From NCBI GenBank assembly GCA_947627215.1, contig CANQVD010000018.1, positions 6,250 through 70,249 of the forward strand: a DNA stretch of 64,000 nt, read 5' to 3'. How positions within the stretch are numbered: position 1 is the first letter of the stretch; the number at the start of each line of letters is the position of its first letter. The notes beneath the pieces were generated by a model, which saw only the letters and a list, made by a program, of their open reading frames with translations, did not search any database and was not told where the DNA came from. The position numbers and the translations under genes are program-made. This stretch comes from an uncultured Eisenbergiella sp. (GTDB taxonomy: Bacteria > Bacillota > Clostridia > Lachnospirales > Lachnospiraceae). Below, in pieces: positions 1 through 64,000 of the stretch.

Positions 1-274
1 GCCGCTGCAGCTTACCTCCTCCTGTCCGCCATTTCCGTTTGACCGCAAAAAAATGGCACAGCTCATTGCCAATGCTGATATTCTACCATACCAACACTGA
101 CATTGAGCCGTGCCGGCGAAAATCGCCTTTTTTTTTGCCGGAATCGGCCGAACGAGAACCGGAAAAGACCGGGCGTAGGCCGACGGGACACGTTCTGCCT
201 GCACGGCGGGCGGCCGGATACCCGCCCTGACGGCATCTGCCCGGCAGTATCTTCCACGGCCGCGGCCTCCCCGC

Positions 275-1528
275 TCACAGCTCCCGGATATAGAGGATGA
301 CGTCCGCCTCCATCTCCCCTCCCTCGCAGGTCAGCTCCATGTCCCCGTGATATTTCTCCACGATCCGGCGCACGTTTTTGAGACCGATGCCATGCGCGGA
401 CGCGTCCGCCTTTGTCGTTTCCAGACGGCGTTTTTTCCCCTCCTCCACACCGCTGCAGCTATTGCGGATATGGATGGAAAGGATCCCCCTGTCCAGCCTG
501 ATCGCCGCCGCCAGCCTTTTTTCCTCTGTCTGTGCCGCCGCCTCCACCGCGTTGTCCAACAGATTGCCCAGCACCACGTTCAGATCGAAGGAACGCAGGC
601 GCAGGTCCCCGGGAATGCTCACCCTGGCCTCCACCGTCCGCAGCAGCTCCTTCGCCCTCTGCAGCTTATAATTCAGCAGACTGTCCACCGCATCGTTTCC
701 GGTATTGATATACTCCTCCGGATTTGCCATAAAATCCTGCATAGAGCTCAAATACGCCTCCGCTCCTTCCAGATCCTTCTTCTGCAGAAGAATCTGCAGC
801 GCCAGCATATGATTTTTCATATCGTGCCGCAGCGCCCGGATCCGGTTCCGGGACTCCACGATCACCTCCAGTTGATTCTGATAGGCGTCCGTCTGCTGCC
901 TGTACAGATCGTTTTCCCTGGCATTTCTGTAATTCTCCGCCAGCAAATGATAGAGGTAAAACACGCTCAGATTGATCAAAAGGACCGCGGCGCAGAGCAG
1001 CGGAGCCGCCGTCCCCTCCTTTCGTCCCAACATGAGCACGCACAGCATGAAAATGCTCACCGCAGGGATCAGCAGCAGGATCCCGGTCTGACGCCGGCCA
1101 AAATCGACGCCGTCGTCCGCCGGGTAAGAGATACGGCTTATCGCCGTCACGCAGATCAAAAGCAGGAGCGTGGAGACGCCGGAACCCACCGCCGCCGCAC
1201 TCTCCGCCACGAACAGGCTGACAGCCAGGGAGCAGGAAGCGTCCAGGACAAAGGCCATAAGGGATACCCAAAGCCGTTTTTTCCAGGTCCCCGCATAAAA
1301 AAAAGTGAGCGCCGCGATCCCCAGATAATTGCCTGCCTCATAGACCGCGGATCCGCCGCCTTCAAAGCAATACAGGGCCGCCGTCAGCAGATAATAGAAA
1401 AACAGCGCCGCCCGTCTCCCCCTGCCGGACGTATCCACAGACGGCAGGAACAGCTCCATCACCTTTCCGATCAGGAGCACGCGCAGGATATTCACGATCA
1501 GGTTGGAGAAGATAAAATAATTAAACAT
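275..1528 (-). CDS. Sensor histidine kinase, AgrC-like (GHKL/HATPase_c)
   Basis: Hydrophobic N-terminal half; H-box 'RALRHDMKNH', N-box 'LGNLLDNAVEA', G-box 'HGIGLKNV'; start overlaps stop of the LytTR regulator. Confidence 0.9.
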   Translation of the reverse strand: MFNYFIFSNLIVNILRVLLIGKVMELFLPSVDTSGRGRRAALFFYYLLTAALYCFEGGGSAVYEAGNYLGIAALTFFYAGTWKKRLWVSLMAFVLDASCSLAVSLFVAESAAAVGSGVSTLLLLICVTAISRISYPADDGVDFGRRQTGILLLIPAVSIFMLCVLMLGRKEGTAAPLLCAAVLLINLSVFYLYHLLAENYRNARENDLYRQQTDAYQNQLEVIVESRNRIRALRHDMKNHMLALQILLQKKDLEGAEAYLSSMQDFMANPEEYINTGNDAVDSLLNYKLQRAKELLRTVEARVSIPGDLRLRSFDLNVVLGNLLDNAVEAAAQTEEKRLAAAIRLDRGILSIHIRNSCSGVEEGKKRRLETTKADASAHGIGLKNVRRIVEKYHGDMELTCEGGEMEADVILYIREL

Positions 1529-2243
1529 AGAGCTCTGCCTTCCGGAGCTGCTGTATCCTGCTCCGCACCTCCTTCCGGTAGGGCTTGCTGATGCTTAAGA
1601 CCGTCCCGTCCGACATTTTTACGGAATCATAGGCGTATTCGCTGACATACTGCCGGTTGATCACATAAGACTGATGAATCGTCCAGAAATCGCCGGGAAG
1701 CTGTCGGCAGATTTCCTTCAGCCTGCCGTAAAATTCCGCCTCTCCGTCCCTGGATACCATCCGGATCTTTTTATCCATGCTCATCAGATACATGATGTCC
1801 CCGGCAGGGATCCGGCGCAGGGCGCCGCCGCTCTGATAGGCAAACCAGGCGCCCGGGCCGCGCTTCTGGCGCATACTCCTTAAAAGCACCTCCCGCAGCC
1901 GTTCCTCCGTCACCGGCTTGACCAGGAAATCTAAAGGCTGGATGCGAAAAAGCTGCATCGCGTAGCCCTCCTTGGAGGACACATACACGATATGCGTCCG
2001 GATGTCGTCCATATCCTCCCGGATGAACCGCCCCACCTGGATGCCGTTTTTCTGTACCAGCTCAATATCCAGAAAAAGCAGATCGAGGCTCTCGCCCCGG
2101 CTGATGTCACCAAGTAAACCCTCGCCGGAATACCACACCTCGACCTCCGCTTTTTCGGGAAGCGTTTCCGCCATCCGACAGATCTTTTCCTCCAGGTCCG
2201 CGCAGAAGACCTTGTCGTCATCGCAAATTCCTATCCTGTACAT
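1521..2243 (-). CDS. LytTR-family response regulator
   Basis: Receiver 'IGICDDD...LFLDIEL', 'KP' motif; C-terminal LytTR 'IHQSYVIN'. Confidence 0.92.
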   Translation of the reverse strand: MYRIGICDDDKVFCADLEEKICRMAETLPEKAEVEVWYSGEGLLGDISRGESLDLLFLDIELVQKNGIQVGRFIREDMDDIRTHIVYVSSKEGYAMQLFRIQPLDFLVKPVTEERLREVLLRSMRQKRGPGAWFAYQSGGALRRIPAGDIMYLMSMDKKIRMVSRDGEAEFYGRLKEICRQLPGDFWTIHQSYVINRQYVSEYAYDSVKMSDGTVLSISKPYRKEVRSRIQQLRKAELYV

Positions 2244-2251
2244 GACCGCTC

Positions 2252-3439
2252 CTATTTCGCTCTCTCACCGAACCTCCGATGGAGGATGATCAGCGCGAGG
2301 ATCAGTATCAACGGAAATACGACAGCCGCAAGCAGTCCGGCCTTCAGATCGCCGCCGGCCATATCGGAAACGCTGCCGACCAGCGCGGGACTCACGGTCG
2401 CGCCGAGATCCCCGGCCAGCGCTAAGAAGGCGAACATCGCCGTGCCGCCCCTCGGACATTTCTGAGACGAAATGCTGATCGAGCCCGGCCACATGATCCC
2501 CACCGCGCTGCCGCAAAGGGCGCAGCCCGCCAGCCCGAGGATCGGCGAAGAGGCCAGCGATGCCGTCAGATAGCAGGCCACGCACAGCAGGCCGCACCAG
2601 GTCATCGTCCGAACCAGGTCCAGCCTCCCGCTCATCCTGCCGTAGAGAACCCGGGAGATCCCCATCAGCACCGCGAACAGACAGGGACCCGCCAGATCCC
2701 CGATGGTCTTGGAAACGCCCATCGCCGACTCCGTGAACGCCGACGCCCACTGCGCCATAGACGCCTCGGATGCGCCGGAGCATACCATGAGCAGTATCAG
2801 CAGCCAGAACAGCGGCAGTCTGAGCAGCTGACCGGGGCGCATGCCCTCCCCGTCTTCCACCAGCCGCTCGATCGGACAGGTGATGAAATTAAACGCGTTA
2901 TAGAACGGCACCGCCGCCCAGATCAGCGTGAGGATCTTCCAGTTTTCTATGCCGAATACCGTAAAAAAGAACGTGGAGCCCAGGATCACACCGACCGCGC
3001 CCCAACAGTAAAAGGAATGGAGCAGGCTCATCATGCCGTCCTTATTTTCAAAGGGACAGGCCTCGACGATCGGACTGACCAATACCTCCACAAGACCGCT
3101 GCCCACGGCGTAGAGCACGACCGCGATCAGGATCCCCGAAAACGGAACGGGAAGCAGCTCCGGCAGAACGGCCATCAGCGCCAGCCCCGCCGCCGACAGC
3201 ACCTGAGATGCCACTACGCAGATGCGGTATCCTATTTTATCGACAAATCTGGTGGCCGCGAAATCGATCAGCAGCTGCGTAAAATAGAACACAAACGGGA
3301 TCAGCGCGATCTTTTCCAGCCCGATCCGATAAGTATCCCTGAATGTCAGAAATAAAAGCGGCGTGAAGTTCGCGGCTATCGCCTGGGTGACAAATCCGAG
3401 ATAACAGGCCTTCAGTGTTTTCCTGTAATTCTTCTGCAT
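2252..3439 (-). CDS. MFS transporter (sugar permease-like)
   Basis: 395 aa, about 12 hydrophobic segments, MFS-like loop 'RFVDKIGYR'. Confidence 0.85.
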   Translation of the reverse strand: MQKNYRKTLKACYLGFVTQAIAANFTPLLFLTFRDTYRIGLEKIALIPFVFYFTQLLIDFAATRFVDKIGYRICVVASQVLSAAGLALMAVLPELLPVPFSGILIAVVLYAVGSGLVEVLVSPIVEACPFENKDGMMSLLHSFYCWGAVGVILGSTFFFTVFGIENWKILTLIWAAVPFYNAFNFITCPIERLVEDGEGMRPGQLLRLPLFWLLILLMVCSGASEASMAQWASAFTESAMGVSKTIGDLAGPCLFAVLMGISRVLYGRMSGRLDLVRTMTWCGLLCVACYLTASLASSPILGLAGCALCGSAVGIMWPGSISISSQKCPRGGTAMFAFLALAGDLGATVSPALVGSVSDMAGGDLKAGLLAAVVFPLILILALIILHRRFGERAK

Positions 3440-3675
3440 GTTTCTGAATGCTCCTTTTCATGGATATCATGTAGACCGCATTATATCATCATGGGTCTGC
3501 GGTGTAAAGGGACGAAAAATCGTCGATACCATAACAGACGGCGCTCTTCGGAAACCGCCGGTACGCTTCACGCATATCTTAACCTCTCATTGTATGCTAC
3601 AGCCATAAAATATTTTCGGCAACAAAAATTTGATAAATTTTTTTAAAAAACACTGGTTTTTCCCATGAAATCGTA

Positions 3676-3681
3676 TATAAT
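3676..3681 (+). promoter_or_regulatory. Sigma-A -10 box (TATAAT) ahead of the structured leader and PemK-like gene
   Basis: Perfect TATAAT in an AT-rich tract; no consensus -35 at 17 bp. Confidence 0.55.
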
Positions 3682-3686
3682 ATAAA

Positions 3687-3835
3687 CAGAGGTTCAAATC
3701 AAATGCCTCTGAAAATATTCTTTACTCATGGAAAGGTATTTTTGACCGACAAGGTCACACATGAAAGGATAGTTTGACCGACGAGGTCTCTCTGGGTAAC
3801 CAGAGCAGGGTATGGTTAGCGCCATACCCTTTTTT
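3687..3835 (+). ncRNA. Candidate RNA antitoxin / structured leader with two 32-nt-period repeats
   Basis: Hairpin CAGAGG/CCTCTG (3687-3711); repeats GAAAGG-N4-TTTGACCGAC(A/G)AGGTC at 3731-3756 and 3763-3788, each folding GACC/GGTC; CTCTGG-GTAA-CCAGAG GNRA hairpin (3790-3805); terminator. Confidence 0.6.
3807..3835 (+). terminator. Intrinsic terminator between the leader RNA and the PemK-like toxin
   Basis: AGGGTATGG-ttagcg-CCATACCCT followed by a T run. Confidence 0.85.
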
Positions 3836-3862
3836 CACTTAAATTAAAAGGAGATTTCCATA

Positions 3863-4525
3863 TTGAAGGAATACCTGAAAGCACAAATCAAGACAGATGC
3901 CGCCATTCTGAATAACGCATACAGCCTTGATGAAATAGAACGTTTTTCAAAGGCCGACTACCGTTGGGCAGATAACAAAGGTAAATCTTTCCAACATAGA
4001 ACTGTAAAAAAGGGCGATATCTATCAGTTCGAATTTGGGAAAAATTATATTCCTGAAATGTCATATGAACATAGAGGACTTGTAATCGGAGTGAAACAAA
4101 AGCTTCTTTACATCCTCCCAATCTTTTCCTATGATCCCAATAAACATCCAGATGTTTTCCATCCCGGCGACCATCCAGAATCCAAAAGCGACCTATTCCT
4201 ACTCAAAGGCAGTGAATTCTCATTTATCACGCATGATTCTGTATTAAAGCTGAATGATATCCGAACTGTCAGTATCAACAGAATCCTCTACCAGCACCAA
4301 GGCCGCATTGATCCGTCATCAGATACATATAAACAAATAGAAAGACTGGTGCTGCAAAAATATTTTCCTAACTTTTATCACGATTATAAGCAAGGGTGTC
4401 AGACAATAGACTCTCTAAATGAGCAACTTAAGGAAGCTGCAAAAAAGATAGAATTTTTAGAAATCGAAAACAATCAGCTCAAAGAAGAGTTGGAAAGACT
4501 CAAGAATAACATTAACAGTAAATGA
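3863..4525 (+). CDS. Solo PemK/MazF-fold endoribonuclease toxin with C-terminal coiled coil
   Basis: 'KKGDIYQFEFGKNYIPEMSYEHRGLVI' and 'DSVLKLNDIRTVSINRI' match PemK-like motifs; AAGGAG at 3848-3853, TTG start; AT-rich; no protein antitoxin ORF nearby. Confidence 0.75.
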   Translation: MKEYLKAQIKTDAAILNNAYSLDEIERFSKADYRWADNKGKSFQHRTVKKGDIYQFEFGKNYIPEMSYEHRGLVIGVKQKLLYILPIFSYDPNKHPDVFHPGDHPESKSDLFLLKGSEFSFITHDSVLKLNDIRTVSINRILYQHQGRIDPSSDTYKQIERLVLQKYFPNFYHDYKQGCQTIDSLNEQLKEAAKKIEFLEIENNQLKEELERLKNNINSK

Positions 4526-4643
4526 TGTTTTTCCACTAAAATGGCAGGAAGATCAAAACGCCAGAACAAAAATGTATACATTTTTATAAAAGCACGGTAC
4601 CGCCATTTTTTAGGAGGGTGGTACAGCCACCCCACCCCGTGCC

Positions 4644-5105
4644 TTAATCCCTGTGAATAAAATGCTCAATGCCATTGCCGATATCCGTGATCTTATCCCT
4701 GATAAAATATGGATAGATATTCAAATTCCTGATCTCCGTTAATGCTACCCATTCCAGACGGACATGACGGTTATCGTTCAGTGAGGTAAGATCGGCGTGA
4801 ACTATCTCATCTGATGTCTCAACCAGATAATAAAAAGCAATGCCGTGAGCGTCTTTATCTTTCCATTTGAAAAAGCTCTCGTCACACCAGATCATTTGTT
4901 TGCAGCGGATTTTTAAGCCTGTTTCCTCAGAAAATTCACGAACAAGGGTTTCTTCTGCCGTTTCACCGATCTTAACATGACCGCCGGGCAGAGCGTATTC
5001 GCCGTTATCACTCTGGACGAGTACCATATCCCTGTCGATCAGAATTCCGACAGCCCGGAACAAGCAAACGGTATTATCCGCTTCAAAATGCCAATCTCTG
5101 CTCAT
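4644..5105 (-). CDS. NUDIX hydrolase
   Basis: Nudix box 'GGHVKIGETAEETLVREFSEETG'; start moved to ATG 5105 behind GGAGG. Confidence 0.9.
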   Translation of the reverse strand: MSRDWHFEADNTVCLFRAVGILIDRDMVLVQSDNGEYALPGGHVKIGETAEETLVREFSEETGLKIRCKQMIWCDESFFKWKDKDAHGIAFYYLVETSDEIVHADLTSLNDNRHVRLEWVALTEIRNLNIYPYFIRDKITDIGNGIEHFIHRD

Positions 5106-5234
5106 AAAGGTATTCCTCCGCAGGGCTCGATCTGGACTCGGGAAAGTTCGCCATACCCATGTCAATCTGTCCCCGCCAAGATCCGCCAACTGCATTTTCG
5201 TGATGATCCCTTTCATGACCTTTCCGCCCGAAAT

Positions 5235-5876
5235 TTATATCCGCTTCGCCATCGAGGCCCCCATCTCATATACCTTTTTGCATTCCATCGGGAATACCGT
5301 CTCGTGCCTTTTTTGCTTTGCCCTGGCATCAAACATCGACCATTCCCAGTCCGTCCTGCTGTAATCCCTCAACTGAAGGGTATCTCCGCTGACGAAGATC
5401 TCCGCAGGCCCGACAAACCGGCTCAAAGTCTGCTGATAATTCCGAAGCAATCCCTGATACATATCGTCCGGCGCGTTGCTTGTCATGATCAGCAGCACCG
5501 GGATCAGATGTTCATTGCAGCAGGGATTCTCCATATTATAGGTGAGATTCTGGAAGATCAGCCGCTCATACAGAGCGCGGAACGACGCAGTCATCTCACT
5601 GAGGTAATTCGGCGAACCGATGATAAGACCATCCGCCGCACGGATTGCATCCAGAACCGGCGTCAGACCGTCCCTGCATACGCAGCAGCCCTTGCTCTTC
5701 TCATTTTTGCATCCGAAGCAGGAGATACAGCCCGTGTACCTTTCAAGCCGGAACAGATCAAACTTCTCCACCTCCGCGCCTGCGGATTCCGCTCCTCTGA
5801 CCGCTTCTGCGATCAATGTATCCGTATTCCAGCCTTTTCTGGGACCGGCATTTACTGCTATGATTTTCTTACTCAT
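5235..5876 (-). CDS. Flavodoxin family / NADPH-dependent FMN reductase with Cys cluster
   Basis: 'AGPRKGWNT', 'CISCFGCK...C', 'GSPNY'; start at MSKKII. Confidence 0.85.
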   Translation of the reverse strand: MSKKIIAVNAGPRKGWNTDTLIAEAVRGAESAGAEVEKFDLFRLERYTGCISCFGCKNEKSKGCCVCRDGLTPVLDAIRAADGLIIGSPNYLSEMTASFRALYERLIFQNLTYNMENPCCNEHLIPVLLIMTSNAPDDMYQGLLRNYQQTLSRFVGPAEIFVSGDTLQLRDYSRTDWEWSMFDARAKQKRHETVFPMECKKVYEMGASMAKRI

Positions 5877-6439
5877 ACATTTCCTCCTGCGCATTTCGTC
5901 TGACGTGTTTTTTTCAAAAGCTCCCTCTTCACGTAGGCGAAGGTCTCCTTCTCGCCCTTCTCCGCCAGCATATACAGCAGCTTTTCCAGGATCGCCTTCG
6001 TGTCCGGGTGGATGATGGGCCGCTCCTTGCCGTAGAGATAATAGTTCAGCGGGTCCTGATCCGTGTAGGCGCTGCCCCGGTAGGTCTTGGAGGCGGCGAT
6101 GCGGTCCATGAACATCTCCGCCACATACCTGATCGGCATGGGCGCGGGGGCCATGCCGCCCTCAAAGGCCCTGGTGCTGTAATCGATCCAGTATTCATAG
6201 TGGTGCTTGTTGCGGCCCTTGTGATGCATCCAGGCTGTAGAATAGCCGATGTCCTCCCGCTCTGCCGCGTTGGGGCTGCGGTTCCCCTGATAATATTTCG
6301 CGCCGATCCGAAACTCCGTCCAGGAATATTTGGACAGATCATGACAGATGCCCTGCCAGTAGAGCCCTACCGCAAAGCATCCTTTCATCACCAGATATTT
6401 ATGATGTGTGATCGTTTTAAAATGCTGTAACGCTTTCAA
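5873..6439 (-). CDS. DUF5662-type HD-like protein
   Basis: 'HDLSKYS', 'HHKGRNKHHYEYW', 'MFMDRIAASK' His/Asp pattern. Confidence 0.7.
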   Translation of the reverse strand: MKALQHFKTITHHKYLVMKGCFAVGLYWQGICHDLSKYSWTEFRIGAKYYQGNRSPNAAEREDIGYSTAWMHHKGRNKHHYEYWIDYSTRAFEGGMAPAPMPIRYVAEMFMDRIAASKTYRGSAYTDQDPLNYYLYGKERPIIHPDTKAILEKLLYMLAEKGEKETFAYVKRELLKKTRQTKCAGGNV

Positions 6440-8328
6440 CCCTTTTCCCTTCCCATGCCGGAAATCCTTACGCTCTTTAAGATCCTGATGCTGCGTCCCT
6501 GTACCTGCACCGTCATTTCCGTTTCCGCAAGGGGCACATCCGGCTGCTCCGTCAACGCAGAATCCATCACAACGGCCCAGCCCAATCCGGCCGGCAGCTT
6601 CGGAAGCGCCAGCCGCTTTTCTTCCCAGTGCATATTATAGGCGATATAGAAAAAGTCATCGTCTGTCCGCCGGTCCGTCTTCGCGTACCGGCCGCAGTAC
6701 ATCACGCCGGCTTCCCGACTGGTCTTCCCACAGGAAAGCCGCCAGGCTTCTTCCCCGTGATAGGAAAGATCCGGATATCCGCTGGCGATGTAGTCCATCA
6801 TCATCAGCTCCTCCGGCCGATGCAGGATCGGATGGCTCTTCCGGAGCCGGATCGCCGCCTTCACGAACTGCAGGAACGCGCCGTTGCGCTTTGTCAGCCG
6901 CCAGTCCAGCCAGTTCACAGAGTTGTCCTGGCACCAGGGGTTGTTATTGCCGCCCCGGCTGAAGCCGAACTCGTCTCCGGCCGTCAGCATGGGCGTCCCC
7001 TGTGCAAAAAGCAAAAGCAAAACGGCATTTCGCATCTGCCGCTGCCGCAGTTCCAGGACGGTCTTTTTCCGGGTCTTCCCCTCCACGCCGCAATTCCAAC
7101 TGGCGTTGTAGGCAAGCCCATCCCGGTTCTCCTCGCCGTTCTCCTCGTTATGGCGGCGCTCATAGGAAACCATGTCCGCCAGGGAAAATCCCTCGTAGTT
7201 GGTCATATAGTTGACCACACCGACCTGTTTCGGATTGTTCTTCAGATGAAATAAGGCGCGGGAAAGCATGTCTTCGTCTCCTTTCAGGAAACGCCTCATG
7301 TCATACAGAAAATCATTCCGCCAGAGGGCCAGATTTTTATATTCCGGTGCCCTGCCAGAGCCCTCAAGCTCATTCATGGGAAAATCCTGGCAAAAAAGCT
7401 TCGTCCCCGCCAGCAAAGGGTCCGATGCCGTCAGGCCGGCCGGGACGCCCTCTCCGATCAGATGCGCACCATCGATATGATATTCGCACACCCAATACCG
7501 CAGCACATCCGCCACAAACCCGAGCGGCACATCCCCCGGGAAATAGAACTGCAGGATCACCTCAATGCCGTTTTCATGCAGCCGCTTCACCATGCCCTTA
7601 AAAGAAGCGGCGGGATCTTTGCCCCGCGCATAGGATGCCTTCGGCGTAAAATAATATCCTTTCTTGTATCCCCAAAAATTGATCTTCGGTTCCGCATTCT
7701 CTTCCGGCAGCTTATCCCGATAATGTGCCGCCGCTTCCGCCATGGAAACGCCCTGCGGCTTCGGTTCCTCCAACTCCGGGAATTCATAGGCGGGCATCAG
7801 CTCTACCGCCGTCACGCCCAACTCCTTCAGATAGGAAATCTTTTCCGCAATCCCTTCAAAGGTGCCCTTGGCCCGCACGCCGGAGGAAGCGTGTTTTGTG
7901 AACCCCCTGACATGCAGCAGGTACAGGACGGTGTCACACAGAGGCGTCTGCAGCGGTCTATCGCCTGCCCAATCAAAGGTTGAAACCGCCAGCGCCCCCC
8001 GCAGTTCCGGGCTCCTGCGCTCTCCCCATTTTTCATTGCCCAGGACCCGTTTCGCGTAAGGGTCGGTGATGACTTCGTCACCTTTATAAAAATTATAATC
8101 ATACTCCGCCGGTAAAAGGCCGGACAGCTTCATGCAGAAAACGCTGCCGGTCCGGTCCGATTTCTGAAAGGGAAAACGGAGTTCTCCCGTTTCCCCGTGC
8201 GGATACAAGATGACGCCGCAGTCCTCCTTCCCCGGCAAAACGGCAGCCAGATTCACTTCATGTTTGCCGGTCACCGTCGCGCCCAGCGGATACGGTCTGC
8301 CTTCCAGAACAGAAATTTGATGCCTCAT
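6436..8328 (-). CDS. GlgX/isoamylase-like GH13 protein with degenerate catalytic residues
   Basis: CBM48-like 'GRPYPLGAT', 'ELMPAYEF', 'NFWGY', 'QGTPMLTAGDEFG', 'NNNPWCQDN'; catalytic motifs altered; start re-called at MRHQIS. Confidence 0.8.
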   Translation of the reverse strand: MRHQISVLEGRPYPLGATVTGKHEVNLAAVLPGKEDCGVILYPHGETGELRFPFQKSDRTGSVFCMKLSGLLPAEYDYNFYKGDEVITDPYAKRVLGNEKWGERRSPELRGALAVSTFDWAGDRPLQTPLCDTVLYLLHVRGFTKHASSGVRAKGTFEGIAEKISYLKELGVTAVELMPAYEFPELEEPKPQGVSMAEAAAHYRDKLPEENAEPKINFWGYKKGYYFTPKASYARGKDPAASFKGMVKRLHENGIEVILQFYFPGDVPLGFVADVLRYWVCEYHIDGAHLIGEGVPAGLTASDPLLAGTKLFCQDFPMNELEGSGRAPEYKNLALWRNDFLYDMRRFLKGDEDMLSRALFHLKNNPKQVGVVNYMTNYEGFSLADMVSYERRHNEENGEENRDGLAYNASWNCGVEGKTRKKTVLELRQRQMRNAVLLLLFAQGTPMLTAGDEFGFSRGGNNNPWCQDNSVNWLDWRLTKRNGAFLQFVKAAIRLRKSHPILHRPEELMMMDYIASGYPDLSYHGEEAWRLSCGKTSREAGVMYCGRYAKTDRRTDDDFFYIAYNMHWEEKRLALPKLPAGLGWAVVMDSALTEQPDVPLAETEMTVQVQGRSIRILKSVRISGMGREKG

Positions 8329-8558
8329 CCCGATAGATACCTGCCTTTCCCGGTTGCCTCTCCCTGCGGTTCCAATATGGTACATTCCTGATATGCAGCG
8401 CTGTGAAAATCCCGCATCCCTTCCCGGGATCCGCGCGGATCCGGCGGAAACTGCGGAACATAATTGAAGTATAACATAAAAAATCCTTGCATGCCACCAT
8501 AAGTTCCTGTATAGTGAAAACATGCAAACGAAATATTCAAAAGGAAGGAATCTGCACC

Positions 8559-8888
8559 ATGAGTAAAAAATATGATGAAGAAGACGAGGAAATGACCGTC
8601 GATCTGGAACTGGACGACGGCACCAACGTGACCTGCGCCGTCATCACCATTCTGGAAGTGGAAGGAAAGGATTACATCGTGCTCATGCCCCTGGACGAAA
8701 ACGGGGAGAACGACGACGGCGAGGTCTGGTTCTACCGGTATTCCGAGAACCCGGACGATCCCGAGGAGGAACCCGAACTGGGCTATATCGACGACGATGA
8801 GGAGTACGAGAAAGTGGAGGACGCCTTCGACGAATATCTGGACAACGCCGAATTCGACGAGCTGATCGGCGAGGATGGCGACGACTGA
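8559..8888 (+). CDS. DUF1292-domain acidic protein
   Basis: Highly acidic 109 aa, 'GKDYIVLMP'; RBS AAGGAAGG. Confidence 0.8.
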   Translation: MSKKYDEEDEEMTVDLELDDGTNVTCAVITILEVEGKDYIVLMPLDENGENDDGEVWFYRYSENPDDPEEEPELGYIDDDEEYEKVEDAFDEYLDNAEFDELIGEDGDD

Positions 8889-8899
8889 AAAAGCATTTC

Positions 8900-8947
8900 A
8901 AAACGGACTGCCCCGGGATACCGCTTCCCGGAGCAGTCCGTTTTTTT
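8900..8947. terminator. Bidirectional intrinsic terminator
   Basis: AAAACGGACTGC...GCAGTCCGTTTTTTT between convergent genes. Confidence 0.85.
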
Positions 8948-9069
8948 GAGTAAAAATACTTCTCCGTCCACACAGAGCAACGGCGCACACAAATCCTGCC
9001 GCAGTCGCTGCGCTGCAAAAAACTTTCTCCGCCCTTGCAGAGCCGCGGCAGGCTAATGGTCCGGCATGC

Positions 9070-11085
9070 TCAGTACCGGTACGGCTCCCGCCAGCCGCAG
9101 TCGGAAAGGAAGCGCGACGCAAATCCCGGCTCCGCCCGGGTGCCGCCCACCCAGCTAAGATAAAGCCGCTCCTTCGCCCGGGTCATGCCCACATAGAACA
9201 TCCGGCGCTCTTCCTCCAGTTCCTTTCCCGTCAGGCTCTTTTTGTGCGGCACGATCCCCTCATTGCAGTCGGGCAGAAACACAATATCGAATTCCAGCCC
9301 CTTGGAGCCGTGCATGGTGGTCAGACACACCGCGTCGGGATCCGTTTCCGAATCTTTTTTTGAAGCCTCTGCCAGAGACTGCTCATACCGCTCGATGTGC
9401 TCCTTCAAAAGCGCCACGGTAGGGAAACCACGCACGCTGTCCTGGAAAAAATCGGCGGCCTCTGCCGCTTCCCGATACTGCTCCTCCCGCATTTCCTTTT
9501 TCATCCAGCCGTCATAACCGATGCCCTTTCTGACATAATTCACCGCCGCATACAGATCCATCCCCGCCATGCGCCCGATATCCGCCTGCAGCTTTGTCAG
9601 GATCGGCGTCATATAGGGCTTGTCCCGATATGCGGAAAACAGAAGCGGGAAGGAGACCTGCGTCTGCGTCACCGCCTGCCGGGACAGATACCGGCAGGGT
9701 CTGTTCATGATCCGGAAGAACAGATCCCGCTCCCGCCTGACCATGGCGAATTCCAGATAAGCCAGCAGGTCCCTGCACACCGGCTGCGAATAGGGACTTT
9801 TCAGCTTTTCCCGCATGACGAAGGGCACCCGCAGCGCGCCCAGCGCCTCCGCCAGCAGGGCCGCATCGGAATTAGTGCGGAAAATGGCCGCGATGGACGG
9901 GATGTCTGCTGTCTGCCGGAACCTCTGCATCATCCACGCCAGCGCCCTGGCCTGCTGCCGCCTGTCCGTAAAAGCGCATAGCTGCACGGAGCCATCCCGC
10001 GAGAAGGAAGTCCATGCTGGCGGACGCTCCCGCTTTTTCCCGATTGCACCTCTGGAAAATGCCGCGGCCAGGGAACGGCCGCCCATAAGTCCCTGATCTC
10101 CCGGCGCACTCAGATATTCCGTCATTTCCCGCTGTACGCTGTCCGGATCCGCCTCGAATTTCCAGGCCGTCCCTTCCGGCTTTCCCGCCGTGATCTGCTT
10201 GGCAAAACGCTCCTTATTGGCAGCGATCAGCTTCCCGGCCCGCTCCACAATGCCGGGACGGCTCCGGTAATTGGCGGACAGACTGATCTGAGCAGCAGCC
10301 GGAAAGTCCGCGGCGAACTGCCGCATGATGGAAGGATCGGAACCGCGGAACCCGTAAATGGCCTGATCGTCGTCTCCCACCACAAAGAGATTCTGTGTTT
10401 CTCCCGCCAGGAGCTTCATCACCGCATACTGCGTCTCATTGATGTCCTGAAACTCGTCTACCAGCAGATAGGAAAAACGCTGCTGCCACTCCTTCAGCAC
10501 GGCGGGCCTTGTCAGGAACAGATGCCGCACCGCCGCGGCGAAATCGTCCAGGTCCAGCTTCCCCATTTCCGAGAGCATCCTCTGAAAGCCCAGGAACAGC
10601 TTCCGGAATACTTCCGGCTCCAGGCAGGCGCTCTGAAATCCCTCCGGGATGCTTCCCCTGTTTTTGAGAAAACCGATCTCGGAAAGCAGGCTTTCTTCCC
10701 AGTCCTCCTGCGCCGGAAATTCGCCCTGCATGCTCTGAAGCAGCGTGCGCAGATATTCCCGCTTTTCGCGTTCGGTGACGATACAGTTGGATTCGTAATG
10801 ACAGGTATTTTTTAAAATCTGAAAAAAGACGGCATGAAATGTGCCGAAGGTGACCGGATGGTACACGCCCTCCATCCGGGCGAAGAAACGGTCCCGCATC
10901 TGCCGGGCAGCCGCTCTGGTGAAGGTGATCACAAGAATGTTGGACGGATCCACATGGTGGATCTCGATCAGATACCGCACCCTCTCTACGGTAGTAAAGG
11001 TTTTTCCGGAACCGGGACCGGCCAGGATCAGCGCCGGTCCCGCGTTCCAGACGATCGCTTTATTCTGTTGTTCGTTTCCCTGCAA
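9070..11085 (-). CDS. ATP-dependent DNA helicase, UvrD/PcrA/Rep family
   Basis: Walker A 'AGPGSGKT', 'DEFQD', 'GDDDQAIYGFRG', 'TMHGSKGLEF', 'EERRMFYVGMTRAK'. Confidence 0.93.
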   Translation of the reverse strand: MQGNEQQNKAIVWNAGPALILAGPGSGKTFTTVERVRYLIEIHHVDPSNILVITFTRAAARQMRDRFFARMEGVYHPVTFGTFHAVFFQILKNTCHYESNCIVTEREKREYLRTLLQSMQGEFPAQEDWEESLLSEIGFLKNRGSIPEGFQSACLEPEVFRKLFLGFQRMLSEMGKLDLDDFAAAVRHLFLTRPAVLKEWQQRFSYLLVDEFQDINETQYAVMKLLAGETQNLFVVGDDDQAIYGFRGSDPSIMRQFAADFPAAAQISLSANYRSRPGIVERAGKLIAANKERFAKQITAGKPEGTAWKFEADPDSVQREMTEYLSAPGDQGLMGGRSLAAAFSRGAIGKKRERPPAWTSFSRDGSVQLCAFTDRRQQARALAWMMQRFRQTADIPSIAAIFRTNSDAALLAEALGALRVPFVMREKLKSPYSQPVCRDLLAYLEFAMVRRERDLFFRIMNRPCRYLSRQAVTQTQVSFPLLFSAYRDKPYMTPILTKLQADIGRMAGMDLYAAVNYVRKGIGYDGWMKKEMREEQYREAAEAADFFQDSVRGFPTVALLKEHIERYEQSLAEASKKDSETDPDAVCLTTMHGSKGLEFDIVFLPDCNEGIVPHKKSLTGKELEEERRMFYVGMTRAKERLYLSWVGGTRAEPGFASRFLSDCGWREPYRY

Positions 11086-11103
11086 AAAATGCCTCCTGCT
11101 GCT

Positions 11104-12555
11104 TTACCCCTGCAGCAGAGCGATGCCCTTCCGGATCCTGGCGAGGGATTCCTCTTTGCCCAGGATCTCCATGATCTCCGTAGCGCCGGTCGGCGTGGTC
11201 TGTTTTCCTGAGACCGCCGTGCGCACGGGCCAGAGCACATAACCGTTCTTACAGCCCTTCTGTGCCACATAGGAAAGCAGCGCCGCATAGAGCGCGTCAT
11301 TGCTGTAATCCTCCTGAGCCTCCAGAACGGGCAGAAGCTCCGTCAGCACCTCTCTGGCGCTCTCCTGCGTCGTTTTCATTTTTTTGTGGACATACATGGA
11401 CGGATCGTATTCCGGCAGCGTCTCAAAAAAGTCCACCATCTCCGGGATATCCGGGAACACCTCAATCCGGGTCTGCACCATCCCCGCGATCTTCTTCAGA
11501 TCCTGTCCCTTCGTCAGCGCCCGCTTCAGATAAGGCTCCGCCATCTCGTAGAACCGGTCCGGATCCATGGCCTTGATATATTCGCCGTTCATCCATTTCA
11601 GCTTGGTGTAGTCGAACACCGCGGGAGATTTGGACATCCGGCGGTAATCGAAGGCCTTCACCAGCTCCTCCAGACTGAAGATCTCGCCGTCCCCTTCCGG
11701 ACTCCAGCCCAGCAGCGCCACGAAATTGACGATGGCCTCCGTCAGAAAGCCCTGCTCCTGCAGATCCTCGAAGGAAGAATGACCGCTGCGCTTCGCCAGC
11801 TTCTGATGGTTCTCATCGGTGATCAGCGGGCAGTGCACATAGACCGGCACCTCCCAGCCGAAGGCCTCGTACAGGCGGTTGTACTTGGGGGAAGAGGAAA
11901 GGTACTCGTTGCCCCGCACCACATGGGTGATGCCCATGAGATGATCGTCCACCACGTTGGCGAAGTTGTAGGTGGGGAACCCATCGGACTTAATCAGAAT
12001 CATGTCGTCCAGCTCCGCGTTGTCCACCGTGATATCGCCGTAGATCTCGTCATGGAAGGTGGTCGTCCCCTCCATGGGATTGTTCTGACGGATCACATAG
12101 GGCATGCCCGCCGCCAGCTTCGCCTCCACCTCTTCCCTGGACAGATGCAGACAGTGCTTGTCGTAGACGTTGATCTCCTTGCCCGCCACCACACGGGTCA
12201 GCGTGGCCAGGCGCTCCTTATCGCAGAAGCAGTAATACGCCTCGCCCTTTTCCACCAGTTGTTTCGCATACTCCAGGTAGATCCCCGCGCGCTGTCTCTC
12301 ACTCTGCACATAAGGGCCGACATCGCCCGGCTTGTCCGGTCCCTCGTCATGGATCAGCCCCGTCTTTTCCAGCGTCCGGTAGATGATGTCCACCGCGCCC
12401 TCCACATAGCGCTCCTGGTCCGTATCCTCGATCCGTAAAATGTAATCGCCGCCCTCATGCTTCGCGATCAGATACGCGTACAGCGCCGTGCGGAGATTTC
12501 CCACATGCATGCGCCCGGTGGGGCTGGGCGCGAAGCGGGTCCTGATCTTTACCAC
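11104..12555 (-). CDS. gltX: Glutamate--tRNA ligase
   Basis: 'RFAPSPTG', HIGH-like 'HVGN', 'RIEDTD', KMSKS-like 'KLAKR'. Confidence 0.96.
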
Positions 12556-12814
12556 GTCTCATTCCTCCCGAAAATATTCTCGTTCCGATCCCCGCGCCCC
12601 GATGAACAGCGGACAGGGCGCCGGGATTTTTTCATTTTAACACAATTTTTTGAAAATGTCATCAGCGGCCTCGGCGGAATTTCAGGTAAGCTGCGGACCG
12701 CAGTTGAACGGTACGCGTGCATTCGGCTGAACGGCATACAGACGGCTGCATGCGGCCGGACCGCACGCGGATCCCGACCGAATTTCCCGCAGATCCTCCG
12801 CGCCGCCCGCATCC

Positions 12815-14965
12815 TCACAGGAACAGCCGTCCGATCTGGAAAACCAGCGTGCTGATCAGCCAGGCGAAGCAGATCTCAAAGGCCATCAGTGACAGCGTGA
12901 ACCTCCAGGAACCGCTCTCCTTGCGGATCGTGCCGATGGTGGCCGCGCAGGGCACATAAAAGAGCACGAACAGCATCAGGCAGAACGCGTTCAGCGGCCC
13001 GAAGGAGGGATCGAACTGATGAATGTTGTCCACGATGGCCTGCATGCCCGCCGCCGAGTTGGCATTGGTCACGCCGAAGAGCACCGCGAAGCTGGAGACC
13101 ACCACTTCCTTGGCCGAAATGCCGGAAATGAGGGCCACCACGATCTGCCACATTCCCAGCCCGGCGGGCGCCATCACGGGCACCAGGAACCGGCCGATGG
13201 AAGCGCCGAAGCTGGCGGCCGCATCCTCCACCATCCCGGCAGGTCCGAAGTTGAGCACGAACCAGATGACAATGGAAGCCAGAAAGATCGTGGTCCCCGC
13301 CTTGGTCAGATAATCCTTCAGCTTGTTCCACACATAGGTGCGGATCACGCGGCCGTTGGGCCGTTTATATTCCGGCAGCTCGATGAGCAGCGAATCGTTG
13401 ATCCTGCCCTTTTCCAGCACGTTGGCCACGCGGGCCACCAGCAGGGCCGTCACCAGCCCGATCACATACATGGAAAAGGCCGGAATCACCGGATTGTTCG
13501 GGAAAAACATCCCGGAGAACAGCACATACACCGGCAGGCGGGCGGAACAGGACATGAACGGTGTGATCACCATGACCTTGCGCCGGTCATACTCCGTCTC
13601 CAGCGCCCGCGTCGCCATGATGGCGGGCACCGTACAGCCGAAGCCCAGGATCATGGGCAGAAACGCCCGGCCCGACAGCCCGGCCTTTCCCATGATGTTA
13701 TCCATCACATAGGCCACCCGCGCCATATAGCCAGAATCCTCCAGAATGCCCAGCGCCAGGAAAAGGATGAAAATATTGGGCAGGAACGTCAGGATGCCGC
13801 CCACACCGGCGATGACGCCGTCCACCACCAGCGAGATCAGCCAGTCGGACACATGCACCGCCAGGAGCAGGGAGCGCGCGCCTTCCGAAAACCAGTCCAG
13901 CGCCGTCTCAAAGCCGCCCTTGAGGAAATCCCCCACCGCAAAGGTCAGGAAAAACACCAGCGCCATGATGCAGAGGAACACGGGAACGCCCCACACCGGA
14001 TGGGTCAGCACCGCGTCCACCCGGTCGGTCTGCGCCGCCTTTCTTTCCTTATGAAACAGCGTCTCCTTCAGGATCTCTTCGATATATTTGTATTTTGCCT
14101 GAATGATCTCCTTTTCATAGCCGTCCCCGATCACGTCCGCAGCCTGGATGACCTTCTGTCCGCTGCCCTGCACCGGGGTCTGTGCAGCCTCCGCACCGCC
14201 TTCCGCTGCGCCCGGAACTTGCGTCACCTTCGTGCCGCCCTCTGCCACGTCCGAGACCTGCGCCGCTTCGTCCTCCGCCACGATCGCCTGCAGCGGATGC
14301 TCCTTCGTCACCTGCTCGTCGCGCTCCAACAGCTTGATGGCATGCCAGCGCACCAGCGAATGGCTGGGATAGCGGGTCTTCATCATCTCGCCCAGCAGGG
14401 ACAGCTTTTCCTCCAGCTCGGGCCCGTAGTTCATCACGTCCTCTTTGGGCCCTTCCTCGTAGTGATGCACCACCGCGTGCATCAGGATGTCCAGACCCGT
14501 CCGCCTGGCCGCCGACACCGGCACCACCGGGATGTCCCCCAGCATTTCGGGCAGACGGTGCAGGTCGATCTCCAGCCCCCGCTCTTTCACGATGTCCATC
14601 ATGTTCAGTGCCAGGATCACCGGCTTGCCCAGCTCCAGAAGCTGCAGCGTCAGATACAGATTGCGCTCCAGACAGGAGGCGTCCACCACGTTGACGATGA
14701 CCTCGATGTCATCGTCCTGTACGCAGTTGCGCGTCACCTGTTCCTCAATGGTATAACAGCTCAGGGAATAGATTCCGGGGGTGTCCACCAGCTTGAGCTG
14801 ATAGCCCTCATATTCGATGTTGCCCTCATATTTTTCCACCGTGACGCCGGGCCAGTTGGCCACCTTCAGCTTCGCCCCGGTGACGGCGTTGAACAGCGTG
14901 GTCTTTCCGCAGTTGGGATTGCCCACGAACGCCACATGTACATGCCTGTCGCGATTCTCTTCCAT
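12815..14965 (-). CDS. feoB: Ferrous iron transporter B
   Basis: G1 'GNPNCGKTT', 'NWPGVTVE', 'DTPGIYSL', gate 'GFGCTVPA', 'CSARLPVY'. Confidence 0.96.
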   Translation of the reverse strand: MEENRDRHVHVAFVGNPNCGKTTLFNAVTGAKLKVANWPGVTVEKYEGNIEYEGYQLKLVDTPGIYSLSCYTIEEQVTRNCVQDDDIEVIVNVVDASCLERNLYLTLQLLELGKPVILALNMMDIVKERGLEIDLHRLPEMLGDIPVVPVSAARRTGLDILMHAVVHHYEEGPKEDVMNYGPELEEKLSLLGEMMKTRYPSHSLVRWHAIKLLERDEQVTKEHPLQAIVAEDEAAQVSDVAEGGTKVTQVPGAAEGGAEAAQTPVQGSGQKVIQAADVIGDGYEKEIIQAKYKYIEEILKETLFHKERKAAQTDRVDAVLTHPVWGVPVFLCIMALVFFLTFAVGDFLKGGFETALDWFSEGARSLLLAVHVSDWLISLVVDGVIAGVGGILTFLPNIFILFLALGILEDSGYMARVAYVMDNIMGKAGLSGRAFLPMILGFGCTVPAIMATRALETEYDRRKVMVITPFMSCSARLPVYVLFSGMFFPNNPVIPAFSMYVIGLVTALLVARVANVLEKGRINDSLLIELPEYKRPNGRVIRTYVWNKLKDYLTKAGTTIFLASIVIWFVLNFGPAGMVEDAAASFGASIGRFLVPVMAPAGLGMWQIVVALISGISAKEVVVSSFAVLFGVTNANSAAGMQAIVDNIHQFDPSFGPLNAFCLMLFVLFYVPCAATIGTIRKESGSWRFTLSLMAFEICFAWLISTLVFQIGRLFL

Positions 14966-14966
14966 G

Positions 14967-15200
14967 TCAATCCTCCTGCCCCTTCTCTTCCACCTCTATA
15001 TTCGACGTGATGTGCCGTCCCATCGCAAACCGGGTGCCCCGCACATATAAAATGATGGCGCCGCCCTTTTTGCGGTTCAGTATCTTCACTTCCGTGCCTT
15101 CATTGAGGCCCAGGGCCTGCAGCCGTCTCATCAGCCCTTCTTCCATATGAATATCCTTCACATGGTAGACCTCTCCCTTTTTTCCTTCGTACAGTACCAT
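14967..15200 (-). CDS. feoA: Ferrous iron transport protein A
   Basis: 'RRLQALGL...G..V...RGTRFAMG'; directly upstream of feoB. Confidence 0.9.
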   Translation of the reverse strand: MVLYEGKKGEVYHVKDIHMEEGLMRRLQALGLNEGTEVKILNRKKGGAIILYVRGTRFAMGRHITSNIEVEEKGQED

Positions 15201-15253
15201 GATGCTTCCTTTCGCGCCGCGCGCGTATTTTGTCAACTGTGCCGTCTCCCGAC

Positions 15254-15282
15254 ATTCTATCTCATTTCCGGTATATTTTCAA
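15254..15282 (-). promoter_or_regulatory. Sigma-A promoter for feoAB
   Basis: TTGAAA-17 bp-TAGAAT on the minus strand. Confidence 0.65.
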
Positions 15283-15439
15283 TTCCATCCGGGAATGTTT
15301 TTTCAGGCCGGTGCAAGTTTCCAATACATGATCGGCCAACCTGCAGGAAACAATCGTTTCGCCTTGACGGGCCGCCCCCTTTCCCCTTATACTGAAACCA
15401 TCAGCGGCAGCCCGTGCCGCGCAGAGAAGGGGGATTCTT

Positions 15440-17095
15440 ATGTCCATACAGCTCATCCGCACGTCCTCTCTGGAAAAGATCTTTCCGGACCAGACGCCTC
15501 ATTCCGATCATACCCGGCTTTCCGTGCTCCAGAACGACGTTCTTTCCTTCCAACTGGCGCTGCGCCCGACGGATATCCCGGACACGCGCCTGGAGGTATC
15601 CGTCCGGGTGGACTCTCCCATCGCATCGTATATTTCCGTGCGCCAGGTGGATCTGGTGCCCTCCATACTGCCGGTCAGCGACACCCGGGACGGCAACATC
15701 CTCTCTGACAGGCCGGGGCTGTATCCGGATCTGCTGACGCCGCTGCCGGACGGCAAAAGCCTCCTGCCCTGCCGCCTCTGGACGTCCTTCTGGATCGGGA
15801 TCGAAACGGATGAGCACACCGCACCCGGCGTCCATCCCGTCACCGTGACCTTTACACCGCTCTCCGAACGGGAGGAGCCCGTCTCCTGCTGTACGGAAGT
15901 GGAGGTTATCGGCGCGGTTTTGCCCGAGCAGGAGCTGACGGTCACGGAATGGTTTCACGGGGACTGCGTGGCGGACTATTATCATGTGCCGGTCTTCTCC
16001 GAAGAGCATTGGGAATATATGCGCCGCCAGATACAGCTTGGCGCGCGCCGGGGGCTCAACATGATCCTCACGCCCATTTTCACGCCCGCCCTGGACACCG
16101 CGGTGGGAAAAGAGCGGACCACCATCCAACTGGTGGATATTTTTTATGAAAATGGCGTTTACTCCTTCGGCTTTGACAAACTGGAGCGGTGGGTGAACAT
16201 GTGCCGGGACTGCGGCATCCGATTTTTTGAAATGGCCCATCTCTATACCCAGTGGGGCGCCGCCCACTGTCCCAAGATCCTGGTTTGGAAAAACGGCGTT
16301 CTGCGCAGGCGCTTCGGCTGGGAACAGGATGCCCTGGGTGCGGAATACCGGGACTTCCTGCGCGCATTCCTGCCCGCCCTGACCGATGAGCTGAAGCGCC
16401 TGGGCATCGAAGGGCGGACCGTCTTCCACATTTCGGACGAGCCGAACGAGTCCTGCCTGGAACAGTACCGGGCCGCCCGGGCGCAGGTGGCGGAGCTTCT
16501 GGCGGGCTTCCCCATCCTGGACGCCATGAGCCACTACCGCTATTTCACCGACGGGCTCTGCGAGACGCCCATCATCGCCACCGACGCGCTGACGCCCTTC
16601 CTGGAGGGCAAATGCCCGAAGGATCTGTGGGTCTATTACTGCTGCGGCCAGACCTATCAGGTCTCCAACCGCTTTTTTGGCATGCCCTCGGCCCGCAACC
16701 GGATCATCGGGCTCCAGTTCTATAAATTCCGCGTCAGGGGCTTCCTGCAGTGGGGCTTCAACTTTTATAACTCCCAGCTCTCCCGCCGTCACATCGATCC
16801 CTTCCGGGTCACCGATGCGGACATGGCCTTTCCCTCCGGAGACGCCTTTCTGGTCTATCCCGGCGAAAACGGGGAACCGCTGGAATCTCTGCACATGGCG
16901 GTCTTTTACGAGGCCATCAATGACCTGCGCGCCCTGCTCCTGCTGGAAAAGCTGACTGGCCGCGAGCACGTCATGGCCCTTCTGGAGGACGGGCTGGACG
17001 CGCCCCTCACCTTTACCTGCTACCCGACCGAGGACGCCTGGCTGCTCTCGCTCCGCCAGCGGGTCAACGCGGAAATTCGGGAGCATATACGCTGA
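15440..17095 (+). CDS. DUF4091-domain glycoside hydrolase (GH123-like)
   Basis: Adjacent Asp-Glu 'HISDEP', 'WVYYCC', 'GFLQWGFNFY', 'SGDAFLVYP', 'EAINDLRAL'. Confidence 0.7.
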   Translation: MSIQLIRTSSLEKIFPDQTPHSDHTRLSVLQNDVLSFQLALRPTDIPDTRLEVSVRVDSPIASYISVRQVDLVPSILPVSDTRDGNILSDRPGLYPDLLTPLPDGKSLLPCRLWTSFWIGIETDEHTAPGVHPVTVTFTPLSEREEPVSCCTEVEVIGAVLPEQELTVTEWFHGDCVADYYHVPVFSEEHWEYMRRQIQLGARRGLNMILTPIFTPALDTAVGKERTTIQLVDIFYENGVYSFGFDKLERWVNMCRDCGIRFFEMAHLYTQWGAAHCPKILVWKNGVLRRRFGWEQDALGAEYRDFLRAFLPALTDELKRLGIEGRTVFHISDEPNESCLEQYRAARAQVAELLAGFPILDAMSHYRYFTDGLCETPIIATDALTPFLEGKCPKDLWVYYCCGQTYQVSNRFFGMPSARNRIIGLQFYKFRVRGFLQWGFNFYNSQLSRRHIDPFRVTDADMAFPSGDAFLVYPGENGEPLESLHMAVFYEAINDLRALLLLEKLTGREHVMALLEDGLDAPLTFTCYPTEDAWLLSLRQRVNAEIREHIR

Positions 17096-17146
17096 GTCGG
17101 CCGCAGGCACAGACCATTGCACCTGCCCGGCACGGCTGCGGGAAAG

Positions 17147-17197
17147 AAAAAGCATGAGGTCCGGGAATCGCCTGTTCCCCGGGCTTCATGTTTTTTT
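17147..17197. terminator. Bidirectional terminator
   Basis: AAAAAGCATGAGGTCCGGGAA...TTCCCCGGGCTTCATGTTTTTTT imperfect inverted repeat between convergent genes. Confidence 0.7.
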
Positions 17198-17246
17198 ACA
17201 GACATGCTCCTTCAAGCCTTTTCTATCTTAATTTCCGCATATGCAT

Positions 17247-17444
17247 TCAGCCGCCGCAGCCCGGCTCCTCCAGATCGAACAGCTTTCCCGTGGCGAACGG
17301 GCTTCCCACATCACAGCGGCCGTGGTGGTACGCCTTCTTCATCTCCCCCTCGGCCATCTGCCCGGAGGTCTCCACCTTCATGCGGCTCACGCCGCCCTCC
17401 GCCATCTGGTCCAGCATGCGGATCACATCATCGATCTCACCCAT
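17247..17444 (-). CDS. Small hypothetical protein (65 aa)
   Basis: GGAG RBS, host-like codon usage, last gene of the minus-strand run. Confidence 0.6.
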   Translation of the reverse strand: MGEIDDVIRMLDQMAEGGVSRMKVETSGQMAEGEMKKAYHHGRCDVGSPFATGKLFDLEEPGCGG

Positions 17445-17471
17445 ACGAAAAACTCCTTTCCCACATCCGTT

Positions 17472-18389
17472 CTATGCGAAGCACTTTTTCAGGAACGCGT
17501 CCACGATATCCAGGACCTCCTCCGTCCAGAACTCCGCGCCGCCGTGATCGGCCCCTTTCAGAAAATACAACTGTACATCCTTGCCGCACTTTTTCATCTG
17601 CCGGTACAGGATGACGCTGCCCTCGCAGTTCACCGTCCGGTCCCTGGTGCCGTGCAGGATCAGCGTGGGCGGAACGGACGTCTCTTCCGTGATATTGCAT
17701 TCCACGGACAGCCTGCGCTTCAGATCCGGGCGGTTCCGCAGGTCCACATGGCCCATGACCATCCCCTCCGGGCTGTCAGCCTGACAGTGCAGCACCTGAA
17801 TGGGGTTGGAATCCTCCTTCATGATGCTGCAGCTCCCATAATAATCGACGATCCCCTTCACATCGGCGCTGACGCCGGGAAACAGATTGTTTTCCGCGTC
17901 GTCATGGAGCATCCCCGCGAACATGGCCGTATGCCCGCCGGAGGAATCCCCCGCCACGGCGATGTTTTCCGGGTCCGCATGATATTCCGTCGCGTGGGCC
18001 CTCAGGAAACGGACCGCGTTCCTGGCGTCCATGATCTGGGCCGGGAACGGCGCGAGGCCGGAATGACGGTATTCCACGATGGCCGTCACATAGCCCCGGC
18101 GCGCCAGACAGGAAAGCTGCGGAAGCTGCGCGTATACATTTTGCGGGAACCAGGCGGAACCCTGCACGAACACCACACAGGGATAGGCACGCTCCGGCTC
18201 GTTCCGGGTGAACGGGACCAGGAGCTGCAAATGCAGCTTCACGCCGTCCAGCTCGGCATACACCACGTTGGGCACATAAGCGACGCCCATCTCGTCCCCG
18301 GTGGTCCGAAGGACATGCGCGCCCTCCACCTCCTGCACATATTCCGGAAATTCCTCATACGTCCATGCTTTCAGTTCCATATGCGTCAC
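17472..18389 (-). CDS. Alpha/beta hydrolase (carbohydrate/feruloyl esterase-like)
   Basis: Nucleophile 'GDSSGG', oxyanion 'QGSAW', 'HGTRD...GADHG'. Confidence 0.85.
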   Translation of the reverse strand: MTHMELKAWTYEEFPEYVQEVEGAHVLRTTGDEMGVAYVPNVVYAELDGVKLHLQLLVPFTRNEPERAYPCVVFVQGSAWFPQNVYAQLPQLSCLARRGYVTAIVEYRHSGLAPFPAQIMDARNAVRFLRAHATEYHADPENIAVAGDSSGGHTAMFAGMLHDDAENNLFPGVSADVKGIVDYYGSCSIMKEDSNPIQVLHCQADSPEGMVMGHVDLRNRPDLKRRLSVECNITEETSVPPTLILHGTRDRTVNCEGSVILYRQMKKCGKDVQLYFLKGADHGGAEFWTEEVLDIVDAFLKKCFA

Positions 18390-19099
18390 CTCAACAAATA
18401 TTCCGCCGCCCTGTACAGACTGCCGTCCAGCACACAGAAATCGGCTTCCACAGCGCCCTGCCCGGGCGGCGAAATCTCGGTGCGGATGTAGAGCGTGTGC
18501 ATCCCGGCCTGCCGGGCGCCTGCGATATCCGCGTCCGGGTCATTTCCTATCATGATACACGTTTTCGGATCCAGCGTAAAGGTTTTCAGGAATTTTTCAA
18601 AAAATAACGGCGACGGCTTTTTGCAGCCCTGCTCGGAGGAAATGAAGATCCCGTCAAAATACGGCGTAAGGCCCAGCATTTCGATCTCCGGCCTGGTGAA
18701 ATCCCGCTGAGCGTTGGAAAGCAGATAAACGCCCCTGCCCCTCTCCTTCAGCGCTCTCAAGAGCGCCTCCGCCCCGTCATAGGCGCGCAAGAAGTCCCTG
18801 GACAGGGCACGAAAGGCGATGGCCGTCATCCGCATCTGATCGGCGCTGCAGGGAACGCCCTTTTTTTCGTACAGACCGGCGAAAACCTTCGACAGATCCG
18901 GCTCCGCATCCGCGTATCCAAACGTCCTCACTTCTCCGGCGATCCCGTCCCGAAACGCCCGTTTCAGCTCCTCCGGCGCATACCGCGCCCCGCAGGCCGC
19001 ATAGATGTCGCTCATTTTTTCCCAGAGGACCGGCTTCTCCTCATCGGTCCGGATATCCGCCAGCGTCCCGTAAAGATCAAACACATAATTCCGATACAT
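18386..19099 (-). CDS. HAD-superfamily hydrolase
   Basis: 'FDLYGTL', 'LSNAQ', 'KKPS', 'MIGNDPDADI'; start re-called at MYRNY. Confidence 0.9.
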   Translation of the reverse strand: MYRNYVFDLYGTLADIRTDEEKPVLWEKMSDIYAACGARYAPEELKRAFRDGIAGEVRTFGYADAEPDLSKVFAGLYEKKGVPCSADQMRMTAIAFRALSRDFLRAYDGAEALLRALKERGRGVYLLSNAQRDFTRPEIEMLGLTPYFDGIFISSEQGCKKPSPLFFEKFLKTFTLDPKTCIMIGNDPDADIAGARQAGMHTLYIRTEISPPGQGAVEADFCVLDGSLYRAAEYLLR

Positions 19100-21212
19100 G
19101 CCGCTCTCCGTTCTCCTCCAGCGCCTCACAGACCCGCAGCAGCTCGCCCACGCTCCAGGCCTGGGCAAAGCATCCCTTGGGGACCGTCGGCTCCCCGCCG
19201 TCGTAGATCTCCGCCAGTTGCCCCGCACAGCCCTCATATAGGGCGGGCAGAAGCGCCTCCATCTGCTCTCTCACGCGCGCCTTCGCCGTTTCGGAATATC
19301 CGTTCACCTTCAGATATGCCAGATAGTAGCCGCCCAGCGGGAACGTCCAGACCGTCCCCTGATGATAGGCCAGATCTCGGTCCAACTGCGCGCCGCCGTA
19401 AAACGGATGAAACTCCGGATCCGCCGGATCCAGCGACCGCAGGCCGCAGGGCGTATAGAGCCTGCGGAAAACGGTTTCCGTCACCTGCTTTTCCTGCTCC
19501 GGGGACAGCAGGGAAAACGGCAGGGACACCGCCCAGATCTGATTGCAGCGGATCTGATCCTGCGCGCCCGCGTTCCCGTCCGCCGCGATCACGTCCCGCA
19601 GGCAGCCGGTCTTTTCATTCCAGAACAGCGCCGCAAACCGCGCCTTCACCCGGTCCGCCAGCGCGCCGTAGTCCGCAGCCTGTGCGCGGTCCGCCAGCGC
19701 GCCGTAGTCCGCGGCCTGTGCGCGGTCCGCCAGCACGCCTGCCTCCGCGAAGAGCGCCATGATCCGCAGCGCGTTGTACCAGTAGGCATTGATCTCCACC
19801 GGCTTTCCGTGCCGGGGCGTGGGCAGAATGTTTTCCACCCGCACGTCCATCCAGGTCACCTGATCCAGCCCCTGTCCCGCCGTGATCAGACCGTCCTCGT
19901 CCATCCGGATGCCGAAATCCGTCCCCCTCCGATACCAGTCCACGATGTCCGCCATGACCGGCCAGGCCTTCTTCACGAACGCCATGTTTTTTGTCCGGCG
20001 GTAATACGCATAAACCGCCAGAATGAACAGAAGGGAGGCGTCCGCCGTATTGTAGCCGGGCTCCTGCCCGCCCTCCGGGAACAGGTTGGGCATCAGCCCC
20101 TTCCGGCAGTAAGCCATAAAGGTCTCCAGTATGCCCTCAGCCAGCGCATACTGTCTGGTGGAAAGACAGCAGCCCACCAGCGCGATCATCGTATCCCGGC
20201 CCCAATCCTCGAAAAAAGGAAATCCCGCCAGGATGGTGGGCTTACCGGTGGAGGCCCGCTCCGAAATGAACTGCGAGGCCGCCAGGGAAAGCGCCTGCGC
20301 GACGGGTTCCGTATATCCGGCCCGCGCCGCCCATGCCGCCCGGAACGAGCGGACGTTCTGCAGGATCTCCTCCATGGAGGGCAGCGTCTCTTCCATCCCA
20401 TACACCGCTTCCAGCGTCCCGCAGGCCCCTGCCGCCACCGTATAGCGGAGGCGGTGCGTCACCGCCGAGCGTCCCAGCGCCATCTTCCCGTCCCGCACAT
20501 CGTCCGCGTAGTACAGCGTTTCACAGAACCGCTTCGGGACCGCCTCCGCCGTGCCGTTAGTGTGAAAATACAGGCACAGCCCATTGGACTTGATCCGTCC
20601 TCCTTCGCCGCCGGCACACCGCTCCGGCCCATCATCCCCGATCTGCGTAAAAAACACCTGCTCCCGGGACAGCCTGGCTCCCTTGGGCACGAACTGCAGA
20701 TGGGGCAGCACCTCCAGCGTCACCGGCCGGTCGGAACGGTTCTCAATCCGCCAGGTGATGCCCACGGTATTTTTTCCCTGCATCAGCGCGGCCGTGCGCA
20801 CGATCTCCACGCCGCCGACCAGATAACGCCACTGGGGATAATCCTCATAGGTGAACAGCGTCTGATGGACAAAGCCCTCTTCCCGCACGCCCGGCGGCTG
20901 AAACGCCTGGCTGGAGAGCGCGAATCTCCTGCCGCGCGCACGTCCGTCCGCCGATACGCTCCCGCAGCCGCTCTCCCGCTCCCCTGCACCGCATGCCGGG
21001 CCGAATTCCAGCCATTCCTCCAGCCTGTGGATCATATTGTAACGGTGGTTGGGCGGCTGCACGCAGGCCATCAGCATCGCCTGATCGTTCCGGCTGCAGG
21101 AACCCAGAACGGAAAGGGAGGAGAACCCTCCCAGTCCATTGGTCATCAGCCAGCAGTTCTCCTCCCCCCGTTCAAAGGTCATCCAGTCCTTTTTCCCATA
21201 TGTAAACTTCAT
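19077..21212 (-). CDS. Amylo-alpha-1,6-glucosidase (glycogen debranching, GH133-like)
   Basis: 'WLMTNGLGGF', 'AGFPFFEDWGRD', 'TWMD', 'YHQGTVW', 'QAWSVGE'; ATGA overlap with malQ stop. Confidence 0.88.
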   Translation of the reverse strand: MKFTYGKKDWMTFERGEENCWLMTNGLGGFSSLSVLGSCSRNDQAMLMACVQPPNHRYNMIHRLEEWLEFGPACGAGERESGCGSVSADGRARGRRFALSSQAFQPPGVREEGFVHQTLFTYEDYPQWRYLVGGVEIVRTAALMQGKNTVGITWRIENRSDRPVTLEVLPHLQFVPKGARLSREQVFFTQIGDDGPERCAGGEGGRIKSNGLCLYFHTNGTAEAVPKRFCETLYYADDVRDGKMALGRSAVTHRLRYTVAAGACGTLEAVYGMEETLPSMEEILQNVRSFRAAWAARAGYTEPVAQALSLAASQFISERASTGKPTILAGFPFFEDWGRDTMIALVGCCLSTRQYALAEGILETFMAYCRKGLMPNLFPEGGQEPGYNTADASLLFILAVYAYYRRTKNMAFVKKAWPVMADIVDWYRRGTDFGIRMDEDGLITAGQGLDQVTWMDVRVENILPTPRHGKPVEINAYWYNALRIMALFAEAGVLADRAQAADYGALADRAQAADYGALADRVKARFAALFWNEKTGCLRDVIAADGNAGAQDQIRCNQIWAVSLPFSLLSPEQEKQVTETVFRRLYTPCGLRSLDPADPEFHPFYGGAQLDRDLAYHQGTVWTFPLGGYYLAYLKVNGYSETAKARVREQMEALLPALYEGCAGQLAEIYDGGEPTVPKGCFAQAWSVGELLRVCEALEENGERHVSELCV
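19651..19739. repeat. In-frame 36-bp tandem repeat (about 2.5 copies)
   Basis: cggtccgccagcgcgccgtagtccgc(a/g)gcctgtgcg twice plus a partial copy; encodes (ADRAQAADYGAL)n. Confidence 0.95.
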
Positions 21213-22831
21213 ACGATCTCCTCCGCCCTGCCCGTGCCCTCCGGCGCCAGACAAGCCTGTGTCGGCAAAGGCCGCTGCCGCTCTTCCGCCTCGCGTTCCA
21301 ATCTTCTCTGTTCCCGCTTCTGCGCCTCCAGGATTCGAAGCTCCTCCGGCAGACGGGCGGAAATGCGCGTGAGCCGGTAGATCTTCTCCGCCAGCTCGCC
21401 GGTCAGCACGCCCGGCAGCAGCCGCCACGTCCAGTTGCTTCCCAGCGTAGAAGGATGATTGAGCCGCGCTTCCTCTCCCAGCCCCAGGTAATCCTGAACA
21501 GGGACCACACAGGTATCAGCGGTGCTCATCATGGCCAGCCGGATGAAATCCCAGTACCGTTCCGCCTCCGGCGTGGCGGCATTGTTCATATACTCCTGCG
21601 CGAATTCTCTGCTCTCCGCGTCCAGCCCCCGGTACCACTGCACCAGCGTCTCATTGTCATGCGTGCCAGTGTAAACCACACAGTTGCGGTCATAGCTGTG
21701 CGGCAGATAATCCGACTCCTCCCGCGGGTCGAAGGCGAATTCGATCACCTTCATCCCCGGATAGCCGCTGTCCGCCAGCAGCTTCTGTACGGAGGGCGTC
21801 AAAAAACCCAAGTCCTCCGCAATGATCTCCTTCTTTCCCAGCTTTTCGTTCAGCGTGCGGAACAGCTCGATTCCCGGCCCCTTTTCCCAGTGGCCTCCCC
21901 TGGCCGTCCGATCCTCGTAGGGAATGCTGTAATACGCGTCGAATCCCCGGAAATGGTCGATCCGCACCACGTCGTAAAGCTTGAAGCAATGGGCGAGCCG
22001 TCTGCACCACCAGTCATATCCGGTCTGCCGGTGGTACTCCCAGCGGTATAACGGATTTCCCCAGAGCTGTCCGTCCGCGGAAAAAGCGTCCGGCGGGCAC
22101 CCAGCCACGGACGCGGGCATCCCGTCCGCGCCGAACTCAAACAGCTCCGGCGACGCCCAGGCATCCGCGGAATCCAGCGCCACATAGATGGGCACGTCCC
22201 CGATGATCCGGATGCCGTTTTCGTTGGCATACCGCTTCAGCTCCTTCCATTGCTTCCAGAACAGATACTGCGTATATTTATAAAACTCGATCTCGAAATA
22301 GCATTCTCTTCTGTAATAATCCAGCGAATATCCCCAGCGCTTCCGGATATCCTCCGCCCACTCGAAAAAGGGTGCGCCGCCGAACCGCTTTTTCACCGCC
22401 ATGAAGAGAGCATAATCGTCCAGCCAGTCCGCATTCTCCCGCACGAACCCGATGAAATCCGGGTCTGTCCCGATTCCGCTGCGCGAATAGGCCAGCCGCA
22501 GCAGAGAAAGCCGGTTCTCATACAGCTTCCCGTAATCGACCCGGGCCGGGTCGCTCCCGAAATCCGCGCTTTCGCATTCCGTCCGGGTCAGAAGCCCTTC
22601 CGCCTCCAGCGCCTCCAGATCGATGAAATAAGGATTCCCCGCAAAGGAAGAAAACCCCTGATACGGGGAATCCCCGTAGCCGGTGGGAGAAAGCGGCAGC
22701 ACCTGCCAGTAGCTCTGTCCCGCTTTTTTCAGAAAATCGATCCATTCCCGCGCTTCCCCGGAAAAGCAACCAATCCCGTACCGGGACGGCAGACTGGATA
22801 CCGGAAGCAGGATGCCGCTCGCTCTTTTCAT
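21209..22831 (-). CDS. malQ: 4-alpha-glucanotransferase (amylomaltase, GH77)
   Basis: 'GCPPDAFSADGQLWGNP', 'RIDHFRG', 'AEDLG', 'YTGTHDN', 'NHPST'. Confidence 0.95.
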   Translation of the reverse strand: MKRASGILLPVSSLPSRYGIGCFSGEAREWIDFLKKAGQSYWQVLPLSPTGYGDSPYQGFSSFAGNPYFIDLEALEAEGLLTRTECESADFGSDPARVDYGKLYENRLSLLRLAYSRSGIGTDPDFIGFVRENADWLDDYALFMAVKKRFGGAPFFEWAEDIRKRWGYSLDYYRRECYFEIEFYKYTQYLFWKQWKELKRYANENGIRIIGDVPIYVALDSADAWASPELFEFGADGMPASVAGCPPDAFSADGQLWGNPLYRWEYHRQTGYDWWCRRLAHCFKLYDVVRIDHFRGFDAYYSIPYEDRTARGGHWEKGPGIELFRTLNEKLGKKEIIAEDLGFLTPSVQKLLADSGYPGMKVIEFAFDPREESDYLPHSYDRNCVVYTGTHDNETLVQWYRGLDAESREFAQEYMNNAATPEAERYWDFIRLAMMSTADTCVVPVQDYLGLGEEARLNHPSTLGSNWTWRLLPGVLTGELAEKIYRLTRISARLPEELRILEAQKREQRRLEREAEERQRPLPTQACLAPEGTGRAEEIV

Positions 22832-24834
22832 ACCGCTATGTCCTCCTGAAGAACTTTTCTCCCCAGCATCATACCGCTTTTTGCCTCAACAGGCAAGTTG
22901 CCGTCCCGCAAAAAGGCTTTTTTGCGGCAATCGGCTTCTTCTCCGTCAGCGAGGACCGTCCACTGTCCCTCCGGAACATTCACCAGAGCGACCGTATCCC
23001 CCGCGTTATAAACGATGAAAAGCTCCGGCCAGGGGCACTCCTCCTGCCGCCCCGGCAGCGGCGCATTGTCCACCGTAAACGACACCACCCCGGAGCCGTG
23101 TATGGTCTCCCGCCCGATCCGCTCCGCGGCTCCCGGAGATTTGTCATACAGGCCCGGCAGACGCTTGCGCAGACGGATCAGTCCCCTGTAATAGGAGATC
23201 AGATCGGCAAACTCCACCGTCTGCTTCCAGCGCAGCATATTGATCTCCGGCCTGGACCGGTAGCTGTTGCTGTCTCCCAGCTTGCTGCGGCCGAACTCCT
23301 CTCCGGCCAGCATGAAGAGATTGCCCTGACAGGTGAAATACACGAAGGCCGCCAGCCTGTTGGCGGACAGCACATCCTCATACTTCGTCAGAAACAGCTC
23401 CGACAGCGCACTGCCCGGCAGCCCGCCGTCCCCGAAAAACCGCTGCCCGCGCATGGAGATCACCAGCTTATCCCACAGCGTGTAATTATCGTGCGCAGAA
23501 ACATAGTTGACGATCTGGGAACAGCTCTTGGGCCGGAAGGTCTGCTGATCCTTCCGCCATCCGCTCACGGCCCGCAGCACGTTTTCCTCCAGCCCGGTGC
23601 CGCCGTTCACGAAGCCCGGCACCTCGCCGTAGAACACATGCCCCTTGATCACGTCCCGGGTGTCGTCGCTGAACACGGAGATCCCCTCGTCCAGATGCGC
23701 CACGTTGTCCTTTAAGGAAGCCATGGTCCCCGTCTCCATGGGGGATTCATTGGCCCGCCAGGGCTCCCCGTAGACCAGCTTTTCTCCGGGTCCGTAGATC
23801 TCGTCCAGGCTGCGGCGGATCCGGTTCATCAGCTCCACCGTCAAAAGCCCCATGAGATCGAACCGGAACCCATCTATATGATATTCCCTCGCCCAGAACA
23901 GCACGGACTGGACGATGTAATTGTCCACCATGGCCCGTCCCGCGGCGATATCGTTCCCGCAGGCGGAGCCGTCCGAAAGACTCCCGTCCTTCCAGCAGCG
24001 GTAATAATAGCCGGGGACCATCCGTTCCAGCCAGGAATCCTGATGATAGGTGTGATTGTATACCACGTCCATGATCACGCGGATGCCGTTTTTGTGCAGC
24101 GACTGGATCATTTCCTTGCACTCCCGGATCCGCACCAGACCGTCAAAGGGATCCGTGGAATAGGAGCCCTCCGGCACATTGTAATTGACGGGATCGTAGC
24201 CCCAGTTGTACTGGCGCAGCTCTCCCGCTTCATCCAGCGCGCCGTAATCGAAGATCGGCAGAAGATGCACGTGCGTGATGCCCAGGGATTTCAAATAGCC
24301 CACACAGGTCGGATAGGGAGCGTCCGGCTCCTCCACCGTGAACGCCTTGAACTTTCCCCGATACTGTTCCGGGATCCCGCTGTCGGGATCGTAGGAAAAA
24401 TCCTTCACATGGAGCTCATAGATGATCCGCTCCGTCTCTGGCGGCGGCGCACAGTCCTCTCCGAAGCCCTCCGGATCCGTCCGCGCCAGCTCCACGGCCA
24501 TGCTGCGCCTTCCGTTGCAGCTACAGCCCACCGCGTAAGGGTCCGCCGTGCGCCGCGCTTTTCCGCCGATCCAGACCAGATAATCGTAATAGAAGCCGTG
24601 CAGATTTTCCGCCGTCTCGTATTTCCAGGTCCCCTGCCCGTCCGGATGCAGTGGCCTGGACGTGAATACATCCGTCTCCCCGTCCGCGAAAAGACGCAGC
24701 TCCACCTTTTCCGCCAGAGGGCTCCACACCTTAAAAACGGAACCCGCCGGAGAACAGACAGCGCCCAGATCGCTCCCCTCATATCGATACAGTTTATCCA
24801 TCTGTGTGATATCCCTGCAATTCGCCTCTGTCAT
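22828..24834 (-). CDS. pulA: Type I pullulanase (GH13)
   Basis: 'YNWGYDP', 'DVVYNH', 'DGFRFDLMG', 'YGEPW', 'SAHDN'; no signal peptide. Confidence 0.9.
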   Translation of the reverse strand: MTEANCRDITQMDKLYRYEGSDLGAVCSPAGSVFKVWSPLAEKVELRLFADGETDVFTSRPLHPDGQGTWKYETAENLHGFYYDYLVWIGGKARRTADPYAVGCSCNGRRSMAVELARTDPEGFGEDCAPPPETERIIYELHVKDFSYDPDSGIPEQYRGKFKAFTVEEPDAPYPTCVGYLKSLGITHVHLLPIFDYGALDEAGELRQYNWGYDPVNYNVPEGSYSTDPFDGLVRIRECKEMIQSLHKNGIRVIMDVVYNHTYHQDSWLERMVPGYYYRCWKDGSLSDGSACGNDIAAGRAMVDNYIVQSVLFWAREYHIDGFRFDLMGLLTVELMNRIRRSLDEIYGPGEKLVYGEPWRANESPMETGTMASLKDNVAHLDEGISVFSDDTRDVIKGHVFYGEVPGFVNGGTGLEENVLRAVSGWRKDQQTFRPKSCSQIVNYVSAHDNYTLWDKLVISMRGQRFFGDGGLPGSALSELFLTKYEDVLSANRLAAFVYFTCQGNLFMLAGEEFGRSKLGDSNSYRSRPEINMLRWKQTVEFADLISYYRGLIRLRKRLPGLYDKSPGAAERIGRETIHGSGVVSFTVDNAPLPGRQEECPWPELFIVYNAGDTVALVNVPEGQWTVLADGEEADCRKKAFLRDGNLPVEAKSGMMLGRKVLQEDIAV

Positions 24835-24997
24835 GGATGGTTCTCCCGTAAAAAACAATATGGAATCAGAAGGCGGGGGCTTTTGGCCCTCGCCTCCCTG
24901 TTTTCACTGTCTGTTTCCGGGGCCCGGCAAAAACCGCTTCCGCGGTCAGCCTTCCCCAACGCCTCCGCGCCCGGCCAAACGCCCGCCGGTCCCGCAG

Positions 24998-25849
24998 TCA
25001 GCCTTTTACCGCACCTGTCACGCCTTCCACATAGCACTTCTGGGTCAGCAGGAACAGGATGGAGATCGGAATGGAGATCACCACACAGCCCGCATAGAAC
25101 TGCGTATAATAATACTCCACATATTCCTTTTCCAGCATCGTCCACAGCCCGATGGCGATGGTATAATACTGGGTATCGTTGCCCATGATGACCTTGGCGA
25201 AAATGTAATCCACCCAGGGCCCCATAAAGGAAGTCAGCAGCGTGTAGGTGATGATGGGCTTCGACATGGGAAGCGTCACATGGATGAAGGTATCCCATTT
25301 CGTCGCGCCGTCGATATAGGCGGCCTCATCGATGCTCTTGGGGATCGTGTCAAAGAAGCCCTTCGCCATATAAAAACCCAGCCCAGCACCGCCGGAATAG
25401 ACCAGCACCAGCGCCACCTGTTTTAAGACGCCCGTCTCCAAAAAGCCCAGGCCCTTTAAGATGTAGTAAACGGCGATCATGGACATGAAGCCGGGGAACA
25501 TGCCCAGGATCAGGGCGATGTTCAGGAATGTCTTGCGCATCTTAAAGCGCAGACGGCTCATGACGTAGGATACGCACAGCACGAAGAACGCGGAGATCAG
25601 CGTGGAAAAGATCGCGATGACCAGCGTGTTGGCGAACCACCTGGGGAAGTTCACATTGCTGTTTCCGGCAAACAGATTGACGTAATTGTCCAGCGTATAG
25701 CCCCGCGGCCAGATATAGCTCTTGTAGGAACCGCCCTCTTTCCGGAAGGAAGTCAGCACCACGTAAAAGATCGGCAGGACCCAGATAAAGCTCAGGATCG
25801 CAAGCAGAATATGGCAGGCCGTATTGGTAATAAATCTCTTCGTCTTCAT
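24998..25849 (-). CDS. Maltodextrin ABC permease (MalG-like)
   Basis: EAA motif 'EAAYIDGA'; six TM segments. Confidence 0.9.
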   Translation of the reverse strand: MKTKRFITNTACHILLAILSFIWVLPIFYVVLTSFRKEGGSYKSYIWPRGYTLDNYVNLFAGNSNVNFPRWFANTLVIAIFSTLISAFFVLCVSYVMSRLRFKMRKTFLNIALILGMFPGFMSMIAVYYILKGLGFLETGVLKQVALVLVYSGGAGLGFYMAKGFFDTIPKSIDEAAYIDGATKWDTFIHVTLPMSKPIITYTLLTSFMGPWVDYIFAKVIMGNDTQYYTIAIGLWTMLEKEYVEYYYTQFYAGCVVISIPISILFLLTQKCYVEGVTGAVKG

Positions 25850-27243
25850 TATTGGAACGCCCCCTCATCTTTATACGAACCGGTATGCCGGTAAGTGAGC
25901 AGTGACACGGTGGCCAGTATGATGAACACCAGGATACCGATGACGGCGCCCAGGTTGTAGTCCTTCTGGGTGATGGTCAGCCGGTACAGCCAAGTGACCA
26001 GCAGGTCCGTCTTTCCTGCGTAGTAGTAATCCAGGGAATCCGGTCCGCCTCCCGACAGCAGGAAGATCACGTTGAAGTTGTTGATGTTGCCTGTGAAGGA
26101 GGTGATCAGGTTGGGCGTCATGATGAACACCATATAGGGAAGGGTGATCTTCCGGAAAATGGTGGGTGCGCTGGCGCCGTCGATCTTGGCCGCCTCATAC
26201 AGCTCCGCCGGGATATTCTGCAGAATGCCCGTGGTGGAAAGCATGGTGAAGGGCACGCCGATCCAGATGTTGATGCAGATGATCGTGATCTTCGCGTACA
26301 GCGGATCGGTGAAAAACGGGATGGACGAGGTCGCGCCGATGATGCCGAGCTCGCGCAGCATCACGTTCACGGGACCGTTGGCATTGAAGATCGTCCGCAT
26401 GCTCAGCAGGGTGACGAACTGCGGCACCGCCACGGAAAGCACGAACATGAAGCGCCAAAAGCCCTTGCAGCGGGTGCCCTTGCGGTTGATCAGGAGGGCC
26501 AGCAGAAGCCCCAGGATATAGCAGGTGGAGGTCGCCAGCACGGCCCAGATCAGCGTCCAGGACAGGACGGGCCAGAAGGTGGCCGCCAGCTTGCTGCCCT
26601 GCGAGAACATGGATGAAAAGTTCTGCAGTCCCACCCAGTCAAACAGGTTGCCGGGCGGCTGATGCTCGTGATCGTAGCTCGTAAAGGCGATCAGGATCAT
26701 GAATACCAGCGGTACGATGGTAAATACCACAATGCCGATGATGGGCAGCGTCAGGAAGAAAGCGTGCAGGTTCTCTTCCTTTAAGGAACGCAGATCATCC
26801 CGGAATGTGGGGATGTGCTGTTTGTGCTCCTTGCGGAACTGCGTCGCGTAAGCGCTTTTCCCGGACATGCAGCCGATGAAGATGATGGCCGCCGTCAGGA
26901 ACAGCGTGATGACGCCGTACAGCAGACAGAGCATGGAATTGTCGCCGGTAGAATACTCGTAGATCCCCAGCGCTTCATTATATACCTGCCCCTGCTCCAG
27001 GGTGCCCAGCGTGATGAAATCGCCGATGGCGCCGATGCCGAAGCCGAAAAGATAAGCCAGATAACCGATCTCCATTGCCAGGAAGATCAGGCCCCTGACG
27101 ATCTGTTTATTCAGAATATTGCCCAGGCCAAAGATCACAAAGGAGAGCTTTGTGACCGCATCGCCGTTTTTGAAGGCCTGCCGCACCGAAGCGTCGCTGC
27201 CTTTGTAATAGACGGGCTCTTCTTTTTTCTTAAAGATTCCCAT
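25849..27243 (-). CDS. Maltodextrin ABC permease (MalF-like)
   Basis: 'EAAKIDGA', 'NNFNVIFLL..GGP'. Confidence 0.9.
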   Translation of the reverse strand: MGIFKKKEEPVYYKGSDASVRQAFKNGDAVTKLSFVIFGLGNILNKQIVRGLIFLAMEIGYLAYLFGFGIGAIGDFITLGTLEQGQVYNEALGIYEYSTGDNSMLCLLYGVITLFLTAAIIFIGCMSGKSAYATQFRKEHKQHIPTFRDDLRSLKEENLHAFFLTLPIIGIVVFTIVPLVFMILIAFTSYDHEHQPPGNLFDWVGLQNFSSMFSQGSKLAATFWPVLSWTLIWAVLATSTCYILGLLLALLINRKGTRCKGFWRFMFVLSVAVPQFVTLLSMRTIFNANGPVNVMLRELGIIGATSSIPFFTDPLYAKITIICINIWIGVPFTMLSTTGILQNIPAELYEAAKIDGASAPTIFRKITLPYMVFIMTPNLITSFTGNINNFNVIFLLSGGGPDSLDYYYAGKTDLLVTWLYRLTITQKDYNLGAVIGILVFIILATVSLLTYRHTGSYKDEGAFQ

Positions 27244-27509
27244 GGAAAACCTCCTGCCTGATCATGTTGCGGTGGGTCCTCCCAGCGGACCCTCTCATAA
27301 GACGCGGCCTCACGGTCTGATGTTATGTAAATGCGGCGGATGACTCGCCGTGGGAACTGCCCTCCGCACGCGGGGAAGTTCCGGCCGCCTTTGAAAACAG
27401 GGATGCCGGATGAAGGGCATCCCTGTGCAATTTCTCCCTCTGCGGGAAACGGCCCGTGCCGCTCCGCAGTTTCGGGAAACAGTGCAGATCGCTATCCGAT
27501 CCGGGAAAC

Positions 27510-27562
27510 TTCTCAATCCGCTGTGCAGATTGAGAAATAGCGCAGATCGCTGTGCGATCTGC
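27510..27562 (-). promoter_or_regulatory. Twin stem-loops directly after the solute-binding protein gene
   Basis: GCAGATCGC/GCGATCTGC (27542-27562) and TTCTCAATC/GATTGAGAA (27510-27536). Confidence 0.6.
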
Positions 27563-27563
27563 T

Positions 27564-28880
27564 TTACTCAGCAGTCATAGAGGATACGAACGCATCCAGC
27601 TTCTCCTGCACGTTGTCCTTCGTGATCTCGCCGCTTCTGATCTCGGTCGGGATCGCATTGGCATAGGTCCAGTATCTGGTGGAGAACGTCGTGTTGGTGG
27701 GCTGCGCCACGCTGGCGGTATTCGCCTCGGCTACGATAACGGCCGCCAGAGGATCGCTGGTCACCTTCTCATCCGCGCCCGCCGTGATATTGGTCGGGAT
27801 CTGGCCGGAGAGCTCATAACGCAGCATCTGGTTCTCCTCGTTGCCAAGGAACGTCGCGAAAGCAACCGCCGCCGCCATGTTCTTGGACTGCGCGTTGACA
27901 CCGATGCACTTGGAGCCGTAGAAGCCAAGCAACTGGTAATCGTTGCCGTCAGGATTGAAGGTCGGAATCACGCCCAGGCCGAGATCGTCGCCCAGGATGC
28001 CCTTGTACAGATCGTAGTTCCAGGAACCGTCGAACCAGACGCCCAGTCTGTGATCCTCGATCAGCTCGGATACGGAGATCTCACCGTCGTAGGCGACCTT
28101 CGGGTTGTTGATCAGGTCGATCAGGTAATTGGTGACCGCAACGCCTGTCTCATTGTTCCAGTCCACACCGGCGGAAAGATCGCTGCCGTCAGGCCCGAAG
28201 ATGCTCAGGCCGGCGCCGTAGTAGTAAGCGCCCAGCTTCCAGCCGCCCGCGGATTCAAAGTAGAAGTTGTAAACGTTGTCCGCGGTGTCCTTGCTCACGA
28301 TGCCCTCAAGGGTCTTGACATCGTTCTCGTCCATCAGGGTCTTGTCATAGAACATGAAGAACGTGTTGTGCGTGAAGGGGATGCCGTAAAGCGCATCGCC
28401 GACCTTGGCGGTGGCGACGACCGCTTCCGCGTTGGTCTCGTTCACCATGGTCTCGGTTTCGCCTCCCAGACGGGCGATGGCACCGGCGTTCACCAGCTCT
28501 TCCAACTGGTCATTGGCGAAGAAGAAAACATCCGCCGCCGCGCCTACATCCTTCAGGATCTGCTCCTTCGCGGTATCCTCGCCGACGATCTCCGTCGTCC
28601 AGGTGATGTTGTACTCAGGATGCGCCGCCGCAAACGCCTCCTGCTGCTGCTCCATGGTCTTGGTATCGACCTGGTTCTGCGGGCACCATACCTTCAGAGC
28701 CACATCCTGCACCTCCGCAGGAGCTTCCTGCGCGGCCGCGCCCTCAGAAGAAGCGCTTCCGGAAGAAGAACTGCCGGAGGATGCGCTGCCGGAAGAAGAA
28801 TTCCCGGAACCGCAGCCGACCAGCATCGCCGCCGTCATGGTAACGACCATCAGAGCGGCAAGTACCTTTTTCAGTTTCAT
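27564..28880 (-). CDS. Maltodextrin-binding lipoprotein (MalE/MalX-like)
   Basis: Lipobox 'LVGC', Ser-rich linker, 'DVFFFANDQL', 'WFDGSWN'. Confidence 0.88.
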   Translation of the reverse strand: MKLKKVLAALMVVTMTAAMLVGCGSGNSSSGSASSGSSSSGSASSEGAAAQEAPAEVQDVALKVWCPQNQVDTKTMEQQQEAFAAAHPEYNITWTTEIVGEDTAKEQILKDVGAAADVFFFANDQLEELVNAGAIARLGGETETMVNETNAEAVVATAKVGDALYGIPFTHNTFFMFYDKTLMDENDVKTLEGIVSKDTADNVYNFYFESAGGWKLGAYYYGAGLSIFGPDGSDLSAGVDWNNETGVAVTNYLIDLINNPKVAYDGEISVSELIEDHRLGVWFDGSWNYDLYKGILGDDLGLGVIPTFNPDGNDYQLLGFYGSKCIGVNAQSKNMAAAVAFATFLGNEENQMLRYELSGQIPTNITAGADEKVTSDPLAAVIVAEANTASVAQPTNTTFSTRYWTYANAIPTEIRSGEITKDNVQEKLDAFVSSMTAE

Positions 28881-28940
28881 TGTTTTTCCCTCCTTATTTG
28901 TTTGTGAAACATTAGGTTTCGTAGAGTTTTGCTCTTTTTT

Positions 28941-28969
28941 AGATTAACACAGGTTTAAAAAGTAGTCAA
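28941..28969 (-). promoter_or_regulatory. Sigma-A promoter of the mal operon
   Basis: TTGACT-17-TAATCT with extended -10 TG. Confidence 0.6.
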
Positions 28970-29175
28970 GGCGGCGTTTTTGGTGTTTTGTATACTTTTT
29001 GTCATGTTTTGCACGGTTTTTGTGCATTTTCACTCCGTTTTCGAATCTTTTTCGCTCTTTTGTTTCGAAACTTTTTGTTTCGTTTTTTCGCGTCGGAGCC
29101 GCGGACAATTCCTTTTTTCCGGCGCTCCGGCGCGGGATTTCCGAAAAGACGCCCTCCAAAGTTTAGAGGGTTCCC

Positions 29176-29204
29176 TTGTTTTTTTCCGTCTCTCCTGCTA
29201 TAAT
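29176..29204 (+). promoter_or_regulatory. Sigma-A promoter of the LacI gene
   Basis: TTGTTT-17-TATAAT with extended -10 TG. Confidence 0.65.
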
Positions 29205-29265
29205 AAATTCGCCGAAAAAAATTTCATTCGTCATTTTTCACAAAATTTACAGGGAGGGATCCGCC

Positions 29266-30267
29266 ATGCCCACCATCAGCGATATTGCCGCGAAACTGGG
29301 GATTTCCAAAAGCACCGTGTCCAAAGGCCTCAACGGCGCCACCGACGTCAGCGACGAAATGAAGCGGCGGATCCTGGAGACCGCCGTGGAGCTGGGTTAT
29401 GTAAATAAGCGTCTTCAGAAGCGGGAACGCAAGCTCTGCATCATCATCGAAAACATGGACTGCGATACGCCCAACCAGTTCGGCCACGATATCGTCCTGG
29501 GCTTCAAGCAGATGGCGGAGCCGGAGGGCTGGACCGTCGATATCGTCCCCATGAGCATGGATTTCCAGCGCGAGACGCCCTACAGCGTGTTCATGATGCA
29601 GCAGGGCTACCAGGCCTCCTTCATCCTCGGGTTTTCGCTGCTGGATCCCTGGATGCAGGAATTCGGCACCGCCCGCATCCCCACCGTGCTCTACGACAAC
29701 TACATCAAAAACAATCCCCACATCGCTTCCGTCGGCTGTGACAACCAGGAGGGCTTCGAGCTGGCCGTCCGGCACCTCATGAAGCTGGGGCATAAAAAGA
29801 TCGGCCTGATCTCGGGGCCACCGGATTCCTACATCATAAAAGCGCGCTACAATGCCTATCTGAGCGCGCTGGAAAAGTACGGCCTGGAGATCAACGAGAA
29901 TTACATCGGCCTGGGCTATTATGTGGCGGAGTCCGCCCGCACCTACATCCCGAAGCTGACCGCCCAGGGCGTCACCGCCATTCTCTTTTCCCATGACGTG
30001 CGGGCCATCGCCGCCCTGACGGAATGCGACGACAGGGACATCCGGGTCCCGGAGGACTTAAGCATCATCGGCTTTGACGATCTGCCCATGACCGCCTACA
30101 CGATCCCCCCGCTGACCACCCTGCGCCAGGACCGGCTGGCCCTGGGCAAATGCGGCTATTACGCCATGTCCTGTCTGCTCAACAACGTGCCCATCGGTTC
30201 CATTCTGCTGCGGGCCACACTGATCGTACGCCAGTCCACCGGCCCCGCGCCAACGGGCACGAAGTGA
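29266..30267 (+). CDS. LacI-family regulator (mal locus)
   Basis: HTH 'TISDIAAKLGISKSTVSKGLNG', 'SIIGFDD'; GGAGG RBS. Confidence 0.92.
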   Translation: MPTISDIAAKLGISKSTVSKGLNGATDVSDEMKRRILETAVELGYVNKRLQKRERKLCIIIENMDCDTPNQFGHDIVLGFKQMAEPEGWTVDIVPMSMDFQRETPYSVFMMQQGYQASFILGFSLLDPWMQEFGTARIPTVLYDNYIKNNPHIASVGCDNQEGFELAVRHLMKLGHKKIGLISGPPDSYIIKARYNAYLSALEKYGLEINENYIGLGYYVAESARTYIPKLTAQGVTAILFSHDVRAIAALTECDDRDIRVPEDLSIIGFDDLPMTAYTIPPLTTLRQDRLALGKCGYYAMSCLLNNVPIGSILLRATLIVRQSTGPAPTGTK

Positions 30268-30411
30268 GGGGCTGATGCGCGCCGGGAGCCGCAATGCGGG
30301 CTTTCTGTCTGTGCCTATCACCGCGAAGCGAACTTTCTTCCCCGGCTGCCGCGAGGTGAGCATTCTCCCGGCAGCCGGGGAAAACTGTCTGCAGTCCGAG
30401 GACCGCATCTC

Positions 30412-31896
30412 CTACTGCTTCGCCTCCGGCAGTCTGGTCCGGAAGATCTGGTGGGCCAACTGTTTCGCGTTGAAAGGAACCAGCGGATACAGATAGCTCT
30501 GGTCGCTGATCGTCCGGTTGGAGGCGATGGAAAAGATCAGGATGAGCACCGCCGCGATATACCCCCAGACGCCGAAAATGGCCGTGAGGATCAGATTCAG
30601 GATCCGCATGAATTTCAGCGCATAGCCCAGCTCGTAACTGTTCTGGGTATAATTCGCCACCGCCACAAACGCCATGTATAACATGACTTCCGCGTTAAAC
30701 CAGCCGCTTTTCACCGAAAATTCCCCCAGCACCAGTGCCGCCATCACGGACAGCGGCGTGCTCAGCATATTGGGCGTATTCACGGCCGCCAGCTTCAGCC
30801 CGTCGATGGCCAGCTCCAGCAGCAGAAACTGCCAGATCAGCGCGATATGGACCTCGTCCTTCACCATGATGAACGCGAATTTCTCCGGCACCCACTGAGG
30901 ATAGCGCATCAGCAGAAGAAAAGTGGGCGTTAGGAAATACGTCAGGACGGCGATCAGCATCCGGGACAGCCGCAGATACGTTCCGGTGATGGGCGGGAAA
31001 TAATAGTCGTCTGCCTCCTCCGCCACATCGAAGAAAGAGGTGGGCGTGATCATGGCCGAAGGGGAATTGTCCACCAGCAGGACGACGTTTCCCTCCAGCA
31101 CCTGCGCCGCGGCCGTGTCCGGCCGTTCCGTATATTTGAACTTCGGAAAGGGATTATACCATCTGCGCTGATACAGGCATTCGGCCAGGCTCTCCTGATT
31201 CAAAGTCAGCGCGTCCACCCTGACGGATTCGATCCGCGTTTTGATCCGGTTCAAAAAAGCCAGATCCACCCGATCCTCCATATAACAGAGTACGATATCC
31301 GTCTGGCTGCTGTTCCCTGCCCTGAGCATTTCCATACGAAGCTGCGGACTTCGGATCCGCCTGCGGATCAGCGCCGTGTTGAAGACGACGGTTTCCACAA
31401 AGCCGTCCTTGGAGCCCCGCAGGACTTTGTCCTTCTCCGGCTCCGAGACGCTGCGGGCCGGATAGGTCCTGGCATCGATGAGAATGCATCTCTCATAACC
31501 GTCGATGAACATGGCCACCACGCCCGACATCACGGCATACGTGATCTTCGCCCAGTCGTCCTCCAGATCCACCTCGCCGTAGGGCACGAGCTGTTTGCTC
31601 ATCTCATGGGCATCCTGCGGCATCTTGTCCGCCGTGATCCCCATGAAATGCTGCAAAAGCTTCTGCATCACCTCGTCCTTGCAGAAGCCGTCGATCATGT
31701 ACAGGCACGCCTGTCTTTCCCCGATCTCCACCACACGGTAGAGCACATCGAAGTTCTTCCCCACCCCCAGATACTCGTTCAGATACCGCATGCTCTCCAG
31801 AAGACTGCCGCTCATTTTTCCAGTGCCGTTCGCCGCTTCTGCTCCGCCGGTCTTTTCCGTTCTGCCGGTCTTTTCCGTTCCGTTCTCCGCTCCCAT
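30412..31896 (-). CDS. Spore germination protein, GerA/SpoVAF family
   Basis: 'EPEKDKVLRGSKDGFVE', 'NTALIRRRIR', 'ERPDTAA', 'LVDNSP'; start at MGAENG behind AAAGGA. Confidence 0.9.
   Translation of the reverse strand: MGAENGTEKTGRTEKTGGAEAANGTGKMSGSLLESMRYLNEYLGVGKNFDVLYRVVEIGERQACLYMIDGFCKDEVMQKLLQHFMGITADKMPQDAHEMSKQLVPYGEVDLEDDWAKITYAVMSGVVAMFIDGYERCILIDARTYPARSVSEPEKDKVLRGSKDGFVETVVFNTALIRRRIRSPQLRMEMLRAGNSSQTDIVLCYMEDRVDLAFLNRIKTRIESVRVDALTLNQESLAECLYQRRWYNPFPKFKYTERPDTAAAQVLEGNVVLLVDNSPSAMITPTSFFDVAEEADDYYFPPITGTYLRLSRMLIAVLTYFLTPTFLLLMRYPQWVPEKFAFIMVKDEVHIALIWQFLLLELAIDGLKLAAVNTPNMLSTPLSVMAALVLGEFSVKSGWFNAEVMLYMAFVAVANYTQNSYELGYALKFMRILNLILTAIFGVWGYIAAVLILIFSIASNRTISDQSYLYPLVPFNAKQLAHQIFRTRLPEAKQ
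31846..31881. repeat. 18-bp in-frame tandem duplication in the GerA N-terminus
   Basis: gccggtcttttccgttc(t/c) twice (TEKTG repeat). Confidence 0.85.
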
Positions 31897-32117
31897 AACG
31901 AGTCCTTTCCGCCGCCGCTTTCCTTTGGCCGCCGTTCTGGAGCTTATTCTGCCCGGAAGGACCCGATTTATGCGTCTGCCCGCGCTCCCGCGATCAATAC
32001 AGCCCCGTGAGAGCATTGTCTTTTTTGCCGGTTTTCTGATATAATAAATACAGACGCGGTCCGCCCGCACACCGGCGGGCGCTCTGCGGCCGTATTTTTT
32101 ACGAAAAAGGGACTGCC

Positions 32118-33026
32118 ATGACAAACGTCGTCAAATCCGCGCAGCGGTTTTTTTCATCCAAAAAGGCGAGAGACCTGGGGCTGGACCTGCTCTGCGATAT
32201 CCTGGGGAGCATCCTGTACGCCGCGGGCGTCTATTCCTTCGCCCGCATGGCGGACTTCGCGCCCGGCGGGATCTCCGGCCTGGCGCTGATCGCCAACCAT
32301 CTGTGGGGACTGCCCATCGGCACGGTGTCCCTGATCCTGAACATCCCGCTGATCCTTTTGAGCTATCGGATCGTGGGACGCCGTTTCATGCGCAAATCCA
32401 TCCGCACCATTCTGATGAACACGGTCTTTCTGGATCTGGTCTTCCCGCATCTGCCCTGCTACAGCGGTTCCCCGTTGCTGGCCGCGCTCTTCTACGGCGT
32501 GCTGCTGGGCGCGGGGCTGGCCTTCGTCTATATCCGCGGCTCCTCCACCGGCGGAACGGATTTTTTGACCATGACCGTCAAGACCCTGCGCCCCCACCTC
32601 TCCGTCGGCACGGTCACCATGCTCATCGACCTGGTGGTCATCCTGCTGGGCGGTCTGGTATTCGGGAATATCGATTCCGTCCTGTACGGACTCATCGCCA
32701 CCTTTGTGGCGTCCACCGTCATCGATAAGATCATGTACGGCACCGAGGCCGGGAAGCTGGCCATCATCATCACCGAAAAAGGACCGCAGGCGGCCGCGCA
32801 GATCGACGCGGTCTGTGCCAGAGGCTCCACTCTGATCCGGGCGAAGGGCGCCTATACCGATCTGGAACGGCAGGTCCTGCTCTGCGCCTGCTCCAAGGCC
32901 GAGGCCTATAAGGTGCGCCACGCCGCCTATGACGTGGACCCCGGCGCTTTCGTCATGATCACGGAGACCAGCAAGGTGTTCGGCGAAGGCTTCATCGATC
33001 CTACGGATAATGTAAAAATCGGCTGA
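32118..33026 (+). CDS. YitT family membrane protein
   Basis: 'GGISGLA', 'GSSTGGTD', C-terminal 'DPGAFV...V.GEGF'. Confidence 0.9.
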   Translation: MTNVVKSAQRFFSSKKARDLGLDLLCDILGSILYAAGVYSFARMADFAPGGISGLALIANHLWGLPIGTVSLILNIPLILLSYRIVGRRFMRKSIRTILMNTVFLDLVFPHLPCYSGSPLLAALFYGVLLGAGLAFVYIRGSSTGGTDFLTMTVKTLRPHLSVGTVTMLIDLVVILLGGLVFGNIDSVLYGLIATFVASTVIDKIMYGTEAGKLAIIITEKGPQAAAQIDAVCARGSTLIRAKGAYTDLERQVLLCACSKAEAYKVRHAAYDVDPGAFVMITETSKVFGEGFIDPTDNVKIG

Positions 33027-33076
33027 GCGCCGCCCCAAAGTACAGAACAAAGATCACGGAACAAAGGAGAACCCCC

Positions 33077-34201
33077 ATGAGATACGCACCCTTCCTTCCC
33101 AAACACGGCACCATCGGCTTCGCGGCCCCGTCCTTCGGCTGCGCCTCCTCCCCTTACCGGGAGGCTTTTGAGAGCGCTCAGAAAACCTTCCGCCGCCTCG
33201 GCTACCGGCTGGATCCCGGTCCCAACTGCTATGCGGCCGAAGGCATCGGCATCAGCAATACGCCCCAAAAGTGCGCGGCGGAGCTGATGGAATGGTATCA
33301 GAGAAAAGAGAATGACTGCCTGATCTCCTGCGGCGGCGGAGAGCTGATGTGTGAGATCCTGGAATATCTGGATTTTGATGTGTTAAAGAAGGCAGCTCCG
33401 AAATGGTATATGGGCTATTCCGACAACACCAATTTCACCTTCCTGCAGGCCACGCTCTGCGACACTGCAGCCATTTACGGCCCCTGCGCGCCCGCCTTCG
33501 GCATGAAGCCCTGGCATTCTTCCCTCAAAGACGCCATGGGGCTTCTCACCGGGCGAAAGACTTCCGTCTCCGGCTATCCGCTCTGGGAAAAGGAATCCCT
33601 GAAAGACGAGGAACACCCGCTCGCGCCCTACCATGTGACGGAGCCGCGCATCCTCCGGGTGTTCCCCGATGGGAAAACCCGCCTGCCCGAAGAACCATGT
33701 TCTGATACCGTTGCCGCAGCGTCCGACGAACAGCGTCTTGGCGAAACGCCGCACGCCGCCAAAGCTTCCGATATGGAGCTTCGCTTCTCCGGCCGTTTGC
33801 TGGGCGGCTGCATGGACTGCCTGGTGAACCTGACCGGAACCCGCTTTGACCGGGTCGGCGATTTCGTGAAAAAATACCGGGAGGACGGCATTCTCTGGTT
33901 CCTGGAGTCCTGCGACCTGAACGTGTTCGGTATCCGCCGCGCTATGTGGCAGATGGAGCAGGCCGGCTGGTTCGAAGGCGCAAGCGGCTTCCTGATCGGC
34001 CGCCCGCTGTGCTTCGGGCAGGAAATGATGGGGCTGGACGCCTATGAAGCGGTCCTCTCCATCGCCTGCCGCCACGGCGTCCCCGTCGTCATGGACGCGG
34101 ACCTGGGACATCTGCCGCCGATGATGCCGCTCATCACAGGCAGTCTCGGACAGGTCCGCGTCAAGGGCGGCGACATTCGCATCCGCATGGAGCTGCGCTG
34201 A
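33077..34201 (+). CDS. LD-carboxypeptidase, S66/MccF family
   Basis: 'MGYSDNT' Ser motif, 'WFLES', 'DLGHLPP'. Confidence 0.88.
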   Translation: MRYAPFLPKHGTIGFAAPSFGCASSPYREAFESAQKTFRRLGYRLDPGPNCYAAEGIGISNTPQKCAAELMEWYQRKENDCLISCGGGELMCEILEYLDFDVLKKAAPKWYMGYSDNTNFTFLQATLCDTAAIYGPCAPAFGMKPWHSSLKDAMGLLTGRKTSVSGYPLWEKESLKDEEHPLAPYHVTEPRILRVFPDGKTRLPEEPCSDTVAAASDEQRLGETPHAAKASDMELRFSGRLLGGCMDCLVNLTGTRFDRVGDFVKKYREDGILWFLESCDLNVFGIRRAMWQMEQAGWFEGASGFLIGRPLCFGQEMMGLDAYEAVLSIACRHGVPVVMDADLGHLPPMMPLITGSLGQVRVKGGDIRIRMELR

Positions 34202-34223
34202 GCCGCGCGGAATACAGGAAACG

Positions 34224-36395
34224 CTACAGATTATCGTGTTCGAGACGCTTAATCACTTCGTTCTGCAGAACAGGCGCCAGATCCACGAAATAATCGCTGT
34301 AGCCCGCGATCCGCACGAGGAGCGTCCGGTACTTCTCCGGATGCTTCTGCGCGTCGAGAAGCGTTTCCTGATCGACCACATTGAACTGCATCTCAAAGTT
34401 CCCGTTTCTCATGAATTCCCGGACAAATTCCCGAACCGCGCCAAACCCGTCCCGCATCATCGACCTGCTGAAACGAAAATTGGTCGCTATGCCGCCGATG
34501 CCGTACATCTGATCGATCTTGGAAACGGAGCGCATGAGCGCCGTCGGCCCGTTCTTATCCATCCCCTGAACCGCGCCGAGACATTCGGACAGCGCCTCCG
34601 CCTGCCGTCTGCCGTCCGGCGTGGCGGCACACTGTTCGCCGTAAACGCCGTGCATGATCCACGCGAAATAGCTCGGATGGAAGGTACCGCCGATGCTCGT
34701 GCGAAACAGCTTCAGCTCATCCCGGATATAGTTGAACAGATCGCTGCCGATCGCATCGACCTCGTCGATGTCGTTGCCGAATTTCGGGCATTTGTTGAGC
34801 AGGAACGCGCGCAGCCTTCCCTCCTCCTCAAAATTATCCCGCATCGCGTCCGCGATCTCCCGAAGCGTGACGATCTTATCCTCATAAACGCATTTTCGGA
34901 TCGCTGCTATGGAATCGATCAGATTGATGAAGCCCGGGAAGCAGGGATAAATGAAGTTGTACCGTGCTCCGCCCGCCCCGGAATCCTTTCCGAGGGCAAG
35001 ACAGTCATTGAGGAAGCACGAGGCAAAGGGCGACGCACAATACTTTTCGTTATAGAGGCAGCAATCCTGAATTTCCATCAGCTCGCCCTTGATGATATTG
35101 TCGATGGTCTCCTTTGCCTTCGCGTAAAAGCTGTCAAACGTATCATAGCTGTCAATGTCCGATTCCACGTCGTGCAGCAGTCTGAAATCGTTTCCGAAGA
35201 TCTTTTTGCCGTCATTTAAGATGTACTCCAATCCCTTGTTCAGATTGATATACGGCGTCGCGACCCGGATGTTCGATGCGGCGATGGGCGTGATCTCGAC
35301 GCACGTGCTGTGAATATAGTAGCAGGCATCCTCGTATCTGACGCCGGCATCCATGAGGCCCCTGATGACGACATCGTCATTGAAGAGGGCCGGACGCGTA
35401 TAGCCCTGACGGTTCATTTCCAGGCACAGGTCCAGCAAATCCTCCGGGATCGCTTCATTATAGCAGACGGAAACGGAAGGGTTCACAAGCCCCGTCGTCC
35501 CGATCGCCCTGACAAACATGTACGAAAGCTCATTCCAGTTCGGTTTCCCGTTCCTGTCCCGTCCGCCGACCATGATCGAGGCCGGCCAGGAGCCGTACAG
35601 CATGTTATGCTTGAAATAGAGATCCTCGATCAGACTCATCACGGTATCGTCGTCGATTCTCCCGCAGGCCTTATCCCGGACATAATAGGGATACAGATAA
35701 TTATCCGGCCTGCCGGTAAGGGACGTATCGCCGGAGATCGCCTGCAGCAGGAATTCGACAAACCAGACGGACTGCAGCGCTTCAAAAAAAGTGGTCGCAG
35801 GGGCCGCCGGGACGACCGCCATGGCCGCCGCGATCCGCTCCAGCTCCGCCTTTCTCTCCGGATCGGACGTCTCCGCAGCTTTTCTCTCCGCCTCAGCCCT
35901 GTACCTTTCCGCAAACCGCACCGCCGCCAGAAGCTCCGTCCGGCACGACCTGTAAAAGCTCCTTTTCGCGGCGCATGCGGGATCGGAAAAGACAATGGCC
36001 TTTTCATAGCCTTCGATCTCCTTCAAAACGCCGTTGATCCCTTTTTGGAGCAGCTTTTCATAATCGATCACCCGATGCCCGGTGGAGTTGGAAGCCCTTG
36101 CGTTCAGCGCGCCGACGCCCTCCAGCCTGATGCGCATCTCTTTCAGCTCCGCCTCCATCTCCGGCGTATACTGCTCCTCCAGGCAGAACCTTCCCGCCAG
36201 AAGATCATCGTCGTCGATACAGGCGGGAAAATGATCCATCTGATATGCTGTGATGTTCGCCTTCGCCTCGTTCTGGAAGCGCACGTCCTTATACAGCAGA
36301 TATGCCTTATCCGCGTAATACTCGGCGCATGGGACACAGTTTTTCCTGTTGAAGATATGATCCCTGATCCGTTGTTTTCTCTCCTCGCTCAGCAT
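34224..36395 (-). CDS. Glycyl radical enzyme (PFL-like superfamily), function unknown
   Basis: Gly loop 'LVRIAGYS', Cys loop 'STCVEI', 'TPDGR', 'QFNVV'; 723 aa. Confidence 0.9.
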   Translation of the reverse strand: MLSEERKQRIRDHIFNRKNCVPCAEYYADKAYLLYKDVRFQNEAKANITAYQMDHFPACIDDDDLLAGRFCLEEQYTPEMEAELKEMRIRLEGVGALNARASNSTGHRVIDYEKLLQKGINGVLKEIEGYEKAIVFSDPACAAKRSFYRSCRTELLAAVRFAERYRAEAERKAAETSDPERKAELERIAAAMAVVPAAPATTFFEALQSVWFVEFLLQAISGDTSLTGRPDNYLYPYYVRDKACGRIDDDTVMSLIEDLYFKHNMLYGSWPASIMVGGRDRNGKPNWNELSYMFVRAIGTTGLVNPSVSVCYNEAIPEDLLDLCLEMNRQGYTRPALFNDDVVIRGLMDAGVRYEDACYYIHSTCVEITPIAASNIRVATPYINLNKGLEYILNDGKKIFGNDFRLLHDVESDIDSYDTFDSFYAKAKETIDNIIKGELMEIQDCCLYNEKYCASPFASCFLNDCLALGKDSGAGGARYNFIYPCFPGFINLIDSIAAIRKCVYEDKIVTLREIADAMRDNFEEEGRLRAFLLNKCPKFGNDIDEVDAIGSDLFNYIRDELKLFRTSIGGTFHPSYFAWIMHGVYGEQCAATPDGRRQAEALSECLGAVQGMDKNGPTALMRSVSKIDQMYGIGGIATNFRFSRSMMRDGFGAVREFVREFMRNGNFEMQFNVVDQETLLDAQKHPEKYRTLLVRIAGYSDYFVDLAPVLQNEVIKRLEHDNL

Positions 36396-36475
36396 AGTCC
36401 TCTTCTCCTTCCAAATGGATCCGCTCTCCGGCTGTCCGATCTCCGGCCGCCCGCAGATTCATCCTCCCATAAAAC

Positions 36476-37327
36476 CTATCGCAATAACTTTTCCAATTCG
36501 GCAATATCCGCGTCGGGAAGATCCTTCGCCTGAAACTCCCTGTTCAGGCTCTCGTATTTTCCGACACAGATGCCATGGAACGCAAGCAGCCCATATTTGA
36601 CATCGGTGTCCAGCGACGAGACAAAATCCCGAATCCTGAGAATCTCCTCCGGGGTATCGTTAAATCCCGGAATGACGGGCGTGCGGATCACGAGCCGCTT
36701 CTTCTGCCGTGCCAGCCTCGCGATATTCGCAAGAATCCTCTCGTTTCCGGCCCCCGTCGCTTCCCGGTGCTTCCCGGAGTCCATCGTCTTGATATCGCAG
36801 ATGAAGCAGTCGCAGAGATCCTCTATCGCTTCGAAATTTTCCCACGGAACGCAGGCCGCCGTTTCAACGGCCGTCGATATTCCCTCTTCCCTGCATCGCC
36901 TCATCACCTCCGCCACGAACTGCGGCTGCAGAAGCGGCTCGCCGCCGGAAAAAGTGACCCCTCCGCCGGAGCGCCGGAAGATTTCCCTGTCCTTCCTCAG
37001 CTTCCCGAACAGCTCTTCGGCCGAAATGTCATACCCCGCGGCGACCCTCGCTTCACTCCAGCAGACGTCGACGCACCTGCCGCATTTGATACACCGATCC
37101 GTGAAAAGGGCCGTCGTCCTCCCGTCTCCCGCAGGACATACCTTCGCGCATTCGCCGCATCGGATGCACTTGTGCGGAAAGAACTGCATCGACCGTTCGC
37201 GGTCGTGAGATTCCGGATTGTGGCACCAGTAACAGCGCAGATTGCAGCCCTTCATGAAAACCACTGTGCGCAGCCCGTCTCCGTCGTGGATCGAAAAGGG
37301 CTGGATATTGAACACTCTTCCCAGCAT
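36476..37327 (-). CDS. Glycyl radical activating enzyme (radical SAM with ferredoxin insert)
   Basis: 'GCNLRCYWCHNPES', two CxxCxxCxxxC motifs, 'TFSGGEP'. Confidence 0.93.
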   Translation of the reverse strand: MLGRVFNIQPFSIHDGDGLRTVVFMKGCNLRCYWCHNPESHDRERSMQFFPHKCIRCGECAKVCPAGDGRTTALFTDRCIKCGRCVDVCWSEARVAAGYDISAEELFGKLRKDREIFRRSGGGVTFSGGEPLLQPQFVAEVMRRCREEGISTAVETAACVPWENFEAIEDLCDCFICDIKTMDSGKHREATGAGNERILANIARLARQKKRLVIRTPVIPGFNDTPEEILRIRDFVSSLDTDVKYGLLAFHGICVGKYESLNREFQAKDLPDADIAELEKLLR

Positions 37328-37421
37328 ATTTCCCCCTTTCCTGCTGTGTCACCATTTTAGCATGCGCAAAAATCCCGGGCAAGAAAAATCGATGCGGATT
37401 TCATTCCGCTCCCTGTATCCA

Positions 37422-37450
37422 TTGACTTTGTTAACAAAAAATGTTAAAAT
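37422..37450 (+). promoter_or_regulatory. Sigma-A promoter of LacI with a palindrome in the spacer
   Basis: TTGACT-17-TAAAAT with TG; TTTGTTAACAAA at 37427-37438. Confidence 0.7.
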
Positions 37451-37481
37451 CATAGAAAACACAGAAAACGGAGGGTTGCAC

Positions 37482-38513
37482 ATGACAAAGGTCACCATGC
37501 AGGACATCGCCGATGCTGTCGGCACCTCGCGCATCACCGTCTGGAAAGCGTTCAATCACAAAAGCGGCGTATCGGAGACCACACGCCTGCAGATCCTGCG
37601 CACCGCCGCCGATATGGGCTACCAGAAGCTGCCGTCCGATATTTTCGAGGAGGTATCGTCGCTGCACCACAAAACGGCGGCCCTCATCGTCTCCAGGCCC
37701 GAGACCTCCATCTTCTGGACAAACATCATTCACGAGATCGCCAAGGAATTTTCCCGGCATGACACCGATCTGATCTATACCTACGTTCCCCACATCTACG
37801 AAGACGGCTATACCCTGCCCGCCACCCTGCACGAGGGCGGCGTCAGCGGCTGCATCATGCTGAACGTCTACGACAGGCATATCCTGCGGCTGATAAACCG
37901 CCTTCCCATCCCAAAGGTATTCCTGGATACCGCGGCGGACACGCCTCCATCCGGGCTGCAGGGGGATCTGATCCTGCTGGAAGGAAAGGATACTCTGTGC
38001 GCCCTGACGGATTACGTCATCCGCCACGGCTATACCCGGCTGGGGTTCATCGGGGACATCCATTACGCCCGGACCAACGCCATGCGCTATCACGGATTTC
38101 TGGAGGCCATGCAGGAAAACGGGCTCACCGTCGATCCTGGCTGCTGCCTCTGCACCCCTTTCGGAGCCGATACCTACGAAGAACAGATCGCGGCATTCCT
38201 GGACGGCCTGTCCAGTCTCCCCCAGGGCTTCATCTGCGTCAGCGATTATGTCGCCTCTGTCACACGTTCCTGCCTTTTAAGCCGCGGTCTGCGGATCCCG
38301 GAGGACATCATCCTGACCGGCTATGACGGCAGCACGGAACAGAACAACGCCCAGCTCTGCGCCACCGTCAACGTGAATACGGCCGCACTGGGACAGCGCC
38401 TCGCCATGCAACTCCTCTACCGCATCGAAAATCCCCACGCCTCCCGGGAAACGGTTTTCATCGAATCTCCAATCGTCTACCCCACGCCCTGTCCCTCACG
38501 CACGGACGGGTAA
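37482..38513 (+). CDS. LacI-family regulator (divergent from the GRE operon)
   Basis: HTH 'VTMQDIADAVGTSRITVWKAFN', 'LTGYDG'. Confidence 0.9.
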   Translation: MTKVTMQDIADAVGTSRITVWKAFNHKSGVSETTRLQILRTAADMGYQKLPSDIFEEVSSLHHKTAALIVSRPETSIFWTNIIHEIAKEFSRHDTDLIYTYVPHIYEDGYTLPATLHEGGVSGCIMLNVYDRHILRLINRLPIPKVFLDTAADTPPSGLQGDLILLEGKDTLCALTDYVIRHGYTRLGFIGDIHYARTNAMRYHGFLEAMQENGLTVDPGCCLCTPFGADTYEEQIAAFLDGLSSLPQGFICVSDYVASVTRSCLLSRGLRIPEDIILTGYDGSTEQNNAQLCATVNVNTAALGQRLAMQLLYRIENPHASRETVFIESPIVYPTPCPSRTDG

Positions 38514-38570
38514 CGCCGATGCATCAGTGATCCCTGTTTCGGATACGGATATCTCCGGCATGATATAACA

Positions 38571-38596
38571 AGGGCCGCGGCTTGCGCCGCGGCCCT
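38571..38596. terminator. Stem-loop between convergent lacI and SBP genes
   Basis: AGGGCCGCGG-cttgcg-CCGCGGCCCT. Confidence 0.7.
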
Positions 38597-38648
38597 CTTA
38601 TTGCGGGTTTCCCCGCTGCTGTGCAGTTTGTGCGCGTCATTTGTCCGA

Positions 38649-40346
38649 TCAGTCGATCTTCTTGGTCACGCCGCGGATCTCCAGATACTTGTCCAGATTC
38701 AGGCCGTCGAAGCCGTCGCAGTAAGCCTGCCATACGGCATCGTCGTCCACATCCTGCTGGCCTGCGATGAACAGAGCCTGCTGCTGCGTGAAGTAATCCT
38801 TGATGGAGGTCGCATACTCGGAGTAGATCTCCACATCGTCCAGATCGACCCAGAAGGAATCGATGATGTTCTTGGTCAGATAAGGCTCATAGTACTCCTG
38901 CAGCGCAGCCTTCTCATCGTACAGCGGATGATCCTCCTTGAACTTGAAGCCCAGAGGCATGAACTTGGGCAGCGCCTGAGGCCACAGATTGCTCCAGCCG
39001 TACTTGTTCTGATCTTCCTCGGACATCGTGGAGCTGTCCACGACATAATAATCGTTGACAATGCCGTCCGCCGTCGCCGCGAACGCGGTGGGATCGTCGC
39101 CCTCCTGACGTACCATGACGCCGATGGGGCCCTTGCTGATGGAGATGCCGTTTTCCAGATTGAACACGGTATCGAACCAGCGAACGATGATCTCGGGATG
39201 CTCTGCGTTGTCGGTGATGACAGCCTGCGTCCTGTAAACGGAATTGCCGGTGGTATCTCTCAGCCAGATGCCGCCGTTGTCCGCGTTCAGCACGGGCAGG
39301 AAGTCAAACTCGCCCTTTTCCTCGGTGATCTCCAGACCGGAGAACTCCTGAGAGCCGTAGGCGATGGAGCAGCCGTACAGGTCGCGGTTTCCTTTGCCTT
39401 CCCAGGTAGCGGAATCCTGCGTGGAGATCTCGGTGTCGATCAGGCCTTTTTCATACAGCTTGTTGAACCAGCTTAAGAACTGTCTGTAACCGTCGCTCTC
39501 GGCCGCCCAGGCGGTCTCGCCGTCCTCGGTGACGGTGAAGCCCACGTTGTTCATCGGCACGCCAAAATAACCGGCCATGGCTTCCAGATGCTTGTTGTTG
39601 GGGTCAGTGGAGAACGGGATCTCATCGTTGGGGTCGCCGTTTCCGTTGGCGTCCTGATCCTTGAAGGCCTGCAGGACAGCCTCAAACTCGTCCGTGGTGG
39701 TAGGCATATCCATCCCTACGTTCTCCAGCCAGCGGGTGTTGATGAAGGGGGTGTAACCCACCGTCGTGTCGTCCACGACATAAGGGATCGAGTAAATATG
39801 TCCGTCGGGAGCGGTCATCTTCTCCCGCACGCCGGGCAGATCCAGAACCGCGGAAATGTTGGGCGCGTACTGCGCGAACAGATCCTCCAGCGGGATAAAG
39901 ATCCCCTGATCCACGCCGTAGGTCAGGATCATGTTGTCGGACAGCGTCCAGCCGCCGATCACATCCGCATAGTCGCCGGAGTTCAGATCCAGGTTCAGCC
40001 TCTCGGTAGCGCTCTCATAAGGGAAATACTTCAGATCGATATCCACATTGGTCTGCTCCTTCAGAGCGTCCAGCGTCACGAACTCGCCGGTGGAGCTGGA
40101 ATCGTCCACGAAGATGGAGAAGGTATAATCCCCCTCATCCACGATCGGAAGCCCTTCGGCGTACATGATGCCGTTCACCTTACCGTCCGCATCCACTTCC
40201 GCGGGAGCGGCTTCCTCGGTCTTGCTGTCCGAAGAAGAGCTGTCGGAACTGCTGGAGCTGCTGGAGCTGCCGGAACTTCCGCAGCCCGCCAGTGCAGTCA
40301 CGACCATCACGGCCGTCAGCAATACTGCTACTAACTTTTTCTTCAT
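38649..40346 (-). CDS. Oligosaccharide ABC solute-binding lipoprotein (LplA-like)
   Basis: Lipobox 'LAGC', Ser-rich linker, 'APDGHIYSIP', 'DANGNGDPNDEIP'. Confidence 0.88.
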   Translation of the reverse strand: MKKKLVAVLLTAVMVVTALAGCGSSGSSSSSSSSDSSSSDSKTEEAAPAEVDADGKVNGIMYAEGLPIVDEGDYTFSIFVDDSSSTGEFVTLDALKEQTNVDIDLKYFPYESATERLNLDLNSGDYADVIGGWTLSDNMILTYGVDQGIFIPLEDLFAQYAPNISAVLDLPGVREKMTAPDGHIYSIPYVVDDTTVGYTPFINTRWLENVGMDMPTTTDEFEAVLQAFKDQDANGNGDPNDEIPFSTDPNNKHLEAMAGYFGVPMNNVGFTVTEDGETAWAAESDGYRQFLSWFNKLYEKGLIDTEISTQDSATWEGKGNRDLYGCSIAYGSQEFSGLEITEEKGEFDFLPVLNADNGGIWLRDTTGNSVYRTQAVITDNAEHPEIIVRWFDTVFNLENGISISKGPIGVMVRQEGDDPTAFAATADGIVNDYYVVDSSTMSEEDQNKYGWSNLWPQALPKFMPLGFKFKEDHPLYDEKAALQEYYEPYLTKNIIDSFWVDLDDVEIYSEYATSIKDYFTQQQALFIAGQQDVDDDAVWQAYCDGFDGLNLDKYLEIRGVTKKID

Positions 40347-40412
40347 TCTTTCATCTCCTTTTCTTTTTTTATATCAAACGGCCCCTTCAGCCGCATTGAT
40401 ACCGAAAACGGA

Positions 40413-41342
40413 TCAGCCCTTGACGGAACCGATCATGACGCCCTTGACGAAGTGCTTCTGAATGAACGGATACAGCACCAGTACGGGCACGCTGCTGATG
40501 ATGATCAGGGAGTACTTCATGACCTCGATCAGCTCCTTCTGCGCGTTCATCGCCGCTCTGGCCTCCGCCGTAACGGCGGTCTGGGACAGCGCCGCCTCGT
40601 TGGTGATCAGGATCCTTCGCAGGACCAACTGCAGCGGGAACTTCTGCGAATCGGACAGATAGATCAGGGCGGAGAAGTAGGAGTTCCAGTGGCCTACGCC
40701 GTAGTACAGCACCATGATAGCCGTGATGGCGCCGGACAGGGGCAGCGCGATCTGGAAGAAGAACTTGCCCTGGGTACAGCCGTCGATCTCCGCGGCCTCA
40801 TAGAGCTCCTCGGAAATATTGGACTTGAAGAAGGTCCTCGCCACGATCATATTGTAAACACTCAGGCATCCGGGCAGGATCAGCGCCCACATGGTGTTGA
40901 GCAGGTGGAAGCTTCTGACGACCAGGTAGGTAGGGATCAGGCCGCCGCCGAAGAACATCGTGATCACGTAAAAGATGGTGACGATCTTCTTGCCGGAGAA
41001 CTTATCCCGGGACAGCGCATACGCGGTGGGCAGCGTCACGGCCAGGTTCACCAGCACGCCGCAGACCGTGTATAAAATGGAATTCAGGAAGCTTCGTACG
41101 ATGGAATCGTCCTTGAACACCTCCGCGTAGCCCTTCAGGGTGAAGCCCACGGGCAGCCACAGCACTTTGCCGCCGGACACCGCCGCCGGATCGCTGAAGG
41201 AGGAAATGATGACCCACCACAGCGGATAGGCCACGATGATCAGGATCAGCGTCAGGACGATAAACAGGATCGTATCGAAAATCACGTCTTCCTTACAGCG
41301 CTTGATCTTTTTGGGCTGAACGACTGCATCATTCTTTTTCAT
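40413..41342 (-). CDS. ABC permease (LplC-like)
   Basis: 'EAAEIDG', 'YPFIQKHFVKGVMIGSVKG'. Confidence 0.92.
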   Translation of the reverse strand: MKKNDAVVQPKKIKRCKEDVIFDTILFIVLTLILIIVAYPLWWVIISSFSDPAAVSGGKVLWLPVGFTLKGYAEVFKDDSIVRSFLNSILYTVCGVLVNLAVTLPTAYALSRDKFSGKKIVTIFYVITMFFGGGLIPTYLVVRSFHLLNTMWALILPGCLSVYNMIVARTFFKSNISEELYEAAEIDGCTQGKFFFQIALPLSGAITAIMVLYYGVGHWNSYFSALIYLSDSQKFPLQLVLRRILITNEAALSQTAVTAEARAAMNAQKELIEVMKYSLIIISSVPVLVLYPFIQKHFVKGVMIGSVKG

Positions 41343-41359
41343 GATTTTCCCTCCTTCCC

Positions 41360-42307
41360 TTAGAACAGGCTGTTGCCGGACAGCTTATCCGAAACCGTAT
41401 TGACGATGATCAGCATTACCATGTTCACCAGCGTGTTGAACAGGCCGATGGCAGAGGAATAGGACATGTTGTTGTCGATCAGACCGACCTTATACACGTA
41501 GGTGGAGATGATCTCGGATACGGAAAGGTTCAGGTCGTTCTGCAGCGCGTATGCCTTTTCAAAGCCGATGGAGAGGATGCTGCCGCAGTTCATGATCAGC
41601 AGGATCGTCGCCGTCGGGAGGATGGACGGAAGGTCTATGTAGCGGATCAACTGGAACTTGGTGGCGCCGTCGCACTTGGCCGCCTCATGCAGCTCCGGGC
41701 TGATGCCGGACAGCGCGGCAAAGTAGATGACGGAACTCCAGCCCATGCCCTGCCAGACGCCGGACCAGACGTACAGATGTCTCCAGTACTCCTTCTTCGC
41801 CATGAAGTTGACCGCTTCGCCGCCGAACATCTTGATCACGTTGTTGATAATGCCGACGCTGGGCGAAAGGAACAGGATCAGCATACCGCACATGACGATG
41901 GTGGAAATGAAGTTGGGCGCATAGGTGACGGTCTGGATCACCTTGCGGTATTTCGCATGACGGAAGGAATTCAGCATCAGCGCCAGGACGATCGGGATCG
42001 GGAAGGAAACGATCAGGCTGTACAGGCTTAAGATCAGCGTATTCGAGATCGTCTGACCGAAATACGGCGATTCGAAGAAGCGGACGAAGTAACGCATGCC
42101 GACCCATTCACTGCCCCAGATACCGGCCCTCGCGTTGAATTTGCGGAACGCGATCTGCACGCCGTACATGGGAATGTAGCTGAAGATGAACGTCAGCACA
42201 ATGCCCGGAATGCAGAACATCCACAGGGACCAGTCTCTTTTGAGAAGCTGCATGAAGGTGTACTTCTTCGGCTTGATGGTTCCTGCGCCTTTGTTTTTTG
42301 CTTTCAT
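41360..42307 (-). CDS. ABC permease (LplB-like)
   Basis: 'YIPMYGVQIAF', 'EAAKCDGA', 'ISTYVYKVG'. Confidence 0.92.
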   Translation of the reverse strand: MKAKNKGAGTIKPKKYTFMQLLKRDWSLWMFCIPGIVLTFIFSYIPMYGVQIAFRKFNARAGIWGSEWVGMRYFVRFFESPYFGQTISNTLILSLYSLIVSFPIPIVLALMLNSFRHAKYRKVIQTVTYAPNFISTIVMCGMLILFLSPSVGIINNVIKMFGGEAVNFMAKKEYWRHLYVWSGVWQGMGWSSVIYFAALSGISPELHEAAKCDGATKFQLIRYIDLPSILPTATILLIMNCGSILSIGFEKAYALQNDLNLSVSEIISTYVYKVGLIDNNMSYSSAIGLFNTLVNMVMLIIVNTVSDKLSGNSLF

Positions 42308-42580
42308 AAGAATCCCTCCTATCTTTTTGTCTGCACAGCCCCATGTGCAGCAGTTAATATTAGGTTAACATAGGTATGCTCCCCTATGTTTATAACCATA
42401 CCACAAGTTCTCTACCAATGAAAGACTTTTTTTCAAATTATTCATACTTTTTTTTCAAAAAAATTATATTCTCTTAAAAGTGTATGGCAAAATCACAAAA
42501 ACGGAGACCTCTTTTCGTCGAAGTCCCCGTTTTCCTTTCATGACTTTATAAAAAGATACTTGTATTAATATTTGTTAACA

Positions 42581-44041
42581 TCATCTTTGCAGGCAGAATA
42601 CCCGGCCGATGGGAGCCTTTTCGGCGCGCTTCCCGCAGGGCCTTCCGGCGCGGACCGTAAGGCCGCCCTGCCCCTTTATGAAGGGGAGCTTTTCTCCGCT
42701 GTCCAGCGCAGTGACCGCTCCGACCGCTCCCTCGTAAGGGATCCATACCTCTTCCTCCACCGCGCAGTCCTCCCGCGGGAAGGTCTGGATGGCGTATACG
42801 GTATCCTCCTTTTTCGTGAAGGCGATGCCGTCCTTTTTGTAAGGGGCGCACACGCGGGTGCCGTAGATGGCATCCCCGTAAACGGAGAGCCACTCGCCCA
42901 TGCCCAGCAGACTTTTCACCGCGCCCTTCGGCAGGCACCCGTTGGGCTGCGGGCCCACGTTGATGGCCAGGTTGCCGCCTTTGGCCACGATATCCGCCAG
43001 CAGACAGATCACCTCCCTGGGGCTCTTGTAGCTGTCCTCATAGGCGAAGGAGAAAGAAGTTCCCAGCGTGATGCAGCTTTCCCAGGGGATGGAAAGGGGC
43101 TTCTCCGGCACGCACTGCTCCGGCGTCACATAGTTCTCATAGGGGCCGCCCACCGTCCGGTCGGCGCACAGCAGGCCCGGCTGGTATTTGCGCAGCCGCT
43201 CGATGACCTCGCCCAGCCGGATGTCCTGACCGTTTCTTTCGCACACCCAGCCCGCGTCGAACCACATGCCGTCCAGATGGCCGTACCTGGTGCCCAGCTC
43301 CATGATCTGATTCTGGGTGAACGTCACGAACCGTTCCCACTCCTCCGGATTCTCCTTCGGATCGTAGGAAGGGCCCCGGTTCTGATAGGTTCCCTTTTCG
43401 CCCGCTTCCTTCCAATAGCTGTCCACATGCCAGTCCGCTTTGGAAAAATAGGGGATGATCCCCAGCCCCCTCTTGCGGAACGACTCGAACAGATGCGCGC
43501 AGATATCCGCGTACCGGTTCGCCGAAAACGGGCAGTCCGGCGCCGTGACCTTGTAGTCCGAATACTGACTGTCCCACATGCAGAAGCCGTCGTGATGCTT
43601 GGTGGTGAAGAGCAGATATCGGGTTCCCGCCGTTTTGGCGATGTCCGCCCACTTTTCCGGTTCAAAGCGGGCCGGATTGAAGGTTTTATTCAGGGCGAAA
43701 TACTGTTTTTTCAGTTCCTCTCCCGTGATCTCCCAGTCGATTCCGCGCCGGGACCACACGGCGTCGGCGTCCGAAAGCGCCCAGGATTCCACGATGCCCC
43801 ACTGGCTGTAGGGGCCCCAGTGCATCATCAGCCCCAGCTTCTGGTCCCGGAACCATTCCAGCTTTTTGAGCACCTTCGGATCCTCGGGCCACACGTACCG
43901 GTCCTCCCGGCTATAGTTATGCACGCCGTCCTGTACGGCCTCTTCCTTTTCCTTTTTTTCCTCTTCCCCGTCCACAGGCATTTCCGCCGCGGGCAGAGCG
44001 TCCTTCTTTTCTTCTCCCACGATGTCTTTCCTTTCTCTCAC
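42581..44041 (-). CDS. GH29 alpha-L-fucosidase family protein
   Basis: 'KLGLMMHWG', 'TTKHHDGF', nucleophile 'WFDAGW'; start uncertain (GTG 44041 or ATG 43981). Confidence 0.88.
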   Translation of the reverse strand: MRERKDIVGEEKKDALPAAEMPVDGEEEKKEKEEAVQDGVHNYSREDRYVWPEDPKVLKKLEWFRDQKLGLMMHWGPYSQWGIVESWALSDADAVWSRRGIDWEITGEELKKQYFALNKTFNPARFEPEKWADIAKTAGTRYLLFTTKHHDGFCMWDSQYSDYKVTAPDCPFSANRYADICAHLFESFRKRGLGIIPYFSKADWHVDSYWKEAGEKGTYQNRGPSYDPKENPEEWERFVTFTQNQIMELGTRYGHLDGMWFDAGWVCERNGQDIRLGEVIERLRKYQPGLLCADRTVGGPYENYVTPEQCVPEKPLSIPWESCITLGTSFSFAYEDSYKSPREVICLLADIVAKGGNLAINVGPQPNGCLPKGAVKSLLGMGEWLSVYGDAIYGTRVCAPYKKDGIAFTKKEDTVYAIQTFPREDCAVEEEVWIPYEGAVGAVTALDSGEKLPFIKGQGGLTVRAGRPCGKRAEKAPIGRVFCLQR

Positions 44042-44059
44042 GATGTCTTTCTTTTCTCC
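44018..44059. repeat. 21-bp tandem duplication spanning the GH29 start
   Basis: cacgatgtctttc(c/t)tttctc(t/c) twice. Confidence 0.85.
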
Positions 44060-44125
44060 GTCACGGATCCGGCGTTTTTTCGGCCGCGCCTCGTTTCCCG
44101 GCCCTTCTGTCTTTCCGCGCTGTCT

Positions 44126-45145
44126 CTATTCCTTTTCGAGCGTCAGAACCTCGCCGTCCGTCAGCAGAAGCAGCTCCTTCCCTTCGTCTGTGTCACAGGA
44201 CAGCTCAAAAGCATGCCGCGTATGCTCATACCGGACTTTTCCGGTCCCGTTTTCTGCCGCCCCTTCCAGGTCCAGCTCCGCCAGCGACGCCGGAAAATGC
44301 CCATTGGCGTCATAAAAGGCGTGCAGACCGTAGTAGAGCGTCCGCAGCTCCCACTTTTCCTTTTCAACGGAAGGGATCTCGCAGACCTCATCCCCCTCCG
44401 TAAAAAAGACGAAGCCCCAGAGCTCCGGATAATGGATGTTGATCACGCCGGTGGGCGCCCAGACCCAGTTGTCCTCCGGCAGGACCTTCCCGTCCGCGTC
44501 CCTTCTCTTCTCATAGCGGTTGTCAATGATATCCACCTTCCACTGTACTCTGGAAAAATTGACGCGGTAGTATTCTCCCGGCCGCGGCGCGCGCTTTTCG
44601 GGCGTGCACTCGAACACGGAGGCAAAGGGAATCATCACCTCCACCGTCCAGCGCCTGTTGTCCGCCGAGGGATCGTTGAGCTTCCCGTCGATCCGAACAG
44701 CCGTCTTCAGGCCGTGGATGTCATATCCGTTCAGCGCCTGCCCCCGGTCCCGATAGGGCCTGGACAGGAACAGATCCCACACCGTGTTCCTGGCGTTCAT
44801 CTCGAATTCAAAATACTGGTGAGTATCGGAATCCGGGTCGATGAAAATTTCAAAATCGTTATCGTAAAAGATCACGCTGTCCCGCTGCGTCTGGTGTCCC
44901 CAGATTTCCGTCCCCTCCAGTTCGGCGCCGATATAGAGGTTTTCGTCGTCCCAAAGCAGCTTCGCCCGTGTCCGGAACCGGGGTACGGGACGGCTGCTGC
45001 CCTCGATATCCGCAAAATCATCCGTAAATTCCGCGTCCTTCCAGAATTCCTTTTCCAGATCGCCGTCCGGCACGAAGGGCAGCTTCGCCCTCCTGCACTG
45101 ATAGACCGGCGGCGCGAAGCCGACGATGGGTTTCGGTATCCTCAT
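44126..45145 (-). CDS. CBM9-like (DOMON-type) sugar-binding domain protein
   Basis: 'AKLLWDDENLYI', 'DNDFEIFIDP', 'YFEFEMN', 'WTVEVMIP', 'NFSRVQW'. Confidence 0.75.
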   Translation of the reverse strand: MRIPKPIVGFAPPVYQCRRAKLPFVPDGDLEKEFWKDAEFTDDFADIEGSSRPVPRFRTRAKLLWDDENLYIGAELEGTEIWGHQTQRDSVIFYDNDFEIFIDPDSDTHQYFEFEMNARNTVWDLFLSRPYRDRGQALNGYDIHGLKTAVRIDGKLNDPSADNRRWTVEVMIPFASVFECTPEKRAPRPGEYYRVNFSRVQWKVDIIDNRYEKRRDADGKVLPEDNWVWAPTGVINIHYPELWGFVFFTEGDEVCEIPSVEKEKWELRTLYYGLHAFYDANGHFPASLAELDLEGAAENGTGKVRYEHTRHAFELSCDTDEGKELLLLTDGEVLTLEKE

Positions 45146-45182
45146 CCTGAAATTCCTCCTTATTTATAGGCGGTCGGCCCGT

Positions 45183-46199
45183 TCACCGGTCCAGCCGCCC
45201 GCGCAAAAACGCCGTCAGCGTATGGCTCGTATCACAGCCGTATTCCCAGCACATGATCCCGCGCAGTCCCTTCTCCTTCAGATAATCGACCTTATATCCC
45301 AGGGACTCCTCGTCGTCATAGCTGATAAAGCAGTCCCCATTGAACAGCCAGGGGGCCTTCGCGTCGTCGTCCCAATACCGGACAAAGCCGTTTTTGTTGA
45401 TATATTTTTCCACCAGCTCCCCGTAATGATGACCGCCGGTGCCCACGCTCTTCGCCATCTGGCACAGCCCGTGGTCCCTGCCGCATACGCCGGTCCAGGT
45501 ACGGGCATAAAAGGCCGCCCCGATGACCAGCTTTTCCGCCGGGACACCGGCCTGCAAAAACTCCCGCACCGCCTTGTCCGCGCAGGCGTCCGACAGATCC
45601 GCAGGCGTAGCGTACAGGCTGGTGTGATGTCCCGCGGCCGTGGAAAACCCGCCCCGCAGATCATATGTCATGATCTGCACGTAGTCCAGATACGCGGCCG
45701 CCCGGTCCATCTGCGTGTTGCGGACGAAATAGGAATCCCCGCCCGCGGCAATGGAAAGAAGATACCGCCCCGGCTCCTTTGCCTCCATGGCCCCGCGCAG
45801 CTCCTGCAAAAGCAGCGTGAAATTCTCCTTATCCGCCGGGTCGGCGCCGATCTCGGCCACGGACATGCAGGGATATTCCCAGTCGATATCGATGCCGTCC
45901 AGACCGTAACGCTCCACCAGTTCCATGGATGTCTCCGCGAAGAGACGGCGTCCCTCCCCGGTATAGGCCGCTTCGGAAAATCCGCCCGCGCCCCAGCCGC
46001 CTACAGAAAGCAGGATCTTCATCTCCGGATTCAGCCGGCGCAGACGCGCGATGGCCTCCGCGTATTCCGGATGCTCCCAGATCACCCTGCCCTCCGCCAC
46101 ATGGGCGAAGGCGATATTGATCACATCGATGCAGGCCGCTTCCTCTTCCTTTACCTGCGGCAGATTCCTGTCCACCACATATTCGATCAGTTGCTTCAT
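45183..46199 (-). CDS. GH18 chitinase/endo-beta-N-acetylglucosaminidase-like protein
   Basis: Intact DxDxE 'DGIDIDWEYP', 'SVGGW', 'MTYD'; no signal peptide. Confidence 0.9.
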   Translation of the reverse strand: MKQLIEYVVDRNLPQVKEEEAACIDVINIAFAHVAEGRVIWEHPEYAEAIARLRRLNPEMKILLSVGGWGAGGFSEAAYTGEGRRLFAETSMELVERYGLDGIDIDWEYPCMSVAEIGADPADKENFTLLLQELRGAMEAKEPGRYLLSIAAGGDSYFVRNTQMDRAAAYLDYVQIMTYDLRGGFSTAAGHHTSLYATPADLSDACADKAVREFLQAGVPAEKLVIGAAFYARTWTGVCGRDHGLCQMAKSVGTGGHHYGELVEKYINKNGFVRYWDDDAKAPWLFNGDCFISYDDEESLGYKVDYLKEKGLRGIMCWEYGCDTSHTLTAFLRGRLDR

Positions 46200-46229
46200 G
46201 TTGACCTCCCGTCGGGGCAACCCCCGTCC

Positions 46230-48584
46230 CTATCCGCGCTGCAGTCTGGCCAGAAGCTGCGCCGCGGCGCCCACCTGATAGCCGCAGAACGCATAGACGC
46301 CCCTGCCGTCCTCCCGCACCGCCACACCCAGCGGATATTTGTTCTCCTCCAGACCCATGGCCCCGGCCGCCGCAGCGGCACCGTCGAAGTCCGGCGTTTC
46401 AATGAGCCTCACGCCCGCCGCCTCCTGCAAAAGACGTTCCAGCGTTCCGAACGCTCTGGGGCCTCTGCGGCTGACCAGACAGATCTCCTCCTGATGCTGT
46501 CTGACGTCGCCGATCCGCTCCAGAAGCTCATTCAGGATATGTTCCGTGGGCTCCTCGCCCTCACAGATCCAGATGCAGACCGCCCGGCGGCCTTTCGGGA
46601 GTGCTTCCGGCATCACCGGCGGCAATGCGCGCGCGTCCTCCTCCGGCTCCTGCGCCGAAGGTCGGACGAGACCGATCTGCCTTCCCTCTGGTCCCAGCGC
46701 GAAGCAAAGCTCCCGTACGCGCTGGTTCCCGTCCTTCGACCGCACCGGAAGGATCAACTGATATTCTCCCGGGGCGAGCGAAAGCTCCAGCCGACCGTCC
46801 GCCCAGGCCGCACCGCGCAGCCACAGAGGACGGTACTGCCCGTCCTCCAGACGGTTCAGGGCATAATCGGTCCCGTAATTCCAGGCGGCCGCGCCTTCCG
46901 CGTCCCGCAGGACCAGCTTCGCCTTCGGCCCTTCCTCCGTCCTGCACGCCGGGCGAAATCCGCCGTTCCGGAAATACTGCGCCTCGCCGGTCACCGGATC
47001 CAGCCGCGCCGGAATGCCGAAGGTGCGGGCCACGGCGAGAAACAGGTTCTTCTGATCGCGAACGCTTCCCTTTCCGCTCCGCACCGCATTGACGGGGTTG
47101 ATGCGAAGCGTGTCGTAGGCATCCTCCGTCGGCCTCTCCAGTCCGGCACAGACCTCTTCCCAGATCCGCTCCGGCCGCTCCTCAAAGTCGGCACGCCTCC
47201 CGGCGAACATCTCCTCCAGCTCCTTCCGCCAGCAGGAAAGCTCCTCCAGCTCCAGCCGGGGATTCAGCACACAGGAGACGAAAACGTCCTCCGGAATCCC
47301 GTCCCGCCCGGCGTAGGCCATGGCATGGGTGAAATGCGCTTCCAGCACGTCCGCCCGCAGATCGTAATAGTCCTTCTGCGTCAGCGCCTGCAGTAGCTTT
47401 ATCCGGTAGGGGCTGTCGTCCTTTTCCAGAAAAGCGATCACTTCCCCGAAATTACCGCCCGCCGTGCGCAGGATCTGCGCCGCCTCCGGAAACGCCGCCG
47501 CCCGGTCCTCCTGATAATAGGAAGCGAGCCGCTTTTCCCGGCTTTCCTTCTGCGCCTCCAGCTCCGCCTTATCCTCCTGATAGGTACGGCCCGCTTTCGT
47601 CGCGTCTCCCTTCGGCGCGAAAAAGCTGTACTCCCTCCAGACTTCCTCCGGCGTCCGCTCCAGCGTCACACAGAGTTCTCCGTCCCGCTCCGCCTCCGTC
47701 AGGGTCCGCAGAAGCTGTCCGTCCCGCACGCAGGATACCTGCAGGCTCCCGCAGCCCAGGCGCATGCGGAAATGACCGTTTTCATCCGACGGCACGGTCG
47801 CGATCGTCCCGTAATGACCGTAGTTGAGCACTTCCAGCCGCACCGGCGTTCCCGCCAGCGGCTCACCCTCCGGCCCCTTCACCGCAAAATCCACCTGCAC
47901 GGTCTTCGCATAATGAGCGGTCACGTTGTAAAAGGTCGCGCATCCGTTCCGGGCGATCACGCTGTCATCCGGATGCAGCAGTCCGAAGCTTCTGGCATGC
48001 ACCAGCATGGCCCGGGACGCGGGCATGTCGAACCATCCCTTGTCCAGCTCCGGCTCCGGCTCGCAGGCGCCCAGATACCGCCAGACGCCGCCGCAGTACA
48101 CCTCCACCCAGGCATGATTGTCGTCACAGTGGGACCAGAGCGGCGCATAGACCTGCCTCGCCGGGATCCCCACGCTGCGCAGCACCGTCACCACAAAGGT
48201 GCTCTCCTCTCCGCAGCGCCCAAACGCGCTCTTATAGACGGTCATGGCGTTGGCCGTCCTGGGATCCGCCAGATGATAGGTCGCCTGATGCGCGCACCAG
48301 TCATTCACCCGCAGGATCGCCTCCTCCGCAGAAAGTCCCCCGAGCAGAGGCATCACCAGGTCATAAAAGAACCGCCTGCAGTCCTCGATCCGCTCATTGT
48401 TGATCCGGTAGGCCGCCACATTTTCCAGAAAAACGTCCTCCGGCAGCTCTCTGCACCAGTCCGCGTTCTCCCGCAGGAAACAGGCATGCCGGGCAAACCC
48501 CAGCAGGGTTTCCTCCGACACGTCCGTCTTATCACAGTAGGGCATGGAACTCCGGTAATACTCCATGATCTTCTTTTCCAGCAT
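46230..48584 (-). CDS. Transglutaminase-like (papain-fold) protein, candidate peptide:N-glycanase
   Basis: 'GRCGEES', 'NHAWVEVY', 'LGACEPE'; second, Cys-less TG-like repeat 'ARTFGIPARL'. Confidence 0.75.
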   Translation of the reverse strand: MLEKKIMEYYRSSMPYCDKTDVSEETLLGFARHACFLRENADWCRELPEDVFLENVAAYRINNERIEDCRRFFYDLVMPLLGGLSAEEAILRVNDWCAHQATYHLADPRTANAMTVYKSAFGRCGEESTFVVTVLRSVGIPARQVYAPLWSHCDDNHAWVEVYCGGVWRYLGACEPEPELDKGWFDMPASRAMLVHARSFGLLHPDDSVIARNGCATFYNVTAHYAKTVQVDFAVKGPEGEPLAGTPVRLEVLNYGHYGTIATVPSDENGHFRMRLGCGSLQVSCVRDGQLLRTLTEAERDGELCVTLERTPEEVWREYSFFAPKGDATKAGRTYQEDKAELEAQKESREKRLASYYQEDRAAAFPEAAQILRTAGGNFGEVIAFLEKDDSPYRIKLLQALTQKDYYDLRADVLEAHFTHAMAYAGRDGIPEDVFVSCVLNPRLELEELSCWRKELEEMFAGRRADFEERPERIWEEVCAGLERPTEDAYDTLRINPVNAVRSGKGSVRDQKNLFLAVARTFGIPARLDPVTGEAQYFRNGGFRPACRTEEGPKAKLVLRDAEGAAAWNYGTDYALNRLEDGQYRPLWLRGAAWADGRLELSLAPGEYQLILPVRSKDGNQRVRELCFALGPEGRQIGLVRPSAQEPEEDARALPPVMPEALPKGRRAVCIWICEGEEPTEHILNELLERIGDVRQHQEEICLVSRRGPRAFGTLERLLQEAAGVRLIETPDFDGAAAAAGAMGLEENKYPLGVAVREDGRGVYAFCGYQVGAAAQLLARLQRG

Positions 48585-48644
48585 CGCTTCTCCCCGCACG
48601 CTTCTCATCGCGTGAAATCTTACATTCTCCCGTTTTTTCCTCTG

Positions 48645-49934
48645 TCACGCATTCTGCGTCAACGCTTCCCCGCTGCCCAGGTTGCAGGCGATCTCTCCTT
48701 CCAGCTCCAGCTTCAGCACCGTGGTCAGCGGATGCATCTGCATATGCGCCGCCCAGATCCATAAGGTCCCCGCGATGCCCTCCCACGGAATGGAACCCGT
48801 GTAGGAAAACGCCAATTCCTCTCCCGTGTGCAGGACGGTGACGCGCTTCACCCGTGTCCTGACGCCCTTGACACAGACGTGCTCCGCGGGCCTGTCATAG
48901 AGGAAAAGGTAGATGGTCTTTTTATCCTCCGAAATCGTGCTGCCGCCCAGGAACTGCTGATAGGTCAGCCCCCTGCCGGTATCGTAGACCGCTTCCTCAT
49001 TGTCCCGGATGAACGCGCCCAGATCCTCCAGCACCTTCACCTGCCGCTCATCCAGCGTGCCGTCCTCCTTCGGTCCCACATCCAGCAGCAGATTGCCGCC
49101 CAGCGTCAGGCAGTCGCAGAAAATGCGGATCACCTGTCTGCTGGTCTTATAATCATTGTCAGAAGGCCGGTATCCCCAGGAATCGTTGATCGTGACGCAG
49201 AATTCCCACGGTCCTTTCGGTCCCAGGATCGGGATGCCCTGCTCCGGCGTGGCGTAATCGCCGTAGCCCTGCATCCTCGAATTGCATACCACATCCGGAT
49301 TCAGGGAATGCAGATACGCCCTGAAGGCAGGCATATTCCACTGCGCGGCGCTGCGCTCCCAGTCGCCGTCAAACCACAGAAGATCGATCTTTCCGTAATT
49401 TGTCATCAGCTCCCTGATCTGATCGTTGTTGAACTGCAGAAATTCCTTCCACTTTTCCGGATCCTCCGGGCCGCCCGCGGGAGAGCCGAATACGTCCTTC
49501 AGGCAGTCTTCCGGTTTGGCGCCTTCCGGATAAATGCTGCGGTAGCGCTCATCTGTCCAGTCCAGCAGGGAATAATAAAGCCCCACCTTCAGCCCTGCCT
49601 CCCGCATGGCTTCCACATATTCCTTCACCAGATCCCGACCCGCCGGCGTTTTCTTCACCACGCTCAGGTCGGAATACTTCGTATCGAACAGCGCCACGCC
49701 GTCATGATGCTTGGAAGTCATCACCGCATAGCGCGCCCCGGCGCGCACGAACAGCTCCGCCCAGGCCTTCGGATCATACCGGGAGGCGGTAAATCCCTCA
49801 CACTGCTTCATATAATCCGCATGGGAGATCTGGCCGTTGTGAAAAGACCAGGATTCGGACACGTCTCCCACCGCATAGATCCCGTAATGAATGAAAATAC
49901 CCAGCTTCGCTTTCCGAAACCATTCCTGCATCAT
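48645..49934 (-). CDS. GH29 alpha-L-fucosidase family protein
   Basis: 'KLGIFIHYG', 'TSKHHDG', 'LWFDGDW', 'GGNLLLDVGP'. Confidence 0.88.
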   Translation of the reverse strand: MMQEWFRKAKLGIFIHYGIYAVGDVSESWSFHNGQISHADYMKQCEGFTASRYDPKAWAELFVRAGARYAVMTSKHHDGVALFDTKYSDLSVVKKTPAGRDLVKEYVEAMREAGLKVGLYYSLLDWTDERYRSIYPEGAKPEDCLKDVFGSPAGGPEDPEKWKEFLQFNNDQIRELMTNYGKIDLLWFDGDWERSAAQWNMPAFRAYLHSLNPDVVCNSRMQGYGDYATPEQGIPILGPKGPWEFCVTINDSWGYRPSDNDYKTSRQVIRIFCDCLTLGGNLLLDVGPKEDGTLDERQVKVLEDLGAFIRDNEEAVYDTGRGLTYQQFLGGSTISEDKKTIYLFLYDRPAEHVCVKGVRTRVKRVTVLHTGEELAFSYTGSIPWEGIAGTLWIWAAHMQMHPLTTVLKLELEGEIACNLGSGEALTQNA

Positions 49935-50025
49935 GTCCGTTTCTCTCCCCTTCCCCAAAAAACGTTCCCGGAAGCGTCCGCGTTCCTTTGCACCCGTAAC
50001 GAACGGGACCCCCCCCTCGCTCTTT

Positions 50026-52428
50026 TCACGCCGTAAGGAACGCGACCGTCCCCATATCATTGTCCGCCAGCCGCTCCAGCGCTTCTGAAAGGGCGCCGCC
50101 CTCCATCAGCTCCAGCGCATAGCGAAATTCCCCGAACCCGGACAGATCCATCTTGAAATTGGTCTCCCAGGTATTGTTCATGATCCAGCTATAGACAGGC
50201 CGCCGGTTGTTCTCCTCTTTCCCGTCGCACAGCACGATGGGATGGTGCTCCATCTGTCCCATATACAAAAGCGGCGTATCCAGCGCGCTGATCAGCACAT
50301 TCCTTTCCGGCATATGATACAGAACGCCCTGATCGGCCATATAATACTCCATGTTGGTGCCCGGAAGCTGGTCGATGCCCGGCCGCATGGGGACGCCGCC
50401 GTTTCGAATGTAAAGCGCCGCGTCCGGCAGCGCCAGGGACAGCGGCAGGAAAACGCTCTCGATGTCCTCGCTCAGCAGCTTGGCAATCCGGCAGGTAAAC
50501 TCCACCCGGGGCAGACCCTTGTACAGCTTCAGGATGACGCTGCAAAAACGCGTTCCCGGCAGATCAAAGTCCAGCTCCGCTCTGGAAAAAACAGGCCCAT
50601 TGTCCAGGATCCGGATGTTTTTCAGGACGCCCTGATGCCGCACCGCGTGCAGGCCCCGGACGTTCCGCCCCAGGCGGTTCCTCTCGCCGTAGGCGTCGCC
50701 CCGGACCGTCGTCCGCTCCAGGATCGGCGTGAAAAAGGTCTCCAAGCCGCCCTTCAGAAGCTCCGTCCCCCGTTTTTTATCAAAAAAGGAAGTGATCCCC
50801 TCCCCGATCCGGTATCCGATCCGGAACCAGTCGTTCTCCAGCCCGTAAGGCAGCTTCCAGGATTCGGTATCGTAGCCGTTGACGATATCCCGGACCCGGT
50901 CCGCGCCGACCCAGGCGGTGCGGCTGTAGAGTCCCTTCGGCTCCCACGGCTGTTCTTCATATCGGAAGGTCTTCTCTTCCAGCGCTTCAAATTCCGCCAG
51001 AAAGCTCACCAGCACTCCTCTGGGATGTGCGCTGATCTGCGCCCGAAGCTCCTCCCCGGTCTTTTCATCCGTCACCTTCACCGCGCGGAGGTTTCCCGAT
51101 TCCACATAGAACTCCACCGGCAGCGTCCGCCGCTGACGGCTCATGGAAACCGCCTTCACCCGCCCGGAATGATCGTAATAGCGCAGCCGGTCCCCCAGGC
51201 GATGGCACAGCTCAATCTTTCGCATCGCCGCGGTCTCGCAGGCCTTCGACGCATAGCCGGTCTTCCGGATGTCCAGATCCGCCACCATCGTATCATAGGG
51301 ATTGCTGATCGTGGAGGAATGGCCCCAGGTGTGCTCCGCGTACAAAAGCGCGCTTTCCTCGCCCTCCTCCAGATGCGCGTTCCACGGTTCCTCACAGTGC
51401 CCAGCCTCCAGCACCTTCCGCTCCAGCACATCCCCGATATGGAACAGCCGCAGGGCCTCCCGGTAATGCTTCACCGCGTAGGGCGTGGAGCCCACGCCGT
51501 TTCCCCACCAGTCGTTCATCGCGCCCCGGTACACTGGCGCGTCCGCGGTCTTCTGCCGGATCAGGTCGTACAGCTCCTGCAGCGTCACCATCCGCAGGCG
51601 CAAATGATCCCCATACGCCTCATTGAACGCCCGGACCGTATGCGCGATCCCCGGATTCGCCGGAGCGTTGTCGGAAAAGACGCCGCTGACGCTGGTGATA
51701 TAAAAATCATACGGATAGCCGCTCTGCTCATATTCCTCCACGCTGGCGCAGAGATTTCGATACAGGCTCTCCAGGGGACTGCCCTTCCCGTTTTCGCCGA
51801 AATACCGCTCCGTCATGGAGTTGTCGTACCGGTTGAACACGATGCCCAGAGCGTTCCCGAGATTGTAGTGCTCCCCGTTCCAGACCAGAAGCCGGTCCCC
51901 GTTTTCCCTTTCCCAGAAAAACGGTTTCTGATTCTGATACAGCGGATACATCCCGTGATGGGTATGGATGTTGGTATACAAAAACTCCACGCCGTTATCC
52001 AAAAGCACGTCCCGGGCTCCCAGAGAAATTCCGTTGATATCCGCGTTCATGGCGCACTTCACGGCGATGCCCTCCTGCGCGAAGCGCGCCAGAAGCCCCG
52101 CCGTCTTCCGCCCCAGGATCCCGCAGTCCGCCAGATCGCAGAAATTCAGATAGCTGGCGGAAATGCCGATCCTCCCCCGCTTCACCAGCGAGAAAAAATC
52201 CGCCCGTTCCGCATCATCCGCCTGTTCCAAAAATTTTTCCACGCAGAAAAGCGTCTCGCAGTTCCATTTGAAATGCTTTTCCGGCCCTCCGTCCGAAACG
52301 GCCGCCCTCAGCAGAGCCGTCACGTTCCGGATGTTCTGGACCTGATTGTAGATCACCTGCTCCTGCAGGTCTGTATAGCCGATGTCCGTGTGGGAATGAT
52401 GTACGATATAGATGTTCCTGATATGCAA
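50026..52428 (-). CDS. GH38-like (alpha-mannosidase N-terminal domain) glycoside hydrolase
   Basis: Metal-binding 'HHSHTDIGYT', 'EHTWG', 'NNTWETNF'; TTG start inferred. Confidence 0.7.
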   Translation of the reverse strand: MHIRNIYIVHHSHTDIGYTDLQEQVIYNQVQNIRNVTALLRAAVSDGGPEKHFKWNCETLFCVEKFLEQADDAERADFFSLVKRGRIGISASYLNFCDLADCGILGRKTAGLLARFAQEGIAVKCAMNADINGISLGARDVLLDNGVEFLYTNIHTHHGMYPLYQNQKPFFWERENGDRLLVWNGEHYNLGNALGIVFNRYDNSMTERYFGENGKGSPLESLYRNLCASVEEYEQSGYPYDFYITSVSGVFSDNAPANPGIAHTVRAFNEAYGDHLRLRMVTLQELYDLIRQKTADAPVYRGAMNDWWGNGVGSTPYAVKHYREALRLFHIGDVLERKVLEAGHCEEPWNAHLEEGEESALLYAEHTWGHSSTISNPYDTMVADLDIRKTGYASKACETAAMRKIELCHRLGDRLRYYDHSGRVKAVSMSRQRRTLPVEFYVESGNLRAVKVTDEKTGEELRAQISAHPRGVLVSFLAEFEALEEKTFRYEEQPWEPKGLYSRTAWVGADRVRDIVNGYDTESWKLPYGLENDWFRIGYRIGEGITSFFDKKRGTELLKGGLETFFTPILERTTVRGDAYGERNRLGRNVRGLHAVRHQGVLKNIRILDNGPVFSRAELDFDLPGTRFCSVILKLYKGLPRVEFTCRIAKLLSEDIESVFLPLSLALPDAALYIRNGGVPMRPGIDQLPGTNMEYYMADQGVLYHMPERNVLISALDTPLLYMGQMEHHPIVLCDGKEENNRRPVYSWIMNNTWETNFKMDLSGFGEFRYALELMEGGALSEALERLADNDMGTVAFLTA

Positions 52429-52608
52429 TGCAGAGCCCCCTTCGGTGCGCACCCCGCAGCCCCCTGCTTACGCACCTGACCTAAAGATCTTAACCTGATT
52501 GACGATAACCGGTTTCCATACCATAGAAAATATCATATAGTTTAGTTATCATATAATAACATATATGTTTACTTATATCAAGTTTTTATTAACATTTTCT
52601 GTCGTCAC

Positions 52609-53772
52609 TCAAATATATGTCCCGCTGGTGTCCGCATAGATCTGGGCTTCCTTCTTCACCACGGTGGAATTTCTGATCTTCTCCTGCAAAAGCGCGTAGA
52701 AACGATCATCCGGGAAGTTCTTCACATCCACGGTCTCTCCTGTCCAGGCGCTCAGATGGATCGAATTGGAGATCGTCAGTCCGTTTATGCCCTCTTCCCC
52801 GGGCGCCAGAAGCTTCGTTCCGTTCAAAACAGCGGAAGCGAAATTGTTCAGGATACCCACATGCTGCGCGCCGCCGGAGCCGTCCACGGGGACCGTACAG
52901 TTCCAGCATTCGGGCGAGGCGAACGGCACCGTATTGGTCCTGTTGAACTCCCGCTCCGATATCACGTTGCGGCGGAACAGGATCTGTCCGTTTTCAACCA
53001 CCACTCTGCCCATATCGCAGGCGATCTCCAGGCGGTTCGTGCCGGGCGCTTCTCCGGTGGACGTAATATACTCTCCGGTGGTCCCGCTGTCATATTCCAT
53101 GAACGCCATCACATCGTCTTCCACTTCGATATTATAATATTTCCCGAAATACGCCCTGGCGAAGATCCGATCCGGCATTCCGAACATCCACTGCCACAGA
53201 TCGAGCTGATGCGGATTCTGATTGATCAGCGCGCCGCCGCCCTCGGTCTTCCAGGCAGAACGCCAGGTACTGCTGTCATGATACGCCTGGGGCCGATACC
53301 AGTCTGTGATGATCCAGGTGATCCTTTTGATATGTCCGAGCTCCCCACGGGCGACCATGTCCCGGACCTTCTGGTAAACAGGATTCGTTCTCTGATTATA
53401 CATAATGCCGAACAGCTTTCCGGAAGCGGCCGCAGCCTCGTTCATCTCCCTGACCTGACGCGTATAAACGCCCGCGGGCTTCTCCGTAATCACATGAAGC
53501 CCATGGCGGAACGCCTCTATCGCAAGAGACGGATGATCATAGTGATAAACAGCGATGAGAACTACGTCGCACAGTCCGCTCTCAAACAGCGCCGCGGCAT
53601 GATCGAACACCGGAATCTGCGGGTAAACGCTCCGCAGCGCCTCCCGTCTGGCAGGGGATATATCGCAGACCGCTCCCACTTTCATCGCCGGCACTTTGCC
53701 CTCCATCACATTCCTCACATGGGAAGTCCCCATATTGCCGTAGCCGATGATGCCGATTCGTAATTTGTCCAT
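52609..53772 (-). CDS. Gfo/Idh/MocA-family oxidoreductase
   Basis: Rossmann 'GIIGYGNMG', 'EKPAG', 'GGGALINQNPHQLD'. Confidence 0.92.
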   Translation of the reverse strand: MDKLRIGIIGYGNMGTSHVRNVMEGKVPAMKVGAVCDISPARREALRSVYPQIPVFDHAAALFESGLCDVVLIAVYHYDHPSLAIEAFRHGLHVITEKPAGVYTRQVREMNEAAAASGKLFGIMYNQRTNPVYQKVRDMVARGELGHIKRITWIITDWYRPQAYHDSSTWRSAWKTEGGGALINQNPHQLDLWQWMFGMPDRIFARAYFGKYYNIEVEDDVMAFMEYDSGTTGEYITSTGEAPGTNRLEIACDMGRVVVENGQILFRRNVISEREFNRTNTVPFASPECWNCTVPVDGSGGAQHVGILNNFASAVLNGTKLLAPGEEGINGLTISNSIHLSAWTGETVDVKNFPDDRFYALLQEKIRNSTVVKKEAQIYADTSGTYI

Positions 53773-53838
53773 TTGTACCTCCTTTTTGACCTTTCCCGCC
53801 GCAGGAAGCCGGCGGCCTCGCGGTTCATGAGTAAAGCC

Positions 53839-53867
53839 ATTATAACAAAGTCAACACGACTGTACAA
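53839..53867 (-). promoter_or_regulatory. Sigma-A promoter of the oxidoreductase
   Basis: TTGTAC-17-TATAAT. Confidence 0.65.
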
Positions 53868-53973
53868 CCACTATTTCACGAAAAAAAACATATCATATAT
53901 TCCCGTCCGTTCGTCCGCAGCCTTGGATTCATCCGGATAACCCGCAAAATCCATCATTCTGATCAGAATTCTG

Positions 53974-54001
53974 TTGAATCGTTGAATAAAAATGCTATAA
54001 T
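53974..54001 (+). promoter_or_regulatory. Sigma-A promoter of the GT-C gene
   Basis: TTGAAT-16-TATAAT with extended -10 TG. Confidence 0.6.
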
Positions 54002-54055
54002 ATCATTAGCTTTTCTTCGTCTCAATAACATAATCTGCCAAGGAGTTGGGAAACG

Positions 54056-55470
54056 ATGAGCACACACGAAAATTCCCTGAAGCGTTCCTCAAAAGTCATT
54101 CTGAATACCGTCATATACGGAATCTGCTTTATTTTTACCATATTGTACGCTTCCCTTTTGTTCAGTCACAATATATGGACGGATGAAGCGTTTACGATTC
54201 AGTTACTCAAAAAAACTTGGGCGGAATCATAGCGGGTACTGCTGCTGATGTTCATCCTCCCCTCTATTATATATATTTAAAAGTGTGGTGCAAGATTTTC
54301 GGGAAATCTTTGATCTCAATGAAAACGGCCTCTCTTCTCCCCATGTCCGCGGTTTTATTCTGGGGCGCCGGCGCAATCCAAAAACGCTTCGGCAATGACG
54401 CGGCCCTGTTCTATGCTCTGTTTTTGGCATGTATCCCCTGTACCATGGAGTTTTCCGTACAGATACGCATGTACTCCCTTGCCCTGATGGCGGTCACACT
54501 CTGCGGGATCTACGCATATGATGCTTTTATGGGTGGCCGCTGGCAATCCTTTCTGCTGACGGGTATATGCGGTGTCGTCGCTGCCTATACCCATTATTTT
54601 GCTTTTGTTCCAATTATTATGATTGAAGGATTCCTTTTTATCGCCATTCTGATAAAAGCCCGTAAATCGCTCTTCATGTGGTGTACTATGGCAGCCGGCA
54701 TGATTTTATCGTATCTTCCGTGGTTTCCCTATTTCATCGATCAGGTTACGCGTGTAAACAGCGGCTACTGGATTCCGGAGGTGGACGCAAATTCTGTATG
54801 GGGATATTTTATCTGGACATTTGAACTGGAAATCATTTCCGGAACAGTCTTCTTATTCTTAATCCTCCTGAAATTTCTCAGTATACATAATACGATCGCT
54901 ATCTCTCAAAAAGCCACTCCCCCTAAAATCTACGCATTGCTGTGTATGCTGGTTCCCACCGCGACCATGCTCGCAGGCGTTATCATTTCCGTAAATTCCA
55001 CGCCGATTTACAGAGATCAGTACATTCTTCCATCACTGGGCCTGCTGGCTGTTTTTGTCGGAATCTCTGTGCGTCATTTAAACAGGAAAATAAAGCTGGT
55101 GATCGGCTTATTTTTGATTCTCGTAGGAATATTTCAGTATCGGGAAAGTTTTATTCAGGAATACAAAAGCACGCTCCTGCCGGAAACGGAAGCGTTATTG
55201 GAGGCAAATTTCGGGCCATCCGATTCCATCGTATATAATTGGAAAACCTTCGATTTTATTTATGATGTTCAGTTTCCGGAATATTCTCAGGCCTATATAA
55301 CCGATTTTGACTGGGGAGGAGATTTTGGTACTGTCTGGTTCTTTTATACCGCCAACCAGCCCCAGATGGATCCTGGCATTCTGGAGGCATATGGTCTCGT
55401 CATGGAGCCTGTCGGACATTACGGGATTGAACACAATGAATTCGATATTTACAAAATATACCACCAATAG
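54056..55470 (+). pseudogene. GT-C fold (GT39/PMT-like) membrane glycosyltransferase, frameshifted at an A7 tract
   Basis: 54056-54232 encodes 'IWTDEAFT'; 'DVHPPLYY' lies in another frame; one extra A at 54209-54215 fuses them into 471 aa; AT-rich. Confidence 0.75.
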
Positions 55471-55601
55471 AGATTCGTTTTGATACTCTTATGAAAAGCA
55501 AAAACTGCTGCCGCCAGAATCAGATGATCCTCAGGCCAGGCAACAGTTTTCGTTTTTCTCTGTCAGTTCTGAACCGCTAAGTCCAGTCGTCTGTCAATCT
55601 T

Positions 55602-56192
55602 TTATGGCAAAATCTCCAGCTCCGCTCTTCCGTCCTCGATATGATAGAGCCCGCCCACCACGCGCAGCCCTTTCTCCGCCTCGATCCGACGGATGCCGAG
55701 GCTTTCCTCGATCCTGCGGACGCTGTGGGCCACATTCAGGCAACAGGCACGCAGGGGATCCTTTTCCTCCCCGACGGCCCTGCGGATCTCGTCGGTGATG
55801 AATTTGATGTACCCATCCGGATCGTGATTAAGCGCCGCGTCCACCGCGCCGCAGTGCGTATGCCCCAACACCACGATGAGCTCACAGCCCAAGTGCTCCG
55901 CCGCATATTCGATGCTGCCCAACTGATGATCGTCGATGACGTTGCCCGCAATGCGGATGACGAACAGATCGCCCACCCCCGCCGAAAAAATGGCCTCCGG
56001 AATGACCCTGGAATCGGAACAGGTGACGATGATCGCGTAAGGATGCTGACCGTTTTCAAAGGTCTCCTTCCGGACACTCTGGGAAACATCTCCGATCCCG
56101 GCCTCCGTCTCCAGATACCGGCGGTTGCCCTCCCGCAGCAGCTCCAGCGCCTCTTCGGCGCTCACGCTCCACATTTCTCTGACAGCGCTCAC
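55602..56192 (-). CDS. Beta-class carbonic anhydrase
   Basis: Zn ligands 'CSDSRV' and 'HTHCGA'. Confidence 0.93.
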   Translation of the reverse strand: MSAVREMWSVSAEEALELLREGNRRYLETEAGIGDVSQSVRKETFENGQHPYAIIVTCSDSRVIPEAIFSAGVGDLFVIRIAGNVIDDHQLGSIEYAAEHLGCELIVVLGHTHCGAVDAALNHDPDGYIKFITDEIRRAVGEEKDPLRACCLNVAHSVRRIEESLGIRRIEAEKGLRVVGGLYHIEDGRAELEILP

Positions 56193-56275
56193 CGCATTGT
56201 CCCTCCTTCTTCCATGTCCCGGCCGCTTGCGCGGCTGCTCTGCAGCCCGCCGATCTTCCCGTCAGGGCGCCGCTC

Positions 56276-57910
56276 TCACTGCCTGCTGTCCTGAATGGCG
56301 AAAGCGATATTGGTGGCGTGATCCGCCACCCGCTCCAGTCCGGAAATCAGATCGGAATAAAGCATCCCGGCGACCGGCGTGCATTTTTTCTTCGTAAGGC
56401 GCTTCAAATGGCGCTCCTGCAGTTCCCTTTCTTTCTCATCGATGGCATCCTCCAGACGCTGCACATCCGCCATATGCTCTTCCGAACGGGTGACGAACAT
56501 CTCCACCGAATACCGGATAATATCGTTGACCATATCCATCATCTGGCCCAGCTCCCGCAGCGCGGATTTGGAAAAGACCGCGCCGGTCTCCAGACGGCGT
56601 CTGGCCGCGTCCGCGATGTTCTCTGCGTGGTCACCGATCCGCTCGATATCGTTCACCACATGGAACAGCGCGCCCAGGCTCTTTAAGTCCTCGATGGGCA
56701 GGGTGGACTGGTTGATCTTGACCAGATAATTGGTGATGGCGTGATTCAGGAAATTGATATTTTCCTCTACCTTATAGACCTCCTGAATGTCCTCCTCATC
56801 CAGCGTCACCAGCGCGTTCATGGCCCGGTTCAGGTTCTCGCTGGCCAGCTCCGCCATGCGCTGCAGCTCGTTGACCGCCTCCACCACGGCCGTGGCCGGA
56901 TTGAACACCACCTTATCACCGATGTACTGCAGGGCATAGCTTTCGTGATAGTTGAACTTCTGCTCATCGCCGGGCACCAACAGATAGGTAAGGCGCACCA
57001 GCCAGCCGGAAAACGGGAACAGCAGGATGACCTGAAAGATCTTGATGCAGGTATGGGCGTTGGCCACGAAACGGCCCGGGTTTTCTCCGGAAAGCGCGCC
57101 CAGAAACGCCAGCACATACCGCATGGCAACAAGGAAAATGACCGACATGATGACCGTGCCGATCACATTGAACAGAAAATGGATCAAAGCCGCACGCTTG
57201 GCGTCCTTTTTACCGGTCATGGATGCCAGCAGTGCCGAGCTGCAGGCGCCGATGTTGCAGCCCAGAATGATGAACAGACAGATCGGGAGCTCCAGAAGGC
57301 CCTGATTCGCCATCAGCAGCACGATGCTGACGGTCACAGACGAGCTCTGGATGACGGCGGTGAGCAGGGTCCCCACCACGATGGCCAGAAGCGGATTCGT
57401 CAGGGAATGCAGAAGGGATACGATCTGAGGCATATCCCGCATCCCGGACATGGCGGAGGACATGCCGGACAGCCCCATGAACAGAACGCCGAAGCCCAGC
57501 ACAACGTTGCCCAGCTTCACAACGATCTGCTTCTTCGCGAACATGACGGCCACCACGCCGGCCAACAGAAAGACCGGCGCCCATTCGGAAAGGTTGAAGG
57601 CGACCAGCTGTGAGGTGACGGTGGTACCGATATTGGCCCCCAGGATCACGCCCGCCGCCTGATACAGATTCATCAGGCCGGAGTTTACGAAGCTGACCAC
57701 CATGACCGTGCAGGCCGAGGAGGACTGAATGATGGCGGTGAACACCACGCCCACCAGCATGCCCATCAGACGGTTTTTCGTGAACATCTCCAGGATGCCC
57801 CGCAGCCTGTCACCGGCGGCCTTTTCAATGCTGTCGCTCATCATCCGCATGCCCAGCAAAAACAGGCCCAGGCCACCGGCCAGCGACAATATCATCTCTC
57901 CGATTCCCAT
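56276..57910 (-). CDS. Na+/Pi cotransporter family protein with PhoU domains
   Basis: 'QSSS' repeats, 'GANIGTT', PhoU-like 'DIERIGDHAENI'. Confidence 0.92.
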   Translation of the reverse strand: MGIGEMILSLAGGLGLFLLGMRMMSDSIEKAAGDRLRGILEMFTKNRLMGMLVGVVFTAIIQSSSACTVMVVSFVNSGLMNLYQAAGVILGANIGTTVTSQLVAFNLSEWAPVFLLAGVVAVMFAKKQIVVKLGNVVLGFGVLFMGLSGMSSAMSGMRDMPQIVSLLHSLTNPLLAIVVGTLLTAVIQSSSVTVSIVLLMANQGLLELPICLFIILGCNIGACSSALLASMTGKKDAKRAALIHFLFNVIGTVIMSVIFLVAMRYVLAFLGALSGENPGRFVANAHTCIKIFQVILLFPFSGWLVRLTYLLVPGDEQKFNYHESYALQYIGDKVVFNPATAVVEAVNELQRMAELASENLNRAMNALVTLDEEDIQEVYKVEENINFLNHAITNYLVKINQSTLPIEDLKSLGALFHVVNDIERIGDHAENIADAARRRLETGAVFSKSALRELGQMMDMVNDIIRYSVEMFVTRSEEHMADVQRLEDAIDEKERELQERHLKRLTKKKCTPVAGMLYSDLISGLERVADHATNIAFAIQDSRQ

Positions 57911-58042
57911 TCCGTATCCTCCCGAAAGGCGCCCCCCTCAGACTTCCTGTCCGTTCCGAAAAAAGAGTTCGGGAATATTTTACTTCATTTCCCTGTCACT
58001 TACAATCTTTTTATTCCAGCATTCCCCGGCCGTGCGTAGCCT

Positions 58043-58573
58043 TCAGAGGAACGAAACGTTCTTCTCCATGTCGTATTCGTGCGGCGTCTTTTCCACCGCC
58101 TTATGTCCCAGGGCGATGGCGATCTCGTATTCATACCCCTCCGGGAACCGGAACGCTTTCGCGAAATACTCCTTCTTCTCTCCCAGCATAGCGTCCTTCA
58201 CACAGCCGATGATCAGGCTGCCCAACCCCAGTCCTTCCGCCGCCAGCGCAATGTTCTCCACCGCGATGCCCGCGTCCAGGGCGCTCCAGCCAAAGCCCGC
58301 GTCCCCGCTTAAGATCATCACCGTGGGCGCTTCGTAGTAAAAGTTGTGCGGGAGATCGGAAAGCCCGCGCTGGGCATTCTTCTCCGCCTCCAGCTCCGCC
58401 AGCAGCGGATGGTCCCCGTCCAGCACGGTGATGTGGATCTCCTGCCGGTTGGCCGCGGTGGGCGCCTGCAGGCCCGCGCGCAGCAGGCACTCCATTTCCT
58501 CCTTCGTGAGCTTCTCCGCCGTGTAGCCGCGGGTGGAACTGCGCTTTTCGATTGTCTTCAATACTTCGCTCAT
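58043..58573 (-). CDS. Nitroreductase family protein
   Basis: 'RSSTRGY', 'APTAANRQ', 'AAEGLGLGS'. Confidence 0.9.
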   Translation of the reverse strand: MSEVLKTIEKRSSTRGYTAEKLTKEEMECLLRAGLQAPTAANRQEIHITVLDGDHPLLAELEAEKNAQRGLSDLPHNFYYEAPTVMILSGDAGFGWSALDAGIAVENIALAAEGLGLGSLIIGCVKDAMLGEKKEYFAKAFRFPEGYEYEIAIALGHKAVEKTPHEYDMEKNVSFL

Positions 58574-58642
58574 TTTTTGTCCTCCTTGTCTCATTAAAAA
58601 ATATGGTTTCCATTTCCTGTGCGCTTCGCCCGCCGAGCCCTC

Positions 58643-59545
58643 TCACGCCGAACCTGCTCCGGCCTGGCGCAGCATTTTCTCCAGCCTTCCGGCCGCCGCG
58701 CTGAGGGAAAAATCCGGGTGCCTGACGGAGCATATTTTCCTAGAGGGAAGCGGTTCCTCCAGATGCAGGGTGCAGACGGAGCCTTCCTTCCCCGTGACCT
58801 TCAGCAGATCCTCCGGGATGAAGCCGATCCCCAGATCGTTTTCCACCAGAAGCAGGATCTGATCGATGGTCGCAGCCTCCACGCTGGGCGCGAAGAGCAG
58901 ATCCTTTTTCAGGAACAGCCCAGCATAGAACCCGTAGGTCATCGTCTGTTCGCCCAGGCAAACCAGCGGATAAGTTGCCAACTCTGCCAGGGACAGCGTG
59001 CGCTTTGTCAACTCCGCATACGCCCTCCCGCACACCGCGATCTCGGGGATCTCCTTCAATGTGACGCATGACAGCTCCGAAAAGCCTTCCGCCTGCGTCG
59101 TTACGACCGCCAGATCCACCAGCCCGTTCTTCAGCGCGGAAACGGCCTGCGGCGTCGTGTAGTTGTGCAGCCGGATGTGGATTCCCGGATAAAGCCTGTG
59201 ATACTCCGCCAGGACCGGCAGAAGAAAGCAGTATACCGCGATCTCGCTGGCCCCGATGGAGACCGTTCCCTGCTGCAGCGTACGCACGGAGGCCATCTCC
59301 TCCTCCCCTGCCTGGATGTGGGCGAAGGCAATACGGATATGCTCATAGAGCTTCTCCCCTTCCGGCGTCAGCAGAACGCCGTGCCGCGATCGAAAAAACA
59401 GGGGACAGCCCAATTCCTTTTCCAGATTCTTGACTGCACGGGTGATATTCGGCTGATTGTTGTGCAGGACGGAAGCCGCCTGCGTAATGCTCCGGCATTT
59501 TGCAACATAATAAAAGATCTTATAATGGTCGTAGCTGATATTCAC
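58643..59545 (-). CDS. LysR-family transcriptional regulator
   Basis: HTH 'SITQAASVLHNNQPNITRAVKNLEKELG..LF.R'; start GTG 59545 or ATG 59575. Confidence 0.92.
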   Translation of the reverse strand: MNISYDHYKIFYYVAKCRSITQAASVLHNNQPNITRAVKNLEKELGCPLFFRSRHGVLLTPEGEKLYEHIRIAFAHIQAGEEEMASVRTLQQGTVSIGASEIAVYCFLLPVLAEYHRLYPGIHIRLHNYTTPQAVSALKNGLVDLAVVTTQAEGFSELSCVTLKEIPEIAVCGRAYAELTKRTLSLAELATYPLVCLGEQTMTYGFYAGLFLKKDLLFAPSVEAATIDQILLLVENDLGIGFIPEDLLKVTGKEGSVCTLHLEEPLPSRKICSVRHPDFSLSAAAGRLEKMLRQAGAGSA

Positions 59546-59705
59546 GCTTTTTCCGCCGTTCCATATCAAATTCATATGTATCGGATATCAAATCCGCATT
59601 TTACACATGGCACAAAGGCTATTATAGTAGGTGCGGTAAGAAAAAGCAAGAGCGGACATATCCCTGCGCCCGCTTCCAGGCTTTGGAAAGAGAGACCCTA
59701 TCCTT

Positions 59706-61052
59706 ATGATCCAAGATCTGACCACCGGGAAGCCGGAAACCGTGCTGTGGCGATTCTGTCTACCGCTCTTCGGAAGCATTCTGTTCCAGCAGCTCTACAA
59801 TATCGCGGACAGTTGGGTCGCGGGAAGATTCATCGGAGAAAACGCGCTGGCCGCGGTGGGGAACAGCTATGAGATCACCCTGATCTTCCTCGCCTTCGCG
59901 TTTGGCTGCAACATCGGCTGCTCCGTCACCGTATCGCAGTATTTCGGCGCGAAGGAATACGGGAGGCTGAAGACCGCCGTCTATACGGCATCCCTCTCCA
60001 GCGCCCTCCTCTGCGCCGTCCTGATGCTGACCGGCATCGTCTGCTGCGGCTCGCTCCTGGAACTCATCCGGACCCCCGGCGGGATCTTCGCGGACTCGAA
60101 GCGGTATCTGGATATCTATATCTGGGGACTGCCGTTCGTATTCTTTTACAACATCGCCACCGGGATCTTCTCGGCGTGCGGGGACTCGAAAACGCCGTTC
60201 CTCTTTCTGGCCGTTTCCTCCACCGCCAATATCGCGGCCGACATCCTGTTCGTCAAATGCTTTCACATGGGCGTGGCCGGTGTCGCGTGGGCGACCTTCC
60301 TGTGCCAGGGCGTCAGTTGTGCGCTGGCCGTGACGGCGGTGCTGCGCCGCCTGAGAACCTTCCGGACCAAGGGCGCGGTTCCCTTCTTTTCCGTCCCGCT
60401 CCTGAAAAAGTTCGTCATGATCGCTGTGCCCAGCATTCTGCAGCAGAGCTTCATTTCGGCGGGAAATATCATTATCCAGGGCGTCATCAACGGCTTCGGT
60501 CCCTCGGTAATGGCAGGCTATTCCGCCGCGGTGAAGCTGAACAACCTCATGATCACCTCTCTGACGACGCTGGGGAACGGCATCTCCAACTATACGGCCC
60601 AGAACCTCGGAGCCGGAAAGCTTTCCCGCATCCGGGCCGGCTTTTTCAGCGGGCTCAAACTGGTCTGGCTCCTGTGCCTGCCGGTCTGTCTGCTGTACTG
60701 CTTCGGCGGCGCTCGTCTGCTCCGCTTTTTCATCGATCAGCCCACCGCCGGGGCCATCCGCACCGGCGTCGCCTTTCTGCGGATCCTCTCTCCCTTTTAT
60801 TTCATCGTCTCCGCGAAGCTGGCGGCTGACGGCGTCCTGCGCGGTGCAGGCATGATGAAGCAGTTCATGATCGCCACCTTTTCCGATCTGATCCTCCGGG
60901 TCGTTCTGGCGGTCATTCTGTCCGAAACGGTGCTGGGCGCCACGGGGATCTGGTGCGCATGGCCCGTGGGGTGGAGCATCGGAGCGGTCCTCTCCCTGCT
61001 GTTTTACCGATCCGGAAGGTGGGGAAGGAAGAGCCTGCCTGCGGATTTCTGA
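59706..61052 (+). CDS. MATE family efflux transporter
   Basis: 'QQLYNIAD', 'ALAAVG', 'GDSKTP', about 12 TM segments. Confidence 0.92.
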   Translation: MIQDLTTGKPETVLWRFCLPLFGSILFQQLYNIADSWVAGRFIGENALAAVGNSYEITLIFLAFAFGCNIGCSVTVSQYFGAKEYGRLKTAVYTASLSSALLCAVLMLTGIVCCGSLLELIRTPGGIFADSKRYLDIYIWGLPFVFFYNIATGIFSACGDSKTPFLFLAVSSTANIAADILFVKCFHMGVAGVAWATFLCQGVSCALAVTAVLRRLRTFRTKGAVPFFSVPLLKKFVMIAVPSILQQSFISAGNIIIQGVINGFGPSVMAGYSAAVKLNNLMITSLTTLGNGISNYTAQNLGAGKLSRIRAGFFSGLKLVWLLCLPVCLLYCFGGARLLRFFIDQPTAGAIRTGVAFLRILSPFYFIVSAKLAADGVLRGAGMMKQFMIATFSDLILRVVLAVILSETVLGATGIWCAWPVGWSIGAVLSLLFYRSGRWGRKSLPADF

Positions 61053-61072
61053 AATGGAACCGGCGGCGCGGA

Positions 61073-62578
61073 TCACGCCTCCCGCGCGTGGATCGTATGC
61101 CTGGCGCTGAGCTGCTTCCATTTTCCGGAATGATACCGCAGCCCCATCAGGAGGGTGCGCGTACACTGGTCGGCCACCAGCGCGATCCAGGCGCCCCAGA
61201 GGCCGAAATGGAATACGCTGACCAGCAGGATACAGAGAACGGTCCGCAGGCCCAGCACGGTGACCGCCGTCACCACCGCCGCGAAGCGGGTATCCCCCGC
61301 GCCCCGCAGGCCGCCCGAGACAATGAACTGATCGGCCTGAAAGGGCTGGCTGAAGGCCAGCAGCACCAGGATGGGCGCGCCCAGGGCGATGATCTCCTCG
61401 GAATTCTTGAACAGGCTGATGATCTGCCGGTTGAAACAGATCATCAAAAACATCAGCACAAAGGAAGCGGCGATTCCCACATTTCGGGTCAGGCGCATGT
61501 AGACGGCGGACATATCGTACCGCCGCTTCCCGATGGACTGTCCCATGAGCGTGGTGGCCGCATTGGCGAAGGCCTGCCCCATCATGAAGCTCATGGCCTG
61601 AATGCTCATGCAGACCTGATGGGTGGCGTAGATGGTATCGCCCAGCCCGGTGACCTGTCTGGTATAGATGATGATGCCGGCGCGCATGAAAAGCTGCTCC
61701 ACCATGGACGGGATGCCGATGCTGACCACACGCCCCATCAGGTCCCGGTCAAACGCGAATTTCTCCCGAAGGTCCACATAGACATAATGCTTCTTCCCGA
61801 AGGCCACCCACATGGCGATAAAAAACGCCGTGGTCTGGCCGATGATCGTGGCCAGGGAAGCGCCCGCCACCCCCATCTTGGGCACGCCGAAATGGCCGTA
61901 GATCATGATATAGTTGAAGATCAGGTTGACGACATTGGCGACCGTGTTGTAGATCATGGGCGTCCTGGTATCCCCGATGCCCCGCAGCGCCGCGGTCACG
62001 GTGATGCCCAGACACAGCGGCAGAAATCCGTAGAGCTGAATGTTCAGATAGGTGACGCCCAGCGCCAGCGTTTCCTCGCTGATGCCCGTTCCGCCCATGA
62101 AGCGGATCAGTTCCTCGCTGAAAACAAGGCCCAGCGCCATGAACAAAAGCGACATGACGCAGTTGAGGATCAGCGCGTGTTTGAAGACCAGATTGGACTT
62201 GTCCCGGTTCTGCTGTCCCCGAAACCGGGCGATCATGGCCGTCGCGCCCACGTTCATCGCCTGGATCATGGTCATCAGCAAAAATTTGGGCTGCGCCGCC
62301 AGCCCTACCGCGGCCAGCGCCGTGATGCCCTCCTGTCCGGGCAGATGGCCCACCATGATCTGATCCGCTATGCTGGTCAACTGGGTCAGCACCATCTCCA
62401 CCAGGCTGGGCCAGGCGATCAGCACGATATCCCGATACAGTCTCTTCGGGGACACGCCCTCCGGGATCCGGATCCGCTCCACGCGCCCGGACATCTCCTT
62501 CTGGCTCAGTTCTCCGTAGGGCAGATCGTCCAGTACCGTATAAACTGTCTTTCCCTCCGGCCTGCCGCTTCCTTCCAT
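61073..62578 (-). CDS. MATE family efflux transporter
   Basis: 'ALAAVG', 'GDTRTP', 'GGLRGAGD'; start re-called at MEGSGR. Confidence 0.88.
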   Translation of the reverse strand: MEGSGRPEGKTVYTVLDDLPYGELSQKEMSGRVERIRIPEGVSPKRLYRDIVLIAWPSLVEMVLTQLTSIADQIMVGHLPGQEGITALAAVGLAAQPKFLLMTMIQAMNVGATAMIARFRGQQNRDKSNLVFKHALILNCVMSLLFMALGLVFSEELIRFMGGTGISEETLALGVTYLNIQLYGFLPLCLGITVTAALRGIGDTRTPMIYNTVANVVNLIFNYIMIYGHFGVPKMGVAGASLATIIGQTTAFFIAMWVAFGKKHYVYVDLREKFAFDRDLMGRVVSIGIPSMVEQLFMRAGIIIYTRQVTGLGDTIYATHQVCMSIQAMSFMMGQAFANAATTLMGQSIGKRRYDMSAVYMRLTRNVGIAASFVLMFLMICFNRQIISLFKNSEEIIALGAPILVLLAFSQPFQADQFIVSGGLRGAGDTRFAAVVTAVTVLGLRTVLCILLVSVFHFGLWGAWIALVADQCTRTLLMGLRYHSGKWKQLSARHTIHAREA

Positions 62579-62892
62579 ACCGTTTTCTCTCCTGTTTATC
62601 GTATATTTCCCCCTTTTATGAAGTTTACCATCTTCCGAAATCAGTGACAACCGATTATCGGTCCGAAATCTTCATTTTCGACCAAAATTGTATCTTTCCC
62701 GCCGGAAACGGAAAAAATAGTGGAAAAATGCGAAAAGTTCCTGTAAAATATGTTGCGGTGCCTTTCGCGGCGATAAGTACGAGCCCTGTTTTACAGGAGG
62801 CCCGCAGACGGCCCTGAACTTCGGCCTCCACACCTCCCGGTGTGACCGGTCAGCTTCCGCATTGGCGGAAAGTCATTACAAAGGTGAACCAT

Positions 62893-64000
62893 ATGAATAT
62901 TTTTAATCTGATCACGCTGCTGGGCGGTCTGGCCATGTTCCTCTTCGGCATGCGCATCATGGGCGACGGCCTGAAGGAAAGCTCCTCCGGCCCCTTGAAA
63001 ACGGCGCTGGAAAAGCTCACCAATACGCCGGTCAAGGCGTTTCTGCTGGGACTTTTGATGACGGCGGTCATCCAGTCCTCCACGGCTACCATCGTCATCA
63101 CCTCCGGTCTGGTGGGAGCGGGCATCATTTCCCTGCACCAGTCCCTGGGCATCATCATCGGCGCCAACGTGGGCACCACCGTCACCGGGCAGATCATCCG
63201 TCTGCTGGACCTGGATGCCTCCGGCACCTCTTTTCTGCAGTTTTTCAGGCCCTCCACCCTGGCCCCGCTGGCCCTGATCGCCGGCATCATCATTATCATG
63301 AGCATGAAATCCGAAAACTCCGGAAAGGTGGGGCAGATCATCATCGGCTTCGGCATCCTGTTTTCCGGCCTTCTGAACATGACCGGCGCGGTGAGCACGC
63401 TGACGGAAAGCGGCATCATCGAACGGCTTTTCTCCAACCTGGGAAAAAATCCCGTGCTTGGCTATCTCATCGGCGCGGGCGTAGCCTTCGTCCTGCAGAG
63501 CTCTTCCGCCACCATCGGCATTCTGCAGGCCTTTTCCACGTCCGGCCAACTGACCTTCGGCGCGATCTATGCCGTGCTGGTGGGCATCTACCTGGGAGAC
63601 TGCGTCACCACCGCCATCGTCTGCAACATCGGCGCCAGGCCCGACGCCAAACGGGTGGGCATCGTCAATATCCTGTTCAACTTAAGCGAAACCGTGGCGA
63701 TCCTGACCGTCGTCACCGTCGTCCACAAAATGGGACTGCTGGACGGGCTCTGGAGCCGGGTGATCCACTCCGGCGGCATCGCCAACACCAACACGATCTT
63801 CAACCTGTCCTGCGCGATCCTGCTGTTCCCCCTGCTGAACCTGTATGAAAAACAGAGCCGCCGGCTGGTAAAGGATGAACCGGCCGCCGCCGAAGGACAC
63901 GACGAGCTGCTGGACGCCTTAAGCCCCGTTTTTTTCAACACGCCGGCCCTGGCTTTCGGCCGCTGCTATGACGCGCTGCTGGTCATGTTTCAGACCGCCC
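62893..64000 (+). CDS. Na+/Pi cotransporter family protein (partial, runs off the window)
   Basis: Read by hand from ATG 62893: MNIFNLITLLGGLAMFLFGM...IQSSTAT...GANVGTT; frame open to the window end. Confidence 0.9.
   Translation, partial: MNIFNLITLLGGLAMFLFGMRIMGDGLKESSSGPLKTALEKLTNTPVKAFLLGLLMTAVIQSSTATIVITSGLVGAGIISLHQSLGIIIGANVGTTVTGQIIRLLDLDASGTSFLQFFRPSTLAPLALIAGIIIIMSMKSENSGKVGQIIIGFGILFSGLLNMTGAVSTLTESGIIERLFSNLGKNPVLGYLIGAGVAFVLQSSSATIGILQAFSTSGQLTFGAIYAVLVGIYLGDCVTTAIVCNIGARPDAKRVGIVNILFNLSETVAILTVVTVVHKMGLLDGLWSRVIHSGGIANTNTIFNLSCAILLFPLLNLYEKQSRRLVKDEPAAAEGHDELLDALSPVFFNTPALAFGRCYDALLVMFQTA

Follow-up and report, generated by a model that had tools for sequence, protein, structure and literature searches.

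What function does a transglutaminase-fold protein serve among fucosidase, chitinase-family and importer genes in a gut bacterium? The question is raised by a gene in a 64,000-nucleotide stretch of an uncultured Eisenbergiella sp. contig (hereafter, the window), whose product (TG) was originally predicted, from its motifs, to be a cytoplasmic peptide:N-glycanase (PNGase) of the Png1/NGLY1 type acting on imported N-glycopeptides. Remnants of N-glycoproteins are a major nutrient of gut bacteria, and, to our knowledge, the freeing of the last GlcNAc from Asn is known only for glycosylasparaginases of the Ntn type and for secreted PNGase F/A enzymes. With a probability of roughly one half, TG is a cytoplasmic Cys-His amidase that cleaves the GlcNAc-Asn bond in imported glycopeptide remnants, replacing glycosylasparaginase.

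The TG gene is placed between a GH29 and a GH18 gene, as originally noted, within a block of co-oriented genes (Table 1). The GH18 partner, which likely starts at Met8, carries no signal peptide and is cytoplasmic; it matches over its full length (345 aa, E = 1.4e-111) the PDB entry 6inx, an "N-acetylglucosaminidase" according to its PDB molecule name. The GH29 fucosidases have relatives in the PDB, while no PDB sequence relatives of the CBM9-like protein and no PDB sequence match for the GH38-like protein were found. The window's own genome (4.04 Mb) contains six GH29 loci and one locus each for GH18, M17 aminopeptidase and CutC, so that any one of them would turn up in a given 22-kb segment with a chance of about 3% or less.

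Table 1. Features of the TG locus (positions in the window; residues numbered from the first ATG of TG)
Feature	Position	Strand	Basis and remarks
ABC importer, three genes	38649..42307	minus	Pfam
Solute-binding lipoprotein, 565 aa	38649-40346	minus	Pfam; lipoprotein-type signal
ABC permeases	41360-42307 and 40413-41342	minus	Pfam
GH29 alpha-L-fucosidase (a)	42581..44041	minus	Pfam E 5e-81; PDB relatives
CBM9-like cytoplasmic protein	44126..45145	minus	Pfam CBM9_1 E 6e-10
GH18 partner	45183..46220	minus	Pfam GH18 E 7e-68; 9 bp downstream of TG
TG, transglutaminase-fold protein, 792 aa from first ATG	46230..48608	minus	ORF list and translation
TG: C-terminal thioredoxin/peroxiredoxin-like domain, residues ~670-792	46233..46601	minus	Foldseek matches to PrxQ, ResA and TlpA-type proteins
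TG: second, degenerate transglutaminase-core remnant, residues 468-536	47001..47207	minus	Second Transglut_core match, E 6.5e-6
TG: first beta-sandwich domain, CarboxypepD_reg-like, residues ~236-330	47619..47903	minus	PDB 3e8v match
TG: N-terminal helical subdomain and catalytic transglutaminase core, residues 1-235	47904..48608	minus	AF2 secondary structure, Foldseek
TG: WRYLGACEPE, residues 176-185	48054..48083	minus	HMMER alignments
TG: NHAWVEVY, residues 164-171, with His165	48096..48119	minus	Homologue alignments
TG: GRCGEES, residues 130-136	48201..48221	minus	Aligns with GRCGEW of PNGase
GH29 alpha-L-fucosidase (b)	48645..50060	minus	Pfam E 3e-89; PDB relatives; 36 bp upstream of TG
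Distant GH38-like protein, putative alpha-mannosidase	50026..52452	minus	Pfam GH38N E 7.6e-7, weak
GFO/IDH/MocA oxidoreductase	52609..53772	minus	Opens the co-oriented block

The existence of the gene predicted at 46230-48584 was upheld, with a start that is uncertain by eight codons: position 48584 corresponds to the second ATG (Met9) and the first ATG is found at 48608. Residues 93-177 match Pfam PF01841 Transglut_core (E = 9.7e-25; 87.4 bits at a cut-off of 23), which, together with an invariant Cys/His pair and the Foldseek matches described below, establishes the predicted transglutaminase fold. No hydrophobic signal was found at the N terminus, and TG is located in the cytoplasm. The AF2 model of the full-length protein has a pLDDT of 86 and a pTM of 0.88. 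A duplicated unit of core plus beta-sandwich is followed by a thioredoxin-like domain. The second repeat, described in the original prediction as lacking Cys, is real: residues 55-151 align with 438-535 (BLASTP E = 1e-4), Cys132 is opposite Gly, and the His segment is missing. The beta-sandwich matches PDB entry 3e8v (E = 2e-7 with a single sequence and 2e-15 with a profile), a fragment of a "possible transglutaminase-family protein" of Bacteroides fragilis that also tops the Foldseek list for the full-length model. The C-terminal domain carries a motif, G684-x-E686-P-T-x-H690, invariant among homologues, and EPT[EQ]H[VI]LNE was picked, along with one other peptide, as the most conserved in the family; a redox Cys pair is absent from this domain.

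All three motifs on which the prediction was built are present in the N-terminal core (Table 1). Cys132 (codon 48213-48215), the presumed nucleophile, opens a helix spanning residues 132-145 in the AF2 models, and His165, which comes just after an invariant loop (W158-x-H160-C161-D-D-N164), opens a strand at 165/166-172. In HMMER alignments the position of the triad Asp of mouse and yeast PNGase is occupied by Gly180, while Cys182-Glu183 align with the C-E pair following this Asp. A set of 33 homologues with 34-75% identity shows no change at Cys132, His165 or G180-A-C-E-P, and the same holds for 40 N-terminal domains; GRCGEES itself is invariant in 33 of 33 and 40 of 40. Further invariant polar residues of the core are D26, R68, N70, E72, N102, W104, Y111, R117 and T118. 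Among 150 family representatives, with pairwise identities below 50%, GRCGEES is found in 142 and HCDDNHAWVE in 123. None of the 150 has Asp at the triad position, and Gly is present in every readable sequence, so that the Gly already noted at this site in the window protein is a family trait. The Asp typical of the superfamily about 15-17 residues after His is not found in TG; with Gly180 replacing it family-wide, the third catalytic residue, if any, comes from elsewhere. Judged from the alignments, the motifs exceed chance.

PNGases of the Png1/NGLY1 type have Cys, His and Asp as their triad, and already employ the transglutaminase fold on the GlcNAc-Asn bond (PMC9102325). N-terminal to the core they also carry a zinc-binding domain, in which two CxxC motifs occur (PMC9102325, PMC6222260), and further features are a C-terminal extension common to PNGase and Rad4, and a Rad23-binding surface (PMC6222260). 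Eukaryotic PNGase (yeast Png1 and mouse/human NGLY1; 1x3w, 3esw, 2f4m) and TG have in common the transglutaminase fold, the location in the cytoplasm, the Cys on the GRCGE helix, a His within a strand that reads H-x-W-x-E, the C-E pair that follows the site of the third residue and, as predicted for TG, the GlcNAc-Asn amide as target. In contrast, TG lacks the Asp, the CxxC zinc domain (none of its 792 residues forms a CxxC motif) and Rad23, PUB or PAW modules, its duplicated domain layout is different, and it is encoded in a catabolic operon while eukaryotic PNGase serves protein quality control. PNGase is the only transglutaminase-fold protein of the PDB reached by sequence search, with E-values of 0.047 (phmmer), which is borderline, and 1.7 (profile), neither of them significant.

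Foldseek searches with the full-length model returned mostly the 3e8v beta-sandwich, long alignments of poor rmsd to TG2/FXIII, and thioredoxin-like matches; since these were uninformative on the core, the N-terminal domain was modelled separately. With this domain, the PNGase structures 2f4o, 3esw and 2f4m rank 12th, 18th and 21st, below 3isr, TglA, 3kd4, TgpA and LapG. The comparison with PNGase proposed originally thus places it behind bacterial transglutaminase-like proteins and, together with the missing Asp and zinc site and the borderline sequence similarity, does not support TG as a member of the Png1/NGLY1 family. The structurally closest 3isr, 3kd4, TgpA (6g4h) and LapG (4fgo) contain the same Cys-His core, but they retain the Asp, lack the GRCGEES / HCDDNH / GACEPE signature, and, unlike TG, are unlinked to glycan or peptide-import operons. 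None of these four was recovered by sequence search with TG. The Ntn-type glycosylasparaginases (Pfam PF01112, Asparaginase_2), which TG does not match, are compared here only as functional analogues.

TG belongs to a large, uncharacterized bacterial family of 714 representative clusters at E <= 1e-30. It is defined by the signature GRCGEES, HCDDNHAWVE and GACEPE, by a chain of some 750-900 aa in which the second core is dead, and by the C-terminal EPTEH domain, all of which are found in the window protein. The latter is the GH18-linked variant of the family, falling within a four-member clade in which every member is linked to GH18 (SH-aLRT 99).

Gene context was analyzed by unbiased ORF clustering of 83 TG loci from Lachnospiraceae, Oscillospiraceae, Christensenellaceae, Paenibacillus and Caldicoprobacter, related genomes among them being non-independent. 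TG closes operons comprising an importer, GH29, M17 aminopeptidase, and CutC or GH18, and is mostly located directly after CutC or adjoining GH18. ABC or Opp importers are present at 60 of the 83 loci, CutC at 46, M17 aminopeptidase and GH29 at 32 each, a DeoR regulator at 20, GH18 at 13 and the CBM9-like gene at 12, all of the GH18 type; less frequent are ROK kinase (8), NagB-like proteins (5) and M28/M20 peptidases (4). CutC and GH18 never occur together at one locus. Sixteen loci contain none of CutC, GH18, M17 and GH29, many of them being short contigs. In the phylum sample TG and CutC were found together in a single genome, on separate contigs, so this sample says nothing on their linkage, which rests on the 83 loci. 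The co-occurrence with glycan genes that the original prediction proposed to examine is evident for GH29 and GH18, and the family is strongly tied to the uptake and degradation of glycopeptide remnants that are fucosylated and Asn-linked. The presence of M17, CutC, ROK kinase, NagB and exo-type GH18 suggests substrates already trimmed to core stubs, for example (Fuc)GlcNAc-Asn or chitobiosyl-Asn peptides, and less the release of whole N-glycans; the predicted amidase for imported N-glycopeptides is well supported by this context, less so in its whole-glycan form.

GlcNAc-Asn is handled by Ntn-type glycosylasparaginase in Bacilli, in lysosomes and in Lacticaseibacillus casei. Asparaginase_2 is absent from the window's own genome (97% completeness), and from five of five named TG genomes, six of six in the phylum sample and 26 of the 28 sampled from Lachnospiraceae. 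The absence of the usual glycosylasparaginase from these genomes makes a GlcNAc-Asn amidase the most economical role for TG. However, only 6 of 201 Lachnospiraceae genomes contain Asparaginase_2 at all, which makes its lack beside TG weak evidence; these numbers are too few to show exclusion, two Lachnospiraceae genomes carry both genes, and the finding is taken as "mostly absent" rather than as an anti-correlation.

The clue provided by CutC comes from Bacilli. In a sample of 401 genomes, six contain both CutC and Asparaginase_2, in five of them no more than 5 kb apart, and the Bacilli loci comprise a PRD regulator, Asparaginase_2, PTS EIIC and CutC. They resemble the type of locus described for GlcNAc-Asn utilization in Enterococcus faecalis (Combret et al., 2023; PMID 37977353; cited in PMC11976118). 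Such a locus places CutC beside the GlcNAc-Asn amidase and a dedicated importer, as the TG loci do with their presumed amidase; unlike them, it relies on a PTS and Asparaginase_2 and contains no transglutaminase-fold protein, M17 or GH29. The argument through CutC that TG displaces glycosylasparaginase is one of guilt by association. Another analogue is the proven alf-2 pathway of L. casei for Fuc-alpha1,6-GlcNAc-Asn, which combines a transporter (AlfH), the GH29 fucosidase AlfC, a peptidase (PepV), the glycosylasparaginase AsnA2 and the ROK kinase SugK, with AsdA also encoded in the cluster (PMC6960285). TG operons resemble it in the importer, GH29 fucosidase, cytoplasmic peptidase, amidase step and, at some loci, ROK kinase. 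They differ in the transporter, an MFS permease in L. casei and ABC or Opp systems in TG loci, and in the position of the amidase, occupied by the Ntn-type AsnA2 in the former and by TG, as predicted, plus CutC or GH18 in the latter.

Which bond is cut, how large the substrate is and in what order the steps run are inferred as follows. With Cys132 as the nucleophile and His165 as the general base, TG would hydrolyze the beta-aspartyl-glucosylamine linkage of GlcNAc-Asn in imported remnants of N-glycoproteins, either glyco-asparagine or short glycopeptides, yielding Asp or an Asp-peptide plus GlcNAc or chitobiose. In the window, fucosylated core glycopeptides would be brought in by the ABC importer, core fucose would be removed by both GH29 enzymes and mannose trimmed by the GH38-like enzyme, and the chitobiosyl-Asn core would be dismantled by TG and the adjacent exo-type GH18. 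More tentatively than for the window protein itself, it is proposed that TG represents an unrecognized class of bacterial cytoplasmic glycoamidases, evolved on the transglutaminase fold independently of Png1 and operating with Cys-His in place of a full triad, which together with CutC or exo-type GH18 replaces Ntn glycosylasparaginase in gut Clostridia and Paenibacillus. A literature search on bacterial transglutaminase-fold PNGases and on CutC with glycosylasparaginase found nothing relevant, and the original view that such an activity is undescribed for this fold in bacteria holds for the searched literature.

If correct, this assignment would give more than 700 sequence clusters, forming one family, their first function and supply a step missing from the maps of N-glycan catabolism in Lachnospiraceae, Oscillospiraceae and Paenibacillus. 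The transglutaminase fold would then serve deglycosylation a second time, independently and with an unusual active site devoid of Asp. The CutC family, to which human CUTC belongs, would be assigned to GlcNAc-Asn catabolism instead of copper homeostasis, giving a concrete testable handle on CutC. TG could also supply new deglycosylation reagents for core-stub glycopeptides.

The same neighborhood could be read differently. TG might be a glycopeptide-directed cysteine peptidase (endo- or carboxypeptidase) that acts beside the glycosylated Asn and complements M17, the sugar-Asn bond being cut elsewhere or never. The structurally closest 3isr and 3kd4 are annotated as "putative cysteine proteases," LapG is a true protease, database names for the TG family include "putative cysteine protease," and TG co-occurs with peptide importers and M17 and M28 peptidases. 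Yet TG genomes would then be left without any enzyme for GlcNAc-Asn while their operons hold ROK kinase and NagB, minimal operons consisting of importer, CutC and TG would give no usable sugar, and CutC of Bacilli pairs with an amidase rather than a peptidase; we therefore regard a peptidase as rather unlikely. Activity on another amide or acyl group, such as removal of N-acetyl groups, transamidation or ligation, or cleavage of gamma-glutamyl or isoaspartyl peptides taken up by an Opp-type importer, would suit a fold that serves many acyl-transfer reactions, the many TG loci that hold no glycosidase, and the case of E. coli, where an isoaspartyl peptidase of the Asparaginase_2 type is linked to an Opp-like importer. 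It appears improbable given that GH29 lies inside TG operons at 32 loci and GH18 at 13, that ROK kinase and NagB indicate GlcNAc as a product, and that no glutathione or cross-linking functions are suggested in TG loci.

A true PNGase of the Png1/NGLY1 type, which frees the entire N-glycan from a glycoprotein or a long glycopeptide, would account for the local resemblance to GRCGE, H-x-W-x-E-V-Y and A-C-E, and the GH18 and GH38-like genes of the window echo the eukaryotic cytosolic route, which comprises PNGase, ENGase and GH38. Against it stand the sequence and Foldseek comparisons given above, the neighbor genes suggesting small, trimmed substrates, and the report that the closest non-eukaryotic relatives of PNGase are archaeal (PMC6222260); this identity is very unlikely. 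The incomplete triad and the clearly degenerate second core would also fit a non-catalytic protein serving in binding or as a scaffold. Such a pseudo-enzyme is scarcely to be expected, however, as Cys132, His165 and about 30 nearby residues are conserved across the 150 representatives, a pattern typical of a working active site.

The window carries a single-copy gene (genome of 4.04 Mb, 97% complete; window G+C content of 57%) for a transglutaminase-fold protein, here termed TG, with a Pfam Transglut_core match at E 9.7e-25. The observation behind the original prediction was confirmed: the three motifs it quoted are all present in the translation, the GH29 and GH18 genes that it placed on either side lie 36 bp and 9 bp away, respectively, and the upper limit it gave, 48584, corresponds to the second ATG of the ORF (Met9). 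A hydrophobic N-terminal segment was found neither in TG nor in the neighbouring enzymes, and occurs in just 7 of 150 family representatives sharing less than 50% mutual identity.

TG belongs to a co-oriented block with the order MocA oxidoreductase, GH38-like protein, GH29, TG, GH18, CBM9-like protein, GH29, two ABC permeases and a solute-binding protein (565 aa) with a lipoprotein signal. The GH18 protein matches PDB entry 6inx, named N-acetylglucosaminidase, over its full length (345 aa, E 1.4e-111), better than it matches endo-type enzymes. GH29 loci number only six in the genome, and GH18, M17 and CutC occur once each; chance would co-locate such genes in a 22-kb stretch with a probability of at most about 3%. 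The GH38-like gene overlaps the GH29 gene by 35 bp; its product gave no match in a PDB sequence search and only a weak one to the GH38 N-terminal domain, and the family it belongs to may be a distant, uncharacterised mannosidase-like one. For the CBM9-like protein, whose gene in GH18-type TG loci is often divergent from the importer, no sequence relative was found in the PDB.

Coordinates of TG, its parts and associated features (window positions unless a locus or residues are indicated)
Feature	Location	Evidence or remark
TG gene	46230-48608 (-)	792 aa; ORF list and translation
Helical subdomain and transglutaminase core	residues 1-235	AlphaFold2 model
GRCGEES	residues 130-136	motif
NHAWVEVY	residues 164-171	motif
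WRYLGACEPE	residues 176-185	motif
His160, Cys161	48139-48131	codons of invariant residues
Cys182	48065-48063	codon of invariant residue
Beta-sandwich	residues about 236-330	homologous to 3e8v (E 2e-7 single sequence, 2e-15 profile)
Helical region	after first beta-sandwich	AlphaFold2 model
Second core remnant and beta-sandwich	after helical region	AlphaFold2 model
Second Transglut_core match	residues 468-536	Pfam, E 6.5e-6
Thioredoxin/peroxiredoxin-like domain	46233-46601 (-)	C-terminal; model, Foldseek
CBM9-like protein	44126-45145 (-)	339 aa, cytoplasmic
GH38-like protein	50026-52452 (-)	808 aa; GH38 N-terminal domain, E 7.6e-7
GH20, GH94, phosphomutase, GH3, GH125, GH38 block	L004:10001-22520	one assembly; headed by TG gene
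GH85 gene	L002:1-2327	mouse-gut contig
CutC and Asparaginase_2	L087:8713-10424	genome of the phylum sample
CutC and Asparaginase_2	L088:6054-11599	genome of the phylum sample
CutC and Asparaginase_2	L090:4663-13128	genome of the phylum sample

A word-based search returned more than 7,700 relatives, named solely 'transglutaminase-like domain-containing protein', and HMMER, run exhaustively with residues 1-240 as query, gave 714 representative clusters at E <= 1e-30. Residues R131, C132, G133, E134, E135, S136, R151, Q152, H160, C161, N164, H165, W167, E169, G180, A181, C182, E183 and P184 are invariant in 33 full-length homologues (identities of 34-75%), and equally so in 40 N-terminal domains. 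Among the 150 representatives, GRCGEES is retained in 142 and HCDDNHAWVE in 123. The glycine reported at the site of the triad Asp is real: Gly180 aligns with the PNGase Asp, and none of the 150 has Asp there, every readable sequence having Gly. The absent Asp is thus a defining trait of a conserved, probably working active site rather than a mark of decay. Invariant His160, Cys161 and Cys182 flank the catalytic His165 and Gly180, and could form a disulfide or metal site.

The full-length AlphaFold2 model (pLDDT 86, pTM 0.88) resolves several domains (Table), the first beta-sandwich being related to 3e8v, a fragment of a 'possible transglutaminase-family protein' of Bacteroides fragilis. The predicted Cys-less second repeat was recovered (residues 55-151 versus 438-535, E 1e-4), with Cys132 opposite Gly, and this second core is a genuine but dead duplicate. 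In homologue alignments the C-terminal domain lacks a redox Cys pair and has an invariant G-x-E-P-T-x-H motif, presumably at roughly the same place as the Cys-Pro-Thr of peroxiredoxins; this domain could be a second functional site.

The 80 genome loci and four assembly loci retrieved include 83 with a TG gene; all neighbouring ORFs were clustered without prior labels, and the cluster representatives were then annotated. ABC or Opp importer components occur in 60 of the 83 TG loci, CutC in 46, M17 leucyl aminopeptidase and GH29 fucosidase in 32 each, a DeoR regulator in 20, GH18 in 13, the CBM9-like protein in 12 (all of the GH18 type), ROK kinase in 8, NagB-like deaminase in 5 and M28/M20 peptidase in 4. 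Three layouts recur: SBP5-OppBCDF-(GH29)-DeoR-M17-CutC-TG, AraC/Cache-SBP1-permeases-CutC-TG-GH29-M17 and the window type, CBM9-like / permeases-SBP1-GH29-GH29-GH18-TG(-M17); one locus has TG-GH18 alone amid ribosome-biogenesis genes. CutC and GH18 are mutually exclusive beside TG (46 versus 13 loci, both in 0/83). In a maximum-likelihood tree the window TG falls in a four-member, entirely GH18-linked clade (SH-aLRT 99), and the GH18 label changes 6 times, versus a mean of 12.3 in shuffles. The partner of TG has thus switched several times, with CutC and GH18 never combined.

In L. casei, Fuc-alpha1,6-GlcNAc-Asn is handled by the alf-2 pathway, made up of a transporter, the GH29 enzyme AlfC, a peptidase, AsnA2 (an Ntn glycosylasparaginase) and a ROK kinase (PMC6960285); TG operons share these parts except for the glycosylasparaginase. 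Among 401 sampled genomes of the window's phylum, Bacillota, Asparaginase_2, the Pfam family of this enzyme, is present in 14 and CutC (PF03932) in 43. Six have both, and in five of these the genes are no more than 5 kb apart (0.1-4.5 kb). The fetched loci encode a PRD/EIIA regulator, Asparaginase_2, PTS EIIC and CutC, and resemble the kind of locus through which Enterococcus faecalis reportedly uses GlcNAc-Asn (Combret, 2023), as far as the citing paper (PMC11976118) describes it. The Xanthomonas nix N-glycan cluster is likewise listed together with cutC (PMC6718126). CutC, adjoining Asparaginase_2 in 5/6 genomes and TG in 46/83 loci, thus accompanies either the Ntn amidase or TG, and the former adjacency suggests a role in the GlcNAc-Asn pathway more than one in copper homeostasis. 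Asparaginase_2 is absent from the window genome, from five named TG carriers, from 6/6 TG genomes of the phylum sample and from 26 of 28 TG genomes among 201 Lachnospiraceae. These data are consistent with displacement of glycosylasparaginase by TG but do not prove it, because Asparaginase_2 is rare in Lachnospiraceae anyway and two genomes encode both.

The best-supported hypothesis, with a probability of about 0.5, is that TG is a sugar-asparagine amidase with a PNGase-like function. The analysis shows the transglutaminase fold, invariant Cys/His pair, cytoplasmic location, operon membership and missing glycosylasparaginase; the reaction and its steps we infer. Cys132 would act as nucleophile on the amide in the side chain of a glycosylated Asn and set free a glycosylamine, which by decay or processing would give GlcNAc or chitobiose and ammonia, and the beta-aspartyl thioester would then hydrolyse to Asp. 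Candidates for the third catalytic residue, by invariance, are Asp162/Asp163, Glu183/Glu185, or Asp26/Glu72 of the helical subdomain. In this window, fucosylated core glycopeptides would enter through the importer, to be stripped of fucose by the GH29s and of mannose by the GH38-like enzyme, and TG with the exo-type GH18 would dismantle the chitobiosyl-Asn core. The order in lysosomes is similar: fucosidase, aspartylglucosaminidase, GH18 chitobiase and GH38 mannosidase.

The assignment of TG to the Png1/NGLY1 family did not hold. Mouse and yeast PNGase are the sole transglutaminase-fold PDB proteins matched by sequence, with Cys182-Glu183 falling on the C-E that follows the PNGase Asp, but these matches are weak (phmmer E 0.047, 0.41 and 0.48; family profile E 1.7). 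In a Foldseek search with the N-terminal domain model (pLDDT 83.6), bacterial proteins outrank PNGase: 3isr, a putative cysteine protease of Cytophaga, comes first, followed by TglA, 3kd4, TgpA and LapG, with PNGase entries at ranks 12, 18 and 21. Family membership was rejected, because TG has neither the Cys-His-Asp triad nor the CxxC zinc domain (PMC9102325), CxxC being absent from all 792 residues, and the closest non-eukaryotic PNGase relatives are, according to Krishnan et al. (PMC6222260), archaeal and not bacterial. That TG is a genuine Png1-type PNGase, with whole glycans as its substrate, is accordingly improbable. A glycopeptide peptidase, with 3isr as the first fold match and M17 a frequent neighbour, is unlikely, though the likeliest of the alternatives; catalysis of another amide or acyl reaction, for which the fold has room, is more doubtful still. 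Least probable of all is a pseudo-enzyme, for which the lost Asp would speak and the conserved active site speaks against.

If the GH94 phosphorylase of the TG-headed block in L004 is a chitobiose phosphorylase, a free chitobiose product is implied; free chitobiose is the product of an amidase, not of an endo-glycosidase. L002 has the window layout, TG-GH18-CBM9-GH29-M17-ABC, and 8 kb upstream encodes a GH85, a family absent from the window's own genome: a large secreted endo-N-acetylglucosaminidase with PKD and F5/8 domains.
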